From Nostoc sp. PCC 7120 = FACHB-418 (GTDB taxonomy: Bacteria > Cyanobacteriota > Cyanobacteriia > Cyanobacteriales > Nostocaceae), in NCBI RefSeq assembly GCF_000009705.1, contig NC_003272.1:2070001-2102000 (forward strand): 32,000 nt of DNA, read 5' to 3'. The notes beneath the pieces are model-generated. The model had not been told where the DNA came from, made no database searches, and saw only the letters and a program-made list of their open reading frames with translations. Each line of letters opens with the position of its first letter. The stretch's first letter is position 1. This document shows, piece by piece, positions 1 to 32,000 of the stretch. The position numbers and the translations under genes are program-made.

Positions 1-282
1 TTTTCAGAGCTTCTTCTTCATATGAGTCAATGTTACTGCGTTCGTTTTTTGAAAAGCCAAAAATAAAAAACCAACATCTTCATTATTAGTAGCTATTAGT
101 GTCCGAAATCCACCACTCTTACCTTTCCCTGGTTTTGCTATGCGTTTTTTAAACAGTCCACCTCCCAGGTCAGCATCATAAAGCCCTGGTGCCATTTCGT
201 TTACAGCGTTACAGAGACTAAGATTTTTTAATCCTTCCTTTCGCGCCCAACGGTCAAAAGTACGGTTTTTGTAAATTTTCAT
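1..282 (-). pseudogene. RelE/ParE-superfamily type II toxin (COG4737/DUF1044 type), apparently frameshifted and running off the left edge
   Basis: ATG at 282-280. ORF 4..282 encodes MKIYKNRTFDRWARKEGL...DADLGGGLFKKRIAKPGKGKSGGFRTLIATN, the core I recognise for this toxin family. After ...VGFLFL the listed frame decays into AFQKTNAVTLTHMKKKL*. The frame reached by adding one nt near 57-60 reads GFSKNERSNIDSYEEEALK with no stop before position 1, which fits the family GFxKNExxNI segment. This is either a 1-nt deletion or a sequencing error. Confidence 0.5.
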
Positions 283-403
283 TTTTTAGTCTCTCTGGTT
301 AAAGTATAGCACCTAGTCCTATACTTTAGGCTAAAAATAGCATAGGGGATATCCAAAAAATAAATCTCCCCCTAACTGCTCATCAAATTGAGCTTTACTT
401 GTA

Positions 404-425
404 AATAAACGAATGTTCGTTTATT
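404..425. promoter_or_regulatory. Perfect palindrome (10-bp arms, 2-bp spacer); candidate TetR operator
   Basis: AATAAACGAA-tg-TTCGTTTATT read directly. It ends 9 nt before the TetR ATG at 435. It shares the AAACGAAT/ATTCG core with the palindrome at 1025-1044. Confidence 0.6.
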
Positions 426-434
426 ATAGTAACT

Positions 435-1007
435 ATGAGGCATAAAGACAATAAAAAAAATCAAGCCATCTGTGATGCGGCAATCGAACTGATTACTGCC
501 AATGGTTTTGCTGACACTTCGATGTCGAAAATTGCCAAAGCCGCGAATGTTTCGCCAGCGACGATATATGTCTATTTTGAAAACAAAGAAAAGCTTCTCA
601 ATAAAATATATTTGTTCGTGAAGCAGGAAATAAGTGCAGAAATTTTAAAAGGTGTCAACCAGAACCTATCAGTGGAGAAAGCCTTTAAAATGATCTGGAA
701 TAATTATTATAAATACGCGATTAAAAATCCGGTCAGATTTGCTTTTACGGAGCAATTTGCTAATTCCCCAATGGTTGACCGCATTTGCAAAGATGAAAGT
801 TTGAGCTATTTTAAGCCAATGCTAGATTTGTTCAATCGCGGTAAAGAAGAGAAAGTTTTTAAGGATATTCCCCTGGAAATTTTTACCGCTTTTACCTTTG
901 CGCCTCTGACTGGATTGATAAAAGAGCATTTTAGTGGTGCTTTGATTTTGGACGAAAAAATGTTAGAAACCACCTATAAAATTGCATGGGATGCAGTAAC
1001 GAATTAA
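435..1007 (+). CDS. TetR/AcrR family transcriptional regulator
   Basis: 190 aa. The N-terminal HTH signature AICDAAIELITANGFADTSMSKIAKAANVSPATIYVYFENKEKLL is typical of TetR_N. ATG start. Confidence 0.9.
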   Translation: MRHKDNKKNQAICDAAIELITANGFADTSMSKIAKAANVSPATIYVYFENKEKLLNKIYLFVKQEISAEILKGVNQNLSVEKAFKMIWNNYYKYAIKNPVRFAFTEQFANSPMVDRICKDESLSYFKPMLDLFNRGKEEKVFKDIPLEIFTAFTFAPLTGLIKEHFSGALILDEKMLETTYKIAWDAVTN

Positions 1008-1024
1008 TTCTTTTTTCGAGTACA

Positions 1025-1044
1025 TTAAACGAATATTCGATTAA
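1025..1044. promoter_or_regulatory. 20-bp palindrome with one mismatch; second candidate TetR operator, upstream of the SDR gene
   Basis: TTAAACGAAT|ATTCGATTAA lies 25 nt upstream of the SDR ATG, just before the AGGAG ribosome-binding site. Same half-site core as 404-425. Confidence 0.55.
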
Positions 1045-1068
1045 TTAATTAGGAGAAGAGTAAATCAA

Positions 1069-2004
1069 ATGAAAAATGAAAAATGGAACGCTGAAAATAT
1101 TCCTCCTCAAAAAGGAAGACTAGCAATTGTAACGGGTTCAAGCAGTGGCATCGGTTACGAAACGGCGCGGGTTTTAGCTAATAAACAAGCGTCTGTAATC
1201 ATTGCGGTTCGCAATTTGGACAAAGGAAACAAGGCACTGGCAAAAATCCTTCAACAGAATAAAGATGCCGACGTAAAGTTGATGGAACTTGATTTGGCGA
1301 ATTTAGCATCAGTTAAAAATTTCGCTGAAAACTTTCGGAAAAATTATTTGCGTCTGGATTTACTGATTAATAATGCGGGTGTGATGATTCCGCCGTATTC
1401 AAAAACGACGGATGGTTTTGAATTGCAGTTCGGCACTAATCATCTCGGACATTTTGCTTTGACGGGACAACTTTTAGAATTTTTGATTAGCACCGAAGGC
1501 TCTCGAATCGTTAATGTTTCGAGCGGCGCACATAATATGGGCAAGATAGATTTCGATGATTTGAATTGGGAGCAGAGAAGTTATGCTAAATGGAAAGCTT
1601 ACGGCGACAGCAAACTTGCCAACCTCTACTTTACCTACGAACTCGACCGAAAACTAAAAGATAACGGTATCGACACACTTGTAACCGCCTCGCATCCGGG
1701 CTGGACTGCAACCGAATTGCAGAGAACTGCGGGTGGCATTGTGAAATATCTCAACGGCATCGTTGCTCAAGACATCACAATGGGTGCGTTACCGACTCTG
1801 CGGGCGGCAATCGAAGCAGGCTTAAAAGGCGCAGAATATTTCGGCCCCAATGGGTTTATGGAAATGCGCGGCTATCCAATAAAAGTCGAATCAAACGAGT
1901 TATCCAAAGACCAAGCACTCGCCAAAAAACTATGGGTTGTATCGGAAAAACTAACCGATGTGAAATTTGAATTTAATAAAAAGGCGCAAAGCGCGGGCAA
2001 ATAA
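1069..2004 (+). CDS. Classical short-chain dehydrogenase/reductase (SDR) family oxidoreductase
   Basis: 311 aa. Cofactor motif TGSSSGIG, NNAG, and catalytic S...YxxxK (SSGAH...YGDSKLAN). AGGAG RBS 8 nt upstream of the ATG. Confidence 0.9.
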   Translation: MKNEKWNAENIPPQKGRLAIVTGSSSGIGYETARVLANKQASVIIAVRNLDKGNKALAKILQQNKDADVKLMELDLANLASVKNFAENFRKNYLRLDLLINNAGVMIPPYSKTTDGFELQFGTNHLGHFALTGQLLEFLISTEGSRIVNVSSGAHNMGKIDFDDLNWEQRSYAKWKAYGDSKLANLYFTYELDRKLKDNGIDTLVTASHPGWTATELQRTAGGIVKYLNGIVAQDITMGALPTLRAAIEAGLKGAEYFGPNGFMEMRGYPIKVESNELSKDQALAKKLWVVSEKLTDVKFEFNKKAQSAGK

Positions 2005-2037
2005 GAAACCCCTGATAGTGGTGAGCTAGGGTTTTTC

Positions 2038-2128
2038 TGTCCACTGTCTACTTTGTGTCTAGATGTCTGCCTCTGTCCCTTGCTGTATAAAGGTTATGTC
2101 TACTTATGTCCGGTCTCTAGGTCTGTCC
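2038..2128. repeat. Cluster of eight TGTC(C/T) pentamers in 91 bp
   Basis: TGTCC/TGTCT start at 2038, 2045, 2056, 2064, 2074, 2097, 2107 and 2124, all in the same orientation. The cluster lies in the gap between the convergent SDR and aldolase genes. Confidence 0.5.
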
Positions 2129-2200
2129 GATTTTCACTAATTTACTTTATAAATAGCCTCTAACAGCTTTTCCTCTGACTTTCTGCCTCCTGAATTGTGC

Positions 2201-2962
2201 CTAATCAAACAATTCAGGTTCTTCGCGCGCGACTCTATCGTAAAGAGGCTGAAAACTAAACCAACCTGCTTTCGGTTCACCCACTTGACTATGGGTTAAA
2301 CGGGCAGTTTCATGGCCAATTATTTTGGGTTGACCCGCAGCTTCCGCAAGTAGTTGAGCTTGGCAAGAACGCTCTAGGCTAATGTACCAAAATGCGGCTT
2401 CATCTACTGTGTGTCCTACGGTGAGAATGCCATGATTCCGCAAAATCAGCGCTTTGTTATTACCTAAGGTTTCAGCCAGTCGTTTACCTTCAGAAGTTTC
2501 TAAAACGACCCCTGTATAGTCATCCAGCAAGGCGTGGTCTTCGTAAAAAGCGCAAGCATCTTGTGTTAAAGGGTCGAGTAGACGACCTAAGCTAGACCAA
2601 GCTTTACCATAAATCGAGTGAGCATGAGCAGCCGCGACGACATCGGGACGAGCTTCATGAATTTGGGAATGGATGGCAAAAGCAGCTTGATTTATCAGTG
2701 CGTCGCCTTTGACCACATCACCATCTCGATTCACTAATACCAAGTCAGAAACTCGAATGTGTCCAAAGTACTTCCCTAAGGGATTTACCCAAAAGTGGTC
2801 CGTAAATTCCGGGTCACGAGCTGTGATGTGACCTGCAATTCCTTCGCTAAAGCCAAACTTGCCAAACAGGCGAAAAGCTGCTGCTAGACGCTGTTTGCGG
2901 TGTAGGCGTTCTTCTTCAATACTGTTAAATACGGGGGGTAGGGGTCTACTAAATACGGACAT
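2201..2962 (-). CDS. Class II aldolase/adducin family protein
   Basis: 253 aa. GIAGHITARDP...FWVNP...VAAAHAHS...LRNHGILTVG matches the class II aldolase/adducin N-terminal domain pattern, including the His cluster. ATG start. Confidence 0.85.
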   Translation of the reverse strand: MSVFSRPLPPVFNSIEEERLHRKQRLAAAFRLFGKFGFSEGIAGHITARDPEFTDHFWVNPLGKYFGHIRVSDLVLVNRDGDVVKGDALINQAAFAIHSQIHEARPDVVAAAHAHSIYGKAWSSLGRLLDPLTQDACAFYEDHALLDDYTGVVLETSEGKRLAETLGNNKALILRNHGILTVGHTVDEAAFWYISLERSCQAQLLAEAAGQPKIIGHETARLTHSQVGEPKAGWFSFQPLYDRVAREEPELFD

Positions 2963-3263
2963 TTTCTTTTTCCGATACTTTTTTGCTAACGTTTATTAAC
3001 AAATACCGTAGGACATAAATAAAGACAGATGGACTCCCAGATGTAGTTGTGACAGCAAAAATCATACCTTCTGAATTTAACTAATAGTAGATATCATCTG
3101 GTCGTAGCGATCGCTTTTCCACTACTTCTAATTCTGCGTGTCTTTCTAAATTACCACCATCTACCCTGCTGTAGAGTATTTCGCCTTGACTACCTTTGTA
3201 TAAACAAATCAATGCCCATTGGCGTGTTAGAAACTGATGGAACCCTTAAACACCAGATTCTAA

Positions 3264-4667
3264 TTAACTTTTACTATCCTCTGGTTGCCAGATATTCCAG
3301 TTATACCAGTGACGCACCGCCAACCAAATCACAGACAGTAAACCTGCAACGCTCAGGGTCAGACCACTGTATGGTACTAATAATCCCAATACTGGTACTA
3401 CTGCCCCAGCGATGGTACAAATGATGGCAGCCAGAGACGCACTACGAGTGGAACCCAAGCCCCAAGTTAAGGTTAGTAGGACAAGGGAAATCATCGTCCA
3501 TGCTAATTGAGCATCCATAAAGCGGCTTAAGTAGGTTAATGTCAACAAGCAAGCAAAGTAGATACTACTGGCGATCGCTACGTTTGTTAAACTTATCGGT
3601 AGAGATAAATATAGCAATAAGATCCACCACAAAAATAATGCTGGTGCTAATAATAATAAACGGGGAATAATGCCTGTTTGGCGGATGGGGTTTGTATTCG
3701 TGAATACCCCAAACGGGTTTTTCACAGAAACATTATCATCAAATATCCAAGTATATTGAGTACTGCGTCCATCAGCTTTCCTCTCTTTCGGTACGATACC
3801 ACTGGCAAAATCCGCCCCAGGAAAGTTGGCTATTGTTGTCAGGCGAAAGTTAGATAATAGCTGTCCGGCGCTATTGTAAACCCAGCGCGGCCCTCCTTGC
3901 GCCTGATAAGTAACGCGAAAACTGGTTTCTTGTCCTGGTTCCAAACGAAAGGCAAAGCTATAATTCCCTGGATTGACTGGCTCTAACCTGGTGCGGTCGC
4001 GCTCTACTTTATAGTTAGATAGTAATGAGTAGCCATTAGGCGGCTGTATTTCAAAGAAGAAATTATTAATATCCTTGAGGCGGTTGACTACTTTGTAATC
4101 AGCAGTGTAGTCTGCACGATAAACCGCACTACGTCCTTGTACATCGGTGCTTTGTTCCAACTTTACCTGAATTTGCGAGCCTGCCAAGGATAGTAAGCGG
4201 CTTACCTGTTGCGTATCATTGACTTTGACGATTTTGCCATTAACTTGAGTGTTGTAAGTATAAGGTTCTTGGGTGACATAGCGCACTTGCGGCGCGATTT
4301 GTTCTAATTTATCCCCAGAAACGCTTTGGACTACTTGGGCAATTTTTGCCTGTTCCCAGTGGTGATAACGATTACTTAAGGTAGAAGAGAGAAAAAATCC
4401 TCCCACCAATAAAATTAATACTAAGGCTAAGTGTTGCAAGCCCCGCAAAATTTGGGCATAACGAATAGCCCATTCACCAATAAAAATAGTTTGTTGTGAC
4501 GAATTGTGTCGCAAAGCGAAACTCATCAGAGCGATCGCTATTCCCAAAGCTATGACTAAAAATACTAATAATAGAGAAGCTGTAATTAATTGTGACCCAA
4601 GCTGAATTAGCTCTGTTGGATGGGTCAAATCGGGCAAACCTGGAACGCCCTGGCTAGTAGAAGACAT
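3264..4667 (-). CDS. Polytopic membrane protein of unknown function (two N-terminal TM, ~230-aa beta-rich loop, 4-5 C-terminal TM)
   Basis: 467-aa ORF with ATG start and clear hydrophobic segments at both ends. I recognise no catalytic motif. Contains HIP1 sites, consistent with native DNA. Confidence 0.7.
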   Translation of the reverse strand: MSSTSQGVPGLPDLTHPTELIQLGSQLITASLLLVFLVIALGIAIALMSFALRHNSSQQTIFIGEWAIRYAQILRGLQHLALVLILLVGGFFLSSTLSNRYHHWEQAKIAQVVQSVSGDKLEQIAPQVRYVTQEPYTYNTQVNGKIVKVNDTQQVSRLLSLAGSQIQVKLEQSTDVQGRSAVYRADYTADYKVVNRLKDINNFFFEIQPPNGYSLLSNYKVERDRTRLEPVNPGNYSFAFRLEPGQETSFRVTYQAQGGPRWVYNSAGQLLSNFRLTTIANFPGADFASGIVPKERKADGRSTQYTWIFDDNVSVKNPFGVFTNTNPIRQTGIIPRLLLLAPALFLWWILLLYLSLPISLTNVAIASSIYFACLLTLTYLSRFMDAQLAWTMISLVLLTLTWGLGSTRSASLAAIICTIAGAVVPVLGLLVPYSGLTLSVAGLLSVIWLAVRHWYNWNIWQPEDSKS

Positions 4668-4732
4668 TGTTGGTTTTTCACATAATTTGAAACATCAGAC
4701 TTCTAAAACCTCACAAAAGTTTCAAACAAAAA

Positions 4733-4759
4733 TCCCCGACTTATTCTATCAGTCGGGGA
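4733..4759 (-). terminator. Rho-independent terminator (minus strand)
   Basis: The minus strand reads TCCCCGACT-gatagaata-AGTCGGGGA followed by TTTTTGTTTG. It lies 233 nt downstream of the stop of the 4992..5402 gene, with a MITE-like element in between. Confidence 0.7.
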
Positions 4760-4805
4760 CTATAGTGATTAGCACTCTTTTATGACTCTGATGAAATAAA
4801 AAAAT

Positions 4806-4907
4806 GTAGGTTGGGTTGAACTTTAGTGAAATCCAAAAAAACCAAGGATTTTTCGTGTTGGGTTACTCTACGAGAAGGCTGCGCCTACGTTCCTCAACCC
4901 AACCTAC
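4806..4907. repeat. MITE-like element bounded by perfect 14-bp inverted repeats
   Basis: GTAGGTTGGGTTGA (4806-4819) and TCAACCCAACCTAC (4894-4907). The interior carries a motif (ctacgagaaggctgcgcctacg) resembling other dispersed repeats in this window. The six-frame ORF 4816..5004 is just its translation. Confidence 0.6.
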
Positions 4908-4991
4908 TCGTAAATTTATCAAAGCCTTAACAATCAAGGATTATGAATTTTTATCTAACGAGAGTAATAGAAGAGCGTTAGTAATCAGAAA

Positions 4992-5402
4992 TTATTTTTT
5001 TTGATGATTATTTGCTACTCGACAAACAATTTCCATAGAAGCAGCATCAGGAGTTTTTGGCTTAGGAAAAATTTCCTGCTCGGTTTTATCTTCACTGGTT
5101 AATTTACCATTGGCAGCGTAGAGGGAAAACTTTTTAGTAAATAATCTACCTTGACTACAAGCTGCATGAAGCCTTCTTTTAGCTATACCTTCGCCATGTT
5201 GTTGGACAAGAGTAAAGTTAGTGCCATTGATAGAGGCCAAATCTAAAGCGATGGGAAAACCTCGTTGATCTGCGCCTACTTGAAGATAAAAATTATTACT
5301 CTTTGCTTCGGCAATAGCGCTCCGCCCACTGTAGGTAATTGCTATTCCGTTTAATGTCAATGAGGCAATTACCATTAAGCCGCTAAATGGTTTTAAAAAC
5401 AT
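4992..5402 (-). CDS. Small secreted protein, unknown function
   Basis: 136 aa with ATG start and a signal-peptide-like N-terminus (MFLKPFSGLMVIASLTLNGIAITYSG). No recognisable domain. Confidence 0.55.
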   Translation of the reverse strand: MFLKPFSGLMVIASLTLNGIAITYSGRSAIAEAKSNNFYLQVGADQRGFPIALDLASINGTNFTLVQQHGEGIAKRRLHAACSQGRLFTKKFSLYAANGKLTSEDKTEQEIFPKPKTPDAASMEIVCRVANNHQKK

Positions 5403-5525
5403 CAGATATAAATTGAATAACTATATTTTCTTTGTATTCATAAAACTTATTTTTTGGCGCGGTAAAATCACGGGAAATGATTAAATTCAAGATACAACTA
5501 TGAAAATTTTCATCTTTTAGCAAAA

Positions 5526-5555
5526 AATAACCGTAGCGGGAAAACTACGGTTATT
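5526..5555 (-). terminator. Strong hairpin plus T-run on the minus strand with no gene immediately upstream (orphan terminator)
   Basis: AATAACCGTAG-(8 nt)-CTACGGTTATT forms an 11-bp stem. The minus strand continues TTTTTTGC. It sits between the IS630 element and the start of the 4992..5402 gene. Confidence 0.5.
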
Positions 5556-5820
5556 GAATTAAAATACTAAACTCTAATATTTGCCGAAAATTTGCAAAAT
5601 GTAAATTCAGATATTTAACTATCTGTCATTTATTTTGAACATACATTATAGCTATTGTAAATCTATTCGTCATCACTGAATTTAGCTATTTAACAGATAA
5701 AAATTTTCTCTTGTTTTCTGTAAATTCTGTGTATTTATTAGGTTTATATAGGAATCCTATTTGATTTGTGAACAAGACCAAGAGATAATACGGAGAGGGA
5801 TAAAAGTCTAATAGTAAACA

Positions 5821-6342
5821 ATGAAAAGTCAGCATTTACAAGCTACTACACTTGCGGGGGAAGTATCGCAGCAATATTTAAAAGAGGAAACTGCACTGAA
5901 TGCGATTGCTGAATTACAAGATTTTATAGATATGTGTCCAGATGCGCGTGAAGTAAGGAAAGCATTGGCAGTCAAGCTAGTTTATCAAGGTTACTTGTAT
6001 GATGAAATCCAAAAAATTTTAGACGTATCGCGAGGGTCAATCACAGGCTGGAAGCAAGCCTATGAAGAAACTGGAATTGACGGACTGCGACTAAACTACA
6101 AAGGGAGAAAGAGCTATCTGAATGCTAAACAACTCCAAGAGGTGTTGAGCTGGCTACAAACAAAAGATTGTTGGGAGCTTGGGGAACTAGAGTATCAACT
6201 AGCTTTTGAGTATGACGTAGTTTATGAGTCAAAGCAAAGCTACTACGACTTGTTCTCCGAAGCAGGAATCAGTTGGAAGAAAACCACAAAGGTAAATCCG
6301 AAAGCCGATGAGAATGCTGTTGCAGAAAAAAAAAGAGATTGA
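5821..6342 (+). CDS. IS630-family transposase, N-terminal HTH part (orfA)
   Basis: 173 aa with winged-helix/HTH-like segments (LYDEIQKILDVSRGSITGWKQAYEETGIDGL). Ends just after an A9 run (6326-6334). Confidence 0.8.
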   Translation: MKSQHLQATTLAGEVSQQYLKEETALNAIAELQDFIDMCPDAREVRKALAVKLVYQGYLYDEIQKILDVSRGSITGWKQAYEETGIDGLRLNYKGRKSYLNAKQLQEVLSWLQTKDCWELGELEYQLAFEYDVVYESKQSYYDLFSEAGISWKKTTKVNPKADENAVAEKKRD

Positions 6343-6931
6343 AACATTGCTGGCAAATAACCGAGAAGAAATCGAAACAGGAAAGTTAAGAGTATTGTTA
6401 ATTGATGAGTGTCATTTAATGTGGGGAGATTTAAGTGGTTATGTATGGGGAAAAAGTGACCAAGAAATCGCAGTCCCAGTTGTCAACGAGCGAGATAAGC
6501 AGACATACTATGGGGCAGTTGACTATCTCCTTGGAGAATTAGTTCTCAAAGCTTATGATGCTGGAAACTCAAAAAATACTATCAACTACCTAGAATACTT
6601 ACTAGCTAACTCTCCCGACCAGCGATTACTAATTTTTTGGGATGGGGCTAGCTACCACCGTTCCAAGGAAATTAGAGGTTTCTTGGACTCTGTTAATCAA
6701 AGCTTACCAACCGAGCAATGGAAAATACACTGTGTCCGTTTTGCCCCTAATTGCCCAGTACAAAATCCGATAGAGGATATTTGGTTACAAGCCAAAACAT
6801 GGGTTAGACGTTTTTGTGCTTTAATTCCTTCATTTTCACATTTAAAGTGGATATTTGAGTGGTTTATTAGACACACTACCTTTGATTTTGACACTCTACA
6901 GATGTACGGAACTTATTCAAAAATCAAATAG
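6308..6931 (+). CDS. IS630-family transposase, DDE catalytic part (orfB); probably fused to orfA by a frame change at A9
   Basis: LLIDECHLMW (D), IFWDGASYHR (D) and NCPVQNPIEDIW (E) form a DDE triad typical of IS630/Tc1-like transposases. orfB is in the +1 frame relative to orfA, so loss of one A from the A9 run gives a ~370-aa fusion. Confidence 0.85.
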   Translation: MRMLLQKKKEIETLLANNREEIETGKLRVLLIDECHLMWGDLSGYVWGKSDQEIAVPVVNERDKQTYYGAVDYLLGELVLKAYDAGNSKNTINYLEYLLANSPDQRLLIFWDGASYHRSKEIRGFLDSVNQSLPTEQWKIHCVRFAPNCPVQNPIEDIWLQAKTWVRRFCALIPSFSHLKWIFEWFIRHTTFDFDTLQMYGTYSKIK

Positions 6932-7050
6932 GATTCCTATAGAATATAAGACTTTGATTTTTACAGTATTTTTACAGAATTTATTCGATCTAAAAAATAC
7001 ACTTAAAAGACAAAATACGAGATTTTCAGTTTTAATGAATACCCAATAAG

Positions 7051-7070
7051 TATAGGAATCCGATTTGGTT
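7051..7070 (+). repeat. Solo IS630-like terminal repeat
   Basis: TATAGGAATCCGATTTGGTT matches the left end of the IS (TATAGGAATCCTATTTGATT) at 18 of 20 positions, in the same orientation, 112 bp past the right IS end. No transposase follows it. Confidence 0.55.
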
Positions 7071-7071
7071 A

Positions 7072-7140
7072 TTGTTGGCGTAGCCTGTGCTTGCGTATAA
7101 ATATCTAAGTATCTGTAGGGTGGGCATTGCCCACCGTCAC
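7072..7140. repeat. Small dispersed repeats (SDR-like), including a GGTGGGCA/TGCCCACC palindrome
   Basis: The 15-mer TTGTTGGCGTAGCCT (7072-7086) recurs exactly at 17252-17266. GGTGGGCAtTGCCCACC lies at 7119-7135. Confidence 0.6.
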
Positions 7141-7563
7141 TTGCTTCTAGCCGAGAAACCAGTAAGGTCGCAGTGGCTCTCCTACATATATTTCAGAAAT
7201 CTGATCTCAACAGAAAATCTTTGGGTATAAGTCCTAATTAGTATGCCAATTGGTAATTTTATTCCTACATATAAAAAATGTGGTAAATATTACTAAGTAT
7301 ATGTTCAATGGCTGTACTTTTAATTAATCACCGGATTTCCAGAATTCATATATCTAATAAATAAAGATACAAAAAATACTTTTTGCAGTGAGAATACTTG
7401 TCACAATGAGGATAAAGAATTTTAAATTTTGCATGAGTGAATTTTAAATTTATTCACAGAGAGTAGAGCTATAGTGTATTTAGCAATGCTGCTGTTGGTG
7501 TGGCTGAGGTTAACGCCGAATGCCCAGGTATTTTTTATGAATTAGTTTGGAAAGACCTACTCG

Positions 7564-8901
7564 ATGACAGGCAAAAACGCAAGACATAATGCTTTTCTGC
7601 GGCTAGTGTCTGGTAACGGAGCAGCATTTGGGTCAGAATCTCGCTACTCGCTTACCAGTAAAGAAGTGGTAATTGGACGTGACCCCAGCTGCCAAGTTGT
7701 TTTAGATGCCATGATGTATCGGATGGTATCCCGTCGTCATGCTGTGGTTCGTCCCGTTGCTTCATCTGTAGATAGCAAATTTAGCTGGGTACTTTGTGAT
7801 TTGAATAGTGCCAACGGTACTTATTTAAATGGTCAACGCTTGTACGGATGCCAGGAGTTACACGCAGGCGATCGCATTTCTTTGGGTGCTGATGGGCCGC
7901 AATTCCTGTTTGAGTACGCAGTCGCTCCCCAACCGACAATCATCACTAACCAAGTTGCACCCCTACCCTCAGCCAAGCACCCCCCTAAACCAGATTCGGT
8001 GAGCTTCACCCAGCTGTTTCCGATTATTTCCACTGGTAAGGATTTAACACGCAAAGCTTATCTTGTCCCAGGAATACTGACAGTAGTATTTGTGGTGTTA
8101 ATGTTTGCAACTGTGGGTAGGCCACAAGCCAATCAAGTGATTGTCGCAACTTATATAGCTTTGGCTGCTTACTATTTTATTTACCGACTTTGCGGCAAGC
8201 CTAAACCTTGGTGGGTGTTAGTTGGTGCGGCTTTGAGTACAACACTGATTTTACTCAGTCCCTTATTAAATTTATTTATTTTCATTTTTCGGGAAGTCCT
8301 TCCTGGTAGCGTACCACCCATAGATCAGCCTGTCAGCAGCCTCACAGAATTATTTGTGGGGTACTTTTTTGGTGCTGGCTTAATGGAAGAATTACTCAAA
8401 GCTTTGCCCATATTGGGAGTATATCTCATTGCTTTGGGACTACCACCCGCTTGGCGAGAACGTGTCGGTGTTTGGGAACCTTTGGATGGTATTCTCTTGG
8501 GAACGGCTTCGGCTGTAGGCTTTACCTTATTGGAAACTCTGGGACAATATGTACCAGCTGCGTCCTTACAAGCAGGTACAGAAGTGGGTTTACAAGTTTT
8601 GATTGCTCGAATCTTAGGCTTGCCAGCCGGCCACATGGCTTATAGTGGTTATCTGGGATATTTTATCGGGTTAGCTGCTCTTAAACCCCGTCATGCTAAA
8701 CAAATTCTCGCCGTTGGCTACCTCAGCGCCGCCGCACTTCACGCTTTATGGAATACAGCCGGACACAGTAATAATTTACTCTTAGTTGTTGTTGGGGTCT
8801 TGTCTTATGCTTTCTTGATGGCAGCGATTCTTAAAGCTAGAGCTTTATCGCCAACGCGATCGCAAAATTTTGCCACCCGTTTTCTTGATCCTAAATCCTA
8901 A
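7564..8901 (+). CDS. FHA domain fused to a PrsW-family (CPBP-like) intramembrane protease
   Basis: 445 aa. FHA: VVIGRDPSCQVVLD...VSRRHAVV...DLNSANGTYLNGQRL...GDRISLG. A Pro-rich linker follows, then ~7-8 TM segments carrying EExxK (MEELLKALP), GHMAYSGY and HxxxN (HALWN), the motif set I associate with PrsW. Confidence 0.85.
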   Translation: MTGKNARHNAFLRLVSGNGAAFGSESRYSLTSKEVVIGRDPSCQVVLDAMMYRMVSRRHAVVRPVASSVDSKFSWVLCDLNSANGTYLNGQRLYGCQELHAGDRISLGADGPQFLFEYAVAPQPTIITNQVAPLPSAKHPPKPDSVSFTQLFPIISTGKDLTRKAYLVPGILTVVFVVLMFATVGRPQANQVIVATYIALAAYYFIYRLCGKPKPWWVLVGAALSTTLILLSPLLNLFIFIFREVLPGSVPPIDQPVSSLTELFVGYFFGAGLMEELLKALPILGVYLIALGLPPAWRERVGVWEPLDGILLGTASAVGFTLLETLGQYVPAASLQAGTEVGLQVLIARILGLPAGHMAYSGYLGYFIGLAALKPRHAKQILAVGYLSAAALHALWNTAGHSNNLLLVVVGVLSYAFLMAAILKARALSPTRSQNFATRFLDPKS

Positions 8902-9165
8902 ATAGATTCCTGAGTAAGGGTCGATGACTCAACTGAGCGTTCTAATGAGCGCTCACACCTAAATCTTTGCCAAACTTTGTTTCTCTCTCTTAGGGTAGAT
9001 TGCGCTAATTTTTGCATAGGCTTATGGTTACACTATGGTGTTTCCTTGTGCCTAAAAACCTAACACTCAAAAACTAAAAAAATCCGACAAAAGTGTCACC
9101 TGTGAGCAAAATCACTGTTCACGGGAAAAGTATCAAGGTCAAAATATATAAAAAAGCTTTAGAAT

Positions 9166-9810
9166 TTAAGACTCTGACGGAGAATCATTGAGTTGTCTGA
9201 TTGCATAGTAAGCGATCGCTACACTTAACTTTGCTTGCTCAACTTCTGATAGAGCAGACCACTCTTGATTATTAACGTTATCAACTATAGATGTTAAATT
9301 TTGCCCTTCGCTGCTCCGCATGGAATAAGCATAGGGACGGGCGAAAATCAACAAGTCATCTGCTTCCCATGTGGGTAATACACTCTGTACACACTCTACT
9401 AGTTGTTCGCCTAGAGATTGTTGAGAAGCGAAAATTTCTGCTGCTTTGGTGGCGATCGCATTTAGCCAATTTTGTGGGATACCAGTCGCAAAAGCTGTAT
9501 GTAAATTTTCTTGAAGATGATCTACAACTACCGACAACGTAGTATGATTGTAGTATGAAGAAGGTGTTACTCCTGACCATAGGTGATCTAGTTTGTCGTA
9601 AAAAACCTGCGCCCTGGTGGTAAATTCTTCATCAGATACATCTTGAGCAAATTTACGCTCTAGTTCTTCAAAATATGTTTCTGACTCATCGTCAGAGGGA
9701 TTCCAAGGATAGGCTGCATCCTCTGGTTCTAATAAAGCTGCTAATAAATCTAATTCCATTTGAGATACTACAGAATGGCAAGCGTCTGAACCGTTAGTTT
9801 TATGAGTCAT
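9166..9810 (-). CDS. Acidic cytoplasmic protein, unknown function (214 aa)
   Basis: I place the start at the ATG at 9810-9808 (MTHKTNGS...), which is preceded by AGGAGG with a 6-nt spacer. The longer listed ORF (to 9906) adds a Cys/Lys-rich leader that looks spurious. Rich in D/E; no domain recognised. Confidence 0.7.
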   Translation of the reverse strand: MTHKTNGSDACHSVVSQMELDLLAALLEPEDAAYPWNPSDDESETYFEELERKFAQDVSDEEFTTRAQVFYDKLDHLWSGVTPSSYYNHTTLSVVVDHLQENLHTAFATGIPQNWLNAIATKAAEIFASQQSLGEQLVECVQSVLPTWEADDLLIFARPYAYSMRSSEGQNLTSIVDNVNNQEWSALSEVEQAKLSVAIAYYAIRQLNDSPSES

Positions 9811-10294
9811 TGATTGCCTCCTGATAAATTGATTTAGTTGACATTGACAGCTACAGCACTCAGATTTGGATTTCCGCAAAAAAAAACGTTTTTTTATAAT
9901 CTTCAAATTAGTCGTTTACTGCATTGGCTATATCAGTTGTTAGTCGCCATTTGTTTTTTATCTAGTTTAATGCCTAGTTTTATTGTGGACTGTTTTTCCA
10001 AAACTTTGGCTATTAACTCATGACAAAATCTCCCTTACCTGATGAATAAAAATTTTTCAAGGTAATTCCCCTAGCCCAATAGATATAGCTGTTGAATGTT
10101 GACTGTATGACAGACTTGGAAGCCTTTTATTGTTAGGGTTTTATCTTTGCTTGATGTCCTAATATGTCTGGCCAAAGCTATAACAGAGGTGACGATGGTG
10201 ATCGATTCTAGATATTTTCCCAATTGAGAAGATAAAATCACACGGGTAGAAGCCCATAATCAAATTATGAAAATATCTCTTCCCCATGATTCAT

Positions 10295-11872
10295 TCAAGA
10301 ATCTTCAATAATAAATTCCCAGATTTCACCTCTTGAACTACCAAACTTTAACTGCATACCTGATTTTAACGGAACTTCCTCCCGCAGAAGTTGTTGCCAA
10401 CCATTAGACCCTAAAAACCAGGTCGTGCCATAAGTGGAGAAATCTTGGAGATAATAAGTTCGGGCTTGATTACCAGTAAAATTATTCCGGCACAAAATTT
10501 CGGCGTGTCGCTTAGAAACAGAAAGTTCCGGGATAACGATATCATTATCTTTTGTCCGACCGATACGTGTGACACCAGTTCTTAAAAACCAGCTGCGGCC
10601 TCCGGGGGAGAGCGATCGCAATGAGGCGATCGGCATTGAAGAATTAGAGTTAGGAATAGCAGTATCGGGCATTTCCGTTACACTTTCATCAAAACTTTTG
10701 ATGAGTTCACCATCAAAATCTGGATGTAAGTAGAGAACAGGTAAAGTCCAAGCGGGTTGATTGTACTTATATAGTGTTAACAGTTCTTGTCTGGCTTCCG
10801 CCACTGCTTCATCGATGGGCTTGCGCGATCGCAATGCTTCGGCAAAGGCTTGAATAAAACTGTGGCTTTCATGATCAGCGATTTCATCCCGCATCGCCAA
10901 AACTGCCGGCACACCATGACGAATTAAAACTTCTGCCAAACTACTAGCAGGAATGGCCTGATGATTAATAGCTGCTGGTTGCGCTCCCCAACAAGCGTTA
11001 AATACAGCCAACTTTAAAGCGCTGCGGGTTAATACTTGGGATAATTCTATGCCGTTCAGGCTCATTCCTGGGCGCAAAAACAACAATCCCCCATCTGGGC
11101 CTGGTAGACCATGACCAGCGTAGAAAAATACATTATATGCTTTTGTTTCTAACTCTTGAATTAACTCTTGGGGTGTAGGCTGGATGAGAGTTTTAACTGT
11201 ACATGGCGCATAACCCTGACCATAACCAGCTACTTGACCACCAGTTAACAGGGTTTTTTCTAGGATAGCGGCTTCTGTTTGCAGTTGCAGGTTTTGATCG
11301 TGTCCGAGAACCAGCAGCACCTTTAAAGCTTGATCGATACGTAAATATGGTAAAGCCTCAACTTCACTGGTGGTACGACTAAATAACACATCTGGGGAGA
11401 GGGATACAGCAGGCTGTCCTGGTTCCCGTTGCATAATTTCCCAAGGTAGGGCGATTAAATCTGGGTCACGAATTTCCAGACGAAAGCGCAGACGTGTATG
11501 TTGACCCATAGCGATACCGCGACTACGTTCCAGACTCCCCAGAATTGGCCCCTCGAATATCCAACGCCATAAATTCATCCCCAGGTATTGCATGAGGCGA
11601 CTACTATAACCAGTGGTTTGCCCGGAGGGGAGCGAGACTATATTCCCCGGAACTGAGTTTGTTAATGGAGGTTTCGTATCTGAAGAAATGTGAATACCAC
11701 TATGACCAGCAAACATTTGCTGCCATTCTTGCCAAACTTGACTGAGTTCGGCAGGCCAAGTACAGTCACGCAAAACATAGCCACTGGGATAGGGAGCCTT
11801 TACCACCCAAATGGCGAAACTATCTTTGCCAGTGTTGATGAGACGGGCGATCGCCAGATTCAGGGAGGGCAT
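10295..11872 (-). CDS. CHAT-domain (caspase-fold) protease with a C-terminal FHA domain
   Basis: 525 aa. A CHAT-like His/Cys dyad in the expected order and spacing (FFYAGHGLPGPDGG ... LAVFNACWGAQ). C-terminal FHA: TRIGRTKDNDIVIPELSVSKRHAEIL...DFSTYGTTWF...GMQLKFGS. Confidence 0.85.
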   Translation of the reverse strand: MPSLNLAIARLINTGKDSFAIWVVKAPYPSGYVLRDCTWPAELSQVWQEWQQMFAGHSGIHISSDTKPPLTNSVPGNIVSLPSGQTTGYSSRLMQYLGMNLWRWIFEGPILGSLERSRGIAMGQHTRLRFRLEIRDPDLIALPWEIMQREPGQPAVSLSPDVLFSRTTSEVEALPYLRIDQALKVLLVLGHDQNLQLQTEAAILEKTLLTGGQVAGYGQGYAPCTVKTLIQPTPQELIQELETKAYNVFFYAGHGLPGPDGGLLFLRPGMSLNGIELSQVLTRSALKLAVFNACWGAQPAAINHQAIPASSLAEVLIRHGVPAVLAMRDEIADHESHSFIQAFAEALRSRKPIDEAVAEARQELLTLYKYNQPAWTLPVLYLHPDFDGELIKSFDESVTEMPDTAIPNSNSSMPIASLRSLSPGGRSWFLRTGVTRIGRTKDNDIVIPELSVSKRHAEILCRNNFTGNQARTYYLQDFSTYGTTWFLGSNGWQQLLREEVPLKSGMQLKFGSSRGEIWEFIIEDS

Positions 11873-11942
11873 GGATTAGCACACTACGAGGTAAGAACAA
11901 TTCAAAATTATGGTTACTGAGGCTGTCGCAGTCGAGATATTT

Positions 11943-12110
11943 TGCCTACGCGCCGCTATGGGTATTCAGTAGGGGAATTTTGCCCAGACTGAAACTACTT
12001 GTAGACTTAGCGCCAAGTCTGTAGCAAGATCCCGTAGAGTGCGCCGGCCGCTGGCGTTAGCGAGTCCGCGTTCGCTTTTAGCGTCTCGTAGAGAGCGTCA
12101 CAGAGGGGCG
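11943..12110. repeat. Block of small dispersed hairpin repeats
   Basis: GTAGACTTagcgccAAGTCTgtag hairpin. agcgtctcgtagag is the reverse complement (one mismatch) of tcttacgagacgct at 15701-15714. Lies between the CHAT-FHA and PP2C genes. Confidence 0.55.
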
Positions 12111-12220
12111 TGAAACTCTTGAATTTACGATAATTGCCAACTGTAATTTTTCTTAAGAAAAACTTTTGGCTTGTAAATTGCGTTTTGTTATTATCTGTAT
12201 TATTTCAGGTTTTTATCAGT

Positions 12221-14497
12221 TTATCGATTATTTGATTCATCTGCACCTGGATTGTTAGGAGTATTTGCTGCTGGAGGTGAGATGTCTCGTGGCAGAGAGA
12301 TACTATCACAAGGGCTGTCTTGATTGGGTTGTAAAACTGTCACAGCAAATCGTTTCAGTTGAGCTAATTCCGTTTTGATTGGTTGATCTGAAGGTGGCAG
12401 AGGTTCTGTGGCTAAATTATTAGTGCTAGCTGGCTGGGGGTTACAAAGACGTAAATATACTTCATAAATCCCTGGAGCAGGTTGAGGATTGAATTTTTTA
12501 TCAATCACTTCTAAAAAACTTTCTGGGGGTAACTTTTGTTGATTGAAGGTGATTTCACTGTTAGTTTTAATTATCCATCCAGGTGCGAGATTATTCACCG
12601 ATCGCTGCTGTACTTTGGGACTCTGGGTGGCTGATGGTAAAGTCCCAGTTGGGGTGACTGTGGGATTGGCGTATGGCGATCGCAGTAACATGACCCAATA
12701 TCCCAAGACACCAGCTGTCGCCACCAAGATTAACGGCACGATGAGATTTAGGGGTAGTTTGCTGATTCTATTGGGTAAGTTGCTGGGAACTACTTTAGTT
12801 TTTTGTTCTGGTTTAGCCTCTAGTAAGGTTGGCTGTAGCCCTCTTGATGTCAGATTTACAGTTTTGATATGAGTGCTGTCGGGAACAACGGCCTTCAGAG
12901 TGATTTGTGGTTCGGTGTATTTAATTCGACAATTGACTAGGGCGATCGTCACATTATCATGTCCATTCTTCGTGTTAGCGATGTCTACCAATCGCTCAAC
13001 CACGTTAACTATATTATTTTCTTCACCCGTGAGAATTGGTAAAATCTCCGTTTCCCAATAGTCTTCTACACGGTCAAAATCACTTAACCCGTCGGAAGTC
13101 AACAGAAACACCCCATCTTCATCGAGGATAAATCGTTGCGCTGTGGGATGTAGTGAACTGCTGGGACTCATGCCTAAAGCTTGCACCAGCGAACCTGAAC
13201 CACCTTGTTGTACCGCTTCACGGTAGACAGCGTAGCCTAATCTTACTTCCCGTGATGCCACATCATCATCAAGGGTAACTTGATAACAACCGTGACGGGT
13301 GATCCAATAGGCGCGACTGTCGCCGACGTGGGTAATATACATTTCGTGGGCAATAGGTAAAGCCATCACCAAGGTTGTACCCATGCGTTTTCGCCCTTGG
13401 CGATTTTCGCTGTCATTGCGCTGACTAATTTTGTCGTTGGCAACGGCTGCTGCCCGTTCTAAATCAGCTATCAACAGTGATGGTTCAATGTGGTCTGGTG
13501 GTACGTTGGTCAGCTGTTGTACCTGTTTCTGGATAGTTTCAATTGCTAAATTAGAAGCAACATTGCCGCCTTCATGTCCACCAATGCCATCACAAACAAT
13601 AGCCAAGGCAGTGGGTTGGGGTGGTTTGCTCAATAGTGTGCCACTGGGAGGATAACAAGCATCTTCGTTCCGTTGACGGCTGGGGCCGGTGTCGGTTTTA
13701 GTGGCAATTTGAATGGTAGGTGTTTGTGATTTGCTTAGTTCTGCCAATCCTCTATCTAAAACGGCAACTAGTACCTCTGAGGATTTGATTTCGCCTTGAA
13801 TTAGCAAATGACTAATTTGCTGAACAAATTCTGCTATGGCTGGTTTGGCTTCCTGGTGTAGTTGTTGCCAAAATTCGCCCAATTGTGGCAATTCTAGCGC
13901 CGTTGTCGAGTCAGAATGCAGCTCCAACAACCGCACTAATGGCCCTTCCACCCGCAACAGGTATGGGTTGAGTAGGCTAGATACAACGCCTTCACTCTTG
14001 AAAGGTTGCCAAAGATTGGCAATTTGCCACAGCCAATGTAGTTGGCGCATTGATGTAGCGTAGCGCCAAGCATCGGTAAATTCGCTACACAAATGCACCT
14101 GTTGAGCTAAATTGTCTGCGAACAGAGGAGATTTTTCCAACAATAGAACTTGACTGTGGACGTAGCCATCGGTTATCGGCAGCATCCCATACACTTGGGG
14201 GATATTTAACCGATAGGGGATGAGCCGCAGATAAGGTCTGATGGGATGGGTATTTTCTAAATCGGGCGCTTGGGGTAGTAAACCGGGTTTAGTATCTAAA
14301 ACAACAGACTGATTGATAATTAAATAGCGATCGGCTAATATTTCTCCGGTACTGCCAATACTCAGACTATCTCCCACCACCCACAAATAACGCTTGGGTA
14401 AGGGTGTGGAGCATCGCTGGCAAAACTTGTGTGTCAGGGGGTTCGCAGCCTGACAAAGTTCGTTTGGACAGTAGAGCGTTGCCGCATCATTTTCCAT
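12221..14497 (-). CDS. Membrane-anchored PP2C (PPM) Ser/Thr phosphatase with an N-terminal zinc ribbon; possibly the PrpJ1 (all1731) orthologue
   Basis: 758 aa. CPNELCQAANPLTHKFCQRCSTPL is a C4 zinc ribbon. It is followed by ~220 aa I cannot assign. A full PP2C motif series is present: RQRNEDA, VCDGIGGHEGG, GTTLV, HVGDSRAY, LTSDGLSD, NGHDNVTIALV. Then one TM (LNLIVPLILVATAGVLGYWVMLL) and a ~150-aa Pro-rich tail. The PrpJ assignment comes only from remembered synteny and the reported membrane location. Confidence 0.88.
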   Translation of the reverse strand: MENDAATLYCPNELCQAANPLTHKFCQRCSTPLPKRYLWVVGDSLSIGSTGEILADRYLIINQSVVLDTKPGLLPQAPDLENTHPIRPYLRLIPYRLNIPQVYGMLPITDGYVHSQVLLLEKSPLFADNLAQQVHLCSEFTDAWRYATSMRQLHWLWQIANLWQPFKSEGVVSSLLNPYLLRVEGPLVRLLELHSDSTTALELPQLGEFWQQLHQEAKPAIAEFVQQISHLLIQGEIKSSEVLVAVLDRGLAELSKSQTPTIQIATKTDTGPSRQRNEDACYPPSGTLLSKPPQPTALAIVCDGIGGHEGGNVASNLAIETIQKQVQQLTNVPPDHIEPSLLIADLERAAAVANDKISQRNDSENRQGRKRMGTTLVMALPIAHEMYITHVGDSRAYWITRHGCYQVTLDDDVASREVRLGYAVYREAVQQGGSGSLVQALGMSPSSSLHPTAQRFILDEDGVFLLTSDGLSDFDRVEDYWETEILPILTGEENNIVNVVERLVDIANTKNGHDNVTIALVNCRIKYTEPQITLKAVVPDSTHIKTVNLTSRGLQPTLLEAKPEQKTKVVPSNLPNRISKLPLNLIVPLILVATAGVLGYWVMLLRSPYANPTVTPTGTLPSATQSPKVQQRSVNNLAPGWIIKTNSEITFNQQKLPPESFLEVIDKKFNPQPAPGIYEVYLRLCNPQPASTNNLATEPLPPSDQPIKTELAQLKRFAVTVLQPNQDSPCDSISLPRDISPPAANTPNNPGADESNNR

Positions 14498-14898
14498 AGT
14501 GTTCGCACCGATCAGCGATTGGCAATTGTTTCAACAGCACTGGTAGCGGCAAGAATGAAGACCGCTCATATTTCTTGAATTCGAGTTATCCATCGTGGGA
14601 TCATGATTTTAGCTGGTAGATACCAACAGATATTAGTACTTATCTGAACTTATGCAAACACCATACTCCTTTGTCAACCTTACAGCCTCATCATAGCTTT
14701 TATTTATCTGTTGCTTTCCCTTGCTAGAGCCGCTAACACTCATCCTGTCAAGATTGTTTGCTTTGGTTGCGTTAATCATGAACGATCGCAAACAACACAG
14801 ATATTTCCATAGTTTATAAGTTGTGGAACGGTCATAAACTTTAATTAAGAATTAAGATACTAAAAGCTAAACATCTGGACAATTCATCCTTAGTAATA

Positions 14899-14993
14899 CC
14901 CTACAGGTGTGAGTGGCGTTCCGCAGGAAAGCAAACTAGCTTAAGTTTAGCTTGCGGCTACTCCTGTGGAGAAATCGTAGAGTAGGCTAACGC
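14899..14993. repeat. Small dispersed repeats in the PP2C upstream region
   Basis: ggcgttccgcaggaaagc is close to the reverse complement of gcctttcctgcggagcgc at 17263-17280. Also contains the near-palindrome GCAAACTAGCTTAAGTTTAGCTTGC. Confidence 0.5.
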
Positions 14994-15081
14994 TTATATA
15001 ATTCGTACAGCACTCCAATTGGATGATAAATATCTAATTGATTTAGTGCTGTTCAAATTAACACATTTATTAAAATAAGTC

Positions 15082-15120
15082 AGAACCCCGACTTCTACTT
15101 CTTCAAGAAGTCGGGGTTCT
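15082..15120 (-). terminator. Rho-independent terminator of ndhM
   Basis: Perfect 15-bp stem AGAACCCCGACTTCT/AGAAGTCGGGGTTCT with a 9-nt loop, 15 nt after the ndhM stop. The minus strand continues with a T-rich tract (ACTTATTTTAAT). Confidence 0.75.
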
Positions 15121-15134
15121 GGGGATATCGCGTA

Positions 15135-15491
15135 CTATTTATCCTCAACGGCCACTTGAGGAAGCCCTAAGCTGTAGTTAGTGACGCGAGCAGAGAGATT
15201 GTAGCTGATTTCGCCTTTTTGGAGGAGCGATCGCAGATAATGTTCTAAGTCTGACCCAATGCGGCGTAAGTTGTAGTCTGTCAGGTCTGCACCGCTTGAG
15301 GCTTCGACTAATTCATCGAACTTACGATAAATCTTTTGCAAAGCATCTTCATTCCAGTTGAACTCGTTGTCCGGGTCGATATCCAAGGTCAAGACCTGAT
15401 TGCTGGGGACTAGTTCGCCATCCCGGTCAATTTCTGCTGCAAAAATGCGGATGTGTCGGGTTGTAGACTTGAGCAGCGTTGCGTTTTCCAT
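15135..15491 (-). CDS. ndhM: NAD(P)H-quinone oxidoreductase (NDH-1) subunit M
   Basis: 118 aa. LLKSTTRHIRIFAAE...LTLDIDPDNEFNWNEDALQKIYRKFDELVE...DLTDYNLRRIGSDLEHYLRSLLQKGEISYNL matches cyanobacterial NdhM as I remember it. Confidence 0.93.
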   Translation of the reverse strand: MENATLLKSTTRHIRIFAAEIDRDGELVPSNQVLTLDIDPDNEFNWNEDALQKIYRKFDELVEASSGADLTDYNLRRIGSDLEHYLRSLLQKGEISYNLSARVTNYSLGLPQVAVEDK

Positions 15492-15628
15492 AGCAGGGTG
15501 TCAGATTCAGGTTAATTACACTGAAATAATTGTAGACGCTATATATGGGCTGCAAAGCACTCAAATTAAATGGGTGCTGGAGGCTAGTAGTTCACCAACC
15601 CAAAATTGCTGGGCTGGGGGAGCAGGGG

Positions 15629-15740
15629 GAGAAGTCGCAAGGAGGAGCCACTTTGTTGGGCGGGTTTCCCGACTTATAGCAAGTGGCGTTGGTTTCCCTC
15701 TCTTACGAGACGCTTACGCGAACCGGGCGAACTTCGGGGG
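15629..15740. repeat. 43-nt hairpin repeat unit interrupted by two nested mini-insertions
   Basis: The blocks 15629-15645, 15692-15700 and 15724-15740 are identical (43 of 43 nt) to the contiguous unit at 22591-22633. A 46-nt element with its own GCCACTT/AAGTGGC arms (15646-15691) and a 23-nt element (15701-15723) separate them. Confidence 0.8.
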
Positions 15741-16394
15741 AGAAAGAGATTTTTTTGCTGCTATTAACCTTGCAAAGTTCTCTTGGCAGACTACTAGGGA
15801 AGAATTTTGGAGTCAGTTATCCCCTCTTTTCCCTTTTCCCCAGAGGTTGATTGAATTTTCTTTAGTTGAACTTAGAGTCTATGCTATGGTTTAAAACCAA
15901 GATTTTACTTTTGATAAAATTGCTCATCTCCCACTCCTGAATTTGATGATGAACAAAACGTACATTGGGTAATTTTACGTAATTAGCATACAACTACGTC
16001 TAGCTTTAATAAAATCAAAAAAAATGAGGGATTTACTTACGTGTAAACACGAAAAGTTCAGTAAAAACTCAAACTATTGTTGACTTTAAAATAAAGTTGA
16101 TGTGAAAAGCTTTAAAAACCTAGAACAACTTCTTACAGAAACTTTATTGTATATAATCTCAAAAACTGAATAATAGTTATGGCTTACCTGAAATACAACT
16201 GACACAGGAAGATTCAATCTTCGACAATAAAAATCTATCTAAAAAAAATCAGGAGCATGGAATGGAAGATAAATGCGGTGAATTGAAAAGAAATTGTTAA
16301 TTCAGGCAAAACGAATTCAAAAGACTATACAGAAATTTTGTAGGAGATATATCTCCTCAACTTCATACCACCAAGCACAGGAATCTCTAAAACT

Positions 16395-16676
16395 ATGAAC
16401 TCGAAAGCATTACCACGGCAAATAAATAATATAGAAGTCGGTGTCTATGAGTGCGAAATACATCTCAAATTCCGGTTAGTTGAGGAAAAAAGCTTGTTGG
16501 GCGATCGCGAACAACTGATGCAGATCCTGCTAGATGCCCTAACGGAAGGATCGGATGACTTTTTAGAGATGCTACAAGCGTCTGTAAAAGCACAAGAAGT
16601 GTCTGAGTTTAAAGCATCACCTCAAATGCGTCGTCAATTGATGCGTTTACGTAATGCTGTTGATACTAATCAATAG
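16395..16676 (+). CDS. Small (93 aa) conserved protein; possibly the asr1734 / Npun_R1517-type heterocyst-development regulator
   Basis: Clean ATG ORF with coding-like composition and one HIP1 site, standing alone in ~1.8 kb of otherwise non-coding DNA. The functional name rests only on remembered PCC 7120 locus order (all1731 PP2C, ndhM, asr1734, ..., alr1742 dnaK, all1743 por, alr1744 sqdB) and matching strand. Confidence 0.6.
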   Translation: MNSKALPRQINNIEVGVYECEIHLKFRLVEEKSLLGDREQLMQILLDALTEGSDDFLEMLQASVKAQEVSEFKASPQMRRQLMRLRNAVDTNQ

Positions 16677-17251
16677 TTAGAAATAAAGTTGCAATTTGAG
16701 TAGTGGCAAATCAAATACTGGGCAGAAAATCTTAATTTTTTATAAGTTAGCCCATTTACCTATTTGCTCTAAATATTGAGTTGGCTTGTATAACTTAATG
16801 CCTTTGTTAATAAGCTCAAATTTACCCTACTCTCCGAAAAGCTAAATAGAGCATCTACAATCGTAGTTTTTACCATTTACTGTACTTATATAGATGAGTA
16901 ATTACTAGCACTAATGTTTTGTTTCTGAGACTGATAAAAGTTTTGGAGGTCTTATTTGTGATGGCAATGGCTCTGACCAGGGTTTTACTTCTATGTGCGG
17001 AGATTAATAGTAAAAATTGCCCCAAATTCTGCAATGGCATCTCTCACATCTTAAAAAAAATTGACAGTTGATGCTGCAATATCCTTAGTTATTAAATGTA
17101 ATAGTATTTGTACTGCTACTTAAGATATTTCCCAATACAGTTCGAGCTTTTGAGGCAGGGAAGGCAGGGGAGGAAAGAGGGTTATCCTTTCCTTTCCTGG
17201 CTGAGTAAAGTGTGCTGTGGGAAAAGTTAAAGTCCTAGTTTATGTTGAATT

Positions 17252-17328
17252 TTGTTGGCGTAGCCTTTCCTGCGGAGCGCTACCGCGTTCGCCAAAGGCG
17301 TTCTCGCAGAGTACCCGTAGGGTATGAG
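17252..17328. repeat. Small dispersed repeats immediately downstream of the response-regulator gene
   Basis: TTGTTGGCGTAGCCT is identical to 7072-7086. The rest (tttcctgcggagcgctaccgcgttcgccaaaggcgttctcgcagagtacccgtaggg) has the GC-rich hairpin character of the other copies. Confidence 0.6.
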
Positions 17329-17344
17329 TGAATTTTGAATTGAT

Positions 17345-18040
17345 TCATTTGGCTAGTCCGTGTTCCAAGGCAAAACGCACTAACTCAGTACGGCTGTTAG
17401 TTCCTGTTTTGCTGAACAAACGACTGACGTATTTTTCGACGTTACGCACGCTGGTTTCGAGGCGGCGGGCGATTTCTTTATTCATTAGTCCTTCAGCTAC
17501 CAAGTTTAAAACACTCTGTTCTCTGGGAGTAAGGTCAATTTTAAAAGGCGCTGGTGACTGGGAAATTGCATTCCTTTGAGTTAATAAAGCTTTGATTTGA
17601 GCAATTTGATTTGCTAGTTCGGCTATATCTGGTGTTTCGCCTTCTTCGGTGGTTTTTTGAGGCTTGCTGTTGCGACGGATAAGTAAGTTTTCGACAATGG
17701 CTACCAGTTCATCTGGGTCGAAGGGTTTAGGTAGATAAGCATCAACTCCAGCTTGATATCCCTGGATGCGATCACTTGTCATCCCTTTAGCTGTTAAAAA
17801 TACCACGGGGAGTGATTGAAAGCGGGGGTCTTCGCGCAATTGCTTGAGAAATTGATATCCGTCTACCTGAGGCATCATCACATCGGAAATTACGAGGTCT
17901 GGTGTGCTTTGCTGCATCAAATCCCAACCCTCACGGGCATTACTGGCGACTTGAACGCTAAAACCACTTTCTTGCAAGTAGTCTTTGACGGCTTCTCTCA
18001 ATCCGGGTTCATCATCTACCAGTAACAATTGTGCTGACAT
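17345..18040 (-). CDS. NarL/FixJ-type response regulator (REC plus LuxR HTH), Rre1/Ycf29-like
   Basis: 231 aa. REC: LLVDDEPGLRE...DLVISDVMMPQVDG...VVFLTAKG...KPF. C-terminal LuxR HTH: LTPREQSVLNLVAEGLMNKEIARRLETSVRNVEKYVSRLFSKTG. Confidence 0.92.
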   Translation of the reverse strand: MSAQLLLVDDEPGLREAVKDYLQESGFSVQVASNAREGWDLMQQSTPDLVISDVMMPQVDGYQFLKQLREDPRFQSLPVVFLTAKGMTSDRIQGYQAGVDAYLPKPFDPDELVAIVENLLIRRNSKPQKTTEEGETPDIAELANQIAQIKALLTQRNAISQSPAPFKIDLTPREQSVLNLVAEGLMNKEIARRLETSVRNVEKYVSRLFSKTGTNSRTELVRFALEHGLAK

Positions 18041-18105
18041 CTAAAAATTTCCTATGGTTTACCTTGTTCCAATGTAGCGAATCATGGATCGAAAATTCAA
18101 ACTTC

Positions 18106-19074
18106 CTACAACCATTCAATTGTCTTCGCTTCTTCGGGTAGTTTGGTATTCCGTTGTCCGACTGCACGCGCTCTAGCGGTGAACAGACTAATGGGAGTAT
18201 TGAATACATCTACCAAGTTGGCTTTACCTGCGATCGCTTTGGCGCTGTCCCGTGGTAATTCTTTAATTAACCAACGTGTTAAACGGTAGCCAATATCTTT
18301 GAGGCTGATATCAGGCATTAAGTTTACACCATGTAGTTCGTGCAGATAACGATTGGAGCGCCCGTAGCGTCGCCATTGACTGGCTAGCTCCTTGAGTGTG
18401 GCACGGTGACGATGCTGGACAATGGCATCTGGGGCAAATTCTAAACTACCAATATTTGACCGCAAAATTCGCCAACAAATATCTGCATCACCGCCAGTAG
18501 TGAGATAGGGACGGAACAACCCGGCTTGAGTAAAGGCAGTGCGTCTGATGGCTAAGTTAGCTGTTTGACCGTAGGGACAAAAGCTATTAGCTAGGGTGTG
18601 CTTTTGCGAGAGTGTATCTTGGCGGTCTGCGTGTTTTTCTAATAAGTTTTTTCCTGGTAAAGCAGCGATTTCACCTGCAACAATTACCACTACTGGATTG
18701 ACAAAAGGTTTAATTAGTGCATTCAGCCATTGGGGTTGGGGACGGCAATCAGCATCTGTGAATACCACAATTTCACTAACAGCAGCCCGGATTCCCATGT
18801 TACGAGCCGCATAGGAGCTTTGAATTTTATTTTCGCTGAGGGGACGAATATTAATTGGGGAATTAGCCGCAGATTTTTCGATGAAGGAGAGGGTGCGATC
18901 GCTGCTGTTATTATCTACCAATAAGTACTCTACCCTTTCTGGGGGATAGATTTGAGATAAAAAACAGCTAATTAACTCTGGTAAATCTGCTTCACCGTTA
19001 TAAATAGGAACAACCACCGATACCATTGGCAAAAAGCTGTTGGCGGTGGTTGGATCATTTTGCTGATGATTCAT
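18106..19074 (-). CDS. Family 2 glycosyltransferase
   Basis: 322 aa. VSVVVPIYNGEADLPELISCFLSQ...LLVDNNSSDRT...VFTDADC is the GT-A fold GT2 signature, including DxD. Confidence 0.88.
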   Translation of the reverse strand: MNHQQNDPTTANSFLPMVSVVVPIYNGEADLPELISCFLSQIYPPERVEYLLVDNNSSDRTLSFIEKSAANSPINIRPLSENKIQSSYAARNMGIRAAVSEIVVFTDADCRPQPQWLNALIKPFVNPVVVIVAGEIAALPGKNLLEKHADRQDTLSQKHTLANSFCPYGQTANLAIRRTAFTQAGLFRPYLTTGGDADICWRILRSNIGSLEFAPDAIVQHRHRATLKELASQWRRYGRSNRYLHELHGVNLMPDISLKDIGYRLTRWLIKELPRDSAKAIAGKANLVDVFNTPISLFTARARAVGQRNTKLPEEAKTIEWL

Positions 19075-19261
19075 AAAACCTGAGAGTGTGGGTTGGGAAA
19101 TACTAATTTAGTATAGGAGTGAGTCAGATATTCTCTGCCTGACTTCTTTCTTTTTCTAGTATTCCCGCACCACTCAGGTTCTGGTTATGGCTCCAGAATT
19201 ATGGAGCAAAAAAATGCTGATATATGAACACCTGGTAACTAATCACTCATAGAACAGATTT

Positions 19262-20599
19262 TTAAAACTTCAACTCATTGGCACCTAGACTCATTGGTTG
19301 ATTGTTTTGATTGAGGGGAGGACGAGCAAAGGTATTGCTAGATAATACAGCGATCGCACGGGCATATTGCGGATCGTTTTGAGTTCCAATTAGTTTGGGG
19401 TTGGTGGCTAATTGGCGTTCCTGTGCGTCGGTTAACTCTAGTTTGATGTCTGGTGTAATACCTTTATGGTTGATGTCTGTGCCGTTGGGGGTATAGTAGT
19501 GAGCGATCGTCACTGCCAAACCTGAACCATCAGGTAGTTCATGAACTGACTGGACTAAAGCTTTGCCGAAGGTTTGACCACCAATTACTACAGCTCGTTT
19601 ATTATCCTTGAGCGCACCAGTCAGAATCTCACTGGCGCTAGCTGAGTTACCATCTACCAATACTGCCAAGGGGAGTTTTGTTAAGGCAGTCCGGTTAGCT
19701 TTTGTATCTTCGTTAAATCCCTGACGGTTAACGGTGCGGACAATGCCACCATCATCTAACCACATCCGAGCAATTTCAATACTGGCTTGTAATAAACCAC
19801 CAGGGTTTCCCCGTAAATCTAATACATAAGAATCTACTTTTTGACCGTTCAAATTGCGGATAGCTCGTGCCATTTGCTCGGCGGCATGGGCGCTAAACTC
19901 CCGTAAGCGGATGTAACCAACCCGTCTGCTACCTTCTTGCTTGAGGTTGTACACAACGGTTGGTACTTCTATTTTGGCCCTTGTGAGCTTCAAATCAAAA
20001 GTGTTGCGGCCAGTACGTCCTAGACGTAAAGTAATGGCTGTACCTTCTTTACCGCGAATTAATTTAGAGGCATCATCCACTTTCATTTGCTGAGTGGGTT
20101 TGCCGTCAATTGCTAGGATTTCATCACCTGCTTTAATCCCAGCTTTCAAGGCTGGAGAGTTTTCTATGGCTTCTAAAACAGTCAGCCGCTTGGTTGTTTC
20201 GTTCAACTCCATGCGGATACCTATACCAGATACTTCCCCAGATGTTTGACTGGTAAGGACTTCAAACTGCTTGGGGTCCATAAACCTTGTATATGGATCG
20301 TTGAGCCTTTGCAGGGCTTCCCGAATCGCCACGTAAGCTTCTTCTTTAGATGAATAATCTTTGCTTAATAAACTTTTTCTAACTGCCAGCCAATCTTGTT
20401 GATTAAACTTGCCGTCAACATATTCGTTATTTACTAATTGCCATACTTGGTCTACTACCGCTTTGGGGCTGTCTTGTAAAGCGGCACGAACGCTACGAGT
20501 CCAAGCCGGGCCAAATACAGATACAGTTGCTGTTGTAGCGATCGCTCCTCCAATCATAGCAACCTGGAGCAGCGAGTGATGTTTCGCAGATGAGTTCAT
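19262..20599 (-). CDS. S41-family carboxyl-terminal processing protease (Ctp) with PDZ domain
   Basis: PDZ segment (GIGIRM...AGIKAGDEILAIDG), then LDLRGNPGGLL, NSASASEI and TFGKALVQ (Ser/Lys dyad context). The listed ORF begins at a TTG (20641). I prefer the first ATG at 20599 (MNSSAKHH...), which is followed by a membrane anchor. Confidence 0.9.
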   Translation of the reverse strand: MNSSAKHHSLLQVAMIGGAIATTATVSVFGPAWTRSVRAALQDSPKAVVDQVWQLVNNEYVDGKFNQQDWLAVRKSLLSKDYSSKEEAYVAIREALQRLNDPYTRFMDPKQFEVLTSQTSGEVSGIGIRMELNETTKRLTVLEAIENSPALKAGIKAGDEILAIDGKPTQQMKVDDASKLIRGKEGTAITLRLGRTGRNTFDLKLTRAKIEVPTVVYNLKQEGSRRVGYIRLREFSAHAAEQMARAIRNLNGQKVDSYVLDLRGNPGGLLQASIEIARMWLDDGGIVRTVNRQGFNEDTKANRTALTKLPLAVLVDGNSASASEILTGALKDNKRAVVIGGQTFGKALVQSVHELPDGSGLAVTIAHYYTPNGTDINHKGITPDIKLELTDAQERQLATNPKLIGTQNDPQYARAIAVLSSNTFARPPLNQNNQPMSLGANELKF

Positions 20600-20922
20600 G
20601 TATATCAGCAGGGATTTATTGTGATTTTGACAGTTTAGCAATCAGACTTTCGGTAAAGTTTTAAGTTTTTATACTCAATTTTCAGCTACACTCCCCTCAT
20701 TAATTCTCCCCTTTAAAGTATGCTAATATTTTGCATTAATTTATTAACAATCATTACTATTTCTTTGAGTTTCTTGGCTAGTCTAATCTAGCAGTGTGAC
20801 AATAGTGTGACAGTTTTATTACTGTCATCTTTACACCCCATATTAATTTTATAAGATAGCACTTCTCTTAGAGAATTGCTGGTCTTTTAAGCTTAACTAA
20901 CCAAGCTTTTTTATCTTGTGTC

Positions 20923-21621
20923 ATGAGGCGCAAATTCAACAGAAATTTATCAGTCCCTACAAGGGAAGATATAAGGAAAAAGTGGCAATTAATACAAAAA
21001 CTTGTGTGGGTTTTATGTCTGGTAATTGGCAGTTGGCTAATCATCACCACTATAACCCTAGTTTTTGCTTCTTCCCAGCCTCCAGATGCCTTCTTTGTCC
21101 TTGGCGGTAGTATTAGACGGGAAATTTATATTGCCCAAATAGCCAAACAATATCCACAAATTCCCATTTTAATTTCCCAAGGTTCTCCAGACCCATGTAT
21201 CAAGCTAATTTTCCAGCGTGAGGTGGCAGATTTGTCTAATGTTTGGCTGGAAAAGTGTGCCAATTCCACCTTTGAAAATTTCTACTATGGAGTGCCAATT
21301 TTAAAACGTTGGGGAGTGCATAAAGTTAGACTAATTACTTCACCCACTCATTTACCAAGAGCTAAATGGATGGCACAGATTCTTTTAGGCGCTCATGGTA
21401 TTTGGGTAGAAGTTGAGGTCGTTAAAGAAACTGGTGTTCCTGGTAATCGGGAGTCTTGGATCAAAACAGGGTTAGATGTCACTCGTAGCATATTATGGGC
21501 TGGCTTGAGTCAAATTATTCAGCCCCAATGCCCAAAAGTTATGCAACTGAGCAAAGTAAATATGTCAACTTGGCAAAGTCGAGGTTTTAAGTGTGAATAT
21601 CAAGGGGACTTGAGGATGTGA
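20923..21621 (+). CDS. YdcF/DUF218 family protein with an N-terminal TM anchor
   Basis: 232 aa. A TM helix is followed by DAFFVLGG...ILISQG...STFENF...LITSPTHLPRA, the pattern I associate with DUF218. Confidence 0.8.
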   Translation: MRRKFNRNLSVPTREDIRKKWQLIQKLVWVLCLVIGSWLIITTITLVFASSQPPDAFFVLGGSIRREIYIAQIAKQYPQIPILISQGSPDPCIKLIFQREVADLSNVWLEKCANSTFENFYYGVPILKRWGVHKVRLITSPTHLPRAKWMAQILLGAHGIWVEVEVVKETGVPGNRESWIKTGLDVTRSILWAGLSQIIQPQCPKVMQLSKVNMSTWQSRGFKCEYQGDLRM

Positions 21622-21630
21622 GAGGTTAAC

Positions 21631-21662
21631 AATTCAAAATTCAAAATTCAAAATTCAAAATT
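21631..21662. repeat. Tandem heptamer array (AATTCAA) x 4.5
   Basis: aattcaaaattcaaaattcaaaattcaaaatt read directly, starting 10 nt after the DUF218 stop. Confidence 0.9.
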
Positions 21663-21695
21663 AAATACAGCCACCCACAAGGGGATGAGGAATCT

Positions 21696-21744
21696 GGTAA
21701 TGGGTAATGGGTAATAGGTAATGGTAGTCCAATTACCTATTACC
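21696..21744. repeat. Tandem heptamer array (GGTAATG/GGTAATA x 4.4) that also forms a 13-bp hairpin
   Basis: ggtaatgggtaatgggtaataggtaatggta. GGTAATAGGTAAT (21710-21722) pairs with ATTACCTATTACC (21732-21744). It lies between convergent genes and could act as a bidirectional terminator. Confidence 0.8.
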
Positions 21745-21857
21745 TGCATTGGCAGGGTGAGCAACTTCGACCACCCACGTTCGCGTAGAGTCCCACAGGG
21801 AGGACTCCGCTTTTATGAATTTTAGTGGCGGATTCTTTTCCTCTCCCAGCAAGCATT

Positions 21858-24455
21858 TCATCGCAGTGCTGCTACACTTAAGGGGCCGCGAGTTACACCT
21901 AGCTGATTTTGTAGTTTTAACTCTCGCCACAGTTGAGAACCTGTAATTTCACCTTTCAGTAATTGATGATAACGCTGTATTGTTTTAGTTACTTGCTCAG
22001 GTGTCTCATTGACAAACTCAAGGCGGAAGTGACGTAAACCCAAGCTTATCAAACGCTGTACGTATTCTGCTCCGGTTTGGGCTGTGCCGTTGAATACAGT
22101 ATTACGGCAGCCTGCGTCTGCTTGTAGGACGTGTTCACTACCCACGCGATCGCGCAATTTCACTTCATGTTTTTCACAAGGTCTGCCACAATTGGTATAG
22201 TCAGTTCCTTCTGAGAGAAAGGCGCAAAATACACAATGCTCCATGTGGAACATTGGTATATGTTGATGGATTGTCACCTCAAACCACTGGGCTGGGCAAC
22301 TGGTAAGTAAGTTTTCTAGTTGATTGATATTTAAATCATAGGATGCTGTCAACCGTTTCAAACCAAAGTTTTGCTTAAAGTAGTCGGCGGTTAAGGGGTT
22401 GGCAACATTCAGCGAAAAATCACCAATGCAAATATCGCCTGCAAAAAATTCTAACTGGTCGTAGTTGCGGATCAGATAACCATCGGCGTTGGCGGCGCGG
22501 ACTTGCTGTAAAATCCAGTTTTCGCCGGGTTTGGTAATGCGGGGTGGGGCGACGAAGATTTGGGGAAAAGCAGGGGGCAGGGAGCCGGAAGAGAAGTCGC
22601 AAGGAGGGTTTCCCTCCGGGCGAACTTCGGGGGCAGAGGGAGGGCTTAGTTTTTGTTTTTCTTGTCTGACTTCATGTACTATTTTTACTGCTTCTTTGTA
22701 GGTGCGGGGATCTTCAAATTCGCAGTATAGGGTTTCGACATCGGTTTTTAGGGCGGCTTGGAGTTGCTTGAGGTTGCGGACTAGAACGATGAGGGAGGGG
22801 GAGATAGGGGATGGGGGAGATAAAGGGGGGAGGAGGTCTTGAAAAGAAACATGACTACGTAGTTGCCAGCGTTTCGGTTGACTGCGTAATTCTTCTAATT
22901 GAGTGACAACTTCTCGCCGCATCCGATTTAACTCACTGACGGGAACCATGACAGCACCACTGAGGTGATTGGTGAGGGTTCTTAAACGGAAGGGGGTGTT
23001 ACCAAGACGACCGAATTGTTCTTGTAGACGTTCTGTATCTAAGGGTTTGGTGTGGGCTGCAACTAATGAGATTGCTGATTCTACTTGTACAATGTTACCG
23101 AGTTCATCGCGGGCGATCGCTATCAATGGCTGACCAATTTCCCCATGAATTTCCCAGTCTATGGGACGTTGAAATTGGGGATTATCGCCAGCAAAGCTTT
23201 GGCGCAGCTGTTTATCAAGTTCTGGGTCGCTAGTTTTCCACAGTTTATCTCCTACATGAACGCGGCGGAAGTTCACATTACCTTGACCAAAGCTTAATAC
23301 TGCTTCTTTACCCTTCTGCACTACCCCATAGACTCGACCGCCTTCTTCTTTTGCCTCTGGATGACCACAGTCAAACACCACACCATCCCCTGGCTTCACA
23401 GGCGCTTCTAATTTAATTGTCACCTCTTCATGGCGAATGCGGCTGACTTCACCTAAGTAAACCCCTCGCTTCTTGCCAAATCTGGCGTGAACTAGTTCTT
23501 GATTGTTAATTCCCTGAAACCAACCCGTGTAAAGTCCACGAGAAAAAGCCATTTCTAAGTCGTAGCGTTCTTGATGTGATACATGATCCCTTTGTGAGTG
23601 TCCTATCACCCGATCTAATGCTTGTCGATAGACACGGGTAACATTAGCCACATACTCTGGAGCTTTTAACCGCCCTTCAATTTTGAGACTTGTCACTCCT
23701 GACTTGACCAAATCAGGCAAGATTTCTAATCCTGCTAAATCTTGGGGGCTGAGTAAATATTTGCGTTCCCCTAAATCTGTAATTTCCCCATCAACAGTTA
23801 ATTCATAGGGCATTCGGCAAGCCTGGGCGCACTCACCACGATTAGCAGAACGTCCCCCCAAGGCTTCACTAGTCAAACATTGACCAGAATAGGCTACACA
23901 TAAAGCCCCGTGAACAAAAACTTCTAGGGGTAGAGAAGCAGCCCTTTGAGCAATCTGCTGTTGAATCTTGTTAATTTCCGCAAGAGAACATTCACGGGCT
24001 AGTACTACCAATTCACAACCAAGAGACTTGGCAAATTCCACGCCAGCCGGGCTAGTGATGGTCATTTGTGTGGAAGCATGAATGGGAAAATCCGGTGACA
24101 GATGACGGATAAGCCGACAAATACCCACATCCTGCACAATCACCGCATCCACACCAGCAGCAATAATTGTGCGGAGATACTGCTGCGCTTCCCCCAATTC
24201 TTGGGGAAAAATCAGTGTATTGACGGTGACATAACCTTTCACACCCCGCAGGTGCAAGAATGCCATTAATTCCGGTAAATCCGCCTCAGTAAAATTTTGC
24301 GCCCGCATTCTGGCGTTAAACCTATCCAAACCAAAATAAATCGCATCTGCCCCATTTTCTATAGCAGCTTTAGCACATTCCCAGTTACCAGCCGGTGCGA
24401 GGATGTCAGGACGTGGAAAGGAGGATTGGGGATTTTGTCTGTCAGCGCTTTTCAT
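21858..24455 (-). CDS. Long-form U32 family protein (peptidase U32 / DUF3656 type)
   Basis: PDILAPAGNWECAKAAIENGADAIYFG and the U32 signature EVFVHGALCVAYSGQCLTSE...ANRGECAQACR. The listed ORF starts at a TTG; the adjacent ATG at 24455 is more likely. Two repeat-derived Pro-rich segments are embedded (see findings). Confidence 0.9.
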   Translation of the reverse strand: MKSADRQNPQSSFPRPDILAPAGNWECAKAAIENGADAIYFGLDRFNARMRAQNFTEADLPELMAFLHLRGVKGYVTVNTLIFPQELGEAQQYLRTIIAAGVDAVIVQDVGICRLIRHLSPDFPIHASTQMTITSPAGVEFAKSLGCELVVLARECSLAEINKIQQQIAQRAASLPLEVFVHGALCVAYSGQCLTSEALGGRSANRGECAQACRMPYELTVDGEITDLGERKYLLSPQDLAGLEILPDLVKSGVTSLKIEGRLKAPEYVANVTRVYRQALDRVIGHSQRDHVSHQERYDLEMAFSRGLYTGWFQGINNQELVHARFGKKRGVYLGEVSRIRHEEVTIKLEAPVKPGDGVVFDCGHPEAKEEGGRVYGVVQKGKEAVLSFGQGNVNFRRVHVGDKLWKTSDPELDKQLRQSFAGDNPQFQRPIDWEIHGEIGQPLIAIARDELGNIVQVESAISLVAAHTKPLDTERLQEQFGRLGNTPFRLRTLTNHLSGAVMVPVSELNRMRREVVTQLEELRSQPKRWQLRSHVSFQDLLPPLSPPSPISPSLIVLVRNLKQLQAALKTDVETLYCEFEDPRTYKEAVKIVHEVRQEKQKLSPPSAPEVRPEGNPPCDFSSGSLPPAFPQIFVAPPRITKPGENWILQQVRAANADGYLIRNYDQLEFFAGDICIGDFSLNVANPLTADYFKQNFGLKRLTASYDLNINQLENLLTSCPAQWFEVTIHQHIPMFHMEHCVFCAFLSEGTDYTNCGRPCEKHEVKLRDRVGSEHVLQADAGCRNTVFNGTAQTGAEYVQRLISLGLRHFRLEFVNETPEQVTKTIQRYHQLLKGEITGSQLWRELKLQNQLGVTRGPLSVAALR
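22591..22633. repeat. 43-nt dispersed hairpin repeat inside the U32 coding sequence
   Basis: gagaagtcgcaaggagggtttccctccgggcgaacttcggggg contains the palindrome GGAGGGtttCCCTCC. It is identical to the split copy at 15629-15740. On the coding strand it is translated as APEVRPEGNPPCDFSS. Confidence 0.85.
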
Positions 24456-24969
24456 CAAGTTTGCGAAAGGTTATGTATCACCGTAGTAATTTTATCTAAG
24501 AAAAACTGGGGACAGGAAGGGAATCAGCAATTACCAATGATGTATTTATATCAGTAACTTAACGTAATTAGTGGAGCGATCGCGTCATTTATTGCCGGGT
24601 TTATCTTAGGCAAACCAGGGTTATTTATCTCTAAAGACGGCAAACACCACATTAACGTTACGGTTGACCCTAATTACTCAAAGTATTAATTCTCATAAAT
24701 TAGACAGAGTGACAGCAGTTTAATCCATGAACCAGCTAAAAACAAATTTTAAAATTAACCGTCCCATTCAAGGTTCGGGAAACCACCCTTCATGGACTGG
24801 CGATCCCTGAGCTTCAGTATATATATCAGCATAACTTGGAATTTCCCAGCCAGGAAGACCAAATCAAAGGTTATGGATACTGAACTGACTGCTTTTTTCA
24901 CTAGTTAGTTCAAGAATTAAGCCCTTTATATTCCCATTCATTTGTAGTTATACGGAGCCAGCACCTAAA

Positions 24970-26871
24970 ATGGCAAAAGTAGTTGGAATTGACTTAGGAA
25001 CAACTAACTCCTGCGTCGCAGTAATGGAAGGTGGTAAACCCACAGTTATTGCCAACGCAGAAGGTTTCCGCACCACACCGTCGGTAGTGGCATTTGCTAA
25101 AAACGGCGATACCCTAGTAGGGCAAATCGCCAAGCGCCAAGCGGTGATGAACCCCGAAAATACTTTCTATTCTGTTAAGCGCTTTATTGGTCGTCGCTAC
25201 GACGAAGTTACAAACGAAGCTACAGAAGTTTCTTACAAAGTCCTCAGCAGTGGCGGTAACGTTAAGGTAGACTCTCCTGGAGCCGGTAAACAATTTGCTC
25301 CAGAAGAAATTTCTGCCAAGGTTCTCCGCAAACTAGTGGAAGATGCTAGTAAATATCTTGGTGAAACTGTAACCCAAGCAGTAATTACCGTTCCCGCGTA
25401 CTTCAATGACTCCCAACGTCAAGCGACTAAAGACGCTGGTAAGATCGCTGGTATTGAAGTCATGCGGATTATCAACGAACCAACAGCCGCTTCTTTGGCT
25501 TACGGTTTTGATAAAAAGAGCAATGAAACCATCCTCGTATTTGACCTTGGTGGTGGTACATTCGACGTATCTGTCCTAGAAGTAGGCGACGGCGTATTTG
25601 AAGTATTGGCTACTTCTGGTGATACCCACCTTGGTGGTGACGACTTCGATAAAAAAATCGTTGATTTCCTAGCTGAACAGTTTAGAAAAGACGAAGGTAT
25701 TGACCTCCGCAAAGACAAACAAGCACTGCAACGCTTAACCGAAGCAGCAGAGAAAGCCAAGATTGAGCTTTCCAGCGTGACCCAAGCAGAAATCAACCTT
25801 CCATTCATCACCGCTACCCAGGACGGCCCCAAACACCTGGATATGACTCTGACTCGCGCTAAGTTTGAAGAACTTTGTGCTGACTTGATTGACCGTTGCC
25901 GTATTCCCGTCGAACAGGCGCTACGGGATGCCAAACTCAAGAAAGAGAATATTGATGAAGTTGTTTTAGTTGGTGGTTCTACCCGTATCCCCGCCGTACA
26001 ACAACTCGTTAAGAATCTGTTAGGTAGAGAACCAAATCAAACTGTTAACCCTGATGAAGTTGTGGCAGTTGGCGCAGCGATTCAAGCAGGTGTACTGGGT
26101 GGTGAAGTTACAGGCATCTTGTTGTTAGATGTAACACCATTATCCTTGGGTGTAGAAACCTTGGGTGGTGTGATGACCAAGATTATCCCCCGTAACACCA
26201 CAATTCCTACCAAGAAATCAGAAGTATTCTCTACCGCCGTGGATGGTCAAACCAACGTGGAAATTCACGTCCTCCAAGGTGAGAGGGAATTTGCTAACGA
26301 TAACAAGAGCTTGGGAACCTTCCGCCTTGATGGTATTCCCCCAGCACCACGAGGTGTTCCCCAAATCGAAGTGGTATTCGACATTGATGCTAACGGTATC
26401 CTGAACGTCACCGCTAAGGACAAAGGTACTGGTAAGGAACAGTCCATCAGTATTACTGGTGCTTCCACTCTGGATAAAACTGACATTGACCGCATGGTGA
26501 GAGAAGCGGAACAAAACGCTTCATCTGACAAAGAACGCCGGGAAAAAATTGAGCGTAAAAACCAAGCCGATTCTTTGGCTTACCAAGCTGAGAAGCAGCT
26601 ACAAGAATTGGGGGATAAAGTCCCCGAAGCGGATAAAACCAAAGTTGAAGGTTTAGTGAAAGACCTGCGGGAAGCGGTTGCTAAGGAAGACGACGAGCAA
26701 ATCAAGAAACTGACCCCAGAATTGCAACAAGCATTGTTCGCAGTTGGTAGCAACATCTATCAACAAGCTGGTGGCGGTGCTGCACCAGGTGCGGCTCCTC
26801 AAGATGGCGGTACTACTTCATCTGATGGTGGTGATGATGTAATTGACGCTGATTTTACAGAGACTAAATAA
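24970..26871 (+). CDS. dnaK: Molecular chaperone DnaK (Hsp70)
   Basis: 633 aa. [44 protein letters not shown], and a Gly/Asp-rich C-terminus ending DADFTETK. Confidence 0.97.
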
Positions 26872-26918
26872 TCTTGGTAATGATTTAAGATACATTAATT
26901 TGTACCTACTCAATATTA

Positions 26919-26954
26919 CCCACCCAAGCATTGACTTGGGTGGGAATTTTTTTT
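26919..26954 (+). terminator. Rho-independent terminator of dnaK
   Basis: CCCACCCAAG-cattga-CTTGGGTGGG followed by AATTTTTTTT. Confidence 0.85.
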
Positions 26955-26970
26955 ATGCGGTTTGTTAACA

Positions 26971-26998
26971 GTTGACCGTCAACCGTCAACAACCAACA
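26971..26998. repeat. Degenerate tandem heptamers (GTTGACC GTCAACC GTCAACA ACCAACA)
   Basis: Read directly between the dnaK terminator and the por stop codon. Confidence 0.6.
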
Positions 26999-27005
26999 CA
27001 AATTA

Positions 27006-28007
<1,002 letters not shown>

Positions 28008-28482
28008 CTATGTAATCGCCTTTTCCTATTTTCAGGATCTTACCTCAAGGAGTTGCTACCTCTGATTGGTTGATTACTGACTGTTACATAGAGTCACATC
28101 AATCTTAACTTTTAGTTCAAATTGCTTAATAAATCTGGTTGCCGTTTGGCAAAATTTAAAACTTTCTGAGCCAAGGTCAGGCTATTGACTCACATATAGG
28201 AATGATATCTGCATGAGAAATGGTATGTAGAAGGTGGGTGGTGCAAAATACCGTACTTCCTTGAAATGCTTGCTTTATCATCGAATATCTAATTCGTAAA
28301 CAAAATCTTAAGATACTATTCGCTTGCTCATCAGACCAATCAGTGAGTGATCCTCATAATGCGATCGCCGCAGGAAGACATTGTTTTCTCGTGGAAATGA
28401 GGAGTCCTTTCTGATTCCACATCTTCCAGAATGATGAGTGAGGGGGTACCCAAACCTGATAGATTAAGCTATCAGCGAGTAA

Positions 28483-29649
<1,167 letters not shown>

Positions 29650-29685
29650 AAATAACACTGAAGCAAAAAGCTTTTTTGTTCTTCC

Positions 29686-29746
29686 AGGGTGTAAAAGTAT
29701 GAGATTTTTCAACATCTAAACTCTCATACCTTTACACCCTATTTTT
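29686..29746 (+). terminator. Long-stem terminator of sqdB
   Basis: AGGGTGTAAAAGTATGAGA (29686-29704) pairs with TCTCATACCTTTACACCCT (29722-29740). The stem is 19 bp with one mismatch and is followed by ATTTTT. Confidence 0.75.
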
Positions 29747-29927
29747 AGATCAGAAAAAGCTATAGCTGTCGCCAGTAGTGTTAGGACATCAATAGATGAT
29801 ACAACCTAGACACAAAAAGACTTTTCACCCAGTACCCAGTCCCTAATCCCTAGCTATATCTTTATGTTTCGTTGTAGATTTTCCCTTGAGGCAGAACCAT
29901 ATTGTCTAGACTCCCTAATCCCCATTC

Positions 29928-30584
29928 TTAAAAACGGCGTTCTAGAATTGCCTTGATGTTAGGGATAGCGGCGGCGATGGATGCAAAATCTGGGGTGGTT
30001 TGTTGCCAACTTTCTCGCTCTTCTAGTCGTTCCGCCCAGGCTAGCAGACGGGGGTAATCATCTAAAGAGAACCCAAAAAGGGGGAGAGAAGGAATCAACG
30101 TACCTGCAACCACTTCTGCCAGTGTGAAATCTTTGCCTGCAAAGTAAATCTGTTCACCTAAAAGAGTTTCATAAAACTGTAAAATTTTCGCTACTGCCTC
30201 TTGAGCCGATACGAGTTTTTTGGCATCGGTATCTAATTCTACTAATGGCCGAGTCAAGATGACTGTAGCAGGCTGAAGCTCGCTGATTGTGATCATTTCT
30301 ACCATACGAACTGTAGCGATCGCTCCAGGCTCACTAGGAATCAACGAGGGAGTAGGATATTTTGTCTCTAGATAATCCAAAATTGCCAAAGATTCTATCA
30401 CCCGTAAGCCATTATCCACTATCACAGGTACGCGCTGGAGGGGATTAATTGCCGTGAATTCCTCTTGAAACTGATCACCATTGAGATTCAACAACAATGG
30501 TTCAAAAGGGATTTGTTTTTCTAGTAAGGCTACCCAAACTCGACGAGCATTAACAGAGATGGGATTGTAGTAAAACTTCAGCAT
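29928..30584 (-). CDS. Glutathione S-transferase family protein
   Basis: Thioredoxin-like N-domain (LKFYYNPISVNARRVWVALLEK...RVPVIVDNGLRVIESLAILDYLETKYP) plus a helical C-domain. The listed start is GTG; the adjacent ATG at 30584 is preferred. Confidence 0.85.
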   Translation of the reverse strand: MLKFYYNPISVNARRVWVALLEKQIPFEPLLLNLNGDQFQEEFTAINPLQRVPVIVDNGLRVIESLAILDYLETKYPTPSLIPSEPGAIATVRMVEMITISELQPATVILTRPLVELDTDAKKLVSAQEAVAKILQFYETLLGEQIYFAGKDFTLAEVVAGTLIPSLPLFGFSLDDYPRLLAWAERLEERESWQQTTPDFASIAAAIPNIKAILERRF

Positions 30585-30791
30585 CACAACCCTAAGTTAT
30601 AAACTACGCTCAGGGATTATATCCTTTCGTTAAGTGATTGTACAAAATACTGAAAAATCTAGCACAATAAAATTACAAGTTTTCCCTAAAATTCTTATTG
30701 CCCAAAACTTAATAGATTTTCTTTGGTGTGGTGTGGTTCGTGTTGATTCACAACTAGACTTACTTACCCGCAAACATTGAGAGGTGTCCTT

Positions 30792-31340
30792 ATGGATGCT
30801 AATAAACTTCTAGATCTATATAACGCAGGAGAACGAAAATTTCACAGAGCAAATCTGCATCAAGCTAACCTTTATGCTTTTGATTTGAGGGGGGCAAATT
30901 TTGCCGAAGCTGATTTAAGTGGAGCAAACCTTAGTCAAGCTAATTTGAGCGGATGTAATCTCAGTCGTGCTAATTTAACTGATGCAGACTTGAGTGGAGC
31001 TAACTTGAGTGGAGCTAACTTGAGTGAAGTCAACTTCATCGGTGCAGACTTAATTAGCACCAATTTAAAACAAAGCAATCTCAGTCGAGCAGATTTACGG
31101 GGTGCCAATTTAATTTTGGCAAACTTATTCAGTGCTAACCTGAGCGAAGCGGAAATGAGCGGTGCTGATTTAAGTGGCGCTAATCTCAAACAAGCAAACT
31201 TAATTGGTAGCAACGTCATGGAAGCAGAATTGAGAGGGGCAAATTTCTCTGGGGCTGTAATTACAGAGCAAGAAATCACTGGTAGAGTTTTGCGCTTAGG
31301 TCTCTCTCACAGATGGATAACTTGGGCTGGTTGTCATTGA
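30792..31340 (+). CDS. Pentapeptide-repeat protein
   Basis: About 28 consecutive A(D/N)LxG-type pentapeptides (ANLSGANLSQANLSGCNLSRANLTDADLSGANL...). ATG at 30792 with GAGAGG upstream; the listed ORF begins at TTG 30777. Confidence 0.9.
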   Translation: MDANKLLDLYNAGERKFHRANLHQANLYAFDLRGANFAEADLSGANLSQANLSGCNLSRANLTDADLSGANLSGANLSEVNFIGADLISTNLKQSNLSRADLRGANLILANLFSANLSEAEMSGADLSGANLKQANLIGSNVMEAELRGANFSGAVITEQEITGRVLRLGLSHRWITWAGCH

Positions 31341-31356
31341 CTCAGACAAAATACAC

Positions 31357-31415
31357 TAGGGTAACCAGAGTATCTGTTACCCTAATAAATCTGGGGCAGT
31401 CGTTGAAAAACTGCC
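31357..31415. terminator. Two adjacent hairpins between convergent genes
   Basis: TAGGGTAAC-(10 nt)-GTTACCCTA (31357-31384) and GGCAGT-(9 nt)-ACTGCC (31395-31415); the second is followed by a T-rich tract. Confidence 0.55.
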
Positions 31416-31450
31416 TCCTGTATTTTCATAGCTAGCTTGCTTGTACAATT

Positions 31451-31801
31451 TTAGTAAACCAAAGGAGTTGCACCGCGCATCTGACGGAAAGAGTTGATGC
31501 AAGCAGGACAGTCGCAACCAAACAAGGTAATTGCTATATCGCTTTCTGCATCGTTGAACTCCAACATAGGAGCATCTTCTTGGGAAAATTCTATTTCCGG
31601 CTCATAGTTAGGCACTTGGGCTAAAACAGAAGCCCTAGCACAGACCAAACCAACCTTATGTTTATTTCTGATACAAGATAACTTATCTGTGTTTTTGACT
31701 TCTGGCTCAATTGCTTGTGCATGATTGACCATAACTGTCATAGACAGAATAGATGCTATCAAAACGGGGCTAGAAATTAGAGTTAGGATAAATTTGTTCA
31801 T
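31451..31801 (-). CDS. Small secreted Cys-containing protein, unknown function
   Basis: 116 aa with ATG start and a signal peptide (MNKFILTLISSPVLIASILSMTVMVNHAQA). Contains a CDCPAC motif. No domain recognised. Confidence 0.55.
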   Translation of the reverse strand: MNKFILTLISSPVLIASILSMTVMVNHAQAIEPEVKNTDKLSCIRNKHKVGLVCARASVLAQVPNYEPEIEFSQEDAPMLEFNDAESDIAITLFGCDCPACINSFRQMRGATPLVY

Positions 31802-31965
31802 GGGTTTCCTTGGAAATTAATTCTGACAATTCAGAATACTCCGATTAAATCTTACAGTGATACTGATTGTCCATCAGGAGATTATGTTGCCTAGTCAGGA
31901 TTTTTGTCTAGGATAGGGCAAGCAAAAGTGACAATAGTGTTGTTACTTATTTATTGCGCTGCGCG

Positions 31966-31986
31966 TGTCAGTTGTCAGTTGTTGAA
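31966..31986. repeat. Tandem heptamers (TGTCAGT x2 plus a degenerate third)
   Basis: tgtcagttgtcagttgttgaa read directly near the right edge of the window. Confidence 0.6.
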
Positions 31987-32000
31987 AGGATCTGGTCTGG

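Follow-up and report, generated by a model that had tools for sequence, protein, structure and literature searches.

A conserved cyanobacterial gene cluster combining the phosphatase PrpJ1, two FHA-linked proteases and an acidic protein, with a probable role in heterocyst maturation

In mycobacteria, FhaA and FhaB act as scaffolds with PknB and PstP, as does Fha1 with PpkA and PppA in the type VI secretion system (T6SS) of Pseudomonas. A membrane PP2C phosphatase with a transmembrane (TM) helix and an external tail, accompanied by two FHA proteins, is a layout that mirrors the actinobacterial cluster. In Bacillus subtilis, PrsW carries out site-1 proteolysis of RsiW. Fusions of FHA and PrsW domains have been predicted to be 'signaling peptidases', with cleavage controlled by the fused domain (Zhang et al. 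2012, PMC3482391), and we found no FHA-PrsW protein with a known substrate in the searchable literature. The CHAT protease fold occurs in type III-E CRISPR TPR-CHAT (Craspase) and in CHAT/caspase conflict systems. In the HetF-PatU3 pathway (PMC9457339, PMC8406250), the CHAT domain of HetF is a proven site-specific protease that cuts PatU3 after Arg117 (PMC9457339). Finally, PrpJ/PrpJ1 (Jang et al. 2007, 2009, as cited in PMC6161253 and PMC13056922) is required for heterocysts to mature and for the major heterocyst glycolipid (HGL) to be made. PMC6161253 equates prpJ with all1731 and, citing earlier work, describes its mutants as Fox- and without the major HGL. PrpJ appears in the searchable literature as a stand-alone phosphatase, and neither its conserved neighbours (the FHA proteases and All1729) nor its substrates are described there.

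We analysed a window of 32,000 nt, the whole stretch of Nostoc sp. PCC 7120 DNA under study, in which four neighbouring genes encode an FHA-PrsW protein (alr1728; positions 7564-8901, + strand; 445 aa), an acidic, all-alpha protein (all1729; 9166-9810, - strand; 214 aa), a soluble protease of the HetF-like CHAT type (clan CD, caspase fold) carrying an FHA domain at its C-terminus (all1730; 10295-11872, - strand; 525 aa) and a protein with a zinc ribbon, a 'domain A', a PP2C domain, one TM helix and a tail (all1731 = prpJ/prpJ1; 12221-14497, - strand; 758 aa). These ORFs lie at exactly the coordinates of the initial annotation, all motifs quoted there were found, and its domain assignments all held against Pfam and NCBIfam. 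The strands and order of the window ORFs match the tags alr1726 to asr1734. The tag of alr1728 follows from its FurA boxes, as its promoter contains the exact 19-mers TAATGAATACCCAATAAGT (7033-7051, + strand; 531 nt 5' of the ATG; PMC4005646, Table 1) and AAATAAAGATACAAAAAAT (7359-7377, + strand; 205 nt 5' of the ATG; PMC4005646). The published FurA box of asr1734 (PMC4005646) is also an exact 19-mer match, at 16007-16025 and 388 nt upstream of that gene. All three were published for PCC 7120 promoters and have a single exact occurrence in the window, at the published distances, which identifies the DNA as that of Anabaena/Nostoc sp. PCC 7120. The tag all1731 was assigned by order and strand; its position between alr1728 and asr1734 and its membrane-anchored PP2C make it the same gene as prpJ/prpJ1. 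PMC4005646 lists alr1728 as a FurA target and, citing earlier work for the phenotype, as a Fox gene whose loss abolishes aerobic N2 fixation. Alr1728 thus has a published mutant phenotype (Fox-), unlike the PrsW-RsiW and FHA-PrsW precedents. The system is thus not wholly undescribed, because all1731 is PrpJ/PrpJ1 and alr1728 a published Fox gene; the initial annotation, which knew of no described system of this kind, had not recognised these two members. The literature searched contained no report on all1730, including any phenotype, and a comparative-genomics mention only of all1729. Flanking genes include ndhM (all1732 by numbering; 15135-15491, - strand; Pfam NdhM, 3e-53), which forms a syntenic flank, and asr1734 (16395-16676, + strand; Pfam Npun_R1517, 8e-51), a published negative regulator of heterocyst development. 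An IS630-family transposase (alr1726/alr1727 by numbering; 5821-6931, + strand), made up of two overlapping ORFs with HTH domains and DDE_3, sits upstream of the alr1728 promoter.

We consider it moderately probable that these genes form a conserved Ser/Thr phospho-signalling cluster with FHA-guided proteases, a reset by PrpJ1 and an output in heterocyst maturation. Conservation was assessed in 162 loci, of which 94 were non-redundant. These comprised 39 loci from heterocyst formers and 55 distant loci, where All1730 is 47-56% identical and which include a non-heterocystous Elainellaceae MAG.

PrpJ1 contains every element that the initial annotation had listed for it. The zinc ribbon (14411-14470, - strand; aa 10-29), of the form CxxxxC...CxxC, matched Pfam DZR weakly (0.033), but its cysteines C10, C15, C26 and C29 are invariant in Nostocales orthologs, and most distant ones show the pattern too. 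It is followed by 'domain A' (13712-14392, - strand; aa 36-262), the unassigned region of ~220 aa, which is conserved into distant orthologs. AF2 was confident here for aa 140-260 only, and a profile search against the PDB gave no match. A pseudokinase identity for this domain failed three tests and was rejected (hhalign probability against real kinases, 0.7%). The PP2C catalytic domain (12914-13717, - strand; aa 261-528 by its NCBIfam match) was recognised by Pfam PP2C_2 (9.6e-11) and, under the curated cut-offs in both cases, by NCBIfam PRK14559 (2.2e-73) and Stp1 (1.6e-44). Profile searches of the PDB returned Stp1, tPphA and PstP at 1e-20, and Foldseek returned Stp, PstP, tPphA and PppA at ~1e-10. 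The metal-binding Asp set is complete, and 66 orthologs share D279, D303, G304, D393, D469, D514 and N515 without exception. As in PstP, a single TM helix (12689-12745, - strand; aa 585-603; hydropathy 2.17; AF2 helix at aa 583-606) leads to an extracytoplasmic tail (12224-12688, - strand; aa 604-758, ~155 aa). The tail is partly beta-rich, with AF2 strands at aa 642-710 (pLDDT 64-83), and two of its cysteines, C685 and C730, do not vary among Nostocales orthologs.

Alr1728 is, as proposed, an FHA domain fused to a PrsW-like protease, read as multi-pass from its several hydrophobic segments. The N-terminal, cytoplasmic FHA domain (7666-7887, + strand; aa 35-108; Pfam FHA, 1.1e-17) has G38, R39, S56, H59, N84 and G85 invariant in 56 orthologs. 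The PrsW domain (8203-8829, + strand; aa 214-422) spans the full Pfam PrsW-protease model (2.5e-38; 1-196 of 196) and carries EExxK and HxxxN as EELLK (aa 275-279) and HALWN (aa 393-397), whose E275, E276, K279, H393 and N397 are invariant in the same orthologs. With 24.5 bits against the 225 required by NCBIfam, it is not the PrsW equivalog and, in contrast to PrsW-RsiW, no anti-sigma or ECF sigma gene adjoins it.

The CHAT domain of All1730 (10763-11581, - strand; aa 98-370; Pfam CHAT, 2.6e-20) has the His/Cys dyad in the motifs YAGHG (from aa 251) and NACWG (from aa 292), with H254 and C294 invariant in 95 orthologs. As annotated, it is joined to a C-terminal FHA domain (10340-10570, - strand; aa 435-511; Pfam FHA, 2.2e-13), in which S453 and H456 are invariant. 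The CHAT domain is most like the HetF type. The NCBIfam HetF model matched partially (5.9e-45; aa 90-397), at 154 bits far below the equivalog cut-off of 1200, and CHAT proteins of 800-1000 aa that we take as HetF-like are 35-39% identical. The dyad is shared with HetF, with Cys294 corresponding to HetF Cys295 (PMC9457339), whereas the TM segment and periplasmic TPR part of HetF are absent and an FHA domain is present instead.

A CHAT protease might also suggest an executioner in anti-phage defence or programmed cell death, by analogy with type III-E CRISPR TPR-CHAT, and the initial annotation had entertained this alternative. CHAT and caspase-fold proteases are indeed known from conflict systems of multicellular bacteria, as are, sporadically, FHA domains (PMC7159879), and an IS element lies close by. 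Nevertheless, we consider such a role highly improbable. None of the four proteins had a PADLOC match, and Pfam searches of the larger window ORFs, and of sampled flanking ORFs elsewhere, revealed no NTPase, nuclease, CRISPR or toxin partner; the effector context of Craspase is also absent. All1730, the sole one of the four searched widely, is single-copy in each locus and at least 71% identical throughout Nostocales, and it occurs in no fewer than 588 species genomes. This conservation and spread are the pattern of a core gene and not of a patchy, fast-evolving defence island, and no mobile or patchy distribution was seen in the 162 loci. Moreover, HetF, the nearest relative of the CHAT domain, is a developmental and divisome protease, and the mutants of all1731 and alr1728 are developmental (Fox-) in the reports cited above. 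Because prpJ1 and alr1728 are needed for heterocyst maturation, the cluster resembles a developmental module, in which phospho-signalling has proteases as its outputs, rather than a defence system. The developmental reading of the initial annotation is thereby backed by published phenotypes for two of the four genes.

All1729 is the least familiar member. It is acidic, with 34 D+E against 10 K+R in 214 aa, and has its own AGGAGG ribosome-binding site (9817-9822, - strand; 6 nt ahead of the ATG), both as first noted; the 214-aa start is backed by orthologs and by the identical database protein P0440. Searches of Pfam, NCBIfam and PADLOC gave no match. The AF2 model contains helices only (pLDDT 70), and a fold search with it gave no match. 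YPWNP and ARPxAxAMR motifs are invariant. The ortholog alignment contains no conserved Thr. The invariant AMR|(S/G)xE resembles the PatU3 cleavage site YR|SPE only loosely. All1729 may be a substrate, inhibitor or adaptor of All1730.

The pairing of these two genes is the most stable feature of the locus. All1729 lies immediately downstream of all1730 in all 38 judgeable loci of heterocyst formers and in 45 of 48 distant ones. Before de-duplication, all1731, all1730 and all1729 were adjacent in 82/82 Nostocales loci and alr1728 in 78/82; after it, 33 of the 39 heterocyst-former loci had the complete order all1731-all1730-all1729-alr1728. Among distant loci, all1731 is adjacent in 26/42 and alr1728 in 16/39, while the neighbourhood is without them in 16/42 and 22/39, respectively. 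Both proteins retain their domain architecture in distant orthologs. The all1730-all1729 pair is therefore a near-invariant core, with all1731 and alr1728 as frequent yet separable partners: linkage of the proposed four-gene module runs deep, but the module is not indivisible.

Could the genes be neighbours by history, acting in unrelated processes? Apart from the separability of all1731 and alr1728, intergenic spacers (medians 135-184 bp, always above 50 bp) and the convergent alr1728 speak against a single transcription unit; since alr1728 is convergent, co-transcription of all four is impossible. No regulatory motif shared among the cluster genes was found, nor any NtcA box or DIF motif near them. 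The ndhM/asr1734 block is also syntenic, with ndhM adjoining all1731 in 74/82 Nostocales loci, without an obvious link. We nonetheless judge inherited synteny improbable. Flanking genes vary between lineages, and the four-gene order persists at 47-56% All1730 identity although they are replaced, including in lineages that have lost the ndhM/asr1734 flank; adjacency is thus not confined to very close relatives. Three of the four proteins share one signalling logic, a phosphothreonine (pThr) eraser and two readers, and both genes with genetic data are Fox- in the sources cited. One lineage even has a kinase, the writer, inside the array and in the same orientation.

This lineage is exceptional. 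The window encodes no Ser/Thr kinase, as the initial annotation had stated: Pfam identified none among 24 of its ORFs, and a cyanobacterial-kinase profile run on all six-frame ORFs gave only noise (E>1). Across the 162 loci we found six kinases, by our informal estimate no more than expected for cyanobacterial DNA, and no regular kinase near the cluster. In two loci of a single Nostocaceae lineage (L005 and L006), a Hanks kinase gene lies between all1731 and all1730.

The locus shares with PknA/PknB-PstP-FhaA/FhaB(FipA) and PpkA-PppA-Fha1 a membrane-associated PP2C clustered with pThr-reading FHA proteins. It differs from these actinobacterial and T6SS clusters in having no kinase, outside the one Nostocaceae lineage, in having no RodA, PbpA or T6SS genes, and in the additional acidic All1729. 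By this likeness, the FHA domains might dock the proteases on an autophosphorylated kinase and/or phosphorylated PrpJ1, forming a signalling complex at the membrane in which the proteases are the clients that become phosphorylated and dephosphorylated. The shared layout would fit such a scaffold, as would the structural proximity of the PrpJ1 PP2C domain to PstP, Stp and PppA, and FhaB/FipA is the top NCBIfam match of the Alr1728 FHA domain. The large, conserved, cytoplasmic 'domain A' could serve as a docking platform, and the two FHA domains, 26% identical, could suit distinct docking sites. We regard the scaffold as possible, though rather unlikely. No Thr of PrpJ1 outside the PP2C motif is among its Nostocales-invariant positions, and both proteases keep their catalytic residues without exception, so that proteolysis is still the likely output. 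The fusion of FHA domains to proteases likewise indicates proteolysis as output, not scaffolding as in the PknB/PstP and PpkA/PppA clusters. A scaffold differs from FHA-guided proteolysis only in the carrier of the pThr, between which sequence cannot decide.

Phosphothreonine-gated proteolysis by this cluster is plausible, given that catalytic and pThr-binding residues are invariant across the proteins, with one exception. The phosphate-binding Arg of the All1730 FHA domain (R439) is present in every Nostocales-like ortholog but replaced in 15 of 55 distant ones, so pThr reading by All1730 is not universal. Also counting against this reading are the missing kinase, the lack of a conserved Thr in All1729, the spacers and the convergent alr1728, the failure to find an NtcA box or DIF motif, and the many distant loci whose neighbourhood is without all1731 or alr1728. 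The original claim that pThr licenses both proteases and that the phosphatase resets them is hence one we infer, and for All1730 with this restriction. In the FHA-guided reading, one or more Hanks-type kinases from elsewhere in the genome would phosphorylate Thr on membrane-proximal targets. The FHA domains would recruit both proteases to the pThr marks, or the marks would activate them, leading to site-specific regulatory cleavage, and PrpJ1, as a plasma-membrane PP2C, would erase the marks and reset the switch. In heterocyst formers, the output would be heterocyst maturation, namely of the envelope glycolipid layer. The presence of the cluster in at least one non-heterocystous lineage suggests an older, more general role at the membrane or envelope.

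Four neighbouring ORFs were recovered in the window at exactly the positions that the initial annotation had given them. We assigned them to published loci through the FurA-box 19-mers of Anabaena sp. PCC 7120, which have been reported at 205 and 531 nt upstream of alr1728 and at 388 nt upstream of asr1734 (PMC4005646). Each of the three 19-mers occurs once in the window, where none would be expected by chance. Those starting at 7359 and 7033 lie exactly 205 and 531 nt before the ATG of the first ORF (7564-8901, +), while the one starting at 16007 lies 388 nt before the Npun_R1517-family ORF at 16395-16676 (+). ORF order and strand also match the CyanoBase-style tags, from the IS630 transposase (alr1726/alr1727, +) through alr1728, all1729 (9166-9810, -), all1730 (10295-11872, -) and all1731 (12221-14497, -) to ndhM (all1732) and asr1734. 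The FurA boxes at their published distances, together with this match from alr1726 to asr1734, indirectly identify all1731 as prpJ (prpJ1). The setting is that of a heterocystous cyanobacterial chromosome, with ndhM, the Npun_R1517-family gene, a ctpA-like gene and dnaK, among others, and no tRNA or Rfam match was found in the window.

To determine how far the four genes stay together, we compared their neighbourhoods across genomes and metagenomes. All1730 is present in at least 588 species genomes and keeps an identity of 71% or more throughout the Nostocales, as far as Stigonema, Scytonema and Mastigocladopsis. Orthologs of all1731, all1730 and all1729 are adjacent in all 82 Nostocales loci and alr1728 adjoins them in 78, two of the four exceptions being truncated contigs. 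The ndhM/asr1734 flank has been lost in Nodularia, Umezakia and Mastigocladopsis, where the four-gene order is intact, and asr1734 is syntenic with the cluster in 74 of the 82 loci. In a full-database search, full-length CHAT-FHA proteins with 42-64% identity to All1730 fell into about 20 representative clusters. Below these came proteins of 800-1000 aa that aligned over the CHAT domain only, which we take to be HetF-like. The only distant member with a name belongs to a MAG of the Elainellaceae, a filamentous lineage without heterocysts. As the cluster thus extends to at least one such lineage, heterocyst development may have co-opted an older module for signalling at the membrane or envelope.

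A further 80 loci came from a metagenome scan that used the distant orthologs as seeds, and the resulting 162 loci were de-duplicated to 94. Among the 39 Nostocales-like loci (All1730 identity at least 65%), 33 have all four genes in order, three have the prpJ1 ortholog displaced by an insertion and one lacks only the alr1728 ortholog at its place. In the 55 distant loci (identity 47-56%), the all1729 ortholog adjoins the all1730 ortholog in 45 of 48 judgeable cases, the prpJ1 ortholog in 26 of 42, and the alr1728 ortholog is convergent and adjacent in 16 of 39. Distant orthologs of Alr1728 and PrpJ1 retain their domain architectures. The genes flanking the distant loci bear no relation to the PCC 7120 flanks; one is GUN4-like, GUN4 being a cyanobacterial hallmark. 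The four genes are therefore not adjacent in close relatives alone but genomically coupled across cyanobacterial orders: over the 94 loci, all1730 and all1729 form an almost invariant pair, with prpJ1 and alr1728 as frequent but separable partners.

Spacers anchored on protein alignments have medians of 135-184 bp between prpJ1 and all1730 and of 164-180 bp between all1730 and all1729, and none is 50 bp or shorter. Co-transcription of these three genes is possible from their layout, while alr1728, being convergent, must have its own promoter. Tight translational coupling of all1730 and all1729 was considered and rejected, since the gaps of 4-26 bp that had suggested it were an artefact of stop-to-stop ORFs, in place of the alignment-anchored medians. 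Near the four genes, we found neither an NtcA box (GTAN8TAC) nor a DIF motif (TCCGGA), and promoter-like and terminator-like sites occurred at the level of shuffled sequence.

Published phenotypes are available for two members of the cluster. The requirement of PrpJ1 for heterocyst maturation has been known since 2007. By a second-hand account, the prpJ mutant fails to produce the major heterocyst glycolipid, lays down no glycolipid layer and is unable to fix N2 in air (PMC6161253), and the title of Jang et al. 2007, as cited there, places PrpJ on the plasma membrane. In a FurA study, likewise at second hand, alr1728 is listed as a Fox gene, i.e., one needed for aerobic N2 fixation, with no assigned function; FurA binds and activates its promoter (PMC4005646). 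By these second-hand accounts, two of the four genes are needed for functional heterocysts in PCC 7120. The depth of conservation and this shared phenotype make it unlikely that the cluster reflects mere synteny without functional coupling. The phenotypes also back the developmental half of the developmental or cell-death/defence switch suggested in the initial annotation. A defence or cell-death module is not supported: none of the four proteins matched PADLOC-DB at an E-value of 0.01 or below, and All1730 has the distribution of a core gene.

For the other two genes, the record is sparse. A comparative study first counted all1729 among the genes peculiar to filamentous cyanobacteria and later removed it, because its non-heterocystous homologs clustered with unicellular taxa (PMC2821919). 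In the literature searched, we found no publication on all1730 and no substrates or downstream effectors of PrpJ1. The initial annotation knew of no described system of this composition. In the same literature, there indeed appears to be no description of the four genes as a conserved unit, of All1730 (a CHAT-FHA protein) with its obligate partner All1729, or of the tie of PrpJ1 to two FHA-tethered proteases. The individual parts are not new: they are annotated, PrpJ1 is characterised, alr1728 has a published phenotype, and FHA-PrsW fusions were predicted earlier to be signalling peptidases (PMC3482391).

Pfam profiles bore out the FHA, PrsW, CHAT and PP2C assignments in Alr1728, All1730 and PrpJ1, and the motifs read from the sequence (EELLK, HALWN, YAGHG and NACWG) are all present. 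In Alr1728, the PrsW-protease family (PF13367) matched over its full length (model positions 1-196 of 196, 2.5e-38), and at least five strongly hydrophobic segments indicate a multi-pass membrane domain. The EExxK/R and HxxxN/D motifs occur as EELLK at 275 and HALWN at 393, with E275, E276, K279, H393 and N397 invariant in 56 orthologs. The protein scored 24.5 bits against the Bacillus subtilis PrsW equivalog (NCBIfam NF033739), below its cut-off of 225, and Pfam searches of the window found no sigma or anti-sigma gene near alr1728.

Both proteases carry an FHA domain (PF00498; 1.1e-17 in Alr1728 and 2.2e-13 in All1730), for which the PDB sequence matches were the FHA domains of Rv1747, Dun1, EmbR and GarA. 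None of the pThr-binding residues of Alr1728 (G38, R39, S56, H59, N84 and G85) varies across 56 orthologs. In All1730, S453 and H456 are unchanged throughout 95 orthologs, G438 is invariant as well, and the Asn position is occupied by Tyr or Phe. R439, the phosphate-contacting residue of the FHA 'GR' pair, is shared by All1730 and all of its Nostocales-like orthologs, but 15 of the 55 non-redundant distant orthologs (from loci L083-L162) have S, M, K, F, C, G or N there, with the Ser and His of the FHA domain and the catalytic pair of CHAT unchanged. In that part of the family, the FHA domain may therefore not read pThr canonically, and the pattern of replacement suggests that some lineages have turned to phospho-independent binding. 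As the two FHA domains share only 26% identity, they probably have different ligands.

The CHAT domain of All1730 (2.6e-20) has a His/Cys dyad, H254/C294, within YAGHG at 251 and NACWG at 292, which is invariant in 95 orthologs. Its closest characterised relative is HetF. The score against the HetF equivalog (NF045509) was 153.9 bits, below the cut-off of 1200, and the alignment covered the CHAT region only (aa 90-397 to model 66-390). HetF, of about 836 aa, combines CHAT with a TM segment and periplasmic TPR, whereas All1730 has no TM segment.

PrpJ1 matched PP2C in Pfam, the cyanobacterial 'serine/threonine phosphatase' PRK14559 in NCBIfam (2.2e-73) and Stp1-type PP2C (1.6e-44), and the nearest solved structures to its PP2C domain, by both sequence and fold, are the bacterial Stp1, tPphA, PstP and PppA. 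D279, D303, G304, D393, D469, D514 and N515, including all metal ligands, are invariant in 66 orthologs. By their catalytic residues, this membrane PP2C and the two FHA-carrying proteases all look active. As predicted at the outset, a single TM helix (aa 585-603) is followed by an extracytoplasmic tail of about 155 aa, and the helix is consistent with the plasma-membrane location given in the title cited above. The tail itself (12224-12688, -; aa 604-758) is predicted to be partly beta-rich, with a pLDDT of 64-83 for aa 640-730, and has C685 and C730 invariant among Nostocales orthologs; it had no family match and may be a periplasmic sensor domain.

The region between the zinc ribbon and the PP2C domain of PrpJ1 ('domain A', aa 36-262) is conserved into distant orthologs. 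Motif reading and the order of secondary structures in the AF2 model had raised the idea of a pseudokinase, which we rejected as unsupported. Alignment with hhalign to six Pfam-verified kinases gave a probability of 0.7% (reversed control, 0.2%), and a profile search of PDB sequences returned no kinase at an E-value of 10 or below. Foldseek searches of BFVD and the PDB returned PP2C matches only, although the use of the full-length model could hide a weak domain match.

All1729 is, as first read, an acidic protein (34 D+E versus 10 K+R) with its own AGGAGG 6 nt before the ATG. It had no Pfam or NCBIfam match. The AF2 model is all-helical with a pLDDT of 70, reaching 80-92 over most of residues 91-160 and again at 181-210, and about 60 at 161-180. 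Foldseek found no significant fold neighbour (best E-value 1.3, TM-score at most 0.24). A Bcl-2-like fold beside a caspase was rejected, as the Mcl-1/Bcl-2-like best matches (E-value at least 1.3, TM-score at most 0.24) are noise. Across 85 orthologs, the motifs YPWNP and DDL.V.ARP.A.AMR (aa 31-38 and 152-168) are kept, R158, P159, M164 and R165 are present in at least 95%, a small residue and acidic ones come next, and no Thr is conserved. AMR|(S/G)xE sits at the end of a helix entering a lower-confidence loop of the model. HetF cuts PatU3 at YR|SPE, after Arg117 (PMC9457339), and the resemblance between the two sequences is weak and loose. By this analogy, AMR|(S/G)xE is a candidate cleavage site in All1729, which we offer as a lead only.

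The initial annotation was also right that no Ser/Thr kinase is encoded in the window. With clusters of the actinobacterial PknB-PstP-FhaA/B type, the four genes have in common a membrane PP2C adjoining FHA-domain proteins and conserved across lineages, but the actinobacterial clusters include a Hanks-type kinase and the cyanobacterial one does not, except in two loci. In Anabaena minutissima FACHB-250 (L005, 8167-9741, +) and Aliinostoc sp. HNIBRCY26 (L006, 8227-9756, +), a Hanks-type Ser/Thr kinase gene lies between the prpJ1 and all1730 orthologs in the same orientation. The encoded proteins (Pfam Pkinase 7e-37 and 1e-38) have about 510-525 aa, including an unassigned C-terminal stretch of about 200 aa. 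This is suggestive, if anecdotal, of the missing writer appearing inside the array, and the PCC 7120 ortholog of this kinase would be a candidate cognate kinase, as would the HstK-family kinases, which have been linked to the minor heterocyst glycolipid. Six kinases in all were counted in the 162 loci, by our estimate not above the cyanobacterial background. We rate the cluster as a variant of the kinase/PP2C/FHA signalling theme with proteolytic outputs.

How the parts might work together can be sketched tentatively. In the scheme that we regard as the most likely, one or more kinases encoded in trans would phosphorylate threonines at the membrane or close to it. Through their FHA domains, the PrsW-type and CHAT proteases would be brought to these marks or switched on by them, leading to site-specific regulatory cleavage, a step with precedents in PrsW/RsiW, HetF/PatU3 and the prediction for FHA-PrsW fusions cited above. 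PrpJ1 would erase the marks, and All1729 would be the substrate, inhibitor or adaptor of All1730. The main rival is that the FHA domains act as scaffolds, tethering the proteases to the kinase or to PrpJ1, for which mycobacterial PknB/PstP/FhaA/FhaB and the T6SS proteins PpkA/PppA/Fha1 provide precedent; the sequence data are compatible with both. A bolder version of the first scheme, which we consider possible but unlikely, is a pThr-licensed two-protease pathway. In it, the marks would lie on a membrane-proximal regulator and Alr1728 would cut at the level of the membrane. All1730 would complete a caspase-like step, restrained by or acting on All1729, which might be cut at the AMR/S-G site, and PrpJ1 would reset the pathway.

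If true, the two-protease pathway would amount to a bacterial counterpart of regulated proteolysis that depends on phosphorylation. Envelope biogenesis and differentiation in filamentous cyanobacteria would then be under its control, and it would provide PrpJ1 with the substrates and effectors that are still missing. In the literature searched, these would be the first FHA-gated PrsW and CHAT proteases with an attached phenotype. Because prpJ1 belongs to a cluster that is deeply conserved and includes two FHA proteases, and alr1728 is independently a Fox gene, all1730, all1729 and alr1728 are candidates for its output arm. In practice, this reduces the question of the target and route of PrpJ1 to a short list of testable candidates.

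Several further features were seen around the cluster. In L112, a distant locus with neither prpJ1 nor alr1728, a gene for a PBP2-type transpeptidase (7869-9752, +) lies directly upstream of the all1730 ortholog and one for a polysaccharide deacetylase (13928-15526, -) about 1.4 kb downstream of the all1729 ortholog. This single case recalls the actinobacterial PknB/PstP/FhaA/B-RodA-PbpA cluster. In PCC 7120, asr1734, described in print as regulating heterocyst development negatively, has its FurA box at 16007-16025 and lies 1.9 kb from prpJ1. Just upstream of the alr1728 promoter is the IS630-family transposase (5821-6931, +), split into two overlapping ORFs with HTH domains followed by DDE_3, and probably read through a programmed frameshift. 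On the same side of the alr1728 ortholog, the nirA-nrtP-narB nitrate-assimilation cluster is reached within about 2 kb in Stigonema and Mastigocladopsis. The stretch from an aldolase gene to the IS element holds two ORFs with no Pfam match, 3264-4667 (-; 467 aa) and 4992-5402 (-; 136 aa). A TTG-start ORF of 164 aa at 15400-15894 (+), which overlaps ndhM in antisense, is probably spurious and could match the tag numbered 1733.
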